DNA from: an uncultured Gemmatimonadales bacterium
GTDB lineage: Bacteria; Gemmatimonadota; Gemmatimonadetes; Palauibacterales; Palauibacteraceae
Direction: 5' to 3'
Assembly (NCBI GenBank): GCA_963783385.1
Contig: CAWANJ010000009.1
Span: forward strand, 544,001-608,000
DNA length: 64,000 nt
Shown here: one piece after another, positions 1-64,000 of the stretch
Numbering within the stretch: position 1 is the stretch's first letter
How the letters are laid out: every line of letters begins with the position of its first letter
Translations under genes and position numbers: made by a program
Notes under the pieces: generated by a model
Database searches by the model: none
What the model was told of the DNA's origin: nothing
Seen by the model: the letters and a program-made list of their open reading frames with translations, nothing else

Positions 1-1205
1 GTCCTGGACGCCGACGGGCAATCCCGGCAGGTCACGCTCGAGCCGCCCCCGGGGCGTTCGGACCGTTCGGTGGGGGTCACGCGGGTGCCCGACGGCATCA
101 CAGACCGCATCGATGAGCTCTGCCAATATATTCCCACATCAGACTTTAGTAAGGATTACCTGGACCTTCTTCGAGGAGCGTACGTCCCCTCCAGGACCCT
201 GGGGGAGGCGTTCACCGAGCTCCTGTCCGGTCTCCTGGCCGACCGGGGCCTCGTGTTCCTCGACTCGGGGGCGAAAGCGGTTCGCTCCGCGGCCGCGCCG
301 CTGTACGCGAGGGTGGTGCAGGAGCGGACGCGGGTGGCCGAGGCGCTGGCGGAGGGGGAAGCCGCGGTGGAGGCGGCGGGCTACGAGGCGCAGCTCCACC
401 GCCGAGCCGGCGGCATTCCGCTGTTCCTGGACACGAGCGCGGGACGCATGAGGCTCCTGGCGGACGGAGAGGGCATCCGGGAGGGCCCGCGCGGCTCCCT
501 CCGCAGCGAGGCCGAGGTGCTGGCGACCCTCGAGTCGGACCCGGATCGCTTCAGCCCCAACGTCGCGCTGCGGCCGGTGCTGGAATCGTGGCTCCTTCCC
601 GTCGCGGCGACCATCCTCGGACCGTCCGAGCTCGCCTATTGGGCCGAGCTCCCCCCCTGTTCGAGTGGGCGGAGACGCCCCTGCCGGTCGCGCGGCCCCG
701 CCCTTCCTGGAACGTGGTCGAGTCGAAAGTCCGCAAGGTCCTCGACAAGCTGGACGTGGAGCCGGAGGCGTTCGCCGACGGCGGCCGCGCTCTGGCGGAC
801 CGCGTGGCCGAAGAGGGCCTCCCCGCGCCCGTGCGGGCCGCCCTCGACGAGGCCCGCCAGGACGTGGGGGCCGCCTTCGGAGCGCTCGAGGAGGCGGTGG
901 AGGCGGAGCTTCCGGGGGTGCGGGCCTCCGTGGGGGCCGCCCGCCATTCCGCGTTCTCGGCGCTCGAAGAGCTGCAGCGGGCGGTTCTGGGCCGGGTTCG
1001 GGAGAGGCAGTCCGTGCTCGTCGAGCAGATCCACAAGGCGGCCCGCCATCTGTATCCGGACGGCAAGCCCCAGGAGCGTGTGGTCAGCCCCTTCTACTTC
1101 CTGGTGCGCTACGGCTCCGCTTTCCTGTCCGCGGTGGGGGAGGCGGCCGACGAGTGGGCCCGCGAGGGGCCGGGCGGCGTTGCCGGTCCGGGGGAAGCCC
1201 GGTAG
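1..1205 (+). CDS. bshC: Bacillithiol biosynthesis cysteine-adding enzyme BshC (5'-truncated; frameshift at C7 run 651-657)
   Basis: Frame is open from base 1 and contains FSPNVALRPVLESWLLPVAATILGPSELAYWAEL. It continues in the 588..1205 frame (LFEW...LYPDGKPQERVVSPFYFL), both BshC-like motifs. Adding one C to the run restores a single ORF. Confidence 0.85.
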
Positions 1206-1208
1206 AAT
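1180..1208 (+). promoter_or_regulatory. Sigma70-type promoter TTGCCG-N17-TAGAAT for the hypothetical-murJ-uvrC operon
   Basis: -35 TTGCCG at 1180-1185, 17-bp spacer, -10 TAGAAT at 1203-1208 (overlaps the bshC TAG stop). Confidence 0.7.
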
Positions 1209-1262
1209 CGGACACGCCGCCGGACATCCGGCCGCCTGTCGCGCATGCACCGGAGCCTCCCG

Positions 1263-1565
1263 ATGTTCGTTTGGGCCCTCGTCATCATCGTGGTCCTCCT
1301 CATCCCGATCCTCGCGATCGTGCTCGACTCCCAGATCGGGAAGGCGATGGCGGAGCGCCTCTCCAGCGGCCGCGTGCCCGACGACGTACAGGCCCGGCTC
1401 GAATCGCTGGAGGGCGAGGTCCGCTACCTGACGGCGACCGTCGAAGAGCTCCGAGAGGAGACGGAGTTCGTGCGCTCGCTCGTCGAGGGCTCCCCCGGGC
1501 GCTCCGACGCGCCGCGCCTGGGATCGCGGCCGTCCGACGAGGGGACGCCGCCCACCGGTGAGTGA
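1263..1565 (+). CDS. Small membrane-anchored coiled-coil hypothetical protein
   Basis: N-terminal TM helix MFVWALVIIVVLLIPILAIVL, then heptad-like LESLEGEVRYLTATVEELREET. GGAG upstream of ATG 1263. Confidence 0.7.
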   Translation: MFVWALVIIVVLLIPILAIVLDSQIGKAMAERLSSGRVPDDVQARLESLEGEVRYLTATVEELREETEFVRSLVEGSPGRSDAPRLGSRPSDEGTPPTGE

Positions 1566-1574
1566 CCCGAGGCC

Positions 1575-3227
1575 GTGACGGCGACCGGAGACCCGGAAAC
1601 CGGCGGCGACCTCTCGTCCGCGAGGCCCGCGGGTCCGGCTTCGTCCTCGGCCGGGGCAGCGCGCTCCACGGCCCGTTCCGCCGTCTCGGTGGCGGGTGGC
1701 ATCCTCGTCAGCCGGATCTCCGGCTTCGGCCGCGACATGGCCATTGCGGCGTTCTTCGGGACCGGGGTGGCAGCCGCGGCCTACAGCGCGGCCCTGCGGA
1801 TCCCGAACACGCTGAGGAACCTCCTCGGCGAGGGCACCCTGTCGGCCTCGTTCGTGCCCGTATACAGCGCCATGCTCGAGCAGGACCCGGAGGCGGCGGA
1901 CCGGCTGGCCCGCAACGTCCTCGGGGTGGTGCTGGGGGTCGCGGCGCTCCTGGCCGCCGCCGGTGTCCTGCTGGCGCCGTGGCTCACCCGGCTCCTGGTG
2001 CCGGGCTCGGGCTGGACGGCGGCCGACACGCGGCTCACGACGTCCCTGGTGCGCATCCTGTTTCCGATGGCTGGCGTCATGATCATCGGGGCCTGGGCGC
2101 TGGGGGTTCTCAACAGCCATCGGCACTTCTTCCTGCCCTTCGTGGCGCCGGTGGCGTGGAACCTCTCGCAGATCGGCGGCCTCCTCCTGGGGAGCTGGCT
2201 CGGCTGGGGCTCTCTGGTGCACGTCCTCGCGTGGTCGACTCTGGTGGGCAGCGGCCTCCAGGTCGGCGTCCAGCTCCCGGAGACCGTGCGCCTGGCGGGG
2301 AAGCTGAGGCCTCGCTTCCAGCCATCGTGGGGGCCGCTTCGGCGCGTGGTGGTCAACGCGGGGCCCGTGATCGCCAGCCAGGGCGTCTTCCAGATCTCCA
2401 GCCTGGTGGACCTCGTTCTGGCCAGCTTCGTGGCGCCGGCCGGCCTGGCCGGCATCTACTACGCTCAGCGGCTGGCCTACCTCCCGCTCAGCCTGGTCGG
2501 GACGTCCGTGGCCACGGCGTCCCTGCCGGAGATGTCGCGGGACACCCGCTCGCACGCCCTGCGCAGGCGCCTGCGGGTGGGCTTCCTCCAGGTGCTCTAC
2601 CTCACGCTGCCCGCCTCGGTGGCTTTCCTGCTGTTCGGGGACCTGATGGTCCGGCTCCTGTTCGAGCGCCACGCGTTCGGAGCCTCGAGCGCCGCCCTCG
2701 TCACCGGCATCCTGATCGCCTTCGCCGTCGGGCTGGTGGCCACGAGCTCCATCAAGCTGTACGCGAGCGGCTTCTATGCGCTCCAGGACACGCGCACGCC
2801 CATGCGGATCGCGATCCTGTCCATGTCGATCGGGATCGCGCTCGGGGCCGGGCTCCTGTTTCTGTTCCGCGGGCGAGGCTGGGGACCGCTCTCGGTGACG
2901 GGGCTCATCCTGGGGGGCTCGGCCGGCGCGTGGCTCAACATGGCCCTCCTGTGGAGCGGGCTGCGCCGCAAACTGGGTCCGATCTTCGAGCCACCCGTCC
3001 TCACGATCGTCGGACGCATCGTTCTCGGCGTTCTGGTGGGAGCCGGGGTCGGAGTCGGGGTCCGTCACCTGCTGGAGGGCCGCCTGCCCGCCCCGGGGCT
3101 CGTCGGGCAGATCCTCGTGCTGGCCGGAACGCTCGGTGCGGCGGGGGTATCATATGCCGCGATCGCTGGAAAGCCGCCCCGAGGCAACGCCGGAGCCCAT
3201 GCCCGCCCAGGAGATGGAGCATCCTGA
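1575..3227 (+). CDS. murJ: Lipid II flippase MurJ (MviN)
   Basis: SRISGFGRD, LRIPNTLRNLLGEGTLSASFVPVY, FYALQDTRTPM motifs. Many TM helices. Confidence 0.95.
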   Translation: MTATGDPETGGDLSSARPAGPASSSAGAARSTARSAVSVAGGILVSRISGFGRDMAIAAFFGTGVAAAAYSAALRIPNTLRNLLGEGTLSASFVPVYSAMLEQDPEAADRLARNVLGVVLGVAALLAAAGVLLAPWLTRLLVPGSGWTAADTRLTTSLVRILFPMAGVMIIGAWALGVLNSHRHFFLPFVAPVAWNLSQIGGLLLGSWLGWGSLVHVLAWSTLVGSGLQVGVQLPETVRLAGKLRPRFQPSWGPLRRVVVNAGPVIASQGVFQISSLVDLVLASFVAPAGLAGIYYAQRLAYLPLSLVGTSVATASLPEMSRDTRSHALRRRLRVGFLQVLYLTLPASVAFLLFGDLMVRLLFERHAFGASSAALVTGILIAFAVGLVATSSIKLYASGFYALQDTRTPMRIAILSMSIGIALGAGLLFLFRGRGWGPLSVTGLILGGSAGAWLNMALLWSGLRRKLGPIFEPPVLTIVGRIVLGVLVGAGVGVGVRHLLEGRLPAPGLVGQILVLAGTLGAAGVSYAAIAGKPPRGNAGAHARPGDGAS

Positions 3228-5097
3228 CGCCCTGCGCGCGCAGGCCGCCGGCCTGCCGACGCGTCCGGGCGTCTACCTGTTCCGGGACGAGGCCGGCGAG
3301 ATCCTCTACGTGGGCAAGGCCAAGTCCCTCCGGTCCCGCGTACGGAGCTACTTCGCCCGCGACGCCGGCCGCTCGCTCAAGATCCGCGAGCTGGTGCGTC
3401 GGTCCCGCCGCATCGAGACCATCGTCCTCGATTCCGAAGCCGAGGCGCTCCTCCTCGAGTGGAATCTCATCAAGGAGCACGCGCCCCACTTCAACGTCCG
3501 GCTCCGGGACGACAAGAGCTACCCGTACATCAAGGTCACCGTGGGAGAGCCGTTCCCGCGGGTGTTCGTCACCCGCCGGCTCCAGCGGGACGGCTCCCGC
3601 TACTTCGGCCCCTTCACCGACGTGGGGCCGATGCGCAGCGCCCTGCGCACGATCAAGAAGGTGTACCACGTTCGGAGCTGCCGCTACGACATGCCTCGGG
3701 AGATGCCCGAGCGGCCATGCCTGGACTACCACATCGGCCGCTGCAAGGCCCCATGCGCCGGCTACCAGACGCAGGCCGAGTACCGGGCCATGATCGACGA
3801 GATCGTCGATGTCCTGTCGGGCCACACCTCCCCGGTGAAGAAGGCGGTGCGGGAGCGCATGGAAGAGGCGTCCGGTCGGCTCGAGTTCGAGCGAGCTGCC
3901 GAGCTCCGCGACGTCCTCTCGGGCCTCCGGGCGCTGGAGCGCCGCCGGACGGCCGTCGACTTCCGGGGCGGCGACCGGGACGTGCTGGGCGTAGGCCGGG
4001 AGGGAGCCACGGCGTGCGGCGTGCTGCTGCGCGTACGGGAGGGCCGGCTGCTGGGCCGGGAGATCCACTTCCTGCGCAACGTGGAGTCGGAGGAGCTGCC
4101 CGCGCTGGTCGAGGCGCTCGTCAAGGGCTTCTATCTCCGCCGCGAGGACCTGCCCGGCAGCCTCCTGGTGCCGGCCACCTTCGAGGACCTCGAGCTGGTC
4201 GAGGAGTACCTGTCTTTGCGCCGCGACGGGCCGTTCGAGATCCGGGTCCCGCAGCGGGGGACGAGCCGACGCCTGGTGGAGCTCGCCGCCCAGAACGCGG
4301 GCCACGTGCTCGGCCAGGAATCCGGCCGGCCGCGGCCGACGTCCCGGCCGGACGCTGGCCGGGACGCCGGAGAGGGAAGGGCGGCTCCGGCCCCGGCGCG
4401 AGCCCTCCAGAAAGCTCTCGATCTCCCGGCGCCGCCGCGGGCGCTCCTGTGCTTCGACGTCTCCACTCTGCAGGGCTCCGACTCCGTGGGGAGCGCCGTG
4501 TGGCTCCAGGATGGCCGCGCGCGAAAGCAGGAGTACCGGCGCTTCCGCATCCGCGAGTTCCACGACGACCTGCCCGACGACTACGCGATGATGCAGGAAG
4601 TCGTGGGCCGCTATTTCGAGCGACGCGTCCGGGAGGGAAAGGAGCTCCCGGACCTGGTGGTCATCGACGGCGGGAAGGGGCAGCTCGGCGCTGCCCGGCA
4701 GGCCATGGAAGCCGCTGGCGTCTCCGACCTCCCGGTGGTGGCGCTCGCCAAGCGCGAGGAGGAAGTCTTCCGCCCCGACGTGGGCGAGCCCTTGCGCCTC
4801 GAGCGCCGCAGCCCCGCGTTGCACTGGCTGCAGCGGGTGCGGGACGAGGCACACCGCTTCGCGCTGACCTACAACCGTACCCTGCGCCGCCGACGTACCC
4901 TGCGCTCGCGGCTCTCCGAGATCCCGGGGGTCGGCCCGGCGCGCGAGCAGGAGCTGCTCCGCCGTTTCGGGAGCGTCGACGCCGTGAGGGCGGCATCGGC
5001 TGAAGCGCTGGCCGCCACTCCGGGCATCGGGGAGCGTCTGGCGCGGCGTATCCTGACCGAGCTGGAAGCCGGCCGGGAGGAGCCGGTCGGGCCGTGA
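3214..5097 (+). CDS. uvrC: Excinuclease ABC subunit C
   Basis: GIY-YIG PGVYLF...YVGKAKSLRSRV, Cys cluster, RNase H-like CFDVS/IDGGKGQ, C-terminal HhH IPGVGP. Alternative start at 3199. Confidence 0.96.
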   Translation: MEHPDALRAQAAGLPTRPGVYLFRDEAGEILYVGKAKSLRSRVRSYFARDAGRSLKIRELVRRSRRIETIVLDSEAEALLLEWNLIKEHAPHFNVRLRDDKSYPYIKVTVGEPFPRVFVTRRLQRDGSRYFGPFTDVGPMRSALRTIKKVYHVRSCRYDMPREMPERPCLDYHIGRCKAPCAGYQTQAEYRAMIDEIVDVLSGHTSPVKKAVRERMEEASGRLEFERAAELRDVLSGLRALERRRTAVDFRGGDRDVLGVGREGATACGVLLRVREGRLLGREIHFLRNVESEELPALVEALVKGFYLRREDLPGSLLVPATFEDLELVEEYLSLRRDGPFEIRVPQRGTSRRLVELAAQNAGHVLGQESGRPRPTSRPDAGRDAGEGRAAPAPARALQKALDLPAPPRALLCFDVSTLQGSDSVGSAVWLQDGRARKQEYRRFRIREFHDDLPDDYAMMQEVVGRYFERRVREGKELPDLVVIDGGKGQLGAARQAMEAAGVSDLPVVALAKREEEVFRPDVGEPLRLERRSPALHWLQRVRDEAHRFALTYNRTLRRRRTLRSRLSEIPGVGPAREQELLRRFGSVDAVRAASAEALAATPGIGERLARRILTELEAGREEPVGP

Positions 5098-5354
5098 CGG
5101 GAGGACCGCGGGTCGGGGTCGACCACCGGGCCGCGCCGCCCCACGCGGGGCTGTGCGGCGCCTGCGGGCACGCCCGCAAGGTCGTGAGCGACCGCGGGTC
5201 CACCTTCCTCCGGTGCCGACGAGCCGACGGCGACCGGCGCTTCCCCCGCTATCCCCGTCTGCCCGTCCTCCGGTGTGCCGGGTTCGAAGCCGCCCCCGGA
5301 CGGAGCGGGCCACTGGGGGGAGATGCGACCGGCGTGCACGGCGAGGCTCGATGA
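5094..5354 (+). CDS. Small Cys-rich hypothetical protein (C-x2-C-x16-C-x19-C)
   Basis: Start overlaps the uvrC stop (GTGA) and its stop overlaps the gltX start (ATGA). Core GLCGACGHA...FLRC...FPRYPRLPVLRCAGF. Confidence 0.7.
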   Translation: MTGGPRVGVDHRAAPPHAGLCGACGHARKVVSDRGSTFLRCRRADGDRRFPRYPRLPVLRCAGFEAAPGRSGPLGGDATGVHGEAR

Positions 5355-6793
5355 AGGTCCGCACCCGCTTCGCGCCAAGCCCGACCGGAGACCTGCACCT
5401 GGGGAACGCGCGCGTCGCGGTCCTCAACTGGGCCTTCGCCCGTCACCACGAGGGCGCCTTCGTGCTGCGTTTCGAGGACACCGACGTGGATCGGGAGGTG
5501 CGGGGCGCCGGCCGGGCCATCCTCGAGGGCCTCGACTGGCTCGGCCTGGACCGGGACGAAGGCCCGGTGCGCGGCGGTCCGCACGGGCCGTACCGCCAGA
5601 GCCAACGCCTCGCCGTCTACCGGGAACAGGCGGCCCGCCTGGCCTCCGCGGGCACCGCCTATCCCTGCTTCTGCTCGCCGGAGGAGCTCGAGGAGAGACG
5701 CCGGGCCGCGCTCGAGTCCGGGCACTCACCCCGCTACGACGGCCGGTGCAGGGAGCTGGATCCGGCGGCCCGCGAGGCCCTGCGCGCCGAGGGCCGGGTG
5801 CCCAGCCTCCGGTTCGCGGTGGTGCCCGGGCCCGTAGTCTTTCGGGACCGGATCCGCGGCGAGATCGTCATCGATGCCGTGGAGTTCGGAGACTTCGTGA
5901 TTCTCCGCGCCGATGGGCGCCCCACCTACAACTTCGCCGTTGTGGTGGACGACATCGCCATGGACATCACGCACGTGATCCGGGGGGCCGGGCACCTTCC
6001 CAATACGCCCCGGCAATGGCTCCTGTACGAGGCCCTCGGGGCGGCCGCCCCCGAGTTCGTGCACGTGCCCCTGGTGCTGGGCGAGGACAGCAAGCCCCTC
6101 TCCAAGCGAACGGGGGCGCCCGGACTGGGACGTTACCGCGACGAGGGTTACGACGCGGACGCGGTGGTGAACTACCTGTCCCTCCTGTCGTGGTCGAGCC
6201 CATCGGGCGACGAGGTGCTGAGTCGAGGCCGGATCGTGGAGGAGATCGACCTGGACCGCCTCGGCGCCTCGGACGTCACGGTCGATTCGGGCAAGCTGGA
6301 GTGGCTTTCGGGCCAGCACCTGCGCCGGGAGGACCCGCGACGCCTCGCCATGCGGCTGGCGCCGTTCGCGGCCCGGCGGGGGCTCGTGCTCTCCGAGCGG
6401 GACCTCATCGCCGGTGCCACCGTCCTGGCGGAGCGGATGCACACCGTGTCGGGCGGCGCCGACGAGCTCGCGGCCCTCATCGAGCCCCCGGCCAGGAGCG
6501 AGGCGGCGCGGGAGGCCCTGGCCTCCGACGACGCTCCGGCCGCGCTGCGCTCCGCCCTCGAAGCGTGGCGCGAGTGCACGGCGTGGGAGCGCGAGTCGGT
6601 CGGCGCGGCGTTGAACGAGGCGCGCGGGGGGGTGGAAGCGAGCGGCGCCCGCTTCTACCATCCGTTGCGGGCCGCGCTCACCGGAGCCCTGGAGGGGCCG
6701 GACCTGGCGGACGTTGCCTGGGTGCTCGGGCGCGATCGAGTGCTCGAACGCCTCGAGAACGCACTCGAGGAGCAGACCGACGATCAACCTTGA
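5351..6793 (+). CDS. gltX: Glutamate--tRNA ligase
   Basis: VRTRFAPSPTGDLHLGN (HIGH), RFEDTD, CFC...YDGRC Zn motif, PLSKR (KMSKS), C-terminal anticodon domain LRAALTG. Confidence 0.95.
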   Translation: MKVRTRFAPSPTGDLHLGNARVAVLNWAFARHHEGAFVLRFEDTDVDREVRGAGRAILEGLDWLGLDRDEGPVRGGPHGPYRQSQRLAVYREQAARLASAGTAYPCFCSPEELEERRRAALESGHSPRYDGRCRELDPAAREALRAEGRVPSLRFAVVPGPVVFRDRIRGEIVIDAVEFGDFVILRADGRPTYNFAVVVDDIAMDITHVIRGAGHLPNTPRQWLLYEALGAAAPEFVHVPLVLGEDSKPLSKRTGAPGLGRYRDEGYDADAVVNYLSLLSWSSPSGDEVLSRGRIVEEIDLDRLGASDVTVDSGKLEWLSGQHLRREDPRRLAMRLAPFAARRGLVLSERDLIAGATVLAERMHTVSGGADELAALIEPPARSEAAREALASDDAPAALRSALEAWRECTAWERESVGAALNEARGGVEASGARFYHPLRAALTGALEGPDLADVAWVLGRDRVLERLENALEEQTDDQP

Positions 6794-6809
6794 CGAAGGG
6801 ACGAGTGGC

Positions 6810-7958
6810 ATGGGACCGGTGAGGCTGGAGTGCGGCGCGTGTGGCCGGGTGGAGCCGTTCGAGGCCGGCGCCACCGTGTGCGGGGCGTGCGGAAAGCCTC
6901 TGCTCGCGCGCTACGACACGGACGCCCTCGATGGGGGCGAGTTGCGGCGGGCGTGGGCGGAGAGACGCGGTACCGGGATGTGGCGTTTCCGTGAACTCCT
7001 GCCCCTTCGGGTGGACGAGGCCCCGGTCACGCTGGGGGAGGGAGACACGCCCCTGATTCGAACCCGGGAACTGGGCCCGGAGCTCGGCCTCGACCTGCGC
7101 GTCAAGGACGAGACCCGCAATCCTACGGGCAGCTTCAAGGACCGGGGCCTGTCGGCCGCCGTGACGCGTGCGGCCCTGGACGGTCAGCCCGGCTTCGTGG
7201 TTCCGAGCGCGGGGAACGCGGCGGCCGCCCTGTCGGCCTTCGCGGCGCGGGCCGGTCTCCCCGCCCGGGTGTACCTGCCGGCCGACACGCCCGAGGGTGT
7301 GCGGCGGCGCTGCCGGCACTACGGCGCCGAAGTCGAGGAAGTCGACGGCCTCATCACGGACTGCGGACGGGAGGCGGCCGCCTATGCGCGCGAGACCGGG
7401 GCGTTCTCCGTGTCCACGCTCCACGAGCCGTACCGACTCGAGGGCAAAAAGACGATGATGCTCGAGATCGTCGAGGCCGTCGGCTGGAGGGCCCCCGATG
7501 CCATCGTGTATCCCACCGGCGGGGGCACCGGGCTCATCGGGTCATGGAAGGTACTCGGAGAGCTGGTGGCCGCGGGCGTGCTGGAGGAGGCGCCGACCCG
7601 CATGTACGCCGTCCAGAGCGAGGGTTGTGCACCCATGGTCCGTGCCTGGCAGGAGGGTCTCGAGGAGGCCCCGGAGTGGGAGACCGCCAGTACGGTGGCG
7701 TACGGGTTGCGCGTGCCGCGGGCCCTGGGCGACTTCCTGATCCTCCGGGCGATCCGCGAGACGGGCGGTGCCGCGATCGCCGTCTCCGACGAAGCGATGC
7801 AGGCAGCGGCCGACGAGCTGGGATCTCGAGAAGGCATCGACGCCGCCATCGAGGGCGGCGCCACCCTGGCCGCGGCCCGGGCGCTGCGCGAGGCCGGCGA
7901 GCTCGAGGCCGGCGAGACGGTGGTCCTGTTCAACACCGGCAGCCAGCTGGCCTACTGA
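6810..7958 (+). CDS. thrC: Threonine synthase-like PLP enzyme (fold type II) with N-terminal Zn ribbon
   Basis: LGEGDTPL, KDETRNPTGSFKDRG (PLP Lys), SAGNA, YPTGGGTG, LFNTG. Two N-terminal CxxC pairs. Confidence 0.8.
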   Translation: MGPVRLECGACGRVEPFEAGATVCGACGKPLLARYDTDALDGGELRRAWAERRGTGMWRFRELLPLRVDEAPVTLGEGDTPLIRTRELGPELGLDLRVKDETRNPTGSFKDRGLSAAVTRAALDGQPGFVVPSAGNAAAALSAFAARAGLPARVYLPADTPEGVRRRCRHYGAEVEEVDGLITDCGREAAAYARETGAFSVSTLHEPYRLEGKKTMMLEIVEAVGWRAPDAIVYPTGGGTGLIGSWKVLGELVAAGVLEEAPTRMYAVQSEGCAPMVRAWQEGLEEAPEWETASTVAYGLRVPRALGDFLILRAIRETGGAAIAVSDEAMQAAADELGSREGIDAAIEGGATLAAARALREAGELEAGETVVLFNTGSQLAY

Positions 7959-7978
7959 CCTCCGGGGGCGGGAAGCAC

Positions 7979-9202
7979 GTGACCGAGACCGAGAAGCGGG
8001 CCGGGTCCGAGGTGGCCGGCGGTCGGCACGCCGTATTCGATCCCTTCGCCGGCATCAGCGGTGACATGATCCTCGGGGCCTGGATCGACCTCGGGCTCGA
8101 ACCGGAGTGGCTCGAAGACCTGGCGGATCGCCTCGATCTGCGGATGGATCGGCTCGAGGCTCGCCGGGTGATGCGGGCCGGGATCTCGTGCACCCGCGTG
8201 GTGGTGGAGCCGGCCGGGGGCGAGTCGGGCGATCACGGGCGAAGCTGGTCCGAGATCCGTGTCCTGCTCGAGAGAGCCCGCCTGGACGAGGCGGCGCGGC
8301 CCATGGCGCTCGGGGCGTTCGCCCGGCTCGCGGAGGCCGAAGCGCGCGTGCACGGCGTGGCGTCCGAGGAGGTGCACTTTCACGAGGTCGGGGCGGTGGA
8401 CGCCGTCCTGGACGTCTGCGCCGCGGCCGAGGGATTCCACCGGCTGGGCCTGACCGGCGCCAGCACGCGCCCGGTGTGCGTGGGCCGTGGCACCATCCGT
8501 ATCGAGCATGGCAGCTATCCGCTCCCGGCTCCCGCGACGGCATATCTGCTGGAGGGGACCGAGATCCTACCGGTCGGGTATGACGGCGAGTGCACCACCC
8601 CTACAGGGGCCGCACTCCTGGCGGAACTGACGGACGGGCGGCCGGCCCGGGGTGATTTCGTGCTCGAACGCGTCGGATACGGCGCCGGCTCCCGCGACCC
8701 CGAGGACCATCCCAACTGCCTGCGGGTGTGGATCGGACGGGCGCCGGAGCGGGGCGAGTCACTGGTGGTGCTCCAGGCGGATGTGGACGACCTCAGCCCC
8801 GAATACGCCCCCCAGCTGATCGAGGCGTGCGTGACGGCCGGTGCTCTGGACGCGTCGGTGGGGTGGAGGCTCATGAAGAAAGGCCGGCCGGCGTGGCGCC
8901 TGGAGGCACTGGTTCGCGCGCCGGCGCAGCGGGCGGTCGAGGAGGCGATATTCCGGCACTCGACCACCCTGGGGATCCGCGGATGGACCGCCTTCCGCCG
9001 GACGTTGCCACGACGGATGGAGGCGCGGGAGTGGCGCGGACACCGGATACGGGTCAAACTCTGTGCGGCCGCCGACGGCCCGGAGGGACCGTGGACCGGC
9101 AAGCCGGAGCATGATGACGTCGTGGCCGCGGCCGCCAGCGAAGGCATGGCCCCCCGGGCCGTGCTCCGGGCGCTGCACGAGGCCTGGCCGGACCTGGCAT
9201 GA
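7979..9202 (+). CDS. larC: Nickel pincer cofactor biosynthesis protein LarC
   Basis: FDPFAGISGDMILGA, AEARVHG...VHFHEVGAVD, LPAPAT, TTPTGAAL, GYGAG, DVDD, MKKGRP, STTLGIR. Confidence 0.92.
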   Translation: MTETEKRAGSEVAGGRHAVFDPFAGISGDMILGAWIDLGLEPEWLEDLADRLDLRMDRLEARRVMRAGISCTRVVVEPAGGESGDHGRSWSEIRVLLERARLDEAARPMALGAFARLAEAEARVHGVASEEVHFHEVGAVDAVLDVCAAAEGFHRLGLTGASTRPVCVGRGTIRIEHGSYPLPAPATAYLLEGTEILPVGYDGECTTPTGAALLAELTDGRPARGDFVLERVGYGAGSRDPEDHPNCLRVWIGRAPERGESLVVLQADVDDLSPEYAPQLIEACVTAGALDASVGWRLMKKGRPAWRLEALVRAPAQRAVEEAIFRHSTTLGIRGWTAFRRTLPRRMEAREWRGHRIRVKLCAAADGPEGPWTGKPEHDDVVAAAASEGMAPRAVLRALHEAWPDLA

Positions 9203-10623
9203 TGAGCGAGAGGGGAACGACAACCATGGGAAAGGACGGCACCGTGAGTGATCGGCGACGGCATTCGACCCTCGTCGGGGTCCTGGTGACACTGCTGATC
9301 GGCCTCGGCCCGCTCGCGCTACGCGCCCAGCAGAAGGAGGGCGAGAAGCAGCAGGAGCAGCCGAAGCAGGAATGCAACCTCACCGGGACGGACCTGACGC
9401 AACGGGCCGAGAAGGAGATCGACAACGCGGCCAAGGCGGAGTCCGACTCGGCGAGCCAGGGGGGCTACCAGAGCGCCATGCGACTCCTCAAGGTGGCCCT
9501 GGCGCAGAACGCCAAGGACCCGGCGGCGCTGTGGCTCCGAGGTCGCGCGCAGGTCGGCCTCCACCAGTACGTGAACGCCGACTCGGCCCTGAACTCCTTC
9601 ATCGAGCTCAAGCCGGGCTGCCAGCACCTGGTGAGCCAGCTGCGCGAGCAGGCCTGGGTCGAGCTCTACAACCAGGGCGTCCGGGCCTACCAGGGTGGCG
9701 ACGAAGCGGGTGCCATGGGGCTTTTCGACACGGCCAACCTCATGCAGGGTGATCCGCGATCCCTGAACAACTCGGCGCTGTTGCACGAGAGGGCAGGGGA
9801 CACGGCCCAGGCCGAGTCGCTCTACCGACGGACCCTGAAGGTGGGCGGCGACTCGCTCCAGGTCCGGGCCGCGACCATCAACCTCGCGTTGCTGCTCAAG
9901 AGCCAGAACAAGAACGACGAGGCGCTCCAGGTCTATCGAGACTACCTGTCTGCGCACCCGAAGGCGGTGACCCCGCAGATCAACATGGCCGTGGACCTGG
10001 CGCACTCCGGCCAGGCTGACAGCGCCAAGGCCATCCTGGCCGGGCTCCTCGCCCGGCAGGACCTCTCCTACACGGAGCTGACCGAGCTCGGCACCGGGTT
10101 CCTCCAGATCCAGGACGCGGGCCAGGCGGAGAAGGCGTTCGAGCAGGCGCACAAGTCGAATCCGTACGCCAAGGACGGATACATGAACCTGCTCCAGGCG
10201 GCCGTCGCCGCGAGCGACTTCAAGACGGCGGCGGACGTCGGCTCGGAGCTGCTCGACCATTATCCCTACGAGAAGGACGCCTTCCGTGCGGTCGCCCAGT
10301 CCCTGGATCGCCTCGGCCGGAAGCAGGAGGTGCAGGCGCGCCTGCACCAGATGCAGTCGCTGCCGCTCGAGTTCATCGGCCTGCAGCTCAACGGTCGAAG
10401 CGGGACCTACCAGGTCCAGGGTCAGGTGAGCGGCGGCAGGATGTCGGGGAAGAAGGTCACGGTCCCGTTCACCTTCTACGGTCCAGAGGGGGCGCAGGTG
10501 GCCCAGAAGGCCATCAGCCTCACCGTGCCGGGCCAGAACGAGGTGGCGGGAATCCAGTTCCAGGTCCAGTCGGAGAAGCCGATCGCCGGCTTCACGTACG
10601 GGAAGGTACAATCGGGCTCCTGA
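9199..10623 (+). CDS. Secreted tetratricopeptide-repeat protein with C-terminal beta-sandwich (FxLYD-like) domain
   Basis: Signal peptide (LVGVLVTLLIGLGPLALRA), multiple TPR-like helical pairs, beta-rich C-terminus VPFTFYGPEG. Confidence 0.75.
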   Translation: MMSERGTTTMGKDGTVSDRRRHSTLVGVLVTLLIGLGPLALRAQQKEGEKQQEQPKQECNLTGTDLTQRAEKEIDNAAKAESDSASQGGYQSAMRLLKVALAQNAKDPAALWLRGRAQVGLHQYVNADSALNSFIELKPGCQHLVSQLREQAWVELYNQGVRAYQGGDEAGAMGLFDTANLMQGDPRSLNNSALLHERAGDTAQAESLYRRTLKVGGDSLQVRAATINLALLLKSQNKNDEALQVYRDYLSAHPKAVTPQINMAVDLAHSGQADSAKAILAGLLARQDLSYTELTELGTGFLQIQDAGQAEKAFEQAHKSNPYAKDGYMNLLQAAVAASDFKTAADVGSELLDHYPYEKDAFRAVAQSLDRLGRKQEVQARLHQMQSLPLEFIGLQLNGRSGTYQVQGQVSGGRMSGKKVTVPFTFYGPEGAQVAQKAISLTVPGQNEVAGIQFQVQSEKPIAGFTYGKVQSGS

Positions 10624-10734
10624 CGCCCCGCACGGTTGCCCCGGCCGGGCTGCGGCCCGAGCCGGGGCGGGCCGACCGGCGGCCACCGCCCGGCGTGGGC
10701 CGGGGCCGCAACCAGGACCACCGGAGCTAGACGC

Positions 10735-12108
10735 GTGCAGACCGAGACGCGACAGGAACGCGCCGCGCTCGCGGGAGGAAGACGCCCCACGGTGGCCATC
10801 GTGGGGCGTCCGAACGTGGGCAAGTCGACGCTCTTCAATCGGATCCTGGGCCGGCGGGTCGCGATCGTGGCCGAGCGCGCCGGTGTGACACGCGATCGGC
10901 AGTTCGCTGCGGCCGAGTGGTCGGGACGCGACTTCATCCTGGTCGACACCGGCGGCCTGATGGACGCTCCGGGCGAGGCAATGGAGGGCGAGATTCGCCG
11001 CCAGGTGCTCGTCGCCATCGAGCACGCCGACATCCTGCTGTTCATGGTCGACGGACGCACCGGCGTCCACCCCGTGGACGAGCACGTGGCCGACCTGCTC
11101 CGGCGCTCGGGGCGCCCCGTGCTCCTGGCGGTGAACAAGGTGGACGAGCTCGCGGGCTCGCTCGCGCACGTGGACTTCTACCGGCTCGGTCTCGGCGAGC
11201 CCATCCCGGTGAGCGCACTGAGCGGCAAGGGGAGCGGAGACCTCCTCGACCGTCTGGTCGAGACGCTGCCGCCCCCGGTTCCTGCCGCTCCCGAAGCCAG
11301 CGACGAGCTCCGGGTGGCCGTCATCGGCAAGCCCAACGTCGGCAAATCCAGCTTCGTGAACCGGCTCCTGGGCGAGGACCGTGTGATCGTGCACGAAGAG
11401 GCGGGCACCACGCGTGACGCCATCGACACGTACCTGGAGTTCGAGGGCACCCCGATCCGGCTGGTGGATACGGCGGGGCTGCGCCGTCGATCGCGGGTGG
11501 ACGACGAGGTCGAGTTCTACAGCCGGGTCCGCGCGACCTCGGCTATCCGCAGGGCGGACGTGTGCCTCCTCCTCATGGACTGCCGCACCGGTGCCGGCAA
11601 CCAGGATTTCCGCATCGGCCAGAGCGCATGGGACGCGGGTTGTGGGCTGATATTCGTCGCCAACAAGTGGGACCTGATCGAGGACCGCGGCCCGAACGTA
11701 TTCGACGCCTTCGTGCGCGAGCTGCGGGAGCGGGCCCCCTATCTCCGCTGGGTTCCGATCCTGACGACCTCGGCGCTCACGGGCCGGCGCGTGCGCACGG
11801 CGCTCGAGCTCGCCCTGGAGGTACAGGAGAACCGGAGCCGCCGGATCCCCACCGCCGAGGTGAACCGGGTGCTCGGGGAGCTCACGCAGCGCCGACAGCC
11901 ACCGCAGGGAGGCAGGGGCGACGTGAGGATCTACTACGGGAGCCAGGTGGGGACGGAGCCTCCCGGCTTCGTGCTGTTCGCCAACCGTCCCCGGGAGCTG
12001 GCCGATCACTACGTGCGGTACCTGGAGAACGGCTTCCGCAATGCCTGGAACTTCGAGGGCACGCCGATTCGCATCCGGGTCCGGGCACGCCGGGGTACTG
12101 ACCGGTGA
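10735..12108 (+). CDS. der: Ribosome biogenesis GTPase Der (EngA)
   Basis: Two GTPase domains (GRPNVGKS/DTGG/NKVD and GKPNVGKS/DTAG/NKWD) plus KH-like C-terminus. Confidence 0.97.
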   Translation: MQTETRQERAALAGGRRPTVAIVGRPNVGKSTLFNRILGRRVAIVAERAGVTRDRQFAAAEWSGRDFILVDTGGLMDAPGEAMEGEIRRQVLVAIEHADILLFMVDGRTGVHPVDEHVADLLRRSGRPVLLAVNKVDELAGSLAHVDFYRLGLGEPIPVSALSGKGSGDLLDRLVETLPPPVPAAPEASDELRVAVIGKPNVGKSSFVNRLLGEDRVIVHEEAGTTRDAIDTYLEFEGTPIRLVDTAGLRRRSRVDDEVEFYSRVRATSAIRRADVCLLLMDCRTGAGNQDFRIGQSAWDAGCGLIFVANKWDLIEDRGPNVFDAFVRELRERAPYLRWVPILTTSALTGRRVRTALELALEVQENRSRRIPTAEVNRVLGELTQRRQPPQGGRGDVRIYYGSQVGTEPPGFVLFANRPRELADHYVRYLENGFRNAWNFEGTPIRIRVRARRGTDR

Positions 12109-12734
12109 GGGTGGCGGCGCTCCTCCTCGCCTCCTATCTGGTGGGCTCGCTTCCCACCAGCTACCTGGCCGGTCGGCTGGCCGGGGTCGACCTCCGGAAG
12201 CGGGGTAGCGGCAACCTCGGGGGCACGAACGTCTACCGGGTCCTGGGCTGGAAGGCGGCCGTACCGGTCGTCCTGGTGGACGTGTCCAAGGGTCTCCTGC
12301 CGACGTGGCTGTTCCCGACGTGGGACGCGCACGCCACGGCCGGACTGGCGCTCGCCTACGGACTGTGCGCGATCGCGGGCCACATCTGGTCCGTCTTCCT
12401 CCGGTTTCGTGGAGGGAAGGGCGTGGCGACGTCGGGCGGCGTGCTCCTGGCGCTCGCGCCGGTGGCCGTGCTGGTCGGGGGTTTGCTGTGGGCTGGGGTG
12501 GTGCTGGCGACGCGCACGGTGTCACTGGCCTCCCTCTCCGCGGCCACGGTCATCCCGATCCTGGCCTACCTGTTCGACGCGCCGACCTCGACTGTGGTGT
12601 TCAGCGCCGGCCTCGCCCTGCTGGTCTGGTACACGCACCGGGAGAACCTCGGCCGCCTGCGGCGGGGGGAGGAGCTGCGCTTCGGTGCCCACGGGGGCGG
12701 AGAGGGCGGCGGCGCGCCGGGGAGGGACCCTTGA
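12105..12734 (+). CDS. plsY: Glycerol-3-phosphate acyltransferase PlsY
   Basis: SYLVGSLP, GSGNLGGTNVYR, GHIWSVFLRFRGGKGVAT, HRENLGRL. Confidence 0.96.
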   Translation: MRVAALLLASYLVGSLPTSYLAGRLAGVDLRKRGSGNLGGTNVYRVLGWKAAVPVVLVDVSKGLLPTWLFPTWDAHATAGLALAYGLCAIAGHIWSVFLRFRGGKGVATSGGVLLALAPVAVLVGGLLWAGVVLATRTVSLASLSAATVIPILAYLFDAPTSTVVFSAGLALLVWYTHRENLGRLRRGEELRFGAHGGGEGGGAPGRDP

Positions 12735-13744
12735 GCGGCCGGTCGATCGCGATCCTGGGGGCGGGCAGCTGGGGCTCGGCCCTCGGGCATGTGCTGGCTC
12801 GCAACGGCCACCGGCCCACACTGTGGGCGCACGACCCCGAGGTGGCCGTGACAATCCGCGAGACCGGACACAACGACCGCTATCTCCCGGGCATCGCTCT
12901 GCACGCGGAACTCGCCGTCACGGCGGATCTGGCCGGGTCCCTCGAGGGGGCCGACGTGGTCGTGTGCGCCACGCCGTCGCATGCCGTGCGCGAGCTCCTG
13001 GAGGCCGCCCGCGACGAATTTCCGCCGGGCGTCCTGTTCATCAGCGGCTCCAAGGGCATCGAGACCGCGACCGGCTCCCGCATGAGCGAGGTCGTGGGCG
13101 CCGTGCTCGGCGAACAGGTCGCCGGCGAGCTCGTGGTGCTCTCGGGACCCAGCTTCGCGCTGGAGCTGGCGAGGGGCCTGCCGACGGCGGTGGCGGCCGC
13201 CTCCCGGTCGAGAGGGAGCGCGGCCGCGTGTCAGGAGCTCTTCCAGAACGACCACTTCCGCATCTACACCGGGCGGGACGTAGTCGGGACGGAGCTCGGG
13301 GGCGCACTCAAGAACGTGATGGCGCTGGCGGCCGGCATCAGCGATGGACTCGAGCTGGGAGCCAACGCCCGGGCCGCCCTCCTGACGCGCGGACTGGCGG
13401 AGATCGTTCGGCTGGCCGTGGGCCTCGGCGCGGAGGAGCACACCCTGTCGGGCCTGGCGGGCGTCGGTGACCTCATCCTGACCTGCACGGGCGACCTCAG
13501 CCGCAATCGCCGCGCGGGCCTGGCGATCGGGCGGGGCTCGTCGCTCCAGGCGGCGCTCGAGGAGGTCCGCATGGTGGTCGAAGGCGTGCCGACGACCCGG
13601 GCCGCGCACGCGCTCGCATTGCGGCACGGGGTGGAGATGCCGATCGTGCGGGCCGTATACTCCATCCTGTTCGAGGATGTGGGTCCCAGGGAGGCGCTGG
13701 CCGAGCTCATGGCCCGAGAGCCGAAACCGGAACGCTGGAGCTGA
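12731..13744 (+). CDS. gpsA: NAD(P)H-dependent glycerol-3-phosphate dehydrogenase
   Basis: GAGSWG Rossmann motif, SKGIE, SGPSFA, GGALKNV, GDLILTC...SRN. TTG start overlaps the plsY stop. Confidence 0.96.
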   Translation: MSGRSIAILGAGSWGSALGHVLARNGHRPTLWAHDPEVAVTIRETGHNDRYLPGIALHAELAVTADLAGSLEGADVVVCATPSHAVRELLEAARDEFPPGVLFISGSKGIETATGSRMSEVVGAVLGEQVAGELVVLSGPSFALELARGLPTAVAAASRSRGSAAACQELFQNDHFRIYTGRDVVGTELGGALKNVMALAAGISDGLELGANARAALLTRGLAEIVRLAVGLGAEEHTLSGLAGVGDLILTCTGDLSRNRRAGLAIGRGSSLQAALEEVRMVVEGVPTTRAAHALALRHGVEMPIVRAVYSILFEDVGPREALAELMAREPKPERWS

Positions 13745-13748
13745 CGCG

Positions 13749-14108
13749 GTGGCGGACGACAGGATCGCACCGAAGGAGTACTACTCGATCGGCGAGGTGT
13801 GCGACATCACCGGGCTCAAGCCGCACGTGCTGCGCTACTGGGAGACCCAGTTCCCGGCCCTGAGCCCATCGAAGAACCAGGCCGGCAACCGCGTCTACCG
13901 GCGGAAGGAAGTGAAGCTCGTCCAGCTCCTGCGCCACCTCCTCTACGTGGAGAAGTACACGATCGACGGCGGCCGGCAGAAGCTCGAGCGGCTCCGCAAG
14001 GAGGGAAAGGTCGCCCGGGCCTCCACGGCCGCCTGGGACGCGCACGTCGTTCAAGACCTCCGGCGGGACGTCGACGAGCTCCTGGATCTCCTGACGCTCG
14101 ACGCGTGA
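13749..14108 (+). CDS. Short MerR-family HTH transcriptional regulator
   Basis: YYSIGEVCDITGLKPHVLRYWETQF...GNRVY...YTIDG. Confidence 0.9.
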   Translation: MADDRIAPKEYYSIGEVCDITGLKPHVLRYWETQFPALSPSKNQAGNRVYRRKEVKLVQLLRHLLYVEKYTIDGGRQKLERLRKEGKVARASTAAWDAHVVQDLRRDVDELLDLLTLDA

Positions 14109-14899
14109 CGCCGTCCGACACTTCGCCCCGTACACGCGGCGGCGCGGGCCCGCGGATCCTGTGCACGAACGACGACGGGATCTACGCCTCCGGCCTCGAG
14201 GTCCTCGCACGCGTCGCCGGGGAGCTCGGCTCCGTCACGCTGGTGGCCCCTGACCGGCAGCAGAGTGCCAGCAGCCATTCGCTCACGCTGCACCGGCCCC
14301 TGCGGCTCACCGAGACCGCCCCCGACAGTTACGTCGTCAATGGCACTCCCACCGACTGCGTGCTGCTGGCCGTGAGCCAGCTGTACGAGGAGGCCCCCGA
14401 CCTGGTGCTCTCCGGCGTGAACCACGGCCCGAACATGGGCGAGGACGTCCTCTACTCGGGGACGGTGGCGGCCGCCATGGAAGCCACCATCCTGGGGATC
14501 CCCGCGGTGGCCATATCCTACGCGGGGGACGACGAGGGGCGCGTGGAGGGGTACGAGGCCATCCTCCGCAGCCTCCTGCGTGATCTCCTGGAGCACCGTG
14601 ATTTCCCGCCGGAGACCTTCTTCAACGTCAACCTGCCTGACCGTCCGGCGGCTGAGGTCGAGGGCGTGAGGGTCACGTCCCTGGGACGACGCATCTACCT
14701 CGATTCGCTGACCCGCAGCCGGGACCCTCGTGGCCGCGAGTACTTCTGGATCGGGGGCGGTGAGTCGCGCTGGCGGGGGCGCGAGGACTCCGACTTCCGC
14801 GCCGTCCAGGCGGGCTACGTGTCGCTCACGCCCCTTCACCTGGACCTGACCGACTTCCGGCTCATCGAGGAGGTTCGGGCGTGGTCGCTGGAGCTGTGA
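14105..14899 (+). CDS. surE: 5'/3'-nucleotidase SurE
   Basis: ILCTNDDG, GTPTDCV, SGVNHGPNMGEDVLYSGTVAAAMEA, SLTPL. Confidence 0.97.
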   Translation: MTPSDTSPRTRGGAGPRILCTNDDGIYASGLEVLARVAGELGSVTLVAPDRQQSASSHSLTLHRPLRLTETAPDSYVVNGTPTDCVLLAVSQLYEEAPDLVLSGVNHGPNMGEDVLYSGTVAAAMEATILGIPAVAISYAGDDEGRVEGYEAILRSLLRDLLEHRDFPPETFFNVNLPDRPAAEVEGVRVTSLGRRIYLDSLTRSRDPRGREYFWIGGGESRWRGREDSDFRAVQAGYVSLTPLHLDLTDFRLIEEVRAWSLEL

Positions 14900-15534
14900 G
14901 GGAGGCCTACCGGCGCGACCGCCGGCGCCTCGTGGAGCTCCTTCGTGCGGGCGGGATCGAAGACCTGGCGGTCCTGCACGCCTTCGACGCCGTGCCGCGC
15001 CACCTGTTCGTTCCCGAGGCCGTCACGCACCGTGCCTACGAGGACGTGGCGCTGCCCATCGGCCGCGACCAGACCATCTCCCGCCCCGCGGTGCACGCCC
15101 TCCACCTGTCGCTCGCCGGCCTGCGAGGTGGCGAGAAGGTCCTGGAGGTGGGGACGGGCTCGGGTTACCAGACCGCGCTCCTGGCCACGCTCGGAGCCCG
15201 AGTGTTCTCCATCGAGCGGATCGAGGCGCTCTCCGCGCTCGCCGGTGCACGCCTGACGGAGCTGGGTCTCACCGAGGTCCGCCTCCGCGTGGGGGACGGA
15301 AGCGCGGGCTGGCCCGAGGAGGCTCCGTTCGACGTGATCCTCGTCGGGGCCGCCGCGCCGGCGGTCCCGGAGGCCTTGCGCGAGCAGATGGCCCCGCGTG
15401 GCCGGATGGTCGTGCCGGTGCACACGCCCGCGGGGCAGCGTCTCGTGCTCGTCCGGCACGTCGAGGAGGGCTGGGCGCAGGAGATCGTCGACGAGGCGCG
15501 CTTCGTTCCCCTGATCGGGGAGGGGCGGCCGTGA
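14896..15534 (+). CDS. pcm: Protein-L-isoaspartate O-methyltransferase
   Basis: VPRHLFVP, AYED.ALPIGRDQTISRP, VLEVGTGSGYQ, APFDVI, RFVPL. Confidence 0.95.
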   Translation: MREAYRRDRRRLVELLRAGGIEDLAVLHAFDAVPRHLFVPEAVTHRAYEDVALPIGRDQTISRPAVHALHLSLAGLRGGEKVLEVGTGSGYQTALLATLGARVFSIERIEALSALAGARLTELGLTEVRLRVGDGSAGWPEEAPFDVILVGAAAPAVPEALREQMAPRGRMVVPVHTPAGQRLVLVRHVEEGWAQEIVDEARFVPLIGEGRP

Positions 15535-16172
15535 GCGACTCCGGGGAGGCCGTGCGGTCGACGGCGGCTCGTAGCCGGAATCCGGTTCGCCGGCTGTACG
15601 ACTGGGTCCTGCGCTGGGCGGACCGTCCCTCGGGACCCGCGGCGCTCGTCGGCCTGGCGGCGGCCGAGGCCGTGTTCTTTCCAATCCCCCCCGACGTCCT
15701 TCTCATCCCCCTGTGCCTGGGTCGACCGAAGCACGCCTTCCGTTTCGCCCTGCTGTGTACGCTGGGCTCGGTCGGCGGCGCGCTGCTCGGCTACTGGGCC
15801 GGCAGCACCCTGTACGACACCGTGGGCCGACCCATCCTGCAGCTGTACGGCTACGGCGAGGTCTACCAGAGAGTCGGCGAGCTGTATCGACAGAACCTGG
15901 TGCTGGCGCTGGGAAGCGCCGGATTCACTCCGATTCCGTACAAGGTGTTCACGATCGCCGCCGGAGGCTTCAAGGTGCCACTCGCGGCGTTCGTGGCGAT
16001 CTCCGCCGTGAGCCGCGGGGGCCGCTTCTTCATCGTGGCCGGACTCCTGCGCCTGTTCGGCGAGCCGATGCGGGAGTTCATCGACCGCTATTTCAACGTC
16101 CTCAGCGTGCTGCTCGTGGTACTCATCATCGCTGGCTTCGTGGTCGTCCGATGGGCGCTGGGCGGATTGTGA
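15531..16172 (+). CDS. YqaA/DedA (VTT domain) membrane protein
   Basis: EAVFFPIPPD, GFTPIPYKVFTIAAG, SRGGRFF. Confidence 0.9.
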   Translation: MSDSGEAVRSTAARSRNPVRRLYDWVLRWADRPSGPAALVGLAAAEAVFFPIPPDVLLIPLCLGRPKHAFRFALLCTLGSVGGALLGYWAGSTLYDTVGRPILQLYGYGEVYQRVGELYRQNLVLALGSAGFTPIPYKVFTIAAGGFKVPLAAFVAISAVSRGGRFFIVAGLLRLFGEPMREFIDRYFNVLSVLLVVLIIAGFVVVRWALGGL

Positions 16173-16290
16173 GGCCAACGGTTGGCGCCTCCGTGAGAGG
16201 CTCGGTAGGTTGGGGTCGCCGCGGGCGGCCGGGCGCCCCCGCGATCGGAAGCTACGGCGTGCCATGCCTCTTGACGGGGGAGGAGAGCCC

Positions 16291-16941
16291 GTGAGCGACC
16301 GGGTTCCGCCGGTGTTCGCTCCGCCCGGTCAGGGCGGGGCGGGGCAGGGCGACGAGGGCGGGGCGGCCCGCGGGCCGTCGTGGCCGCCCGAGGTGTACGA
16401 GGACCGCCGCGCGGGCGGAAGCGTGAGCGAGCGCCTCCGAGAGCACATGGAGGCGTTCCCCGACTTCCCGCGGGCCGGAATCGTCTTCCAGGATCTCATG
16501 CCGGTCCTGAAGGCGCCGGAGCTGTTCGCGGAGGTGGTGGAGCAGTTCGCGACCGAGGCCCTGCGGGTGGAGGCGGACACGATCGCCGCCGTCGAGTCGC
16601 GCGGGTTCCTGTTCGCCGCGCCGCTCTCGATCCGGCTGGGGTGCCCGCTGCTCCCCATCCGCAAGCAAGGGAAGCTGCCGGGCCGGACACTGCAGGAGCG
16701 CTATGCGCTCGAGTACGGCGAAGCCGAGCTGGAGATCCAGACCGGCGCGATCCGCGCCGGGAGCCGGGTGTTCGTCGTCGACGACCTCCTGGCCACCGGG
16801 GGCACCCTCGAAGCAGCCTGTCGACTGGTGGAGCGAGCCGACGGGAAGATCGCCGGGCTGGGCGTCGTCGTGGAGCTCGTCGCGTTGGAGGGTGCGGCGA
16901 GGCTGGCGCCGCACGAGCTCCTGGCACTGGTTCGCATGTGA
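16291..16941 (+). CDS. apt: Adenine phosphoribosyltransferase (start may be 16423)
   Basis: PDFPRAGIVFQD, ESRGF, RKQGKLPG, YALEYG, VVDDLLATGGT PRPP loop. Confidence 0.95.
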   Translation: MSDRVPPVFAPPGQGGAGQGDEGGAARGPSWPPEVYEDRRAGGSVSERLREHMEAFPDFPRAGIVFQDLMPVLKAPELFAEVVEQFATEALRVEADTIAAVESRGFLFAAPLSIRLGCPLLPIRKQGKLPGRTLQERYALEYGEAELEIQTGAIRAGSRVFVVDDLLATGGTLEAACRLVERADGKIAGLGVVVELVALEGAARLAPHELLALVRM

Positions 16942-17024
16942 GATCGCATCCGGGGCGCGCCGGGAACGGAGCGGCGGCGCCGCGGGTTCGCCACGGAGAT
17001 AGAGGCTAGAGGATCGAGGCGTAG

Positions 17025-17891
17025 ATGGCAGCGAAGGGCTCGAAAGGTGGTGGTCGGTCCGGGGGCTATGCGAGCACCGAAGATGCGCTCGCGGTCGGAA
17101 TGGCGCGGACCATCGACTGGATGCGTGGTCACCAGCGGGCGGTCATCCTCGGCGTGCTGGTGGCGGCCGCGCTGGCGGCGGGACTCGTCTACTACAGGGA
17201 CTACAGGAGGAACCTGACGGCCCGGGCCGTGACTCAGCTCGAGCAGCTGGAGGCCGAGCTCGCGCAGAGCAACGCCCCGGCGTCGGCCGTGGGCAGGCTG
17301 CGGGACTTCCTCAACCGCTTCGGCGGCACCCCATCGGCTGACGACGCGCGGCTGCTGATGGCCCGGATCCAGCTGGACGAAGGCGCGGCCGCGGACGCGG
17401 TCAAGACGCTGGATCCGCTGGCACACCGTGCGCTCGACACGCCCATCGGCTACGCCGCCACGCGCCTGCGGGCGGACGCCTACGCGGCGGCCGGCGACCG
17501 GGCCAGCGCCCTTCGGACGCTGGACGACGCGGCCCGAAACGCGCGCTTCCCCTTCCAGCGGAACGACGCTTCGGCGGAGCTCGCCGATCTACTCGTGCAG
17601 GCGGGCCGCTACGACTCGGCCGCGTCCATCTACCGGCGCCTGGCGCAGGACTCGGCCGCCTCGCCCGAGGGGACCGGCGTGTACGCGATGCGGCTCGGGG
17701 AAGTGCTGGCGCTCAAGTCGGCGGGAGCCCCGCCGCCCGCGGGTCCTCCGGCCGACACCGCGGCCCGGGACACGACGCTACCGCCCGGCGTGGGCGCCCC
17801 GACAGCGTCACCGACGCTGCCGGTCGCTCCCGCGGGCTCGGCAGCCGCACGCCCCGGTTCGACGTCGAACGGCAGGTCGGGCGGGTCCTGA
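17025..17891 (+). CDS. YfgM-like membrane-anchored TPR protein with Pro/Ala-rich tail
   Basis: W-x3-H/N followed by a single TM helix (AVILGVLVAAALAAGLVYY), then TPR-like helices. Confidence 0.75.
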   Translation: MAAKGSKGGGRSGGYASTEDALAVGMARTIDWMRGHQRAVILGVLVAAALAAGLVYYRDYRRNLTARAVTQLEQLEAELAQSNAPASAVGRLRDFLNRFGGTPSADDARLLMARIQLDEGAAADAVKTLDPLAHRALDTPIGYAATRLRADAYAAAGDRASALRTLDDAARNARFPFQRNDASAELADLLVQAGRYDSAASIYRRLAQDSAASPEGTGVYAMRLGEVLALKSAGAPPPAGPPADTAARDTTLPPGVGAPTASPTLPVAPAGSAAARPGSTSNGRSGGS

Positions 17892-17909
17892 TCCGACGCC
17901 CCCCCATCC

Positions 17910-19805
17910 TCACGGCCCCGGGGGAGCCAGCGGGATCGTGAAGGCGAAGCGCGATCCCACCCCGAGCTTGCTTTCCGCGGTGATCTTGCCGCCGTGCGCC
18001 TCCACGATCTTGCGCGAGATGGCCAATCCGAGCCCCGTGCCCGCCCGAGCATCGAGCCCATGGCTGCCTGGCTCGAACACGGTCTCGAGCTCGCCCTCCG
18101 AGATCCCCGACCCGCTATCGGCCACCACGCAGCGTACCTGGGCCGAGCCCGCCGAGGCACGCAGCGCGATCCAGCCCCCCCGGTCCGTGTAACGGAGCGC
18201 GTTTCCCACCAGGTTGGACAGAACCTGCATGAGACGCTCGCGGTCCCCCCGGATCCGGGGAAGGTCGCCGTCCACTTCGAGCCGGAGGTGGATGCCGGAG
18301 TCCTCGACGAGCTGTCGGAACAGCTCCTCGACCTCGGCCAGGAGGGAAGGCACGTCCACCGGCTCCATCGCCATGCGGAGCCGCCCATCCTCCTCGGGCC
18401 CCCACTCGAGATCCTCGATCAGGTGCCGGACCCGGTCCACCGTGCGCAGGACCGGCTCCAGGTGCTCGCGGGCGGCGTCGACCGAGCGGCCGGCCGGCGT
18501 GTCCTGGAGCAAGAAGCCGACGTGGATCGCGATGCGCTGGAGAGCGTTTCGCACGTCGTGCGAGACGATCTGGGACACCTGCTCTCGGGCCGAGAGCGCG
18601 CTCTGAGCCTGCTCGTAGAGCCGGCAGTTCTCCAGGTCCAGCGCGATGCGCTGGGCCAGCTCCCGGGCCAGAACGTAGTCCTCGAGACCGAAGCCCGGGC
18701 CCTTCCCGGAATCCAGGAAGACCAGCGCGCCACGCACGGGAGCCCGGCCGCCGCCCCCCGTGAGAGGAAGCATCATCCCCCGGCGCGGGGGAGGGGAGCC
18801 TCCGGGAGGACCGCCGCCCCCACCGGCCTCGGGACCGCCGTCGCCCGATGGGAAAGCCAGGCCACGCCCGCCGGCTATCGCCCTGGCCAACCACCCGTGC
18901 GGGTCTCCGGGCGACAGCCGGAAGCGCGCCTCGAAGTCGCCCAGAGCTTCCCGGGCCTCGCCGTCGCGGAAGGCCAGGGCCACGCGTCGTAGCTTGCCGT
19001 CCCGTTCCAGATAGGCGGCGAAGCCGTCGGTGAACTCGCTGACCACCACGTGCGCGGCACGCTGCAGGCTTACGATCGGGTCCAGGGACCGGGCCAGGAG
19101 CTCGCCCGCGTGCTCCAGGAAGCTGGCCCGCCACGCCGCCCGCTCGGCGGCTTCCCGGGCTACTTGCTCCTGGGCGAGGGCCCTGCGACGCTCCTCCAGC
19201 AGCCGTTGCTGGGAGAGATCCCGGAGGATCCACCGCACCCCCGTGATGCGGCCGTTTGCGGCCCGGATCGGCCTGGCCACGACGTCCACGGCGACCTCAC
19301 CCGGCTCCAGGTCCGGTCCGCGCGGGCACACCCGACCCTCCCATTCGGCTCCGCCGGCACCGCTCCTGAACCGCTCGAGCCGCAGGCGGAAGCCGTCGCG
19401 CTCCTCCTCCGGGATGTAGCCCAGGGCCGACGCGTCGACGAGCCGTTCCGAGGGGACGCCCAGCAGCGTTCCCGCCGCCCGGTTGGCCTCCCGGATGATC
19501 CCATCCGGGTCCGTGACCAGGTAGGGCGTCGGCGCGAATTCGAACAGCTCACGGTACCGGGTCCTCTCGACGTCCACGAGGTCCCGCTGAGCGGCCAGGG
19601 CGGCGTCCTGCCGCGCCAGAGCCCGCCTGGCTCCGGCCAGCTCCTCCAACACGCTCTCCAGCTCCTCCCGATCCGGCCCCAAGCCTGGATCGCCCGGCTG
19701 GCGCGCGCGAGCGGACCCCGGCTCGGGTCCGGCCGGGGACCTAGCCGATTCCCACCACGAGCCCCGCTCGACCGAACGAGGCTCCGAACGGTCCCGTTCG
19801 CCCAC
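17910..19805 (-). CDS. Cytoplasmic PAS/GAF sensor histidine kinase
   Basis: PAS ([25 protein letters not shown]), GAF-like segment, H-box SHDVRNAL, N-box [11 protein letters not shown]1 DSGSGI, G2 GTGLGL. SD AGGAG before the GTG. Confidence 0.92.
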
Positions 19806-19854
19806 CGCGCTCCTTTCCTCCGTTGATCCGCGAATCGTCCGGGCACCCCTTCGC

Positions 19855-19884
19855 CATCTAGAGTCCGCGAGTCCGCAAAGTCAA
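19855..19884 (-). promoter_or_regulatory. Candidate sigma70 promoter of the histidine kinase, with a tandem 8-bp repeat in the spacer
   Basis: Minus strand reads TTGACT-N18-TAGATG. The spacer contains (GCGGACTC)x2 at 19861-19876. Confidence 0.4.
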
Positions 19885-20051
19885 GCTCCGGCGGGGAGTC
19901 GCCCCGATGGGTCCGGACGGCAGCCCCGCGTCGCGCTCGCCGTCCCCGCGCACATCCACCGGTGTATCACATGAGGTCAACGGCAGTATCGCGTGGTATA
20001 CAGGTTATATACGGAAGTCGATCATACGCCGCGCTCCGATTATCCCCGCCG

Positions 20052-20060
20052 TTATCCACA
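20052..20060 (+). promoter_or_regulatory. Perfect DnaA box TTATCCACA
   Basis: Exact consensus. A 2-mismatch box TTATCCCCG starts 12 bp upstream at 20040. Confidence 0.65.
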
Positions 20061-20087
20061 TGGCGCATAATGTATATTATGTTAACA
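20060..20087 (+). other. dif: dif site (XerC/XerD chromosome dimer resolution site)
   Basis: ATGGCGCATAA-TGTATA-TTATGTTAACA vs E. coli dif GGTGCGCATAA-TGTATA-TTATGTTAAAT. It is intergenic and AT-rich, and lies where gene orientation and KOPS converge. Confidence 0.95.
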
Positions 20088-20201
20088 AGCGTCGGACACG
20101 CACCCCATCCCGTGGGCCGGACATCCCGGCCACGTCCCCCTCCGCCCCGGGAGGCCGCACCACACCGCAGGTCCCCTCCTTCCTGGAGACCGGCCGGGCC
20201 C

Positions 20202-20957
20202 TCACAGGCGCCCGAACAACGTCTTGATGCGCAGCGCCCACACACGCCACACTGCTTCCCGCACGATGGCCCCGGACATCTTGCTCTCTCCCGTGTCGCG
20301 GTCCACGAACACGATCGGCACCTCGCGCACCTCGAACCCGAGCCTCCAGGCACGGAAGCTCATCTCGATCTGAAAGGCGTAGCCGGTCGAGTCCACGTCG
20401 GAGAAGTCGATCGCCTCGAGGACTTCCCACCGGAAGCACTTGAAGCCGCTGGTGGCGTCGGTGACCCGGAGTCCCGTGACCCAGCGCGCGTACTTGTTGG
20501 CCAGCCAGCTGAGGAGGAGCCGGGACATGGGCCAGTTCACCACGTTCACGCCCCGGAGGTACCGGGAGCCGACCGCCACGCCGCAGGTCTCGGAGGCCTC
20601 CAGGAGATCCGGTAAGTACTTGGGATCATGGGAGAAATCTGCATCCATCTCGATCAGCACGTCATAGGCTTCGCCCAGGCCGAGACGAAAGCCCTCCAGG
20701 TAGGCGGAGCCCAGCCCCAGCTTCCCCGCCCGGTGCAGGACGCGCAGGCGCGGCTCCCCGGCGGCCAGGCGGTCGGCGAGCTCCCCGGTGCCGTCCGGGG
20801 ACGCGTCGTCGACCACGAGGATGTCGATCCTGGGATCGGCGGCGAGGATGGACGGCACGATGCCCGCCAGGTTCTCTACCTCGTCGTAGGTGGGGAGTAC
20901 GACCAGCGCCCTGCCGACGCCGCGGCCCTTCGCCGCCTTCGATCGCGTAGTGCTCAT
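20202..20957 (-). CDS. Polyprenol monophosphomannose synthase-like GT2
   Basis: LPTYDEVEN, VDDASPDGT, GLGSAY, EMDADFSH, DATSGFKCFR, GYAFQIEM. Confidence 0.92.
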   Translation of the reverse strand: MSTTRSKAAKGRGVGRALVVLPTYDEVENLAGIVPSILAADPRIDILVVDDASPDGTGELADRLAAGEPRLRVLHRAGKLGLGSAYLEGFRLGLGEAYDVLIEMDADFSHDPKYLPDLLEASETCGVAVGSRYLRGVNVVNWPMSRLLLSWLANKYARWVTGLRVTDATSGFKCFRWEVLEAIDFSDVDSTGYAFQIEMSFRAWRLGFEVREVPIVFVDRDTGESKMSGAIVREAVWRVWALRIKTLFGRL

Positions 20958-21979
20958 CCCTCGGGACTCTCCGGCGCCTCGTGACCCGGTGGCGCGGCGC
21001 CCTCCGCCCCGCCCTCGTTGGACGACGTACCCGGAGCGCCGTCGGACGAGCCGCCCCGCGCGATCGCACTCGCAGCGGCCACGCCCACCAGCTCGCTGGC
21101 CACCGTCCACACGCGCGCCGCGATCGCCACGGCGGCCGCCGAGGTCGCGGTCAGGAGCGTGAGCGCCAGGAGAAGGGCCGTCATGGCTCCCTCCCGCACG
21201 ACGAGCCCGCCGGGGGCGAGCAGGACCAGGTAGCCGGCCACGTAGCTGGCGGCGAACACGCCGGTGGCCGTGAGGACCCCCACGGGTGCCGTGCTCCACA
21301 GGCCCCGCAGCAGGCACCAGAACCCGAGGCCGTAAGCCAGCCAGGAGAGAACGAGGGCCACGCCCGCCGCGCCCAGGTCGCGGCCCCGTGGCGCCGCGGA
21401 CTCCAGCGATTCCTCCCCGGTCAACCTGGCGGCGAGGCGCGTCACCCACCGGAGGAGCGCCGGATGCAGGAGGAGAGCCAGGACCAGGATGGCCGCGGCC
21501 CACACGAGAGGGCTGCCGCTGTGCGCCGCAGCCAGATCTCCGCCCAGCGTGAGCAGGGCCACCGCCGCCCCGGTGAGCAGCGTGACCACCTGGTAGCCGA
21601 GCGAGGAGGACAGGGCCAGCGCCCCGGAGCCGCCCGTCCGCCGCAGGTGCAGGGCCAGCCCCGAGAGCTGCCACACCTTCCCGGGGATGTAACGTCCCAG
21701 GTTGGTGGCCATCCACACGGCGACGCCACGCCGGTAGCCGAGCCTCCCTCCGCCCGCACGGTACAGGTGGACCCAGGTGCCGCCCATCCAGCCCAGGTTG
21801 AGCGTGGCCAGCACCAGCGCCGCGGCCAGCCAGCCGGGCGACAGGTGGAAGGTCGGCCCCGCTCCGTGACGGAGGGAGGCGAGCGCGCTCCACTGGCGGC
21901 GGAGGAGCAAACCGACGAACAGGACCGCGGCCAGGAAGAACAGACCGGTCACGACCCGGCCCAGAGCCGGTCGCTTCAC
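20954..21979 (-). CDS. Lysylphosphatidylglycerol synthase TM / UPF0104 flippase-like protein
   Basis: LGRYIPGKVW and PGGLVVREG motifs. Multi-TM protein. Confidence 0.85.
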   Translation of the reverse strand: MKRPALGRVVTGLFFLAAVLFVGLLLRRQWSALASLRHGAGPTFHLSPGWLAAALVLATLNLGWMGGTWVHLYRAGGGRLGYRRGVAVWMATNLGRYIPGKVWQLSGLALHLRRTGGSGALALSSSLGYQVVTLLTGAAVALLTLGGDLAAAHSGSPLVWAAAILVLALLLHPALLRWVTRLAARLTGEESLESAAPRGRDLGAAGVALVLSWLAYGLGFWCLLRGLWSTAPVGVLTATGVFAASYVAGYLVLLAPGGLVVREGAMTALLLALTLLTATSAAAVAIAARVWTVASELVGVAAASAIARGGSSDGAPGTSSNEGGAEGAAPPGHEAPESPEG

Positions 21980-24549
21980 GCCCGGTCGGTCCTCCGCCGC
22001 CTGCCCACCCGCCAGCCGATGGCGGCCAGGACCAGGACCAGCGTGAGCCCCGACAGCCAGCGGCCGATCCGGAATGGCCGAGAGCGGTACACGAACCTCA
22101 CCCGGTGCCGCCCCGCGGGGACGCTCACGCCGCGAAAGGCGACGTCGGCCCGCAGCACAGGGACCTCGCGTCCGTCCACGTAGGCGTGCCAGTTCGGGTG
22201 GTAGACCTCGCTCACGAACAGGAGGCCAGCCCGGGAGGCATCGACCTCGAGCGCGAGCTCGTCGGGATGGTCCTCCACGAGGCGGGCGCTGCCCCGTCCC
22301 GCCTGCGGGGGCGGGCCGCGCGTCTCGACCACGGCCGCCTCGGAGGGATCCCGGAGCGCCAGCGTGGCCCGAAGGGCCGCGGTCGTGTCACCGACCGCCC
22401 GGACGCTGTCCGGGAAGAAGGCGTGCGCACGCTCGAGCGCCGTCGCCACGGCGTACAGGTGGACGCCCTCCTCGACCGTATCCTGGACGAGAAGGGGCGT
22501 GTTGACCGCCGAGGGCACCGCCAGGAACCGCAGGTCGAGCATCGGCCACAGGGCCGGGTCCCGGAGGAGATTCTGGAACTCGCCGGTCCCCCCGACCAGG
22601 CGCTCGTACCACGCCAGCCGGAAATTCTGGCTCCCGGTCACCGCCGGGATGCCCCACAGCATGAGCTGGTTGGGGCCGAAGCTGTTCCCGGCTGGCCACA
22701 CGCGCTCTCCGGGCCGGAGCTCCCGCTCCATGCGGGTGACCAGGCCCGGTGCGTCCAGGTAGCGGCGTGCCTCGATCGTGCTCCGATAGCGGCCGTCCAC
22801 CCTCCACAGGTCCGCCACCAGGAGGAGGGCCAGCAGGGCCAGGCTCCAGCGCGGCGCCCGCCGTTCGGCCACGGCCTGGCCCAGCGCCAGGGTCGCGGCC
22901 CACAGCGCGAACACGATGAGCCCCGTGACGCGGAGCGTAGGGACCAGGGAGGCGGGCGGCGAGGGTCGGTGTCCCGCCGGGTACCAGGAGCTCTCGACCC
23001 AGCGCAGGAGCCCGTGCGGTGACAGGAAGGCCGCCAGCGCGAGGAGGAGGAAGGGGGCCGACGCCACCCAGATCCACAGCCACGGGAGGCCGGGCCGATC
23101 CCCCATCGCGGCGCGCGCCCCCTTCCCTCGGCCTCCGCCCTTCTCGGCCCCCGTGCTCCCATTTCCGGCGGCCTCTCGCGCGTCCAGGACGCGCTGGCAG
23201 CCGATGCCGGCCAGGAGCGCCGCGAAGAACTCGATAGGCGGCAGCATCAGGGAGGGAGCGCGGAATTTCTTCACGAAGGGGACGAGCGCGTAAGCAATGC
23301 GGTGCACCGGCGTCGCGCCGCCGAGCGCGAACAGCACCCCGAGCAGCGTGACACCCGCCAAAATCCACGTGCGCCGGTCCCGCCGCGCGCCCACGATCCC
23401 AATGGCCGCCAGGGCCACGGTCACCGCCCCCAGGTACTCCGTGTGGAGCTTGAACGGGTTCGAGCCCCAGTAGGTCCCCAGGGAGCCAATGAGGTCGGGC
23501 AGGAAGAAGGCGCTCACCTCCTGGGGTGGCACAGCCCACGAGGAGGCGAAGGCGTACCCGCCCTGCCCCGCCCCCCTCACGCCGTACTTCATGAGGTCCA
23601 GCGTCGGGAGCAGCTGCATGGAGCCCACCAGGGCGGCGACCAGGAAGGCGAGCGCCGTGTACCCGGCCAGCCGACCCAGCCGGGAGGCGGTCCTCCCCCC
23701 TTCGTCAGGGACGCCGCCGCCGTCGGGCGAAACCAGCACGGCGCGCAGCACGCCGTACAGGAGCAGCATGAGGGCGCCGTAGTACATGATCTGCACGTGC
23801 GGCGTAAAGATCTGGAGCGCCAGGACCAGTCCCATCCCCAGGAAGGGCGCGACGCGGCCCGTTCGGATCCCCCGCTCCAGGAGGGCGAAGGCGGCCGGGA
23901 GCAGCGCCGCCGCGAACATGCGGCCGTCCTGGCCGCCGTGCAGGGTCGCCATGAACCAGCCACCGAACATGAACGCCAGTCCCGAGAACGCCGACGCCCA
24001 GCGGCCCAGGCCCAGCGAGCGCCCGGCCGCGTACGCCAGGATCCCGGCGACCGCCACATGGATCACGAAGGTCCAGCCGATGGCCCGGAACAGCGGCATC
24101 ACCAGGTAGAGGACGCTGCTCGGGTAGAACACCGGCCCCGGCAGGATTCCCAGGTAAGGCACGCCGGAGTAGACGAACGGGTTCCACAACGGCACCCCGC
24201 GGCCCGCCCGCACCTCCTGGACGGCGAAGTGCCGCATCTGGAAGGCCTGCCCGAGCATGTCCGTGCCGAACAGCATGCGGTCGGGATGGAACACGAAGGA
24301 GGCGAAGTAGGCCAGCGCCAGGAGCGCGCACAGGACCCCGAACGTCAGCGGCCCCGGCCCCCCGGCCAGCCCCGCCGCCGTGGGGAGCCACCCCCGGTCG
24401 ACCCCGCCGGACCCCTGCGCCGCACGCGGGTCCCCTGCGGCCGCGCTCACGCCGCCTCCCGCCGCCGGAGCACCAGGAACCACTGGGGTGACAGCCACCG
24501 CAGCACGACCCGCCTCAGCCCCGCCGGCAGGGCCCTCAGCACGCGCCAC
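21976..24549 (-). CDS. YfhO-family GT-C membrane glycosyltransferase (true start probably downstream of 24549)
   Basis: PLWNPFVYSGVP, FYP, EYLG, FRAP, C-terminal LFVSEVYHPNWHAYVDG...FRGVSVPAGRHRVRFVY plus TM helix. Confidence 0.88.
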   Translation of the reverse strand: MARAEGPAGGAEAGRAAVAVTPVVPGAPAAGGGVSAAAGDPRAAQGSGGVDRGWLPTAAGLAGGPGPLTFGVLCALLALAYFASFVFHPDRMLFGTDMLGQAFQMRHFAVQEVRAGRGVPLWNPFVYSGVPYLGILPGPVFYPSSVLYLVMPLFRAIGWTFVIHVAVAGILAYAAGRSLGLGRWASAFSGLAFMFGGWFMATLHGGQDGRMFAAALLPAAFALLERGIRTGRVAPFLGMGLVLALQIFTPHVQIMYYGALMLLLYGVLRAVLVSPDGGGVPDEGGRTASRLGRLAGYTALAFLVAALVGSMQLLPTLDLMKYGVRGAGQGGYAFASSWAVPPQEVSAFFLPDLIGSLGTYWGSNPFKLHTEYLGAVTVALAAIGIVGARRDRRTWILAGVTLLGVLFALGGATPVHRIAYALVPFVKKFRAPSLMLPPIEFFAALLAGIGCQRVLDAREAAGNGSTGAEKGGGRGKGARAAMGDRPGLPWLWIWVASAPFLLLALAAFLSPHGLLRWVESSWYPAGHRPSPPASLVPTLRVTGLIVFALWAATLALGQAVAERRAPRWSLALLALLLVADLWRVDGRYRSTIEARRYLDAPGLVTRMERELRPGERVWPAGNSFGPNQLMLWGIPAVTGSQNFRLAWYERLVGGTGEFQNLLRDPALWPMLDLRFLAVPSAVNTPLLVQDTVEEGVHLYAVATALERAHAFFPDSVRAVGDTTAALRATLALRDPSEAAVVETRGPPPQAGRGSARLVEDHPDELALEVDASRAGLLFVSEVYHPNWHAYVDGREVPVLRADVAFRGVSVPAGRHRVRFVYRSRPFRIGRWLSGLTLVLVLAAIGWRVGRRRRTDRA

Positions 24550-25190
24550 GCCGCCCGTGCGCCCGCACCTCGCCGCTCGCCGAGCAGTTCGTCCACGGCC
24601 CGCTCGGTGCGGTCCTCGACCTCGAGTCCCGCGCCGCAGAGGAGCGCGGCCAGGCGGCCCCAGGTGAGGAAGCGGATGCCGTCGTAGCCACCGCCCCGGC
24701 CCGACGCGCGCACGTAGGCGGCGGCCAGGCCCCGGGGAAGCCAGCTGAGGAACGGGAGCCGGTAGTGGGGCTCCATGATCATCAGGCGATTGCCCGCCGA
24801 CACGTAGGCGGACCCGCCGGGGGCCAGGACCCGGGCCACCTCCCGAAACAGGGCCGCCTGGTCGGACACGTGCTCGTACAGGTGGTTGGCGATGGCGAAG
24901 CCGACCGACCGGTCCGCGAGGGGAAGTCGCAGGACGTCGGCCACCACCATGCGAGGAGATGCCTCCATGAACGAGCGGTCCAGATCGAAGCCCGCGATCG
25001 ACTTGTCGAACATCACCTCGAGCTCGTTCTTGATGATGCCGGTCCCGGCGCCCAGGTCCACGATCCGCCCGGCACGTTCCAGCTCGGTCCGGCAGAGATG
25101 CGCGATCACCCGGGCCTTCTCCGGTCGCTCCTCCCGGTATTCCCGGGAGCGGACGAAGGACTCGTAGCGATCCGCGGTCTGCCCCGTCAT
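24447..25190 (-). CDS. Class I SAM-dependent methyltransferase
   Basis: IVDLGAGTG, DVLRLPLADRS, HLYEHV, RVLAPGG, EPHYRLPFLSWLP. Confidence 0.88.
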   Translation of the reverse strand: MTGQTADRYESFVRSREYREERPEKARVIAHLCRTELERAGRIVDLGAGTGIIKNELEVMFDKSIAGFDLDRSFMEASPRMVVADVLRLPLADRSVGFAIANHLYEHVSDQAALFREVARVLAPGGSAYVSAGNRLMIMEPHYRLPFLSWLPRGLAAAYVRASGRGGGYDGIRFLTWGRLAALLCGAGLEVEDRTERAVDELLGERRGAGARAAWRVLRALPAGLRRVVLRWLSPQWFLVLRRREAA

Positions 25191-26449
25191 CCCCCCACTC
25201 CTGCCTTCCGATCGTCGCGCCGGCCGCCGGCCGACCGCCGGGCGAGCGCCGCCGCGTAAGCGTCCTCGAGCCCGCCCAACACCCGGTCCCACGAGAAATC
25301 CTCCACGGCGCGCCGCCTGCCCTCGCGGGCCACGGCGCGCGTCCGGTCCGGGTCCGCCGCCGCCCGCAGGACGGCTTCCGCCAGGGCCTCCGGGTCGCCG
25401 GGCGGCACCAGCCATCCGCTCCGGTCGTGCACCACGATATCGGGGATCCCGCCGACCCGCGAGGCGAGCACGGGTCGTCCCTGGCGCATGGCCTCGAGCA
25501 GCACCACCCCCAGGCCCTCCGTGTCTCCCTTGCGGTCCACGACCGCCGGGAGCACGAACAGGTCCGCCCGCCGATAGAGCCGGGAGAGCGTCACGCGGGA
25601 CACGTACCCGGTGAGCCGGACACGCTCCTCGACGCCCGCCTCCCGGATCGCCTCCCGGATCACGGGCTCCCACTCTCCCTCCCCGACCACGGTGAGGTGC
25701 GCCGGCCTCCGGCGGAGGATGGCCGGCAGGGCCCGGATCAGGACCTCGACCCCTTTGCGTTCCACGAGCCGTCCCACGAACAGGAGCTCGAGCGGCGCAC
25801 CCGGCCCACCCGACAGGGGCGGCCTCGCCTCGCCCTCGTCGCGGGCCGACCCGTCGCCCACCGCCGCCGCGAATGGCACGACGCGAGCCTCGACGCCGGT
25901 GATCTCCCGGACGAGGTTCGCCGTGGGATGGGAGATGGCGGTCACCTGGTCCGCCGTGCGCGCGCTCCAGCGCAGGAACGGGAGAAGCCAGCGCATCCGC
26001 CGCGACACCCAGGTGAGCTCGACGGAGTAGAAGCTGCACACGAGCGCGCTCCGCCGCCCGGAAGCCCACCGGGCCGCCGCCCCGAACAGCGCGTGGGGCA
26101 TGGGCCAGTGCACATGGACGATGTCCGGCCGCTCGCGGCCCACTCCGAGCGAGGCCACGCTCCCGCCCAGGAGGTAGAGGGGGACGAGCCCGGCGAAGGC
26201 GGGAGAGCGCCGGATCCGGTCGGGAACGGTCTCGTCGTGGGTGAGCGTCTCCCACGGCGCCGGGGCGTAACGGAAGCGGCGGACGGGGATGCCCTCCACC
26301 TCCAGGGCGCCGTCGCCGCGGTAGGAGGGCGCCAGTACCCGCGCGTCCAGGCCGCGCTCCCGCGATCGGCGCACGAGCTCGACCATCCAGGGAGTGATCA
26401 CGTCCCCGGGATGGCGCGGGAACGCGGTCACCACGTGCACGACCCTCAT
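25187..26449 (-). CDS. Glycosyltransferase family 4
   Basis: HVHW, LFVGRLVERKG, EGLGVVLLEAM (EX7E), SRVGGIPDIV. Confidence 0.93.
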   Translation of the reverse strand: MRVVHVVTAFPRHPGDVITPWMVELVRRSRERGLDARVLAPSYRGDGALEVEGIPVRRFRYAPAPWETLTHDETVPDRIRRSPAFAGLVPLYLLGGSVASLGVGRERPDIVHVHWPMPHALFGAAARWASGRRSALVCSFYSVELTWVSRRMRWLLPFLRWSARTADQVTAISHPTANLVREITGVEARVVPFAAAVGDGSARDEGEARPPLSGGPGAPLELLFVGRLVERKGVEVLIRALPAILRRRPAHLTVVGEGEWEPVIREAIREAGVEERVRLTGYVSRVTLSRLYRRADLFVLPAVVDRKGDTEGLGVVLLEAMRQGRPVLASRVGGIPDIVVHDRSGWLVPPGDPEALAEAVLRAAADPDRTRAVAREGRRRAVEDFSWDRVLGGLEDAYAAALARRSAGGRRDDRKAGVGG

Positions 26450-28158
26450 CGGGCGGCCCGGCCCCCCGTCCTACCCCGCGCGGCGCTCCCCGGGGCGCCG
26501 CCTCCTGGTGACGGGGGCCCCAGCGCGGTGCCCCGGGGCGATCGGTACGCGAGGATCCAGGTCGGCGGATCCCCGTTCCGGTACACCACCGTGAAACGCT
26601 CCGCGTGGGACCGCACCGCCGGTACCAGGTACTGGAAGGTGGTGGCCGAGATGGCGTCCAGCACCACGTAGCCGGCTCCCATCGCATCCAGGCCGTTGAG
26701 CAGGAGATCCGTGTCCGACGTGAACCGGTACACGTCGCCCCGCCGATTCGAGAACCAGTAGAACAGGCGGGGCTTGCGGTTGGCCACGACCGCATCCGGC
26801 GGCAGGTTGTCGCGCGCCCAGCGCGCCGCCGCGTAGAAGCTCGACATGGCCGGAGCCTCGCACGGCGTTCCGGCACGGTAGTCGGCGATGCAACGGACGC
26901 GGCCGGGGGCGGTCGAGAACAGGTACACGGCGCCGGGTAGCAGCATGGCGACCGCCGCCACCGCGCCGCTCAGCCGGGCGGCCCGGCGGCGCGGCCCGGC
27001 GCCGTCGCCCGCCGCGGCCCGTGACCTGGCCGCGGACGGTCGCCCGCCTCGCCGGAGCGCTCCCATCGCGGCGGCCCGGGTGCCCACCAGGACGTAGAGG
27101 AGCACCAGGGGCAGCACGGGCAGCAGGAAGCGCCGGTCCGTCCACACCGAGGGCCACAGCGCGATCTCGGCCCCGTACAGGAGGGTGAACAGCTCGGCCA
27201 CGTCCAGCCGCCGCAGGGCGCGGCGGATCCAGCCCGTCACGCCGAGGGCCGCCAGCAGGAGCCCGGCGAGGGTCAGGGGGCCCGCTCCCGCCCCGGTGGC
27301 GCGCGCGGCGGCGCCTGCGCCCGTTAGGGAGCCCGGCAGGATCCCCGAGACGTAGCTCCACAGGTTCCGAGCCCCGCGCGTCACCAGGCCCGCCACGCCC
27401 ACCGTGCCCGCGGCCGGATCGTAGGGATTGGCCAGGACGAGCTGGCGCAGATAGCCCGCCTGCTCGGGCGCGGCCAGGTGCTGGTAGAGGCTCCAGCCTC
27501 CCGCCGCCACCACCGCCACGGCCAGCGCCATTCCGGCACGCCTCCAGCGACGGGCGAGGAGGGGAGCCAGCACGGCCGCGCCGAGGAGCGGCAGTCCGGC
27601 CGTGCGCGTCAGGAAGGCGGCGGCCACCGCCACGTAGCCGGCCCAGGCCGGGAGCGGAGACCCCTCCGAGAGCGCCCACAACGAGAACAGCACCAGGGCC
27701 ACGAACGGGGCCTCCGAGAGGACGTAGTGGCCGTACTCGAGCAGAACGGGGTTGAGCGCCACCACGAACGCGGCCAGCACGCCCCCGGCCGCGCCCAGCC
27801 ACCGCCGTCCGAGCAGGCCGGTGAGCGCCACGGCGGTCGTGGTGAGCGCCAGGGAGGCCAGCTTGAACAGCGGCACGCCTCCCGCCCAGCCCAGGACCGC
27901 CAGGAGGGCGGGATAGGCCGGCGGATACTTGGTGTGGAGGGGTGCGGCAGGCAGATACAGGTCGCGGTAGCCCCGGAGCGTGCGCAGCGCCCGGCCCAGG
28001 ATCATGTAGCCGGCGTTGTCGCCGCCCGGGAACAGGGTGGGCTCGAACAGCAGCAGTCCCGCCACGACGTGGACCGCGCAGGCCACCGCGAGCCACCCGC
28101 GCGGGGTGAGTCCCCCGAAGCGCCGCGGCTCCGCGGCACGTCCGGCGGCTTCGCTCAC
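26446..28158 (-). CDS. GT-C (ArnT/PMT-2-like) membrane glycosyltransferase
   Basis: GDNAGY after the first TM helix, YPPAYPALL, LSEAPF, TRTAG, RFLLPVLP. Many TM helices. Confidence 0.8.
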   Translation of the reverse strand: MSEAAGRAAEPRRFGGLTPRGWLAVACAVHVVAGLLLFEPTLFPGGDNAGYMILGRALRTLRGYRDLYLPAAPLHTKYPPAYPALLAVLGWAGGVPLFKLASLALTTTAVALTGLLGRRWLGAAGGVLAAFVVALNPVLLEYGHYVLSEAPFVALVLFSLWALSEGSPLPAWAGYVAVAAAFLTRTAGLPLLGAAVLAPLLARRWRRAGMALAVAVVAAGGWSLYQHLAAPEQAGYLRQLVLANPYDPAAGTVGVAGLVTRGARNLWSYVSGILPGSLTGAGAAARATGAGAGPLTLAGLLLAALGVTGWIRRALRRLDVAELFTLLYGAEIALWPSVWTDRRFLLPVLPLVLLYVLVGTRAAAMGALRRGGRPSAARSRAAAGDGAGPRRRAARLSGAVAAVAMLLPGAVYLFSTAPGRVRCIADYRAGTPCEAPAMSSFYAAARWARDNLPPDAVVANRKPRLFYWFSNRRGDVYRFTSDTDLLLNGLDAMGAGYVVLDAISATTFQYLVPAVRSHAERFTVVYRNGDPPTWILAYRSPRGTALGPPSPGGGAPGSAARGRTGGRAAR

Positions 28159-28186
28159 GAGCGTCCGGGCGCCGGGACGACCTGTC

Positions 28187-29155
28187 TCATCGTCGTTCGT
28201 CGAGCCGCTGGCGGAGATCGTCGACCTCCCCTCGCAGGGACGCGATCAGCTCGGCCAGGAACCCGACCGCGAACAGGAGGAGTCCCACGACCACGAGGAG
28301 GAGGACCAGGGTGAGGAGCGGACGATAGCCGGTGTCGAGCACGAAGCGCAGGTAGACGGCCACCAGCCCCACGACGGCGCCCGCGCCGAGCAGGACCAGG
28401 CCCGTCACGCCGAACAGGAGCATCGGCCGCCGGCTGAAGACCAGCTGGAACCAAACACTCAGGAGGTCCAGGGTCCCGACGACGATGCGACCCTGCCCCG
28501 AGTACTTGGAGGTGCCGTGACGGCGAGGGTGGAGCTCCACGTCGATCTCGGTGACCCGGAAGCCCCGCGCATGGGCGAGCACGACCAGGTAGCGGTGCCA
28601 GTCGCTGCGTAGCCGGACCTCGTCCAGCACCTCCCGCCGGAAGGCCTTCATGGCGTTCAGGTCGTGGACCGGAATCCCGAAGATCCGCCGGGCCAGCCAG
28701 TTGTAGATCCCCGACACGAACCGTTTCTCGTAGCGTCCCACCTTGCGGCCCACCACCATGTCGTAGCCACGGTCGAGCTCCGCGACGAAGCGAGGGATCT
28801 CAGCGGGCACGTGCTGGAGGTCGGCGTCGAACAGGACCAGATACTCGCCGCGTGCCGCCCGGGCTCCCGTGAGGAGCGCGTCGGTCTTGCCGCGGTTGCG
28901 CCGGTGCCGGAGAAAGCGCACGTCGGTCAGTCCGGCGGCGTCCGCCGCCCTCCGACCGGCCTCAAGCGTCCCGTCCCGCGATCCGTCGTCGACGAGGATG
29001 ACCTCTGCGGACAGCTCTCCCTGCCGGATCGACCGCCCCAGCTCCGTGAACAGCTCGGGCATGTTGGAGGCCTCGTCGAAGGCGGGGACGAGGATGGAGA
29101 CGCGGGGCGCGTCGGGAGACGCCGGACCGGGGCCCGGCGATGGAGGCCCGCTCAT
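28187..29155 (-). CDS. GT2 polyprenyl-phosphate glycosyltransferase (ArnC/GtrB-like) with two C-terminal TM helices
   Basis: VPAFDE, VDDGSRDGT, NRGK, FDADLQ, HPRRHGTSKY, C-terminal TM helices. Confidence 0.92.
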   Translation of the reverse strand: MSGPPSPGPGPASPDAPRVSILVPAFDEASNMPELFTELGRSIRQGELSAEVILVDDGSRDGTLEAGRRAADAAGLTDVRFLRHRRNRGKTDALLTGARAARGEYLVLFDADLQHVPAEIPRFVAELDRGYDMVVGRKVGRYEKRFVSGIYNWLARRIFGIPVHDLNAMKAFRREVLDEVRLRSDWHRYLVVLAHARGFRVTEIDVELHPRRHGTSKYSGQGRIVVGTLDLLSVWFQLVFSRRPMLLFGVTGLVLLGAGAVVGLVAVYLRFVLDTGYRPLLTLVLLLVVVGLLLFAVGFLAELIASLRGEVDDLRQRLDERR

Positions 29156-30591
29156 ACCCTCTTGCGCATGCGCGCCGAGAGGATCCCCAGCTGATCACGG
29201 TACTTGGCCACCGTGCGACGCGCGATCTGCACACCGTCCTCCTTGAGCTTGTCCACGATGGACTGGTCGGTCAGGGGATCGTGGGGATCCTCGTCCTCGA
29301 CGAGCTTCTTGATCTTGGCCCGCACGCCCCGCGCCGAGACGTCCTCGCCGTAGTCGGTGGACAGTCCGCTCGAGAAGAAGAACTTGAGCGGCAGCACGCC
29401 GCGGGGGGTCTGCGCGTACTTCTCGTTCGTGACCCGCGAGACGGTCGACTCGTGCATGTCGATGTGCTCGGCCACCTCGCGCAGGGTCAGGGGGCGGAGG
29501 TGCTCGACGCCCTTCTCGAAGAACTCGCGCTGCCGGTCCACGATGAAGTTCATGACCTTGAGCATGGTCTGACGCCGCTGCTCGATGGCCTGGATCATCC
29601 ACTGGGCGCTGTTGAGCTTCTTGGAGATGAACGCCTTGTTGTCGCCCTGGAACTTGCTCTTGTCCCTGGCGACCTCCCGGTAGGCCCGCGACAGCCGGAG
29701 ACGCGGGAGCGACGTGTCGTTGTGGAACACGTAGTACTCGCCCCCGATCTTCTCGACGATAAGATCCGGGGTGACGTAGTTGTCGCGCATGTCGGCGTAC
29801 TTCAGACCCGGCTTCGGATCGAGCTTGGAGATCTGGTCCGCCGCCGCCTGGACTTCCCTGGCGGAGATTCCGTGCTCCTTGGAGAGCTCGCTCCAACGGT
29901 GGTTGACGAGCTCCTCAAAGTGGTCGCGCACGATTCGGTACGCGAGCGTCTCCTGCTCCTTGCGGGCGCGCAGCTGCAGCAGCAGGCATTCGCGCAGGTC
30001 TCGCGCGCCGACGCCCGGCGGATCGAAGCCCTGGATCACCTCCAGAGCCCTGCGGCCATCCTCGAGGGCGTAGGACGCGGTGCCGTTCCAGGCGGCGTTG
30101 TCCGTCTCCTCGAGGAAGTCGTTGATGGACTGGATGACCTCCTCGATCGAGCAGGTGAGGAAGCCGTCCCGGTCGATGTTTCCGATGACCTCCTCGCCCA
30201 GCAGCAGCTCCCGGGGCGTGAGGCGCAGCAGCTGGAGCTGGTCGCGCAGGTGGTCCCAGAGGTCCTCGCTGGTGGACGGGGTCGGCCGGTAGAACTCCTT
30301 CTCCTCGTACTCGGCCCGGCGGCCGCCGGCATCGAAGCCGTCGAGGAGGATCTCCTCCCAGTCGATCTCGTCCTCGTCGAGCTCCTCGTTGTCCTCCTCG
30401 AGGAGCTCGCCGTCCTCGCCCGGTTCGATGAGATCGAGGAACGGATTGGCCACCAGCTCCTGCTTGAGGTGCTGCTGGAGGTCCAGGAGCGGCATGTACA
30501 GGAGATCCATCGCCTGGTACAGGCGAGGATTGACCTTCATCTCCTGCTTCATGCGGACTTCCTGGGAAAGCCCGCCTCTCACGTTCGCCAT
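29152..30591 (-). CDS. rpoN: RNA polymerase sigma-54 factor
   Basis: FDPPGVGARDLRECL, LRPLTLREVA...HESTVSR, RpoN box ARRTVAKYR. Confidence 0.97.
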   Translation of the reverse strand: MANVRGGLSQEVRMKQEMKVNPRLYQAMDLLYMPLLDLQQHLKQELVANPFLDLIEPGEDGELLEEDNEELDEDEIDWEEILLDGFDAGGRRAEYEEKEFYRPTPSTSEDLWDHLRDQLQLLRLTPRELLLGEEVIGNIDRDGFLTCSIEEVIQSINDFLEETDNAAWNGTASYALEDGRRALEVIQGFDPPGVGARDLRECLLLQLRARKEQETLAYRIVRDHFEELVNHRWSELSKEHGISAREVQAAADQISKLDPKPGLKYADMRDNYVTPDLIVEKIGGEYYVFHNDTSLPRLRLSRAYREVARDKSKFQGDNKAFISKKLNSAQWMIQAIEQRRQTMLKVMNFIVDRQREFFEKGVEHLRPLTLREVAEHIDMHESTVSRVTNEKYAQTPRGVLPLKFFFSSGLSTDYGEDVSARGVRAKIKKLVEDEDPHDPLTDQSIVDKLKEDGVQIARRTVAKYRDQLGILSARMRKRV

Positions 30592-30784
30592 GCCGTTCCA
30601 CGTTCCTGGAGTCGAACGGCGACCGCCCGGCCCGGTTCCGCCGGCTCCGCCGCTCGCGCGCTGGCCCGAGGCCCTCGCGTCGTCGCGCTGCCACGAGTGG
30701 TGGAAGATACCGCTTGCTGGGCGCGCACGCATCTTGCGCGGGGCCCGCGCCCCGCCGTGTGGGCGCGCGGGGCGTCGGGCGGGA

Positions 30785-31618
30785 TTACAGTCTGAAGTCT
30801 TGCCCCAGATACAGCTTACGCGCCTCGGGATCATTCACGAGCACCTCGGCGGGCCCCTCGATGTGGATGCGTCCGTTGAACATGATATAGGCCCGATCGG
30901 TGATCGAGAGCGTCTCCCGGACGTTGTGGTCGGTCACCAGTACCCCCAGCCCCTTCTCCCTGAGCTCGGCCACGATCCGCTGGATGTCGTCCACCGCGAT
31001 GGGGTCGACCCCGGCGAACGGCTCGTCGAGGAGCATGAACTTGGGGGAGGTGACCAGGGCGCGGGTGATCTCGAGTCGGCGACGCTCGCCTCCCGAGAGG
31101 GAGTAGGCCCGGATGTCCCGCAGGTGCTTGATCGACAGCTCGTCCAGCAGCGACTCGAGACGTCGGCGGCGCTCGGCGGCGTCGATGTCGAGCGTCTCCA
31201 GGATGGCCATGACGTTCTCCTCGACCGTCAGCTTCCGGAAGATCGAGGGTTCCTGGGAGAGGTAGCCGATGCCGGCGCGGGCACGACGGTACATGGGGAC
31301 GTCGGTGAGCTCGACGTCGTCCAGCATGACGTGGCCCTCGTCCGCCTGCAGGAGGCCCACGATCATGTAGAAGGTGGTCGTCTTCCCTGCCCCGTTGGGC
31401 CCGAGCAGGCCCACGATCTCGCCCTGCCACAGGCTGAGGTCCACGTCGTCGACCACTCGCCGCTTCTTGAACGCCTTGACCAGGCCCTCGGCCCGCAGGA
31501 CGCTGGCGCCTTCCGGCACGTTCTCGCCCGGGCCGGAGCGCCGCTCGCCGCCAGCGATGCGGTACGACCGGTCGGCTTCGCCCACGGTCGGAGCCGGGCT
31601 ACCGTCGCCCGGGTTCAC
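30785..31618 (-). CDS. lptB: LPS export ABC transporter ATP-binding protein
   Basis: [51 protein letters not shown]. Confidence 0.96.
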
Positions 31619-33207
31619 GATCGGCCCCCGCGGTCCGCCGTGCGGCGTCCGGCCGATCCGCTTCCGGCGCCCGCATCCCGCGTCGTGTCGGGGCGAACGG
31701 GCACCGTGTCGCCCGGCCGCGCCGGAGAGGGCGCCGGGCTCTCTCCCGGAGCGTTCGGGTCCAGGAACACCCCGATGGCGTCGCGGCCGGTCACCTGCCT
31801 GGCCTGGCCGTCCGCGAAGCGCACGATGATCTCCTTGCCGATCAGATAGTTCCTGGCGTCTCCCCCGCCCTCGGCGGAGTCGCGGGGCACAAGGTAGTAC
31901 GCCCGGGCGTCCCCCGCGGCCCGGATCGTCTGGAGCTGGCGGTGGCCGCCGGCGGCGCCGGGCGTCGTGTCCCCCGCTGCGCCGGCCTCTCCGGCGCTCC
32001 CCGCGGCGCTACTGTCGGCGGGCCGTCCGGCTTCGGTGATCGTGTCGGTCCGGACGCCCGCGGAGTCCGGGGACAGCGAGTCGACGGCCGAGCCCCCCGA
32101 GTCTACGCGCGCGAAAGCCAGCTGCAGGGTGTCGCCCCGGACCCAGTTCCGGTCTCCGGCCGAGGGCGCCGGCGAGAAGCCCCGGGCCGAGCCCCCGAGC
32201 GTGTCGGCGGCGGTGTCTCCGACCTCGATGGCGCTGGAGCCGCCCACGGACACGAGACTGTCGATGTCCCCGTCCCGGAAAGCGAACACCAGGGAGTCCC
32301 CGTCCAGCCGGTACGGGGCCGAGACGGCCAGGGCGGGCTTCGGGCCATGGGCCCACAGGCGCTCGATGCGATCTCCCGCCACGCGGGCGTCGATGGCATC
32401 CGCGAACAGCCGGAAGGACTTCCCGGACGCCTGGGCCTCGCCCCTCGACGTCACGGTCCGCACCTTTCCGGAGTCGATCACGGCGGAGATCACGCTGCCG
32501 GCGAGCCGGAACTGCTCGCTCGTCACCACCGGGTTCCCCAGGAGCCGTCCCTCGTGCGCGTCGGACAGGTAGACCGCGCTGTCCGAGCGTGCCCGGGTCT
32601 TGCCGCGCACGATGCGCACGTCGCCGCGCATGCGGGCGTCCGAGTCGCCCAGGAACACCATCCGGTCCGCATCGATCTCCGCCGGCGGCCCCTTCCCCGT
32701 CGTGTCGCGGACGGTGAGGTGGGGCCGGCCGGTGGCCACGGTGCGCTGGGGACCGCCGCCTCCCGAGCGGAAGAACTCAACCCGGGGACCCGTGAGCACG
32801 GACTTCGACTCGAGGCGGACCAGCCGAACGCGTCCGTAGGCCACGATCCGATCCTGGTCCTGCCAGTACGCGAGGGAGTCGGCGGTCAGGGTGCGGACGC
32901 TGTCCCGGTAGTCCACCGAGCCGATCATCTCGAACTTGCGCTCGCGGTCGTACTTGATGCCGCTGTCGGCCGCCATGCGCGCCGATCCGCACGTCCAGCG
33001 CAGCCCGCCGCCCACGTGCGTCACGTACTGGTCGGGGCCCACCCGGTGACTCACCATGCGCGTGCTGTCGCCGCGCGGGAGCAGGATGACCGTACAGGAC
33101 CTGGACTCGGGACTCCCGGCCGTGTCGGCGCCCTGGCCGGCCAGGGCGCCGGCGCCCAGGGCCATCCCCAGCACGGCGGCGACGAGCGCCCGGAACCCGG
33201 ATCTCAC
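31615..33207 (-). CDS. Long LptA/OstA-like periplasmic beta-jellyroll protein
   Basis: Signal peptide and repeated ADS/AD-x-x-x-Y beta motifs. Occupies the lptA position between lptC and lptB. Confidence 0.75.
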
Positions 33208-33770
33208 GGCTTCCGCGTCGGGCTCCCGACGGCCGTCGTGTCTGGCGGCGAGACGGCCGCGGGACGCGTCACCCGCAGGGTGTCGAGCCCGGGATCCGTC
33301 ACGAAGCCCCGGCCACGCAGCGTGTCACGGCCGCGGTACAGAACGAAGGTGGTGTCTCCGCGGAGCCGATCCGTGGACGCGTCGAAGTGGAGCCGGGAGG
33401 TCAGCAGCCGCTGCCCGCCCGTAGAGTCGACCACGACCACGTCGTCGCTGGCGGTCATGTCTCCCGACTTCATGTCGTACACGCCGTCCACGGCCGTGAG
33501 CGTCGACCGACGATCGCCGGCCCCGTCGAAGAAATCGATCCGATAGCGCCTGAAGTGCGCGACCGAGCCGTTCTGGAGGAAGTAGGCCGTGTCCGCCTGC
33601 AGGTGGGCGCGCCGCACGCCGTCCCGGGTCATCGTGTGCTCGACGCCGACCATGACCTGGTCCGCGTCGAGCTGCAGGAGGTCGGGGCTGGCCACGTCGA
33701 CCTTGTGGTCGCCGCCGCACGCCGCCGCCCCGACGAGCAGCACGGCCGCCAGCACCGGGAGCCGCCTCAC
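33204..33770 (-). CDS. lptC: LPS export periplasmic protein LptC (lipoprotein-like signal)
   Basis: LVGAAAC lipobox-like sequence, STLTA..G.Y, DDVVV, L.TSRL.FD, LRGRGF.TD. Position in the operon fits. Confidence 0.85.
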   Translation of the reverse strand: MRRLPVLAAVLLVGAAACGGDHKVDVASPDLLQLDADQVMVGVEHTMTRDGVRRAHLQADTAYFLQNGSVAHFRRYRIDFFDGAGDRRSTLTAVDGVYDMKSGDMTASDDVVVVDSTGGQRLLTSRLHFDASTDRLRGDTTFVLYRGRDTLRGRGFVTDPGLDTLRVTRPAAVSPPDTTAVGSPTRKP

Positions 33771-34738
33771 GCGACGCCCGCGCGCAGGAGGTCGTGCAGG
33801 TGAACGATGCCCAGGAGGCGGCGCTCGGGGTCCACCACGGGCAGCGCCATGATGCCGTGCTCCTCCATGACCCGTACGGCTTCCGCCGCGAGGGAGTCCG
33901 GGCCGATGAGCCGGGCGTCGCCCGTCATGGCCTCGGCCACCGGGCGGCCCAGGAAGTCGGGGTGGCTCTCGGCGTAGCGCGTCAGATCGCCGGCGGTGAT
34001 CACTCCCACGACGGTCCCCCCGCCGTCCAGGACCGGCACCGTCCCCCGACGGTGGGCGATCTCCCGCATGGCCAGCTCCAGGGTGGCCTCCGGCGGGAGC
34101 GACGGCACCTGCTCGGGGTCGGTCAGCATGACGTCGCGGATCCTCCAGAGCAGGCGCCGGCCCAGGCTACCGGCCGGGTGGAGATGCGCGAAGTCCTCGG
34201 CACCGAAGCCTCGCACGGCCAGGAGGGCCATGGCGAGCGCATCGCCCAGCGCCATGGCGGCGGTCGAGCTGGCGGTCGGCGCCAGGTCCAGCGGACACGC
34301 CTCCTCGGGCACGCCGGCGTCCAGCACGACCTCGGCGTGCCGGGCCAGCGTCGAGCCGGGCGCGCCGGTGAGGGCCAGGACGGGGATGCCCAGCCGCGCT
34401 ACGGCCGGCAGCAGACGAGCGATCTCCTCCGATTCCCCGCTCCTCGAGATGGCCACGAGGAGATCGCCGCGCACCAGCATGCCGAGGTCTCCGTGCGCCC
34501 CTTCCACCGGATGGAGGAACAGCGCGGGCGTCCCCGTCGAAGCCAGGGTGGAGGCCACCTTGCGCGCCACCACGCCGGACTTTCCCACCCCGGTCACCAC
34601 CACGCGTCCCCGGCACGCCTCCATGCGGCGCACGGCCTCCACGAAGCCTTCGCCCAGGCGACCCGCCACCGCGCGGATGCCCTCCGCCTCGGTTCCCAGC
34701 ACCTCGCGGCCACGCCGCAGGATCTCCTCGTCGGTCAC
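33767..34738 (-). CDS. kdsD: Arabinose-5-phosphate isomerase KdsD (KpsF/GutQ, SIS + 2 CBS)
   Basis: TGVGKSG, HPVEGAHGDLG, EACPLDLAPTASS, HPAGSLG, HLHDLL. Confidence 0.95.
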   Translation of the reverse strand: MTDEEILRRGREVLGTEAEGIRAVAGRLGEGFVEAVRRMEACRGRVVVTGVGKSGVVARKVASTLASTGTPALFLHPVEGAHGDLGMLVRGDLLVAISRSGESEEIARLLPAVARLGIPVLALTGAPGSTLARHAEVVLDAGVPEEACPLDLAPTASSTAAMALGDALAMALLAVRGFGAEDFAHLHPAGSLGRRLLWRIRDVMLTDPEQVPSLPPEATLELAMREIAHRRGTVPVLDGGGTVVGVITAGDLTRYAESHPDFLGRPVAEAMTGDARLIGPDSLAAEAVRVMEEHGIMALPVVDPERRLLGIVHLHDLLRAGVA

Positions 34739-35319
34739 GGCCCCTCCCCTCCCCCGCCGGAGCGGGCCCGGGCCACGTAGGCCGCGACACGCTCCTCCCA
34801 CTGACCCCGCGCCCGCAGGAGAGCCTCGGCGAATTCCCTGACCACGCCGTCCCCGCCTCGATGCTCCGAGCACCACAGGGCCACTTCCCGCACCTCCGGC
34901 GCGGCGTCCGCCACGGCGGCCGGGAGGCCCACGTGCTCGAGCAGCGCCAGGTCCGGGAGGTCGTCGGCCAGGCAGGCGACCTCGTTCCACCGAAGGTCGC
35001 GCGCCTCCGCGATGCCACGGACCACGGACACCTTGTCCCAGGGCGGGACCTGGTGGACCTCCTCGATCCCCAGCTCCCGGGCCCTCTCCCGCACCGCAGC
35101 CGACGAGCGTCCCGAAACGATCGCCGACTCGACGCCGGCCGCGCGCAGCAGGTGGACGGCGACCCCGTCACGGACGTGGAACCGGCGAAGCTGGAAGGGC
35201 TCGCCCCCGACGCCGTCCGCCACGTAGATGCCACCGTCCGTGAGGACGCCGTCGGCGTCCAGCACCAGCAGGCGGATGCGCCGGGCGATCCTGCGGAAAA
35301 TCTCTGCGCGGTCGCTCAC
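34735..35319 (-). CDS. kdsC: KDO-8-phosphate phosphatase
   Basis: LDADGVLTDG, FHVRDG, SGR, DDLPD, GG.GVVRE. Confidence 0.93.
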   Translation of the reverse strand: MSDRAEIFRRIARRIRLLVLDADGVLTDGGIYVADGVGGEPFQLRRFHVRDGVAVHLLRAAGVESAIVSGRSSAAVRERARELGIEEVHQVPPWDKVSVVRGIAEARDLRWNEVACLADDLPDLALLEHVGLPAAVADAAPEVREVALWCSEHRGGDGVVREFAEALLRARGQWEERVAAYVARARSGGGGEGP

Positions 35320-36134
35320 GCTCCGCCCACCGCCTCGCGGATCTCCAGAGCGCGGGCCAGGAGTGGCTCGAGCCGATCGAGCGGCAGCATGCTCGCGGCG
35401 TCGGAGGGAGCGGTCTCCGGAGTCGGATGGACCTCCAGGTAGAGCCCGTCGGCCCCGGCCGCCACCGCGGCGCGGGCCAGGATCTCGATGAACCGTCGCT
35501 CGCCCCCGCTGCTCCCCCCGGCCGCTCCCGGAAGCTGGACCGCGTGCGTGGCGTCGAACAGGGTCGGGCACGCACACGCCTCCCGCATGACCTCGAAGCT
35601 CCGCATGTCCACGATCCAGCGACCGTAGCCGAACGCCGTGCCCCGTTCCGTCACGGCCAGCCGCTCCGCACCGCCTTCGCGGGCCTTCTGCACGGCGAGC
35701 CCCATCTCCTCGGGCGCCATCCACTGGCCCTTCTTGAGGTTGAGCGGCCGACCCGTGGCCGCCGCCGCCAGGATGAGGTCCGTCTGTCGACACAGAAACG
35801 CCGGGATCTGGAGCACGTCCACGACTCCGGCTACCCGCTCGACCTGGACGGACTCGTGCACATCGGTGAGGACGGGCAGGCCGGTATCCTCGCGGACCTC
35901 TCCGAGGAGGGCCACGCCCGCCTCGAGCCCGGGGCCGCGCGGCGAGTCGGGGCGGCTCCGGTTGGCCTTGTCGAAGGACGCCTTGAACACGACCGGAACT
36001 CCCAGGCGCACCGAGACCTCGGCCAGGTGACGGGCCACGGTCAGGTTGAGCTCCCGGTCCTCGAGCACGCACGGGCCCGCCACGAGAAAGAACGGACCGC
36101 CCGCGCGGAACAGGGGGCCGGGGTCGGAAGCCAC
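35316..36134 (-). CDS. kdsA: KDO-8-phosphate synthase
   Basis: AGPCVLE, KASFDKANRS, QIPAFLCRQTDL, KKGQW, ERG, DATHAVQ. Confidence 0.97.
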   Translation of the reverse strand: MASDPGPLFRAGGPFFLVAGPCVLEDRELNLTVARHLAEVSVRLGVPVVFKASFDKANRSRPDSPRGPGLEAGVALLGEVREDTGLPVLTDVHESVQVERVAGVVDVLQIPAFLCRQTDLILAAAATGRPLNLKKGQWMAPEEMGLAVQKAREGGAERLAVTERGTAFGYGRWIVDMRSFEVMREACACPTLFDATHAVQLPGAAGGSSGGERRFIEILARAAVAAGADGLYLEVHPTPETAPSDAASMLPLDRLEPLLARALEIREAVGGA

Positions 36135-36135
36135 C

Positions 36136-38594
<2,459 letters not shown>

Positions 38595-38639
38595 CGCCGG
38601 CGGCGAGCGGATGCGTGAGTTGATCCATTCACGCACCGG

Positions 38640-38668
38640 AACGTACCCGCGCCGACTCGGCGTGTCAA
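38640..38668 (-). promoter_or_regulatory. Sigma70 promoter TTGACA-N17-TACGTT for the kdsB-pyrG-kds-lpt operon
   Basis: Perfect -35 (38668-38663), 17-bp spacer, -10 TACGTT (38645-38640). Confidence 0.8.
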
Positions 38669-38711
38669 AGTCCCGAGCAGGCCGGCCGTCGGGCGCCGGC
38701 TCCACTCCCCG

Positions 38712-40217
38712 TCAGCGGCGCGCCGATGCCGGGAGGCTGACGTCGAACACCCAGGTCGGGTCCAGGTTCGACGCGGAGGGGTCGATCGCCAGCCCCGCCT
38801 CGATCAGGAACAGCCGGACGCCCCCGATCACGTTGTCGGTGAAGTGGGGCGAGGTCCCCTCTCCCCACGCCGATCCGATCGCATCCCGTACGAAGAGCTC
38901 CGGCCCTCCCACCACCGGAATCCCCACCCGTCCCAGCGGAATGGCCAGGGTCGCCTGGCCGAACAGGAGGCGGGGGCCCCGGAGCGGCAGCACTGGCAGC
39001 GTGGGCAGCGTGCCGGCGCCGCCCAGAGCCGACCAGCGCTGGCCCGGCAGGGAGCCGGACAGGTCGCCACGCGCGATTGCGAAGAACTCCAGCCGCACGC
39101 CCGGGATCGCCTCAGTGCGGCCCGAAACCCTCGCTTCGCCGAGCAAGAAGGAGAAGTCCCCGGCCACCGAGGAGTCCGCCACCTCAGCCGAGACCGACGC
39201 GTCGACTCGCCACGAGCCGGCCCGGCGCCGGTAGCCCACCAGCGCCCGCGCGCTCCACAGGGTGCCCCCCTGCACCGTCGGGTTCGGCCGCACGTCCGCG
39301 TCGGACTTGAAGAACACGGGCAGCCGCAAGGCCGGGAGGCTCCGGTCCCTCTCCCGGAAGGCCGACCACTCCGTGTGCCAACCCGAGGCGCTGGCGGTCA
39401 GAACGCCCGCCCCGAGCCGCTCGGAGCGGTAGTAGTCCCGGTAGTCGCCGGAGCCGAACAGGTAGGCGAGCGAATTGGATATGTCGCCCCGGATCCAGTC
39501 CTCGTTCGTCCGGGTACGCCGCTCCCCTACGAGGTCCACGCGCAGGGTGCCGGTCGGATACCAGCTCTGGCGTAGCGTGCCGCCGAGCGCCTGGATTCCC
39601 CTTGTATGGAACTGGAGGCGCGCCGACAGACTGGGCTGCCACGCCATGCGCGTGGCCCGGGCCGTGGCACCCCAGGAGAAGGTCCACGCCTCGACCCGGT
39701 CGTAAGTCGGGAGGGAGAAGCCGTAGAAGCCCTCCAAGGAGACGGCCCGGGGCACCTTCTCCACGGGCACGATTTCCCACCCCGTGCCCCTCCGGTCCAC
39801 GCGCACGAGGAGATTGGGGCGGTACACGACCTGCCCCTCGACCCTGGCGAGCGAGGACGAATACCAGCCGCCGCCGAGGACCACGGCGTCCCCCTCCACG
39901 CGGGCGCCCGGCCTCAGGAAGAGATCTCCGGCCACGACGTAGATGCTGCCGTGGATGGTGGCCGCCGAGCGTACCGTGGCACCGAGGACCAGGACCGGCC
40001 CGTCCACCTGCGCACCCGGCGCCAGCACGGTGTCGCGCGTCCACAGCCGGTAGCCACCGGCATGCAGGAAGTGGTCGAGCCGCCGCTCCACCGGGCGGTC
40101 CGGACGCGGCACGAACGACACCTCCTGGGCGAGTGCCGGACGCGCCAGGCCGAGGACCGACCCGACCACGACCGCGGCCGCGAGAGCTCCGACTATGCGC
40201 GCCGCCCGACGCCTCAT
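38712..40217 (-). CDS. Secreted/outer-membrane protein: N-terminal beta-helix (bactofilin-like) plus putative beta-barrel
   Basis: Signal peptide ending ARPALA-QE, repeats VDGPVLVLGA/IHGSIYVVAG/VEGDAVVLGG, then amphipathic aromatic-rich beta strands. Confidence 0.6.
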   Translation of the reverse strand: MRRRAARIVGALAAAVVVGSVLGLARPALAQEVSFVPRPDRPVERRLDHFLHAGGYRLWTRDTVLAPGAQVDGPVLVLGATVRSAATIHGSIYVVAGDLFLRPGARVEGDAVVLGGGWYSSSLARVEGQVVYRPNLLVRVDRRGTGWEIVPVEKVPRAVSLEGFYGFSLPTYDRVEAWTFSWGATARATRMAWQPSLSARLQFHTRGIQALGGTLRQSWYPTGTLRVDLVGERRTRTNEDWIRGDISNSLAYLFGSGDYRDYYRSERLGAGVLTASASGWHTEWSAFRERDRSLPALRLPVFFKSDADVRPNPTVQGGTLWSARALVGYRRRAGSWRVDASVSAEVADSSVAGDFSFLLGEARVSGRTEAIPGVRLEFFAIARGDLSGSLPGQRWSALGGAGTLPTLPVLPLRGPRLLFGQATLAIPLGRVGIPVVGGPELFVRDAIGSAWGEGTSPHFTDNVIGGVRLFLIEAGLAIDPSASNLDPTWVFDVSLPASARR

Positions 40218-40777
40218 CCCTGCTCCTCGGCCGTCCAGCGTTCCCAGACGATCACGCTCCCCGCGTCCGCCCGGTGGCTCAGCGGCTCGAGCCCGTCCGC
40301 GTAGCCCACCGCCAGGATGGCCACCACCGGGACGTCGGCGGGGATGTCCGCCGCCTCGCGCACGTAGGGCTCCCGGAATCCGGTGAGCCAGCTCGTGGCC
40401 AGCCCCACGTCCGCGGCGGCCAGGGCCATGGTCTGGGTGGCCGCCGCGACATCCACCGGAAAGCTGGTGCGGCCGTTGCCGCTCACGTGTGAATGGATCC
40501 TGGCGCAGCAGAGGACCAGCACCGGAGCGGTGCGCGCGTGCGGGTGATTGAAGGCCGCCGCCGCGATCCGGTGACGGCGGAGACCCTCGCGCACGACGAC
40601 GAACCTCCACGGCTGGGCCTCTCCGGCCAATGGAGCCCAGCGTGCCGCCTCGAGCACGCTCGACAGCGCTTCGTCGGGGACGGGACGGTCCGCGAACCGC
40701 GTGGGAGGCCTGCGGTTGCGAACGAGGCTGAGGAGCCGGGAAGTACGGGTCACCAAAGCCGCCCGTTCCCGGACCAT
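40214..40777 (-). CDS. Nitroreductase family protein
   Basis: RNRR, LEAARWAP...QPWRFVVV, MALAAADVGLATSWL, LAVGY. Confidence 0.9.
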   Translation of the reverse strand: MVRERAALVTRTSRLLSLVRNRRPPTRFADRPVPDEALSSVLEAARWAPLAGEAQPWRFVVVREGLRRHRIAAAAFNHPHARTAPVLVLCCARIHSHVSGNGRTSFPVDVAAATQTMALAAADVGLATSWLTGFREPYVREAADIPADVPVVAILAVGYADGLEPLSHRADAGSVIVWERWTAEEQG

Positions 40778-40796
40778 CCTGCGATGCGGAGCGCTC

Positions 40797-41690
40797 TCAT
40801 CCGCGGGGATGGAAGCTGCGGTGCACCTGCTTGAGGTAGGCGCGGTCCACGTGCGTGTAGATCTGCGTCGTGCTGATGTCGGCGTGGCCCAGCATCTCCT
40901 GCACCGCAGCGAGGTCCGCCCCGCCCTCGAGGAGGTGCGTGGCGAAGGAATGCCGGAACGTGTGCGGGCTCACCGACCGGCGAATGCCGGCCCGCTCCAC
41001 GTGCCGGCGGACGACCTTCCAGGCGCCCACCCGCGTCAGGGGTCGGCCGTGGTGGTTGAGGAACACCACACCGCGGCTCTCGCCCCGGTCCAGGCGGGGA
41101 CGCGTTTCCCGAAGGTAGCGGCGCAGCGCGTCGATCGCACGGGCGCCCAGGGGCACGAGGCGCTCCTTGGAGCCCTTTCCGCGGACCCGCAGGAGCTCTT
41201 CGTCCAGCAGCAGGTCCAGGATCTCCAGGCCCACGAGCTCGGAGACCCGCAGCCCCGCGCCGTACAGCGTCTCCAGCATGGCCCGGTCCCGGAAGGCCAG
41301 CTCGTGCTCGATCGGAACGGCCGCCAGGATGCGCTCGACCTCGGGGTAGCTGAGGACGTCGGGCAGGGAGCGGCCGGACCGGGGCGATTCCAGCCTCTCG
41401 GTGGGGTCCGAGTCACAGTGTCCTTCGGCCACCGCGAAGGCGAAGTACGCCCGGATCGCGGACAGCTTGCGGGCCACGGTGGAGCCCGCCAGCCCGCGCT
41501 CGACCAGGTCGACGACGAAGTCCCGCAGTCGTCCGTAGTCCACCTCGTCCGCACCGACGGCCCCCCCGGCGCGCACGAACGCGGCCATCTGGCGGCAGTC
41601 CCGCACGTACGCTTCCACCGTCCGGTCGGCCAGCCCCCGCTCGAAGCGCAGGTAGTCCTCGAACGGCTCCAGGAAGAACTCGCGGCTCAC
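40797..41690 (-). CDS. xerD: Tyrosine recombinase XerD
   Basis: ERGLADRTVEAY, RDRAMLETLYGAGLRVSEL, GKGSKERLVP, SPHTFRHSFATHLL, LGHADISTTQIYTHV, HPR. Confidence 0.93.
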   Translation of the reverse strand: MSREFFLEPFEDYLRFERGLADRTVEAYVRDCRQMAAFVRAGGAVGADEVDYGRLRDFVVDLVERGLAGSTVARKLSAIRAYFAFAVAEGHCDSDPTERLESPRSGRSLPDVLSYPEVERILAAVPIEHELAFRDRAMLETLYGAGLRVSELVGLEILDLLLDEELLRVRGKGSKERLVPLGARAIDALRRYLRETRPRLDRGESRGVVFLNHHGRPLTRVGAWKVVRRHVERAGIRRSVSPHTFRHSFATHLLEGGADLAAVQEMLGHADISTTQIYTHVDRAYLKQVHRSFHPRG

Positions 41691-42328
41691 CCGCCGTCCT
41701 CTCCCGCATCCTGGTGATGATGGCGCGTGCGCCACCACCACCAGGCCGCCGCCGCCGCCGCGACCAGGGCCGCCGCCAGCAGGCCCCGGTTCATGCCCTG
41801 TACCCAGCCCACCAGCCGCGGGATGTTGCGCGACGCCAGGACGCCCAGCTCGAGCAGGGCCCCGTACCACAGGGCCGAGGCGATCCCCAGCGGCAGGAGC
41901 GTACGCCACAGTCCGAGTCCGCTGATCCCGGCGAACACGGGGACCAGCACCCGGAACACGGGCACGAAGCGACTCACGAAGATGGTCGGCATGCCGTAGC
42001 GGTCGTAGAACCTCGACAGCCGCTCGAGCTGGTGAGGCCTGAGAAGCCAGTGGCCCCAGCGTGTCTCGAACACCGCCCGGCCGTAGCGACGGGCCGCCAC
42101 GTACACCAGTCCGGCCAGCACCACGTTGGCCACCCACGCCACCGCGATCACCAGATCCCCCTGGATCACGCCACGGTCGGCCAGGACGCCCCCCACGATG
42201 ACGAACGTGTCCGACGGGACGGGCGGGAAGATGTTCTCGAGGGCCGCCCCGGCGCCGATCACCAGGTAGACGCTGGCGACCGGGAGCGAGGCAATGGCGG
42301 AGAGGATCCGCTCCAGGGCGTCGGTCAC
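41687..42328 (-). CDS. DedA family membrane protein
   Basis: ENIFPPVPSD, RYG..TIFVSRFVPVFR, AG. Confidence 0.92.
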   Translation of the reverse strand: MTDALERILSAIASLPVASVYLVIGAGAALENIFPPVPSDTFVIVGGVLADRGVIQGDLVIAVAWVANVVLAGLVYVAARRYGRAVFETRWGHWLLRPHQLERLSRFYDRYGMPTIFVSRFVPVFRVLVPVFAGISGLGLWRTLLPLGIASALWYGALLELGVLASRNIPRLVGWVQGMNRGLLAAALVAAAAAAWWWWRTRHHHQDAGEDGG

Positions 42329-42343
42329 GAGCGCCTCCGGTCG

Positions 42344-42859
42344 TCAGCCGCCCGAGCGGATCGACGCGTGCAGCGTGTCCAGGTCCCGTATGGAGTCGAG
42401 AAGGGCCACGGCCAGGACGGCGACCCCCTCGCCCCGCCCGATCCATCCCATGCCCTCGTTCGACTTGCCCCGGACGTTCACCGCCGAGGGCGGCACGTGC
42501 AGGACCCCGGCCATGCGGACGGCCATCGCTCCGGCGTGGGGCGCGATGCGAGGACTCTCGGCCACCACCGTCACGTCCACGTTCACCACCTGATAGTTCT
42601 CGCCCTCCACGCGCCGGACCGCCTCGTGGAGCATCGGGAGGGAGTCGGCCCCGGCCAGCTCCGGGTCCGTGTCCGGGAACAGGTCCCCGATGCTGCCCAT
42701 GCCCACCGCCCCTAGAATCGCATCGACGACCGCGTGCAGCACGGCGTCGCCGTCCGAGTGGCCTCCCAGCCCCGCGTGCCCGGTGACGGTCACGCCGCCC
42801 AGGCGCAGGGGTCGTCCGGGATCGAAGGGGTGGGAGTCGTACCCGAGGCCTACGCGCAT
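42344..42859 (-). CDS. ispF: 2-C-methyl-D-erythritol 2,4-cyclodiphosphate synthase
   Basis: RVGLGYDSH, GHSDGDAVLHA, IGDLFPD, EGMGWIGRGEG. Confidence 0.96.
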   Translation of the reverse strand: MRVGLGYDSHPFDPGRPLRLGGVTVTGHAGLGGHSDGDAVLHAVVDAILGAVGMGSIGDLFPDTDPELAGADSLPMLHEAVRRVEGENYQVVNVDVTVVAESPRIAPHAGAMAVRMAGVLHVPPSAVNVRGKSNEGMGWIGRGEGVAVLAVALLDSIRDLDTLHASIRSGG

Positions 42860-42922
42860 GAAGCGGACGGCACCCGACCGCCCAAGCGCGAGCGGCCGGT
42901 CACCCGGTCGCTGCGCACGAGG

Positions 42923-44177
42923 CTAGTCCTCGTCCCAGCGGCCGATGGCGAGGGCCACGTTGTGACCGCCGAAGCCGAACGAGTTGGAGAGCGCCGTCCG
43001 AACGGGCCTCTCCGTGACTCCCCGGTGTCCGTAATCGAGGTCGCACTCCGGATCGGCTTCCTCGAAATTGATCGTCGGTGGGATGAGGCCCTCCCGGCAC
43101 ACGAGCGTCGAGATCACGGTCTCGACGGCGCCGGCCGCACCCAGGCTGTGTCCGGTCATCGACTTGGTGGACCCCACCACGATCTCGTACGCCCTCTCCC
43201 CGAACACCTTCTTGATGGCCACCGTCTCGGTTGCGTCGTTGGCCGGGGTGGACGTTCCGTGGGCGTTGATATAGTCGATGTCGCCCGGCTCGAGGTTCGC
43301 ATCCAGGAGCGCATGGCGCATCGCCACCTGCGCTCCGGCTCCCTCCGGGGGCGGGGCGGTCATGTGATACGCATCCGCGCTCTGTCCGAAGCCCTTCAGC
43401 TCCGCCAAGATCGTGGCGCCGCGGGCACGCGCGTGCTCCAGGCTCTCCATGATGACCATCCCCGACCCTTCGCCGAGCACGAATCCGTCCCGCCCGGCGT
43501 CGAACGGGCGTGAGGCCGCCTCGGGCGCGTCGTTCCGGGTGGACAGGGCCTTCATGCTGGAGAACCCGGCCACGCACAGCGGAGTGATCGTGGCCTCGGT
43601 GCCGCCGGCAATCATGACGTCCGCCTCCCCCGTCCGGATGGAGCGGAAGGCGAGGCCCACGGCGTGCGCGCTGGAGGCGCAGGCGGACACCGTGCAGTAA
43701 TTGGGGCCTCGAACGCCGTAGCGCATCGGAGATGAGTCCCGCAGCCATGTTGGCGATGAACATCGGGATGAAGAAGGGCGACACCCGGTCCGGTCCCCGC
43801 TCGAGCATCCGGATGTGCTGTTCCTCGAGGGTGGCCAGGCCACCAATGCCGCTGCCCACGATGACCCCCGTTCTATCGGGGGACTCGTCTCGCAGGATGT
43901 CGGCGACGCCCGCCGCCGCGACCGCCTGCTGAGCCGTCGCCAGCGCGAACTGGAGGAAGCGGTCGGTCCGCTTGACCTCCTTGCGGTCCAGGTACTCCGA
44001 GGGATCGAAGTCCTTGACCTCGCAAGCGAACCGGACGTCGTGCCGGGAAGCGTCGAACAGGGTGATCGGTGCCGCTCCGCTGCGCCCCGCGAGCAGGGAC
44101 TCCCAGGTGGAACGCACGTCGTTCCCCACCGCGGTGATGAGGCCGGTGCCCGTGATGACGACGCGTCGGCCGGTCAT
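42923..44177 (-). CDS. fabF: Beta-ketoacyl-ACP synthase II (frameshift near 43728)
   Basis: RRVVITG...[18 protein letters not shown] in one frame, [15 protein letters not shown]...INAHGTST...[10 protein letters not shown]...[10 protein letters not shown] in another. One extra base in TCCGATG. Confidence 0.93.
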
Positions 44178-44215
44178 GGGTCGCCCGCGCTCGGAGACTC
44201 GCGTCCGCCGACCTC

Positions 44216-44455
44216 TCAGTCCTCCTGCTTCTTGGAGAGGTACTCGATCGCGTCACCGACCGTCTGCATCCCCTCCGCATCCTCATCCGGGATCTCGATG
44301 CCGAACTCCTCTTCGAACGCCATGACGAGCTCGACGGTGTCCAGGGAGTCGGCACCCAGATCGTCCACGAAGTGGGCGTCATCGGTGACCTTCTCGATCT
44401 CGACGCCCAGCTCGCTGGCGATGATCTCCTTCACGCGCGCGGCCGTATCCGACAT
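44216..44455 (-). CDS. acpP: Acyl carrier protein
   Basis: [20 protein letters not shown]. Confidence 0.98.
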
Positions 44456-44509
44456 GTGCGCTTCCTTTCTCGATGGTGATGGGTGTTTCGAACGACGCTG
44501 CGGTCGACC

Positions 44510-45247
44510 TCACATGACCATGCCGCCGTCCACGACCAGGACCTGCCCCGTGATATAGGAAGCCGCCGGACCGACCAGGAACCTCACGGCCCCGGCCACA
44601 TCGGACGGCTGCCCGAAGCGCCCCAGCGGAATGCGCTCGAACAGCGTGTTCCGCGCATCCTCGCTCAGGGACGCCGTCATCTCCGTCTCCACGAAGCCGG
44701 GCGCCACGGCGTTCACCAGAACGTCGCGGCTGGCCAGCTCCTGGGCCACGGACTTGGTGAGCCCTACGAGGCCCGCTTTGGACGCCGCATAGTTGGCCTG
44801 CCCGCGGTTCCCCGTCAAGCCCACGACACTGGCGATGTTCACGATGCGCCCGCTTCGCCGCTTCATCATGCCCCGGGCCACGGCACGCATCATGTAGAAC
44901 GCACCGCGCAAGTTCGTGTCCAACACCGCGTCCCAGTCCTCGTCCTTGAGGCGGACGAGGATGTTGTCCCGGGTGATGCCGGCGTTGTTGACCAGGATGT
45001 CCACCGGACCGAGGTCTTCATCCACCCGCTCGACCAGCGCCGTGCACGCTTCCCCGTCGGTGACGTCGCAACCGTAGCCGCGGCCTCCGGCTCCGCCGAG
45101 TGCCTCGGCCGCCTGCCCGGCCCGGTCCTCGGCTCGCGCGGTGACGGCCACCCGGGCCCCCGCCGCCGCCAGCTCCTCGGCCACGGCGAAGCCGATGCCC
45201 CGGGATCCACCCGAGACGACCGCGACCTTGCCCTCCAGCTCACCCAT
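44510..45247 (-). CDS. fabG: 3-oxoacyl-ACP reductase
   Basis: [31 protein letters not shown]. Confidence 0.96.
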
Positions 45248-46166
45248 GCTCCGCCTCCCTCCAGGCTCGTACGCTCTCGGCATCACCCACCGTCGCGGTC
45301 TCCAGGGAGCGGTCAATGCGGCGCAGGAGGCCGGTGAGGACCGTCCCCGGGCCGATCTCCAGCCAGCGGCGGGCGCCGGCTTCGAGCATCGCCCGCACGC
45401 TCTCCACCCAGCGCACCGGCGAGGTCAGCTGTTCGAGCAGCAGCTCCCGCGCCTCCTCTCCGCCGCGCACCGGACGTGCCGCCGCGTTGGCCACCACCGG
45501 GAACCCGGGGTCGCGGAACGTCGCCGCCGCGAGCGCCTCCGCCAGCCCATCGCGGGCCACCTCCATGAGGGGAGAGTGGAAGGCGCCGCTCACTTCGAGC
45601 GGAAGGACGCGCCTGGCCCCCGCATCCCGGGCTCGCTCCGACGCGGCCTCCACACCGGCCTCGTCCCCGCTGATCACCACCTGGCCGGGCGCATTGAAGT
45701 TGGCGGCCACGACCACGCCGTCTTCGACCGCCGCGCACGCCGCCCGGACCGCCTCATCGTCCAGGCCGATCACTGCGGCCATCGTGCCGTTCCGGGCGCG
45801 GGCCATCAGCTCGCCGCGCCTCCGCACGATCCGGAGCGCATCGGGGAAGGTGAGGGCCCCCGCACACAGGTAGGCCGTGAACTCGCCCAGGGAATGGCCT
45901 GCGGCCACCACGACCGAGGCTCTCACGGGCGCCGGCAGCAGTCGCCAGACCGCGTAGCTGTGCGTCAGGATGGCCGGCTGAGCGTTCTCGGTCCGGGTGA
46001 GCTCCTCGGCCGGCCCCTCCCGGCTCAGGCGGCCCAGCGGCACGCCCAGCACCTCCTCGGCCTCGGCATACAGCTCCGCCGCCTCCGGATACGCGTCCAC
46101 GAGGTCGGCCCCCATGCCCACGAACTGGGATCCCTGCCCCGGCAGCAGGAGCGCCGTGTCCGTCAT
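45240..46166 (-). CDS. fabD: Malonyl-CoA:ACP transacylase
   Basis: [29 protein letters not shown]. Confidence 0.97.
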
Positions 46167-47170
46167 CACATCTCCCCTCGTCGGGTCCGGTTGGAGAGCT
46201 CCTCCAGGTCCCGGCCCAGGTCCGAGACCATGTCGGCGCGGACCGAGTCGACCGCCACGGAGAGGGCATTCCGAACGGCCCGCGGCGGCGAGGAGCCATG
46301 GCACAGCACCACGACCCCATCCACGCCGAGGAGCGGGGCCCCTCCGTACTCCGTGTAGTCCAGCATGCGCTCCACCGGTCCCGGCTCGCGCGATCCCTCG
46401 CCGGCCTGCGCTTGCTCCCGCCGTAGCAGCCCGACAATGAACCCCGCCATGGACTCGTAGAACTTCAGCAGCACGTTGCCCACGAATCCGTCGCACACGA
46501 GGACGTCGCAGCGTCCCTCGATGATGCGGTGGCCCTCCACGTTGCCGACGAAGTGCAGCTCGGGGTCCTCGCGCAGGAGCTCGTGGGTCGCCACCGCCAG
46601 GTCGTCCCCCTTCTCCTTCTCCTCTCCCACGTTGAGGAGACCGACACGCGGCACCTCGACGCCCCACAGATCCCGCACGTAGATGTTACCCAGGTGGGCG
46701 AACTGGTGGAGGTGGGCGGGTCGGCAGCCGACGTTGGCCCCCGCATCGAGGACGAGGACGGGGCGGTCGGCGGTCGGGAACAGCGCGCCGACCGTAGGCC
46801 GGTCGACGCCCGGGAGTCTGCCGAGCACGAACAGCGAGGCGGCCAGGACGGCGCCGGTCGATCCGGCCGAGACGAATGCATCGGCCTCCCCTTCCCGCTG
46901 CAGCCGGAGGCCGACCACGATCGAGCTATCGGGCTTGCGCCGCACCGCCTGAACCGGGGGCTCGTTCATGGCGATGGTCTGGCGCGCCGGGACGATCCGC
47001 AGGCGCTCCGGGGGCTGCCCCGCGTCGCGTACGGCCGGCTCGAGGCTGTCGGGGTCCCCGACCAGCAGGATGGAGAGGGCCTCGGGTCCGTCCGTCAGGG
47101 CGCCCAGCGCCGCGCGCACGGGCACCTCCGGGGCGTCATCGCCCCCCATGGCGTCCAGCGCGATCCGCAC
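46166..47170 (-). CDS. plsX: Phosphate acyltransferase PlsX
   Basis: IALDAMGGDDAP, SAGSTGA, LDAGAN, LNVGEE..KG, DGFVGNVLLK, GGAPLLG, HGSS. Confidence 0.96.
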   Translation of the reverse strand: MRIALDAMGGDDAPEVPVRAALGALTDGPEALSILLVGDPDSLEPAVRDAGQPPERLRIVPARQTIAMNEPPVQAVRRKPDSSIVVGLRLQREGEADAFVSAGSTGAVLAASLFVLGRLPGVDRPTVGALFPTADRPVLVLDAGANVGCRPAHLHQFAHLGNIYVRDLWGVEVPRVGLLNVGEEKEKGDDLAVATHELLREDPELHFVGNVEGHRIIEGRCDVLVCDGFVGNVLLKFYESMAGFIVGLLRREQAQAGEGSREPGPVERMLDYTEYGGAPLLGVDGVVVLCHGSSPPRAVRNALSVAVDSVRADMVSDLGRDLEELSNRTRRGEM

Positions 47171-47216
47171 GGGCGCTCGCCGGCCTCGGGCGGACGTGGG
47201 CCGGGATGAGTCGGAG

Positions 47217-47399
47217 CTAGAACTCCTCGATCTCGACGACCTGCTCGCCGTCGTAGTGCCCGCAGGTCGGGCAGACGTGGTGCGGCCGGCGGAAGTCGCC
47301 GCAGCGCGGACAGGCCTGGTGGGCCGCCGGCTGGTCGGCGTGGTGTGTGCGCCGCTTCCGCTTGCGCTGCTTCGACGTTCTCTTCTTGGGAACGGCCAT
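47217..47399 (-). CDS. rpmF: 50S ribosomal protein bL32 (Zn-binding form)
   Basis: MAVPKKRTSK...CPRC...HHVCPTCGHY. Confidence 0.97.
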   Translation of the reverse strand: MAVPKKRTSKQRKRKRRTHHADQPAAHQACPRCGDFRRPHHVCPTCGHYDGEQVVEIEEF

Positions 47400-47451
47400 G
47401 ATCTCGATCCTCGCGATTCGTCCAGGTTGGTGGGGGTCGGACAACCTCCGG

Positions 47452-47985
47452 TCAGCCGGTGGCCGTCTCGCCCTGCTTGAGCTTCCTCAGCACGTCCCAG
47501 CGGGGGTCCGGCTCCGTGAGGACGCAGTCGCAACTCCCCTCGTTCCAATCGGCGCCACAGCGGGGACACAGCCCCGCACAGTCCTCCCGGCACACCGGGT
47601 ACGGTGGCAGCGCCAGCAGCAGCTGCTCGCGCAGCGCCGGCATCAGGTCCAGCGTGTCCGACCCGCCTTCCAGAGGGTAGACCTGCCCCTCGGAATCCTG
47701 CTCCCGCACACTCCGGTCGTACAGGAGGTCCAGGTCGAGCGCGATCGTGCGGCGCAGCGGCTTCAGGCACCGTCGGCAGGCGAGCTGCACCGGCGCCTCC
47801 AGCCGACCCGTCGCGTGCACGCCGCGCGAACCCGTGATGCGGGCCCGCAGCTCCGCCACCGGCGCCTCGACGAACGTCACGTCGACATCCGCCCACGGGC
47901 CCTCCTCCACCGGGAGACGGGCCGTCCAGGACCGCGGCTTTCGCTCCAGGTCCCGGAGGTCGAGCTGCAACGTCGGTGGGTTCAT
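47452..47985 (-). CDS. yceD: YceD/DUF177 family protein
   Basis: CRRCL, LLALP...CREDCAGLCPRCG.D.N...C.C...DPRW..L. Lies upstream of rpmF. Confidence 0.92.
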   Translation of the reverse strand: MNPPTLQLDLRDLERKPRSWTARLPVEEGPWADVDVTFVEAPVAELRARITGSRGVHATGRLEAPVQLACRRCLKPLRRTIALDLDLLYDRSVREQDSEGQVYPLEGGSDTLDLMPALREQLLLALPPYPVCREDCAGLCPRCGADWNEGSCDCVLTEPDPRWDVLRKLKQGETATG

Positions 47986-48009
47986 GGATACGCCCGGCCG
48001 GACGCGGCG

Positions 48010-48438
48010 TCAATCGATGTCCACCAGTTCCGCCCCGGGAAAAAAGAACCCCAGCTCGAGCCGGGCGTTCTCCTCGGAGTCCGAAGCATGGATGGCGTTG
48101 CGCTCCACGCTCTCCGCGTAGAGCGCCCGCACCGACCCCTCGGCCGCCTTCGAGGGGTCGGTAGCCCCGATCACCTCCCTGAGCCTGGGCACGGCGTCGT
48201 CGCCTTCCAGGGCCAGGGGCATGCAGGGCCCCGAAGTCATGAATGCTACAAGCGATTCGTAGAAAGGTTTCCCGCGGTGAACGGCGTAGAACGCCCGCGC
48301 CTGCGGGGCCGTGAGCCTGAGCACGCGAGTGGCCACGACCCGGAAGCCCTCGCCCTCCAGGTGCGCGAGGATGTCGCCGGCATGGCCGCTACCGAACGCG
48401 TCGGGCTTGATGATGGCGAGCGTCCTGTCGACCCCCAT
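48010..48438 (-). CDS. ndk: Nucleoside diphosphate kinase
   Basis: RTLAIIKPDA, FY..H..KPF, MTSGP, GATDP, NAIHASDS. Confidence 0.97.
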   Translation of the reverse strand: MGVDRTLAIIKPDAFGSGHAGDILAHLEGEGFRVVATRVLRLTAPQARAFYAVHRGKPFYESLVAFMTSGPCMPLALEGDDAVPRLREVIGATDPSKAAEGSVRALYAESVERNAIHASDSEENARLELGFFFPGAELVDID

Positions 48439-49316
48439 CACACCTCCCCCATCCAGCCGGCGACGATGTCTCCGATCTCCGAAGGTCGCCGCGCTACGGC
48501 GATGCCGAGGTCCTCGAACGTCTTCATCTTCTCGGCCGCCGTGCCCTCGGACCCGCTGATGATGGCCCCCGCGTGGCCCATGCGCCGGCCCGGCGGCGCC
48601 GTCTGGCCCGCGATGAAGCCGACCAGAGGCTTGCTGAGGTTCTCCTTCGCCCAGTGGGCGGCCACCTGCTCGTCCGTGCCGCCGATCTCGCCGATCAGCA
48701 CCACGGCCTCGGTGTCGTCGTCCTCCTCGAAGGCCCGCAGGCAGTCGACGAAGTCCGTTCCGATGATCGGGTCGCCACCGATCCCGATGCAGGTCGACTG
48801 GCCCACGCCCCGTGTGGTGAGCTGGTGGATCACCTCGTAGGTGAGCGTCCCCGAGCGGCTCACGATCCCCACTCCGCCCTCCCGCACGATCTGGCCCGGA
48901 AGGATCCCGATCTTGGCCTGGCCGGGGACGATGAGGCCCGGGCAGTTGGGCCCGATGAGCCGCACGTCGCGCTCCTCCAGGTAGGGCATGACCCGCATCA
49001 TGTCCCGCACCGGGAGGCCCTCCGTGATGCACACCACGAGCCCCACGTCGCTGTCGGCCGCCTCGAACACGGCGTCAGCGGCGAAGCGCGCCGGGACGAA
49101 GATGACGCTGGCCTCGGCCCCCGTCTCCTCGACCGCCTGCTCGACCGTATCGAACACCGGAACGGCGTCGTCGAATCGCTGACCGCCCTTCCCCGGTGTC
49201 ACACCGGCCACCACGTTCGTCCCGTACTCGATCATCTGTCGGGCATGGAACGAACCGTCCCGGCCCGTGATGCCCTGGACCACCACCCGCGTCTCGCCAT
49301 CTATGAACACGCTCAT
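48438..49316 (-). CDS. sucD: Succinyl-CoA synthetase alpha subunit
   Basis: [36 protein letters not shown]. Confidence 0.98.
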
Positions 49317-50443
49317 GACACCGCCTCCACCGCGCGCTGGACGGCCTCGTCCATGTCGACCATGGCCTGGAACCCGTGCTCCTCGAGGATCGCGACCCCC
49401 TCCTCCTCGTTGGTTCCGGTGAGCCGGATCGTGATCGGGCGGTCGAGGTCCAGACGGTCGGTGGCCTCCACGATCCCGTTGGCCACGTCGTCGCACCGGG
49501 TGATCCCGCCGAAGATGTTGAACAGGATGGAGCGGACGTGGGGATCCTCTCCGATGATCGACAGGGCCGCGACCACCTTGTCGGGATTGGAGGAGCCCCC
49601 GATGTCGAGGAAGTTGGCGGGCTCCCCGCCGTAGTACTTGACCAGGTCCATGGTGGCCATGGCCAGGCCCGCCCCATTCACGCAACAGCCCACGTTGCCG
49701 TCGAGCCTGATGTAGCTGAGGCCCGCCTCGCGCGCCCGGCGCTCCGACGGCGCCTCGGCCTCCTCGTCACGCATGGCCGCGATGTCGGGTTGCCGGAAGA
49801 GCTCGTTGTCGTCGATGTTCATCTTGGCGTCGATCGCGACCACGTCCCCGTCCGGCGTCACCACCAGGGGGTTCACCTCGGCCAGCGTGGCCCCGGAGTC
49901 CTCGTACGCGTGCCACAGGCGATGGAGGACGTCGGAGGCCTGACGCACGACGACGATGTCGTCGTACAGGTGGAAGGCGAGCCGCGCCGCCTGGTGGTTG
50001 AGGAGGCCGTATCGCGGATCGATCGGCTGCCGGTGGATGGCCTCCGGGTTGTCTCGGGCCACCTCCTCGATGTCGATCCCACCCTCCGCGGAGACCATGA
50101 ACACCGGCCGCTGGCTGGCCCGGTCCATGACGATGCCCACGTAGGCCTCCGAGGCGATCTCGGCGGCGGGGGTGACCAGCACCTTGTGGACCGTGAGGCC
50201 CTTGATCTGCATGCCCAGGATGGCCCCGGCCGCCTCGGCGGCCTCCTCCGGTCCCGCGGCCAGCTTGACGCCGCCGGCCTTGCCCCGGCCGCCGGCGTGC
50301 ACCTGCGCTTTGACCACGACCCGGCCACCGTACTCCTCGGCCAGCGCCGCGGCGGCCTCGGGGCTCGTGGCGATCTCGCCCGGCGGCACGGGCATTCCGT
50401 GCGCCCGGAAGATCTCCTTCGCCTGATATTCGTGAATGTTCAT
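49313..50443 (-). CDS. sucC: Succinyl-CoA synthetase beta subunit
   Basis: [53 protein letters not shown]. Confidence 0.98.
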
Positions 50444-50507
50444 CCTCGCTCCGTGTCGATGTCGTGGCTTCGCCGCGCGCCGGGTCCCACCGGACGCGGT
50501 GCCGGCC

Positions 50508-50523
50508 GTCCGGCGTACCGGAC
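50508..50523 (-). other. GC-rich hairpin with UNCG-type loop between arcC and sucC
   Basis: Minus strand reads GTCCGG-TACG-CCGGAC, a perfect 6-bp stem with no U-tract. Confidence 0.4.
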
Positions 50524-50543
50524 AACTGTCTCCCTACCTCACC

Positions 50544-51494
50544 TCACGCGACGGACTCCGGGACGATCTCGGTCCCGGACTCCCCGGCCAGCGCCCGCCT
50601 GGCGTGCCGGAGCTCGGCGATGACCGACCGCCGCCCCCCGCGCTCCACGAACTCGACCGCGGCCCGGACCTTCGGCGCCATGCTCCCCTGCCCCAGCTCG
50701 CCGCTCTCGAGGAGGCGGCGGGCGGCGGGGGGCGTCAGCCGGTCGATGGGGCGTGCATCGGGCGTGCCGTAGTCGCGGTACACGGCGTCCACGTCGGTGA
50801 GCACCAGCAGGATGCTCGCCCCGATCTGCGTGGCGAGGAGCGCCGCGGCGAGGTCCTTGTCGATGACCACGTCCAGGCCCTCGAGGCCGAGATGGGGGTC
50901 CCGGTACACGGGGATCCCGCCCCCACCCGCCGCGACGACGATGTTCCCTCTGCCGACCAGCTCCGACACGATCGGGGCCTCGACGATGCGCAGGGGCGCT
51001 GGGCTCGGAACGCGGCGGCGCAGACGACCCCGGTCGTCCCGGTCCACCGTGAAGCCGTCGGCCTCGAGCGCCGAGACCTCCCCTTCCATCACGGGCCGGC
51101 CCACGAACTTGCGCGGCTCGCGGGCGCCGGGCCGCTCCGGGTCCACCTCGACCTGGGTGACCAGGGTCACCACGCGGCGGTCGCATCCCGCGCGCTCAAG
51201 GGCGTTCTCCAGCGACTGCTGGATCATGTACCCGATCCAGCCCGCCGTTGCCGCCACCAGCACGCCGAGCGGCAGGGGGCTCACGGCCGCCCGGGCCTTC
51301 TCGCCCCGGAGGAGCTCGTCGCCCACCTGGGGCCCGTTCCCGTGGACGATGGCCACGTTCCACCCCTCGAGGACGAAGTCCACGATCGGGGCGAGGCTCT
51401 CGCGGGTGTGGCGGAACTGGTTGGCCGCCGTGGCCGGCTCGCTGGAGGGCGACAGCGCGTTCCCGCCGATCGCCACCACGACGCTGCGCGTCAA
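50544..51494 (-). CDS. arcC: Carbamate kinase
   Basis: VAIGGNAL, HGNGPQVG, IGYMIQQ, RRRVPSP.P, GGGGIPV, VIDKD, GSMAPKV. TTG start overlaps the UPF0182 stop. Confidence 0.93.
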   Translation of the reverse strand: MTRSVVVAIGGNALSPSSEPATAANQFRHTRESLAPIVDFVLEGWNVAIVHGNGPQVGDELLRGEKARAAVSPLPLGVLVAATAGWIGYMIQQSLENALERAGCDRRVVTLVTQVEVDPERPGAREPRKFVGRPVMEGEVSALEADGFTVDRDDRGRLRRRVPSPAPLRIVEAPIVSELVGRGNIVVAAGGGGIPVYRDPHLGLEGLDVVIDKDLAAALLATQIGASILLVLTDVDAVYRDYGTPDARPIDRLTPPAARRLLESGELGQGSMAPKVRAAVEFVERGGRRSVIAELRHARRALAGESGTEIVPESVA

Positions 51495-54265
51495 GAGCCG
51501 CCCCCGGAGGCGGTGTCCCGGGCTCCGGCCGTCGAGCGGATTCGCTCCCACAGCGTGCCGAACCGTACCAGGTCCCCGGCCCGCAGGGCCCGGTCGGCGG
51601 AATCCAGCAGCAACCGAAGGGAGCGCAGCGTCGGCGGGGGTGGCGCGGCCGCTGCCTCGCCCTGGCCCTGCGCTCCCGGCAACGGCCCCACGGGCTCGGC
51701 CGCCTGACCGGACAGGAGGCGCTCCAGCGCGCCGTCCAGCGTGGTGGCCATGGTCACCCCGGCCCCCGTGGCCGCGATGACCCGCTTGAGTCCCGGCGCC
51801 GCACCCTCGCGATCCTCGGCCTCGAGGAACAGCGGCTCCACGTAGAGGAGGAACCCGCGCACCGGGAGGAGGAGGAGATGCCCCCGGATCGCGCGCGAGC
51901 CCCGCTGACGCCACAGGGAGAGCTGCTGGGAGATGATCGGGTCCTGGTCGATCTGGACCTCGATCTGGCGCGGGCCGAACACCTGCTGCCGGCTCGAGAT
52001 GTCGAACAGCCACAGCTCCCCGTAGTGGGAACCGTCGTTCCGCGCCAGCAGGAAGGCGCTCAGGTTGTCCCGGCTGCGGGGCGTGAACGGCACCGTGAGC
52101 AGGAACTCGGGGTCGCGGCCGCTGGCCGCCGTGTCCATGGACGCCGAGTCCGACGCCGTCCCGGTCCCGCCGGCCCCGGTCGTGTCCGGGAAAGGCATGA
52201 GCAGGAAGTACGGCTCCACCGGCGCCGGGGTGTCCTCGTACACCTCCTGCCCGATGCTCCACAGGTCCTGCTTCCTGTAGAAGTCCACGGGATCGGTCAT
52301 GTGATACGCCTGGAGGACCCGCGCCTGCGCGCCGAACAGCGCCCTCGGATACCGGATGTGCGAGCGCACATCGGCCGGCATGGCGGACAGGGGTGCGAAC
52401 AGCCCGGGGAAGACGCCCCGGTAGGCCGCCAGGAACGGGTCGCGAGGGCGCATGACGTACAGCGATACCTCTCCCGTCACTCCATCGACCACCGCCTTGA
52501 CGGACGGACGGACATAGCGCACCTGCCGACCACGGAGTGACGACGGCGCGGAGAGCGGAAAGCGGCTCGCCGCCGAGTACACGTCCAGGATCCACACGAT
52601 GCGCCCGTCGTGGATGACCGGGTGGGGATCGGCGTCCACGAACAGGAAAGGCACGAGCGCTCGTACCCGCTGGACCACCTGCCGCCGCCACAGGAGCAGC
52701 GTGCCCTGGGGTCCCGGCGACCGCAGGAGGAGGTTCTTGGAATCGAGCGCGAGGGCGAGGAGAGCCCGCCGCACGAGGCCTCCCACCGGCACCCCGGCGG
52801 GCCGGCCGGCCGACGGGATCGAGTCCGGGGGTACGAGCACGTACGGGGTGGTGAGCTCGCCGAAGTAGGTGCGCGGCTCGCGCACGGCGAGCGAGGACGG
52901 AGCCCCGGGCGCCAGCGTGGGCGGCAGGTCCCGGACCAGGTAGTCCGGCTCGCCGCCCGTGGATGCCCGGTCCACCGCCGTGACCACGATGCCCTGACCG
53001 TGCGAGTACCGCAGGTGGAGGTTCTGCCACGTGCGCGCCGACGGGGCGAGCCGCGCTGGATCGAACTCGCGTACCCCCACCGCCACCTGCTGGCGGTCGT
53101 CCCCGCGGCCGTAACGGTCGGCGTCCACGTCCGGGAAGGTGTGGTAGGCCAGCAGCCCCTGGAGCTGGTCGAACGTGGCCTGCAGGGGTCGCTCGTCCCA
53201 CAGCGGTAGACTGGAGGCGAAGCGCTTCACGACGGAGGTGGGCGGAGCCTTCCCGGTGAGCGGGTATCCCACCCGGTGGACGCTGTCCAGGAGGAAGCCC
53301 CGCCGGGTGGCCGCGATGCGGTAGGCCAGATACGGCCGCTCCACCTCGAGCTCGTTGGGCTCCACCTTGAGGCGCTGCACCAGGTCCGGATACAGGACGA
53401 GCCCCGCCGCCCAGCCGACGGCCAGCAGCCCCCCGGCCCAGGTCAGGAGCTTCCAGCGGCCGGTGCGCTCGGCCACCACGAGTGCTCCAGCGGCCACGAG
53501 CGCGAGGACCGCCACCAGGCGCCGCGCCGGAATGTCACCGTGTACCTGTGCGTAGCTCACCGGCCCGGCCGCCACGGTCTCGAACACGGACAGTCCGAAG
53601 TGGACGGCCACCAGGACCAGGATCGCCGTCCCGACCCACGCGAGCCGGCGGCGGGCGAACGCGTCCACGTGCACGCCGCTCCCCGTGGGCCTGATGCGAC
53701 CGGTGAGCAGGAGGAGCGACGCGGATCCGATGGCCACCCAGGTCACGATCGAGACCAGGACGGACCACACGGATTCCAGCACCGGCAGGTAGAACACGTA
53801 GAAGCGCGGGTCGTGGCCGAGCACGGGGTCGGGGCCGCCCCAGGGGGGCGCGTGGCTCGCCACGAGGACCTGCTCGGCCAGCCCACGGCCGAACGGAAGC
53901 GCCACCAGCACGCCCGCCCCGATCGCCGCGCCCACCACGGCCAGCTGGACCCAATGCTCCGGCAGGGCCTCGGCGATCTCGAGGTCCCCCAGGCGGCGGC
54001 GAATCCGGATGGGGCCGCCGCTGTGGGCCGTGCCGCGCAGGGAGCTCCACAGGATCCCGGCCGTGAGCAGGAAGAGGACGACCCACGCCACCACCGTGGC
54101 GATTTCGAGGGTCCAGAATCGGTCGGCATAGCCCAAAGCGCCGAACCAGGCGGCATCGGCGTAGAAGCGCGCCGCCTCCCCGACGAGGAGGAAGACGGCG
54201 AGCACCGCGGCGGCCGAGACCGCCAGCCGGAGCGTCCTAGCCGGTCGCATCGGCGCCCGTACCAT
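51491..54265 (-). CDS. UPF0182 family membrane protein
   Basis: WF..LGY, FYVFYLP, V.PNEL..E.PY, DADRY, HLRYSHG.G, YFGE, HIRYP..LF..Q...YHMTDP..FY, GP.Q, YVEPLF. Confidence 0.92.
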   Translation of the reverse strand: MVRAPMRPARTLRLAVSAAAVLAVFLLVGEAARFYADAAWFGALGYADRFWTLEIATVVAWVVLFLLTAGILWSSLRGTAHSGGPIRIRRRLGDLEIAEALPEHWVQLAVVGAAIGAGVLVALPFGRGLAEQVLVASHAPPWGGPDPVLGHDPRFYVFYLPVLESVWSVLVSIVTWVAIGSASLLLLTGRIRPTGSGVHVDAFARRRLAWVGTAILVLVAVHFGLSVFETVAAGPVSYAQVHGDIPARRLVAVLALVAAGALVVAERTGRWKLLTWAGGLLAVGWAAGLVLYPDLVQRLKVEPNELEVERPYLAYRIAATRRGFLLDSVHRVGYPLTGKAPPTSVVKRFASSLPLWDERPLQATFDQLQGLLAYHTFPDVDADRYGRGDDRQQVAVGVREFDPARLAPSARTWQNLHLRYSHGQGIVVTAVDRASTGGEPDYLVRDLPPTLAPGAPSSLAVREPRTYFGELTTPYVLVPPDSIPSAGRPAGVPVGGLVRRALLALALDSKNLLLRSPGPQGTLLLWRRQVVQRVRALVPFLFVDADPHPVIHDGRIVWILDVYSAASRFPLSAPSSLRGRQVRYVRPSVKAVVDGVTGEVSLYVMRPRDPFLAAYRGVFPGLFAPLSAMPADVRSHIRYPRALFGAQARVLQAYHMTDPVDFYRKQDLWSIGQEVYEDTPAPVEPYFLLMPFPDTTGAGGTGTASDSASMDTAASGRDPEFLLTVPFTPRSRDNLSAFLLARNDGSHYGELWLFDISSRQQVFGPRQIEVQIDQDPIISQQLSLWRQRGSRAIRGHLLLLPVRGFLLYVEPLFLEAEDREGAAPGLKRVIAATGAGVTMATTLDGALERLLSGQAAEPVGPLPGAQGQGEAAAAPPPPTLRSLRLLLDSADRALRAGDLVRFGTLWERIRSTAGARDTASGGGS

Positions 54266-55628
54266 CCCGAAGCGGGGGAACCTCCAGGCCTTCCTCCTCC
54301 AGCACTCGTCCCACCTCGTCGTGAATGGCGGCCAGTCCGTCCGCGGATTCCGCCTCGAAGCGGACGACCACCACCGGCTGCGTGTTGCTCGCTCTCACCA
54401 GGGCCCACCCCTCCCCGAAGTCGATACGGGCTCCGTCCAGGTCGAACACCTCCCGCTCGCCTCTGAACCTGTGAGCCACTCGCTCGACCACCTGGAACTT
54501 ACGCTCTTCCGGGCAGTCCAGCCGGAGCTCGGGCGTCGAGGGGTAGTCGGGGATGCGGGCGGCGAGCTCGTCGACCGAGCGGCCCCGACGGGCCACGATG
54601 GCGGCGAGCCGCGCCGCCGCGTAGATCGCATCGTCAAAGCCGAAGTAATTGTCAGCAAAACAAATGTGACCGCTCATCTCACCTGCAAGTAGAGCTGACG
54701 TTCGCCGCATCCGCTCCTTGATGAGGGAGTGGCCGGTCTTCCACATCACCGGTACGCCCCCCTCCGCCCGGATGAGCTCCGGCAGGGCCTTGGAGCACTT
54801 CACGTCGAAGATGACCTCGGCGCCCGGGCGCCGCTCCAGCAGGTCGAGCGCGAACAGGAGGAGGAGGTGGTCACCGCGCACGATGCGGCCCGTCTCGGTG
54901 ACCACGCCGATCCGGTCCGCGTCCCCGTCCAGGCCCACCCCGAAGCCCTCGCCGCGGTCACGCACTCGGGCGATCAGGTCCAGCACGTTCTCGTCGACCG
55001 TCGGATCGGGATGGTGGTTTGGAAACCGTCCGTCCGACTCGCAGTAGAGGGGATCCACGCGCGCCCCCGCCGCCTCGAGGGCCCGCGGCGCCACCACGCT
55101 CCCGGTTCCGTTGCCGCAATCGAGGGTGAGCGCCGTGGGCGGGGAGATCGGAGCCCGCTGCGCGATCACTTCCACGTAACGGTCCAGGATCTCCACGCGC
55201 TCGGTGCGTCCATCCCCGTCGGCGAAATCGTCTGTCTCGATCCGACCCCTGAGCTCCTGAATGTCGTCGCCGTACAGGGCTTCGCCTCCGACGACCATCT
55301 TGAGGCCGTTGTACTCCGGCGGATTGTGCGAGCCCGTGATCTGGATGGCGCCCTCCACCTGCAGGACCCGCTCCGCGAAGTACAGGGCCGGCGTGGGGAC
55401 GGTGCCCAGGAAGCGGACGTCGACGCCCGATCGTTCGAGCCCGTCGCACAGGGCCGCCGCCAGGTCGGGCGAGCTCAGCCGGTTGTCGTGACCCACCGCC
55501 ACGCACGCGCCCGGTCCGAGCCTCGTGGCGAACGCGCGGCCGACGGCCCGGGCCACGTCGAGGGTCAGGTCCTCGCCGACTACGCCGCGGATGTCGTACT
55601 CACGGAAGATCCAGTCGGGGACCTGCAT
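54237..55628 (-). CDS. Phosphomannomutase/phosphoglucomutase
   Basis: FREYDIRG, TGSHNPPEYNG, DGDADR, GEMSGH, LVRASNTQP. Confidence 0.95.
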   Translation of the reverse strand: MQVPDWIFREYDIRGVVGEDLTLDVARAVGRAFATRLGPGACVAVGHDNRLSSPDLAAALCDGLERSGVDVRFLGTVPTPALYFAERVLQVEGAIQITGSHNPPEYNGLKMVVGGEALYGDDIQELRGRIETDDFADGDGRTERVEILDRYVEVIAQRAPISPPTALTLDCGNGTGSVVAPRALEAAGARVDPLYCESDGRFPNHHPDPTVDENVLDLIARVRDRGEGFGVGLDGDADRIGVVTETGRIVRGDHLLLLFALDLLERRPGAEVIFDVKCSKALPELIRAEGGVPVMWKTGHSLIKERMRRTSALLAGEMSGHICFADNYFGFDDAIYAAARLAAIVARRGRSVDELAARIPDYPSTPELRLDCPEERKFQVVERVAHRFRGEREVFDLDGARIDFGEGWALVRASNTQPVVVVRFEAESADGLAAIHDEVGRVLEEEGLEVPPLRDGTGADATG

Positions 55629-55711
55629 GTTCACCTCGATGGAGGAGCGGGACCGTGCGTTCGTGGAGGGAGGGCGCTCGCGGCCCTTCGGAAGGCTCGC
55701 CGGGGCGGCTC

Positions 55712-57292
55712 CTACTCCTGCGCCGCGGCCGCGGCTCGCCGCGGGTGCGCTCCCGGCTTCGCTTCCTGCCGGGCTCCGGGCGCCGTCGATGCGACCGATT
55801 CGGCGGCCGACGGGGCCGAGGCCCCGGTCAGCCCGGCGCTGCCCGCCGCGTTCACGGCCGGTCCGGGCACGAGGCCGGCGACCAGGATGCCCGCCACGCA
55901 CACGACGGCCCCGAAGCGGAAGGCCCGCCCGGTGACGTCCGGCTCGGGCACGTCGGCAGGCGCGTCCTCGAAGTACATCTTCCACACGACCCGGAGGTAG
56001 TAGTAGTAGGCCACCAGGCTGGTGAGGACGAGGATCACGGCCAGGCCCGACTGGTGGGCGCCGACCGCGGCTCGCAGCAGGTAGAGCTTACCCACGAAGC
56101 CGCCCGTGGGCGGGAACCCGGCCAGCGACAGCAGGAAGATCCCCAGCGCTCCGGCGAGCCAGGGCCGGCGCCAGCCCAGGCCGCGGAAATCGGCGAGGTG
56201 GGAGTGTCGGTCACCCTTCCCCGCCACCACGTAGACGACCGCGAAGGCACCCACGGTCATCAGCGTGTAGACCACCAGGTAGAACAGCGCCGCTCCGCGG
56301 CCCAGGGGGCCGCCGGCGGCGACCCCCACCAGGAGGTAGCCGGCGTGCGCCACCGAGCTGTAGGCGAGCATCCGCTTCACGTCATCCTGGACCAGCGCCA
56401 CCAGATTGGGCACGGCCATCGTCAACACGGCCAGCCACCAGATCGTCCCGTGCCAGAATCCCTGGACACTGCCCAGGCTCACCCACAGGACGCGGAACAG
56501 GGCCAGCATCGCCGCGGCCTTCACCCCCGAGGCCATGTACCCGGTCACCGGAGTCGGAGCGCCCTGGTAGGCGTCGGGCGCCCAGGCGTGGAAGGGGACG
56601 GCCGACACCTTGAATCCGAAGCCGATCAGCAGAAGCCCCGCGCCGCCCGCGGTGAGCAACCCAGGATGACCGTGCGAGAGCACCGAGGCCATGCGAACCA
56701 GGTGTGTGGTCCCGGTAGCCCCGTACAGGAGCGCGATGCCATAGATGAAGAACGCGCTCGCGAAGGCCCCGATGAGGAAGTACTTGAGTCCCGCCTCGGC
56801 CGAGCGTGGGTCCTGCCGGTTGAAGGCGGTGAGAACGTAGACCGAGATCGACATCATCTCGAGCCCCAGGAAGATGAGGACCAGATCCTGGGCGCCCGAC
56901 AGCACCATCATGCCCACGCTGGCCAGCAGCACGAGGGCATAGAACTCTCCGATCTCCAGCCCCTCCCGCTTCAGATAGTCGAACGAGAACAGGAGCCCGA
57001 GCAGCGTCGCGCCGAGGATGATGAAGTTGGCCAGCACGCGGAAGCCGTCCAGCGCGACGAGAGCGTCCGGGCCGGCCGGACCGAGCGGGATCAGGGTCAG
57101 GTTGGCCGCCGCCGCCAGCAGCACGCCGATCACGGACAGCCACCGCACGCTCGGCCGGCTCGGTCCCCGGTGCTCGCCTCGCTGGAACACGTCCACCAGC
57201 AGCACCACGACGGCCGATACCGTCAGCACGATCTCCGGGAGGAGCGTCCTCAGGAAACCGACCTGGCCCGCCACGTCCGCCGCTCCGCTCAC
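55712..57292 (-). CDS. nuoN: NADH-quinone oxidoreductase subunit N
   Basis: LPEIVL, FLGLEMMS, EAGLKYF, FKVSAVPFHAWAPDAYQGAP, KRMLAYSSVAHAGY, YYYLR. Confidence 0.96.
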   Translation of the reverse strand: MSGAADVAGQVGFLRTLLPEIVLTVSAVVVLLVDVFQRGEHRGPSRPSVRWLSVIGVLLAAAANLTLIPLGPAGPDALVALDGFRVLANFIILGATLLGLLFSFDYLKREGLEIGEFYALVLLASVGMMVLSGAQDLVLIFLGLEMMSISVYVLTAFNRQDPRSAEAGLKYFLIGAFASAFFIYGIALLYGATGTTHLVRMASVLSHGHPGLLTAGGAGLLLIGFGFKVSAVPFHAWAPDAYQGAPTPVTGYMASGVKAAAMLALFRVLWVSLGSVQGFWHGTIWWLAVLTMAVPNLVALVQDDVKRMLAYSSVAHAGYLLVGVAAGGPLGRGAALFYLVVYTLMTVGAFAVVYVVAGKGDRHSHLADFRGLGWRRPWLAGALGIFLLSLAGFPPTGGFVGKLYLLRAAVGAHQSGLAVILVLTSLVAYYYYLRVVWKMYFEDAPADVPEPDVTGRAFRFGAVVCVAGILVAGLVPGPAVNAAGSAGLTGASAPSAAESVASTAPGARQEAKPGAHPRRAAAAAQE

Positions 57293-58905
57293 GACCCGCG
57301 CTCCGGGGCCGGCGCGGGCGCGACCGGTGCGACGGCGGAGGCGGTCGCCGCGTACGCCTCGCTCCCCAGGCGCACGCCCGGCGGGAGGGCACGCTCCGCC
57401 CGTGCCGTGGGGGTCGACGGGAGCATGTCGACTCGCTGCAGGACACGGTCGACGGCCGGGGCCAGCCGGTCGAGGAAGGGCTTCGGATACACGCCGATCA
57501 GCAGGATGAGCGCCAGGAGGGGCACGAGGATGGCGCGCTCCCGTCCACCCAGGTCTTCGAGCTCGCGGTTCTCCTGCCGGTCCAGCGGGTTCAGGATCAA
57601 CCGCTGCACCATGGGCAGCATGTAGCAGGCGGCGAAGATCACCCCGGTGGTCGCGATCAGCGTAGCCAGCGGGTGGGTCCGGAAGGTGCCGACCAGGATC
57701 AGGAACTCGCCCACGAACCCGTTGGTCCCCGGGAGCCCGATCGAGCTCAGCGCCACGACGACCAGACACACCGCGAATACCGGCATCACCTTCGCGAGGC
57801 CGCCGAAGTCGGCGATGGCCCGCGTATGCCGGCGCTCGTACAGCATGCCGATGAGGAGGAAGAGCGCTCCCGTGGAGATGCCGTGGTTGACCATCTGGAG
57901 GATGCCGCCCTGGAGGCCCTCGGCCGTGAACCCGAACACGCCGAGCATGACGAAGCCCAGGTGGGCCACGGACGTATAGGCGACCAGCTTCTTGGCGTCC
58001 GGCTGCACCGCGGCCACCCAGGCCGCGTACAGGATCCCGATCACCGCCAGCGTCACGAACAGCCCCACCACGGCGTGGCTCGTAGCCGCCTTCGGGAACA
58101 GCGGAATCCCGAACCGGAGGAAGCCGTAGGTCCCCATCTTCAGGAGGATACCGGCCAGCACCACCGAGCCCGCCGTGGGCGCCTCCGTGTGAGCGTCGGG
58201 CAGCCACGTGTGCAGCGGGAACATCGGGACCTTGATCGCGAAGGCCAGCGCGAAGGCCGCGAACAGCCAGAACTGGAGCGGTCTCGCGATCGGCGTGTTC
58301 AGCAGCGCCCCGTAGGCGAACGTGACCGTCCCCGAGCTCCTCCAGTGCAGGTACACCAGGCCGGCGATCGCCACCAGCATGAGGAGCGAGCCCACGGTCG
58401 TGTATAGGAAGAACTTGATCGCCGCGTAGAGCCGCCGCTCCCCGCCCCAGATCCCGATGATGAAGTACATCGGGACCAGCATGAGCTCCCAGAACACATA
58501 GAACAGGAACATGTCCAGGGCCATGAACACGCCCAGCATCCCGGTCGTGAGGACCAGCATGCTGGCGTAGTAGGCGGGCCGGTGGCGGTCAATGTAGCGG
58601 AAGGAGCCGGCCACGGCGAGGGGCATGATCACCACCGTGAGCAGCACCATGAGCAGGGAGATCCCGTCGATCCCGACGCGGTAGCCGATCCCCCAGGCCC
58701 CGATCCAGGGCACCGACACCGAGTTCTGGAAGCTTCCCGCCCCGATGCGGAACGTCCAGAACAGGGGCAGCGCCAGGGCCGCCTCCAGCACCGTGGTCCA
58801 CAGGGCCACCCGGCCGGCGCGCTCGCCCGACACGCCGAGGCAGGCGACCGCCCCCGCGAGGGGAATCGCCAGCAGGCACGTCAGGATCCAGTGCGAATGG
58901 TACAT
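57289..58905 (-). CDS. nuoM: NADH-quinone oxidoreductase subunit M
   Basis: DGISL, FYVFWELML.P, KVPMFPLHTWLPDAHTEAP, NHG, GLPGTNGFVGE. Confidence 0.97.
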   Translation of the reverse strand: MYHSHWILTCLLAIPLAGAVACLGVSGERAGRVALWTTVLEAALALPLFWTFRIGAGSFQNSVSVPWIGAWGIGYRVGIDGISLLMVLLTVVIMPLAVAGSFRYIDRHRPAYYASMLVLTTGMLGVFMALDMFLFYVFWELMLVPMYFIIGIWGGERRLYAAIKFFLYTTVGSLLMLVAIAGLVYLHWRSSGTVTFAYGALLNTPIARPLQFWLFAAFALAFAIKVPMFPLHTWLPDAHTEAPTAGSVVLAGILLKMGTYGFLRFGIPLFPKAATSHAVVGLFVTLAVIGILYAAWVAAVQPDAKKLVAYTSVAHLGFVMLGVFGFTAEGLQGGILQMVNHGISTGALFLLIGMLYERRHTRAIADFGGLAKVMPVFAVCLVVVALSSIGLPGTNGFVGEFLILVGTFRTHPLATLIATTGVIFAACYMLPMVQRLILNPLDRQENRELEDLGGRERAILVPLLALILLIGVYPKPFLDRLAPAVDRVLQRVDMLPSTPTARAERALPPGVRLGSEAYAATASAVAPVAPAPAPERGS

Positions 58906-58906
58906 C

Positions 58907-60892
58907 CTAGAAGGCCACCGTTCCGAGGATGACCAGCACGCCGACCATGAACAGGAGCAGGTAGGCCCCCAGCCGGCCCGACTGGAGCTGGCTCCCCACC
59001 CAGCCCACCGCCCGGGCTCCCGAGGCCAGCCTGTTCACCGTGCCATCGATGAGCCCGTCGTCCACGATCTTCCAGCACCCCCTCCACAGGGCCATGAGAG
59101 GGCGGACGATGAGCCGGTCGTAGAGCTCGTCCACGTACCACTTGCGGTACAGGACGAGCGACAGCCCGGTGGGCTCGGGGGCCTCCGCCGCCGTCCGGTA
59201 GTGGCGGCGCACCACGGCGAGGAAGATCCACGCGACCACGGCCAGGGCCACTACCGTCGAGATCAGGCCCCAGGTGAGCTCGCCCCCGCCCAGCGGAGCC
59301 GCCGTCGCCGCGGCGCCGCCGTGCGCGGCCATCACGTGATGAGCCGGCTCGAACACGGGGTCCAGCCAGCCCTCGAGTGCGTTGACGTGCGGAAGGGGCA
59401 GCGACTCCGGAATCTGGATCCAGCCGCCCACCAGCGACAGGACCCCGAGCACGACCAGCGGCACCGCCATGGCCAGCGGGGCGCCGTGCAGGTGGCCGCG
59501 GGCGTCTTCCCCGGTGCGGTTCTCGCCCCCGTGGAAGGTGAGCGCCATGAGGCGCGCCATGTAGCCGGCCGTCAGGAAGGCGGCCACCAGCGCCACGCCC
59601 CACAGGAGCGGGTAGCCCAGCACGCCAGACTTCCAGATCACCTCGTCCTTGGAGAAGAAGCCCGCGAACGGGAACACCCCCGAGATGGCCAGGGTGGCCG
59701 ACCACATCGTGATCCAGGTGACCGGCATCCAGCGGCGCAGGTCGCCGTGGTTGCGCATGTCGTTGGGATCGCCGCCGTGCCGGCCCGCCTCGTGCCAGGC
59801 GTGCTCGACCGAGTGGATGACCGCGCCGGCTCCCAGGAAGAGGAGCGCCTTGAAGAAGGCGTGGGTCATGAGGTGGAAGATGCCCGCCGTGAAGGCTCCC
59901 ACGCCGACCGCCAGGAACATGTAGCCCAGCTGGGAGATCGTGCTGTAGGCCAGCACCTTCTTGATGTCCCACTGCTGGGTGGCGATGGTCGCGGCGAACA
60001 GGGCCGTGCCCGCGCCCACCGTGGCCACCACCGCCTGGCTCACCGGCGCCAGCGCGAACAGCACGCTGGTGCGAGCCACCAGGTACACGCCCGCCGTCAC
60101 CATCGTGGCGGCATGGATCAGGGCGGAGACCGGCGTCGGACCCGCCATGGCGTCCGGGAGCCACACGTACAGCGGGATCTGGGCCGACTTCCCCATACAC
60201 GCCAGGAACAGGAAGAGCGTGATGAGCGTGGCCCAGACGTCACCGTACTGCAGGTGTCCCGTGGCGGCCGGCAGCACCTGCGAGAAGTCCAGGCTCCCGA
60301 AGATCCCGTAGATGATGAACATGGCGACAAGGAAGCCGAAGTCGCCGATGCGGTTCACGATGAACGCCTTCTTGCCCGCGTTCGAGTAGGCCTCGTTCTC
60401 GTACCAGAAGCCGATCAGCAGGTAGGAGCACAGCCCCACGCCCTCCCAGCCCACGAACATGAGCGGGAAGCTGGCGGCCGTGACCAGGACCAGCATGAAG
60501 AACACGAACAGGTTCAGGTAGGCGAAGTACCGGTTGAAGCCCGGATCGCCCCGCATGTAGCCGATGCTGTAGATGTGGATCAGGGTGCTGACGCCGGTCA
60601 CGATCAGCATCATCACCATGGACAGCCGGTCGAACTGCAGGTCCACGCCCACGTGCAGTCCGCCCGCGGCGATCCAGGTCCACAGCGACACCACCGAGGC
60701 CGCGGTGGTCCCCGAGTCCTTCATGGCGAAGAAGTTGATCGCCACGACCACGAAGGAGGCGCCCACGGCGAGCGGACCGACCCAGCGGGCCACGCGGTGG
60801 TCCTCTCGCCACAGGAACGCACCCACGCCGTTGATGATCGCGCCCGCCAGCGGCAGCGCCAGGACCAGAGCCGGGAGAATCGGGCGGTACAT
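58907..60892 (-). CDS. nuoL: NADH-quinone oxidoreductase subunit L
   Basis: HIYSIGYM, GWEGVG, KSAQIPLYVWLPDAMAGPTPVSALIHAATMV, THAFFKA, SKDE. Confidence 0.97.
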   Translation of the reverse strand: MYRPILPALVLALPLAGAIINGVGAFLWREDHRVARWVGPLAVGASFVVVAINFFAMKDSGTTAASVVSLWTWIAAGGLHVGVDLQFDRLSMVMMLIVTGVSTLIHIYSIGYMRGDPGFNRYFAYLNLFVFFMLVLVTAASFPLMFVGWEGVGLCSYLLIGFWYENEAYSNAGKKAFIVNRIGDFGFLVAMFIIYGIFGSLDFSQVLPAATGHLQYGDVWATLITLFLFLACMGKSAQIPLYVWLPDAMAGPTPVSALIHAATMVTAGVYLVARTSVLFALAPVSQAVVATVGAGTALFAATIATQQWDIKKVLAYSTISQLGYMFLAVGVGAFTAGIFHLMTHAFFKALLFLGAGAVIHSVEHAWHEAGRHGGDPNDMRNHGDLRRWMPVTWITMWSATLAISGVFPFAGFFSKDEVIWKSGVLGYPLLWGVALVAAFLTAGYMARLMALTFHGGENRTGEDARGHLHGAPLAMAVPLVVLGVLSLVGGWIQIPESLPLPHVNALEGWLDPVFEPAHHVMAAHGGAAATAAPLGGGELTWGLISTVVALAVVAWIFLAVVRRHYRTAAEAPEPTGLSLVLYRKWYVDELYDRLIVRPLMALWRGCWKIVDDGLIDGTVNRLASGARAVGWVGSQLQSGRLGAYLLLFMVGVLVILGTVAF

Positions 60893-61197
60893 CACCACTT
60901 CAGCATATCGAAGCGGTCGACGTCGATGTCTCCGTAGTGGCGGAAGGCGGCGATGATGATCGCCAGACCCACGGCGGCCTCGGCCGCCGCCACCGCCATG
61001 ACGAAGAACACGATGATCTGTCCGTCGATCCCGAGGAGCCGCGAGAACGCCACCAGGCTGAGGTTCACGGCGTTGAGCATGAGCTCCACGCACAGGAAGA
61101 CCACGATGGCGTTACGCCTCAGCAGGGCGCCCGTGACGCCGATGGCGAACAGCGCGGCACTCACCAGGAGCGCGACGCGGATCAAGGTCGGAGTCAC
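60892..61197 (-). CDS. nuoK: NADH-quinone oxidoreductase subunit K
   Basis: RRNAI...ELMLNAVN...[10 protein letters not shown]. Confidence 0.97.
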
Positions 61198-61725
61198 CTA
61201 GGGTGCCTCCTTCCGGGCCAGCACCATGGACCCGACGATCGCCACCAGCAGCAGGAGCGAAGTGACCTCGAACGGCACGAGGTAGGTACGGAACAGCGGG
61301 ACCGCGAGCGCGCCGATCGCTCCCCTGGCCTTCAGGGCGGCCTGGATCGGGTCGGCCGCCTCGCCACCGGAGGCGGTCAGCGGATCGCTCCCCGTCAGCA
61401 GGGTCCACGCCGTGAACGCGGCCAGGGCGATCCCGAACGCGCCGGCCAGCAGCCGGGCCATCGCGCCCCTGAAGTCCGGCAGCTCGGCGTGTCCCAGGTT
61501 GAGGAGCATGACCACGAACAGGAACAGGACCATGATGGCCCCGGCGTAGACGATCACCTGCACCGCGGCGAGGAAGTGCGCCTCGAGCATCACGAACAGC
61601 CCCGCCAGCGAGAACAGCGTGACGATGAGGAACATCACGCTCGACACCGGATTCCGGCTGACCACGACGAACACCGCGCTGAGGAGCGCCGCCGCCGACA
61701 ACAGGAAGAACAGGAATTCGGTCAT
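61198..61725 (-). CDS. nuoJ: NADH-quinone oxidoreductase subunit J
   Basis: NPVSS, AHFLAAVQVIVYAGAIMVLFLFVVML, PFEVTSLLLLVA. Confidence 0.96.
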   Translation of the reverse strand: MTEFLFFLLSAAALLSAVFVVVSRNPVSSVMFLIVTLFSLAGLFVMLEAHFLAAVQVIVYAGAIMVLFLFVVMLLNLGHAELPDFRGAMARLLAGAFGIALAAFTAWTLLTGSDPLTASGGEAADPIQAALKARGAIGALAVPLFRTYLVPFEVTSLLLLVAIVGSMVLARKEAP

Positions 61726-61726
61726 G

Positions 61727-62224
61727 TCACTCCGAGGCCGGGTCGGCCGGGTCCCACAGGGCCGTGAACGGCTGGTCCTGGGCGCACAGGCGCTCCAGGT
61801 CGTAGACCCAGCGCTCCCGGGAGTACTCCGAGTTCTCGTAGTGCACGCCCAGGTGGATCGCCTCCACCGGACACACCTCCTGACAGAAGCCGCAGAAGAT
61901 GCAGCGGAACTCGTCGATCTCGTAGACCGCCGCGTAGCGCTCGCCGCTCTCATCCTCGGCGGGGATGAGCTTGATGCAGTTGACCGGGCACACGGTCGGG
62001 CACAGGCCGCACGCCACGCACTTGGCCCGCCCGTCCTCGTGGGTGGCCATCCGGTGCGTTCCGCGCATGCGCGGGGACAGCTCCCACTTCTCGTCGGGGT
62101 ACTGCTGCGTGACGTTCCGTGGGTTGACCATGTGCCGGAAGGTCACGCCCATCCCCTTGAGCGCGGCGCGCACGTAGGAGCCCTTCTCCTCCGGCCGCCG
62201 CATCACCTTCACCTCGCCGGGCAT
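61727..62224 (-). CDS. nuoI: NADH-quinone oxidoreductase subunit I
   Basis: QYPDE, R.RG, two CxxCxxCxxxCP [4Fe-4S] motifs. Confidence 0.96.
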   Translation of the reverse strand: MPGEVKVMRRPEEKGSYVRAALKGMGVTFRHMVNPRNVTQQYPDEKWELSPRMRGTHRMATHEDGRAKCVACGLCPTVCPVNCIKLIPAEDESGERYAAVYEIDEFRCIFCGFCQEVCPVEAIHLGVHYENSEYSRERWVYDLERLCAQDQPFTALWDPADPASE

Positions 62225-62278
62225 GGCCTCAGCCTCGCTCGTCTCGGGTCACGTCGCTCGCCCGACCCCGTCCGTGTC

Positions 62279-63565
62279 TCACGACCGACCCACCGTGGCC
62301 GAGCCGGCCCCGGAGCGCCGGCTGGCGCGCTCCAGCCGGCGCATCACCGTGTAGGCGGCGCCGCGCGCCAGTCGACCCCGATCGATCACGAGCACCAGGA
62401 GGCCGAGGAGGACGACGTTGACGCCCGTCAGGATCGCCGCGTACAGGAGGCCGAAGGGGATGCCGAGCCGGTCCAGGACCAGCACCGAGCCGGCGACCAC
62501 GAACACGTAGGCCGTGGCGGCCACGATCACGAACTTCCAGCCCAGCTCCATGAGCTGATCGTAACGGAAGCGCGGCAGGGTCCACCGGATCCACACGAAC
62601 ACGGTCACCACGAGACTCGTCTTGATCGTGAAGCTCAGGAAGGTGAGGACGGTCTTCCACCAGGTGGGGTCGCCGATCACCGTGCCATCGGCGAGCACGC
62701 GGATGTTGTCCCCGTGCCAGAACGGAATGTCCCAGCCGCCCAGGAAGAACACCGTGATCAGGGCCGCGGTGGTCAGCATGTGCGCGTATTCGCCCAGGAA
62801 GAACATGCCGAACTTCATGGCCGAATACTCGGTGTGGTAGCCGGCGATGAGCTCCGACTCGGCCTCCGGCAGGTCGAACGGGATCCGCTTGGTCTCGGCC
62901 AGACCCGTGATGAAGAACAGGAAGAAGCTCACGCCGAGCGGCAGGAACAGCCACACGCCGAGCGTCGCGGGCCCCTGGCCCGAGAAGCCCTGCTGCAGGG
63001 AGATGAGGTCCGGGATCCGGACGCCGCCTCCGAGCAGCACGATGGGCACCAGGGTGAGCGCGAGGCCGACCTCGTAGCTGATCATCTGCGCCGAGCCGCG
63101 CATCCCGCCCAGGAAAGCGTACTTGCTCCCGGAGGACCACCCCGCCATTACGACCCCGTAGACGCCGAACGACCCGATGGCCAGTACGTACAGGAAGCCC
63201 ACCGGGACATCCGCCACGATCATGTGGACCAGCCCCCAGCCGGTGGGCAGAGGGGAGGCGAAGGGGATGACGGCGAACAGGATGGTCGCGGGCACCATGG
63301 CCAGCATCGGCGCCAGCAGGTAGAACACCGTCAGGGCGGCATCCGGATAGGTCTCCTCCTTGAGGAGGAACTTGATCCCGTCCGCCATGGTCTGCAGGAG
63401 CCCCCACGGACCCACCCGGTTGGGACCGCTCCGGTCCTGGATGAAGCCGGCCACCTTGCGCTCGAACAGGACCAGCCCACCCACCATCAGCATCAGGAGG
63501 GTGAAGAACAGGACGACCTTGAAGATCGTCATCCACAGAAAGTGAGCGCCGGTCAGCGTCTCCAC
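62279..63565 (-). CDS. nuoH: NADH-quinone oxidoreductase subunit H
   Basis: ERKV, QDRSGPNRVGP.GLLQ..ADG.K, AQMISYE, AET.R.PFDLPEAESEL..GYHTEYS, PRFRYDQLM. Confidence 0.97.
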   Translation of the reverse strand: METLTGAHFLWMTIFKVVLFFTLLMLMVGGLVLFERKVAGFIQDRSGPNRVGPWGLLQTMADGIKFLLKEETYPDAALTVFYLLAPMLAMVPATILFAVIPFASPLPTGWGLVHMIVADVPVGFLYVLAIGSFGVYGVVMAGWSSGSKYAFLGGMRGSAQMISYEVGLALTLVPIVLLGGGVRIPDLISLQQGFSGQGPATLGVWLFLPLGVSFFLFFITGLAETKRIPFDLPEAESELIAGYHTEYSAMKFGMFFLGEYAHMLTTAALITVFFLGGWDIPFWHGDNIRVLADGTVIGDPTWWKTVLTFLSFTIKTSLVVTVFVWIRWTLPRFRYDQLMELGWKFVIVAATAYVFVVAGSVLVLDRLGIPFGLLYAAILTGVNVVLLGLLVLVIDRGRLARGAAYTVMRRLERASRRSGAGSATVGRS

Positions 63566-63566
63566 G

Positions 63567-64000
63567 TCAGGTCGCTCCTCCGGCCACGTCGACCGGCCGT
63601 GCCAGCGACACTCCCTTGAGCCCCAACGAGGACCAGCTCATCGCCTCCATGCCGGGCGTGGCCGCGGCCATCGCGTCGAACGCATCGGAGGCCTCGAGCC
63701 GCGTCGGCTCCTCGCCGCCGAGGAGCCCGACCAGCCTGCTCAGCACCATCCAGGCGGGCCGGGCGATTCCCGCCTCGCGCAGGACCTGGTCGAAGCGCTG
63801 CACCCGGCCCTCCCAGTTGGTGAACGTTCCCTGCATCTCGGCGACGGACGTGATGGGCAAGATGGCGTCGGCCCGGCGCGCCGCTTCGGTGAGCCGCGTG
63901 CCCAGGTAGAGGACGTAGCCGGCACCCTCCCCGAAGTCCGCGTCCGGCAGCGTCGGGTCGTCGTCGAGACGCTCCCCGAGCACGACCAGGGCCTCCCCCG
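63567..64000 (-). CDS. nuoG: NADH-quinone oxidoreductase subunit G, C-terminal part (truncated by window edge)
   Basis: ADAILP...AE..GTFTNWEGRVQ molybdopterin-oxidoreductase-like motif, directly upstream of nuoH. Confidence 0.82.
   Translation of the reverse strand, partial: GEALVVLGERLDDDPTLPDADFGEGAGYVLYLGTRLTEAARRADAILPITSVAEMQGTFTNWEGRVQRFDQVLREAGIARPAWMVLSRLVGLLGGEEPTRLEASDAFDAMAAATPGMEAMSWSSLGLKGVSLARPVDVAGGAT

What the first reader, a model, noticed from the sequence alone, without database searches (positions are those of the whole stretch)
19950..20090. DnaA box fused to the dif site: possible initiator-terminus coupling element
Seen: a perfect DnaA box TTATCCACA (20052-20060) shares its last base with the first base of the XerC arm of dif (20060-20087). 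It is preceded by co-oriented degenerate boxes TTATCCCCG (20040) and TTATATACG (20005) in an AT-rich ~130-bp island within a very GC-rich window. Established: DnaA boxes define oriC and titration/reactivation loci (datA, DARS), while dif/XerCD acts at the terminus; I know of no characterised DnaA site abutting dif. Inference: DnaA could gate XerC binding or FtsK-driven recombination, or replication of this locus could titrate DnaA as a 'replication finished' signal.
Basis: partly seen in the sequence, partly recalled or inferred. Interest (0 to 1): 0.8.

Follow-up and report, generated by a model that had tools for sequence, protein, structure and literature searches.

The report
DnaA boxes fused to chromosomal dif
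A binding site for the replication initiator DnaA sits directly against dif, the site where finished sister chromosomes are separated; it is conserved there in related bacteria and has arisen independently in other groups, which hints at an undescribed link between starting replication and finishing it.

Summary
Window 20060-20087 is the genome's only dif. It shares 23 contiguous bases with E. coli K-12 dif and lies at the GC-skew peak of a 996-kb contig. XerC, XerD and FtsK are encoded. TTATCCACA (20052-20060) is the only perfect copy in 3.54 Mb and overlaps the XerC arm by 1 bp. TTATCCCCG lies 3 bp upstream.

The pair TTWTCCCC-spacer-TCCACA occurs twice in the genome: here and inside oriC (dnaA-dnaN spacer). 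It keeps the same offset in 7 of 8 dif-bearing genomes of two Gemmatimonadota genera, although the left flanks are unalignable. I did not see it in 96 genomes of 18 other genera, and a pattern search found it in none of 400 phylum samples.

Independently, 59 of 123 Halieaceae dif sites carry a DnaA-type box abutting the XerC arm, almost never at another offset, plus a second box 19 bp beyond the XerD arm. A third lineage has a box abutting the XerD arm.

Best reading: a selected, oriC-type DnaA-binding module physically coupled to the XerC half-site. Whether it gates XerC or regulates DnaA at the terminus is untested. Three literature searches found no report.

The parts
20040..20048 (+). Upstream weak box TTATCCCCG (TTWTCCCC type), co-oriented with the strong box and separated from it by a 3-bp spacer (20049-20051, CCG).
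   Evidence: TTWTCCCC is invariant in all 7 box-bearing genomes of genera g1 and g10, while the spacer varies (CCG, CAT, CGG, GAG). The same motif type sits next to a TCCACA box in oriC of 6 of 6 tested g1/g10 genomes.
20052..20060 (+). Consensus DnaA box TTATCCACA. Its last base is base 1 of the XerC arm.
   Evidence: It is the only perfect copy in the genome. The same offset holds TTATCCACA (G002), TTGTCCACA (G003, G012), TTTTCCACA (G212), GTTTCCACA (G213) and CTGTCCACA (G210).
20060..20070 (+). XerC-binding arm of dif (ATGGCGCATAA). The assignment is by analogy with E. coli dif.
   Evidence: The outer A is kept in most family members that lack the box (by eye). This arm varies more than the other, as the preprint 10.1101/2024.04.05.588136 states for Xer sites (passages).
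20071..20076 (+). dif central region TGTATA.
   Evidence: Identical to the E. coli K-12 central region.
20077..20087 (+). XerD-binding arm of dif (TTATGTTAACA).
   Evidence: TTATGT.AA is conserved across the family.
40797..41663 (-). xerD gene (the homologous part of a longer open frame), about 21 kb from dif. It encodes one of the two recombinases that act on the site.
   Evidence: PF00589. TIGR02225 XerD scores 351.9 bits against a cut-off of 329.6. XerC-like (C1) and FtsK (C1) are encoded outside the window.
17025..17891 (+). TPR_21 gene, the ancestral left neighbour of dif.
   Evidence: The same family flanks the XerC side of dif in G002, G212 and G012. In G000 a PAS histidine kinase gene (17910-19805, minus strand) lies between this gene and the boxes. 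The G003 left flank aligns with G000's.
20202..21893 (-). Open frame whose C-terminal part is a family-2 glycosyltransferase, the conserved right neighbour of dif.
   Evidence: The same family lies on the XerD side in G002, G210, G212, G213 and G012. This flank aligns in all four g1 genomes.

Best explanation
Window 20040-20087 is the chromosome's single dif site at the replication terminus. Fused to the outer edge of its XerC half-site is a 21-bp oriC-type DnaA-binding module. The module is a weak box (TTATCCCCG), a 3-bp spacer, and the genome's only perfect consensus box (TTATCCACA), whose last base is the first base of the XerC arm.

Shown here: the anatomy, its uniqueness in the genome, its duplication of a conserved oriC sub-element, and its conservation at a fixed offset across two genera.

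Inferred: DnaA binds the strong box and cooperatively fills the weak one, as it would at the matching oriC element. With 0 to -1 bp between box and arm, the DnaA and XerC footprints must touch. DnaA occupancy therefore acts in cis on XerCD-dif.

The mechanism I commit to is steric gating of XerC loading, and so of XerC-initiated, FtsK-independent strand exchange. DnaA would be cleared when FtsK translocates into dif. My odds are about 0.75 that DnaA binds here in vivo, and about 0.5 that, if it does, the target of selection is Xer/dif activity rather than DnaA control.
For: 1. dif is genuine. It is identical to E. coli dif over 23 bases and is a single copy. It sits at the GC-skew peak. XerD, an XerC-like protein and FtsK are present.

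2. The composite TTWTCCCC-N(0-15)-TCCACA occurs exactly twice in 3.54 Mb, at dif and in the dnaA-dnaN spacer. I estimate about 0.04 by chance, from 20 TTWTCCCC sites and the base composition.

3. That spacer is a textbook origin. It has tandem TGTCCAC boxes, a short GC spacer, (CTA)4 (which is 3'-GAT-5' DnaA-trios on the other strand) and AT-rich DNA. This matches the basal unwinding system described in PMC8287927 (passages). A box-plus-trio pattern is found in 19 of 26 dnaA loci of the order.

4. The oriC copy of the composite is conserved in 6 of 6 tested g1/g10 genomes. It lies about 650 bp from the DnaA AAA+ match on the same contig and forms a conserved island in the alignment.

5. The dif copy is conserved at the same offset in G000, G002 and G003 (g1) and in G210, G212, G213 and G012 (g10). 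That is 7 of 8 dif-bearing genomes of those genera. The spacer varies and the left flanks are unalignable.

6. Substitutions in the strong box keep T at positions 2 and 4 and TCCACA at 4-9, and include TTGTCCACA, the type used in this organism's own origin.

7. Independent recurrence with the same polarity (ACA end facing the arm):
- A scan of 185,579 species genomes gave 49 loci. The gap between box and GCNCATAA was 3 in 33 (Halieaceae and unnamed gammaproteobacterial MAGs) and 2 in 5, against 11 hits spread over gaps 7-18.
- An unbiased sample of 123 Halieaceae dif sites had a DnaA-type box at gap 3 in 59 and at gap 2 in 2. Only 3 hits fell in all other 48 offsets on both strands.
- Position 5 of that box varies (C, A or G), as in the DnaA consensus TTWTNCACA (recalled).
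- In the family of G044, 6 of 25 dif sites carry nGTGGAnAA abutting the XerD arm (by eye).

8. Synteny argues against a mobile element. TPR_21 - dif - GT2 is shared by G002, G212 and G012, and no phage or plasmid genes are present.
Against: - No binding or genetic data exist. DnaA occupancy and any effect on XerC are inference.
- The element is dispensable. G001, in the same genus, has a decayed version.
- The other 96 dif-bearing genomes of 18 genera in the family lack it (read by eye; G282 and G005 have weak look-alikes). None of 400 further genomes sampled across the phylum has it (how many of those carry a dif matching that core is not known).
- The weak box departs from the DnaA consensus at positions 7 and 9, so it could belong to another origin-binding protein.
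- Spacing differs between the two copies: 3 bp at dif and 2 bp in oriC.
- The layouts differ between lineages. Gemmatimonadota have two boxes on the XerC side. Halieaceae have one box abutting XerC and one 19 bp past XerD. The G044 family has a box on the XerD arm. One shared mechanism is therefore not assured.
- Whether g1 and g10 are sister genera is unresolved. The seven genomes may represent a single event.
- The isolated Actinomycetes case is not conserved: 1 of 53 genomes with a match.
Confidence: 0.45

Rival explanations
1. The module serves DnaA rather than Xer. It would be a terminus-located DnaA control site of the datA/DARS or titration kind. The permanently bound, DNA-bending XerCD-dif complex would play the architectural role that IHF plays at E. 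coli datA, DARS2 and oriC. Being replicated last, or being visited by FtsK at division, would give the timing.
For: - The module copies an oriC sub-element.
- It holds the only perfect consensus box in the genome.
- It lies exactly at the terminus.
- Non-origin DnaA-box loci that regulate DnaA are established in E. coli (PMC4585315, abstract seen in the listing).
- The fixed spacing to a bending complex would fit an architectural partner.
Against: - There are only two boxes. The box arrangements of datA and DARS (recalled) are not present.
- One strong site cannot titrate much beside 87 one-mismatch sites.
- A purely positional 'terminus' role would not need a 0 or -1 bp offset, yet almost no other offset is seen in 123 Halieaceae sites.
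- No IHF-type site was looked for.
Confidence: 0.2
2. The conserved 21 bp is bound by a protein other than DnaA, such as an origin-associated regulator of this lineage that recognises TTWTCCCC. The likeness to a DnaA box would then be partial coincidence.
For: - TTWTCCCC is the more strictly conserved half and is not a good DnaA box.
- It is rare in the genome: 20 copies, with about 98 expected.
- It sits in oriC of the same two genera only.
Against: - The proximal 9-mer is a perfect DnaA box. Its variants stay within DnaA-box types.
- Halieaceae and the G044 family show plain DnaA boxes at dif without TTWTCCCC.
- In oriC the motif is paired with a TCCACA box in the same orientation.
Confidence: 0.1
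3. There is no function. The boxes arose by chance in AT-rich DNA next to dif and persist through shared ancestry and hitch-hiking with a strongly conserved neighbour.
For: - G001 has lost the element without obvious consequence.
- The distribution in the phylum is narrow.
- g1 and g10 may share one ancestor (one search is unresolved; shared synteny).
- A lone, unconserved case exists in an Actinomycetes MAG.
Against: - Flanks just beyond the 21 bp, and the 3-bp spacer inside it, have diverged freely while both 9-mers are kept.
- dif itself differs at 4 of 23 positions between G000 and G012, yet the boxes stay.
- The only other copy of the composite in each genome is in oriC.
- The same fusion is kept across many Halieaceae genera at one offset.
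Confidence: 0.08
4. The boxes are the end of a mobile element that integrates at dif by Xer recombination (an IMEX) and carries DnaA boxes for its own replication.
For: - In one Halieaceae-type MAG (G745), two direct copies of about 160 bp (left flank + box + dif) lie 2,840 bp apart.
- DnaA boxes are common in plasmid origins (for example PMC1950889, passage).
Against: - G000 has no second dif-like site within 9 of 28 mismatches.
- The neighbours are ordinary chromosomal genes in conserved synteny.
- The insert in G745 carries an IS21-like transposase frame (named from memory of its N-terminus, no profile search), not a replicon.
Confidence: 0.03

Closest known systems
Accessory sequences of plasmid Xer sites (cer of ColE1, psi of pSC101)
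   Same: Protein-binding DNA lies on the XerC side of an XerC/XerD core site and controls the recombination outcome (bioRxiv 10.1101/2024.04.05.588136, passages).
   Different: The plasmid sequences are about 200 bp, bind PepA with ArgR or ArcA, act on plasmids and make the reaction FtsK-independent. Here only 21 bp are conserved. They touch the arm directly, look like DnaA boxes, and sit at a chromosomal, terminus-located dif in a genome that encodes FtsK.
Non-origin DnaA-box loci (E. coli datA, DARS1, DARS2)
   Same: They are conserved DnaA boxes outside oriC, at a defined chromosomal position, with origin-like box arrangements (PMC4585315, abstract only).
   Different: Those loci have three or more boxes in set arrangements, some with IHF or Fis sites (recalled). 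None is at dif, and E. coli dif has no adjacent box. Here there are two co-oriented boxes fused to a recombinase site.
Basal unwinding system of oriC (tandem DnaA boxes, spacer, DnaA-trios, AT-rich DNA)
   Same: Two co-oriented boxes are followed by a 5-bp GC-rich stretch (TGGCG) and then AT-rich DNA, as in this genome's own origin.
   Different: There is no run of 3'-GAT-5' trios at dif. Only a lax NAN x3 match lies 15 nt from the box (my reading). The AT-rich DNA is the Xer core itself.
Box-dif module of Halieaceae
   Same: A DnaA-type box with its ACA end facing the XerC arm, at a fixed offset of 0 bp there against -1 bp here.
   Different: It has a single left box plus a second co-oriented box 19 bp beyond the XerD arm, with a conserved ATTTGGGCACACAG between them. 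It is in a different phylum and has no TTWTCCCC.

Membership tests
dif (XerCD chromosome dimer resolution site) | 28-bp core of 11-6-11 with inverted inner arms, similar to characterised dif sites | tested here: met
   23 contiguous bases are identical to E. coli K-12 dif.
dif (XerCD chromosome dimer resolution site) | Single copy per chromosome | tested here: met
   No other site within 9 of 28 mismatches in 3.54 Mb. One site per genome in the 11 of 41 relatives that had a match. The genome is 92% complete and in 9 contigs.
dif (XerCD chromosome dimer resolution site) | Located at the replication terminus (GC-skew switch) | tested here: met
   Cumulative skew of C9 peaks in the bin ending at 560,000; dif is at 564,060. 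The skew minimum is on C6, at dnaA.
dif (XerCD chromosome dimer resolution site) | XerC, XerD and FtsK encoded | tested here: met
   XerD scores above the equivalog cut-off. The XerC-like protein scores 317 bits, below the XerC cut-off of 335, but passes the subfamily model. FtsK_SpoIIIE is found, with its match split over two frames.
dif (XerCD chromosome dimer resolution site) | Recombination by XerCD activated by FtsK | not testable with these tools
   Needs biochemistry or genetics.
DnaA box (high-affinity type) | 9-mer matching TTATCCACA | tested here: met
   Exact match. The consensus is as quoted in PMC8287927 (passage).
DnaA box (high-affinity type) | Same motif type used in the organism's own origin | tested here: met
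   oriC boxes are ATGTCCACA, TGTCCACGG, CCGTCCACA, GTGTCCACA and CGATCCACA. The TTWTCCCC + TCCACA pair is shared by oriC and dif.
DnaA box (high-affinity type) | Bound by DnaA | not testable with these tools
   Needs EMSA, footprinting or ChIP.
datA / DARS-type DnaA regulatory locus | Three or more boxes in the family's set arrangement with an IHF or Fis site (recalled definition) | tested here: not met
   Only two co-oriented boxes are conserved. The third candidate at 20005 is not conserved. IHF sites were not searched.
Xer accessory sequences (cer/psi type) | About 200 bp next to the XerC site with ArgR or ArcA and PepA sites | tested here: not met
   Conservation ends 21 bp from the arm, and the flanks beyond are unalignable. 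ArgR, ArcA and PepA sites were not searched.
oriC basal unwinding system | Box or boxes, a spacer of at most 16 bp, and at least three DnaA-trios | tested here: inconclusive
   Boxes and spacer are present. There is no 3'-GAT-5' run, only a lax NAN x3 match within AT-rich dif (my reading against the rule quoted).
IMEX attachment site | A second (often degenerate) dif-like site and element genes beside dif | tested here: not met

The most novel reading that the evidence does not exclude
DnaA and the XerCD-dif machinery are directly coupled in cis, and this coupling has evolved at least three times: in two Gemmatimonadota genera, in a large Halieaceae clade, and in an unnamed low-GC family. On this reading the initiator, or its nucleotide state, licenses or blocks the last step of the chromosome cycle. 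Alternatively, the division-time XerCD/FtsK event at dif resets DnaA for the next round. Either way it would be a terminus-to-origin feedback that no model organism shows.
Probability: 0.35. Interest if true: 0.9.

Novelty: new variant of a known kind. Interest (0 to 1): 0.75.

Why it matters
How bacteria tie the end of one chromosome cycle to the start of the next is an open question. The known DnaA control loci were found in E. coli, and none is at the terminus.

A DnaA-binding module welded to dif would make that link testable with simple reagents: one DNA fragment and three or four purified proteins. It is conserved in two genera here, and mirrored independently in cultivable marine gammaproteobacteria such as Haliea, Halioglobus and Pseudohaliea, which also offer genetics. 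Within Halieaceae about half of the sampled dif sites carry the boxes and half do not, so natural controls exist.

There is also a practical point. Origin-prediction programs that score DnaA boxes could be misled by a perfect box at the terminus.

Tried and rejected
- **Third box.** TTATATACG at 20005 is present but not conserved in G003, G002 or G001. I dropped it from the element.
- **RNA, promoter, terminator.** The only Rfam match in 19000-21000 is far below threshold (E 0.93, at 20816-20904). No sigma-70-like promoter or intrinsic terminator was found in 19700-20300.
- **IMEX origin.** Rejected for this genome.
- **Actinomycetes MAG (L059).** It has the box at the same gap, but only 1 of 53 family genomes with a match does. 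I treat it as chance and do not count it as a lineage.
- **Trios at dif.** No proper DnaA-trio run is present, so an origin-like unwinding role is not claimed.
- **Are g1 and g10 sisters?** A DnaA domain III-IV tree of 26 genomes left this unresolved. Four loci were left out of the tree: L222, L225, L226 and L227.
- **DnaA-XerC co-fold.** A protein-only co-fold of DnaA residues 120-457 with XerC gave no answer. It is neither for nor against binding.
- **Earlier notes of this scan.** Nothing near this place.
- **Literature.** Three searches found no report of a DnaA box abutting dif. I saw listings and abstracts, plus passages of the Azospirillum preprint and of PMC1950889. The predicted BUS table of PMC8287927 was therefore not seen.

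Full report
**1. What is there**

One search shows, on the + strand: TTATCCCCG (20040-20048), CCG, TTATCCACA (20052-20060), then ATGGCGCATAA-TGTATA-TTATGTTAACA (20060-20087). The window is G000:C9:544001-608000, from a 3.54-Mb, 71% GC genome in 9 contigs. Records of close relatives are titled Gemmatimonadota (L057, L061). The local GC dip to 58.5% is real.

**2. The dif site is genuine**

- Bases 20063-20085 are identical to a site present once in 5405 of 5426 complete E. coli genomes. In K-12 that site lies between yneL and hipA, within GGTGCGCATAATGTATATTATGTTAAAT.
- This genome has no second site within 9 of 28 mismatches.
- The cumulative GC skew of the 996-kb contig C9 rises to the bin ending at 560,000 and then falls. 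dif is at 564,060.
- XerD is encoded in the window, above its equivalog cut-off. An XerC-like recombinase and FtsK are encoded elsewhere.
- dif lies between convergent genes. To the left are a TPR_21 gene and a PAS histidine kinase; to the right is a family-2 glycosyltransferase.

**3. The box and chance**

TTATCCACA occurs once in the window (0.05 expected) and once in the genome (about 2.8 expected). There are 87 further sites with one mismatch. Rarity alone says little. The argument rests on position and conservation.

**4. The origin, and a shared sub-element**

dnaA is on contig C6, at the skew minimum. Read in gene orientation, the 283-bp dnaA-dnaN spacer holds:

- several nnGTCCACA boxes;
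- ATGTCCACA-TGTCCACGG-TCC-(CTA)4;
- AT-rich DNA.

This is the tandem boxes, spacer and 3'-GAT-5' trios layout of the basal unwinding system (PMC8287927, passages). A strict box-plus-trio pattern is found in 19 of 26 dnaA loci of the order.

The same spacer also holds TTTTCCCCC-GA-CCGTCCACA. The composite TTWTCCCC-N(0-15)-TCCACA occurs exactly twice in the genome, there and at dif. TTWTCCCC itself occurs 20 times.

Across the family, 16 of 114 genomes have the composite, at 23 places. All four genomes of genus g1, and G012 and G212 of genus g10, have a copy about 650 bp from the DnaA AAA+ match on the same contig. In those genomes the only other copies are at dif. In an alignment of six origins the composite is one of two conserved islands.

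**5. Conservation at dif**

A degenerate dif pattern matched in 104 of the 114 genomes of the family, which spans 20 genera. A box at this offset is present in:

| Genus | Genome | 9-mer at the offset |
|---|---|---|
| g1 | G000 | TTATCCACA |
| g1 | G002 | TTATCCACA |
| g1 | G003 | TTGTCCACA |
| g10 | G210 | CTGTCCACA |
| g10 | G212 | TTTTCCACA |
| g10 | G213 | GTTTCCACA |
| g10 | G012 | TTGTCCACA |

- Each of the seven has TTWTCCCC 12 bp upstream and a variable 3-bp spacer.
- G001 (g1) has a decayed version, and G211 (g10) had no dif match.
- Reading by eye, I saw no such box in the other 96 genomes with a match. G282 and G005 have weak look-alikes.
- None of 400 further genomes sampled across the phylum (146 other genera) matched TCCACA-N(2-3)-dif. 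That sample held no other g1 or g10 genome, and its dif denominator is unknown.
- Beyond the 21 bp the left flanks are unalignable between G000/G003, G002 and the g10 genomes.
- Synteny is nevertheless shared. TPR_21 lies on the XerC side and GT2 on the XerD side in G002, G212 and G012. In G000 the kinase gene lies between TPR_21 and the boxes, and the G003 flank aligns with it.
- The boxes therefore stayed with dif through that rearrangement, and the locus is chromosomal rather than an integrated element.
- A DnaA tree supports g1 (96/99) but does not place g10. One or two origins within the family remain possible.

**6. Independent recurrence**

One scan of 185,579 species genomes looked for a perfect TTRTCCACA lying 2-32 bases from GCNCATAA-N6-TTATGT. 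It gave 49 loci.

- The gap was 3 in 33 loci. These were Haliea, Halioglobus, Pseudohaliea, Seongchinamella, Parahalioglobus, Pseudohalioglobus, Mangrovimicrobium and unnamed gammaproteobacterial MAGs.
- The gap was 2 in 5 loci: three Gemmatimonadota-type records, one Haliea and one Actinomycetes MAG.
- The remaining 11 hits were scattered over gaps 7-18.

That scan required a box, so I also sampled dif sites without regard to boxes. In the family of Seongchinamella unica, 118 of 151 genomes gave 123 sites (fetched).

- At gap 3, which abuts the 11-bp arm, 28 sites had TTRTCCACA, 9 had TTWTNCACA and 22 had nnnTCCACA. That is 59 of 123.
- 2 more sites had a box at gap 2.
- All other 48 offsets on both strands held 3 hits in total.
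- The same sites carry a second, co-oriented box 19 bases beyond the XerD arm. 59 sites had both boxes, 58 neither, 4 the right box only and 2 the left only. Relatives are not independent, so I give no weight to the P value.
- In the family of G044 (33 genomes, 25 with dif), four genomes have TTATCCACA 11 bases before GCCCATAA. By eye, six have nGTGGAnAA directly after the XerD arm, again with the ACA end facing dif.
- The Actinomycetes case is isolated, 1 of 53, and I do not count it.
- E. coli dif has no adjacent box.

**7. Interpretation**

*Shown:*
- A real dif carries a conserved, oriC-like two-box module at a fixed 0 or -1 bp offset.
- The module is specific to lineages whose origin carries the same pair.
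- Like geometry has evolved elsewhere.

*Inferred:*
- DnaA binds it.
- At this spacing DnaA and XerC must touch or exclude each other.

I commit to cis-gating of XerC loading or XerC-first exchange, relieved by FtsK, as the most likely action. The near-invariant offset argues for physical coupling rather than mere terminus location. Accessory control on the XerC side of Xer sites also has precedent in cer and psi.

The main rival is a DnaA control site that uses XerCD-dif as an architectural or timing partner. A non-DnaA binder, no function, and a mobile-element remnant are less likely, for the reasons given under each rival.

**8. Novelty**

Three searches found nothing on a DnaA box abutting dif. 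The parts are known, and the fusion and its recurrence appear new. I rate it a new variant of known kinds (non-origin DnaA-box loci; Xer accessory sites). Functional coupling is untested.

Noticed in passing
outside the window: G000 contig C6:387079-387361 (locus L001): The dnaA-dnaN spacer is a well-formed origin. It has tandem TGTCCAC boxes, a short GC spacer, four CTA repeats (3'-GAT-5' trios on the other strand) and AT-rich DNA. The box-plus-trio pattern is kept in 19 of 26 dnaA loci of the order.
   Followed up: yes
loci L067-L189 (Halieaceae dif sites): Box-bearing dif sites also have a conserved stretch (about ATTTGGGCACACAG) between the XerD arm and the right-hand DnaA box. It may be a further weak box or a site for another protein.
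   Followed up: partly
G745:C1:758906-761782 (loci L026, L042): Two direct copies of about 160 bp (left flank + DnaA box + dif) lie 2,840 bp apart. The DNA between them holds an open frame of at least 437 aa that looks like an IS21-family transposase. That name comes from my recall of its N-terminal sequence, with no profile search.
   Followed up: partly
G044 family (rows; loci L035, L043, L054): A low-GC, unnamed family of about 2-Mb MAGs has dif bracketed by convergent DnaA boxes. One lies 11 bases before GCCCATAA, and one or two abut the XerD arm (GTGGATAAGTGGA).
   Followed up: partly
window 19950-20000: An AT-richer stretch (GGTGTATCACATGAGGTCAACGGCAGTATCGCGTGGTAT) upstream of the boxes is alignable in G000, G003 and partly G001, but not in G002. 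No Rfam, promoter or terminator hit. It may belong to the kinase gene's upstream region.
   Followed up: partly
outside the window: G000:C1:166691-167306: The FtsK_SpoIIIE match is split over two adjacent reading frames. This could be a frameshift or an assembly error.
   Followed up: no
G263:C72:40084-40136 (row): In this genome of genus g17, dif is preceded by a second partial copy of the XerC arm (ATGGCGCATAAT...ATTATGGCGCATAAG). This could be a scar of Xer-mediated integration.
   Followed up: no
family f2 genomes: 10 of the 11 genomes of the sister family f2 carry a second, weaker Bac_DnaA match (about 141-161 bits, open frames of about 400 aa) besides dnaA. Family f1 genomes have only one strong match.
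   Followed up: no
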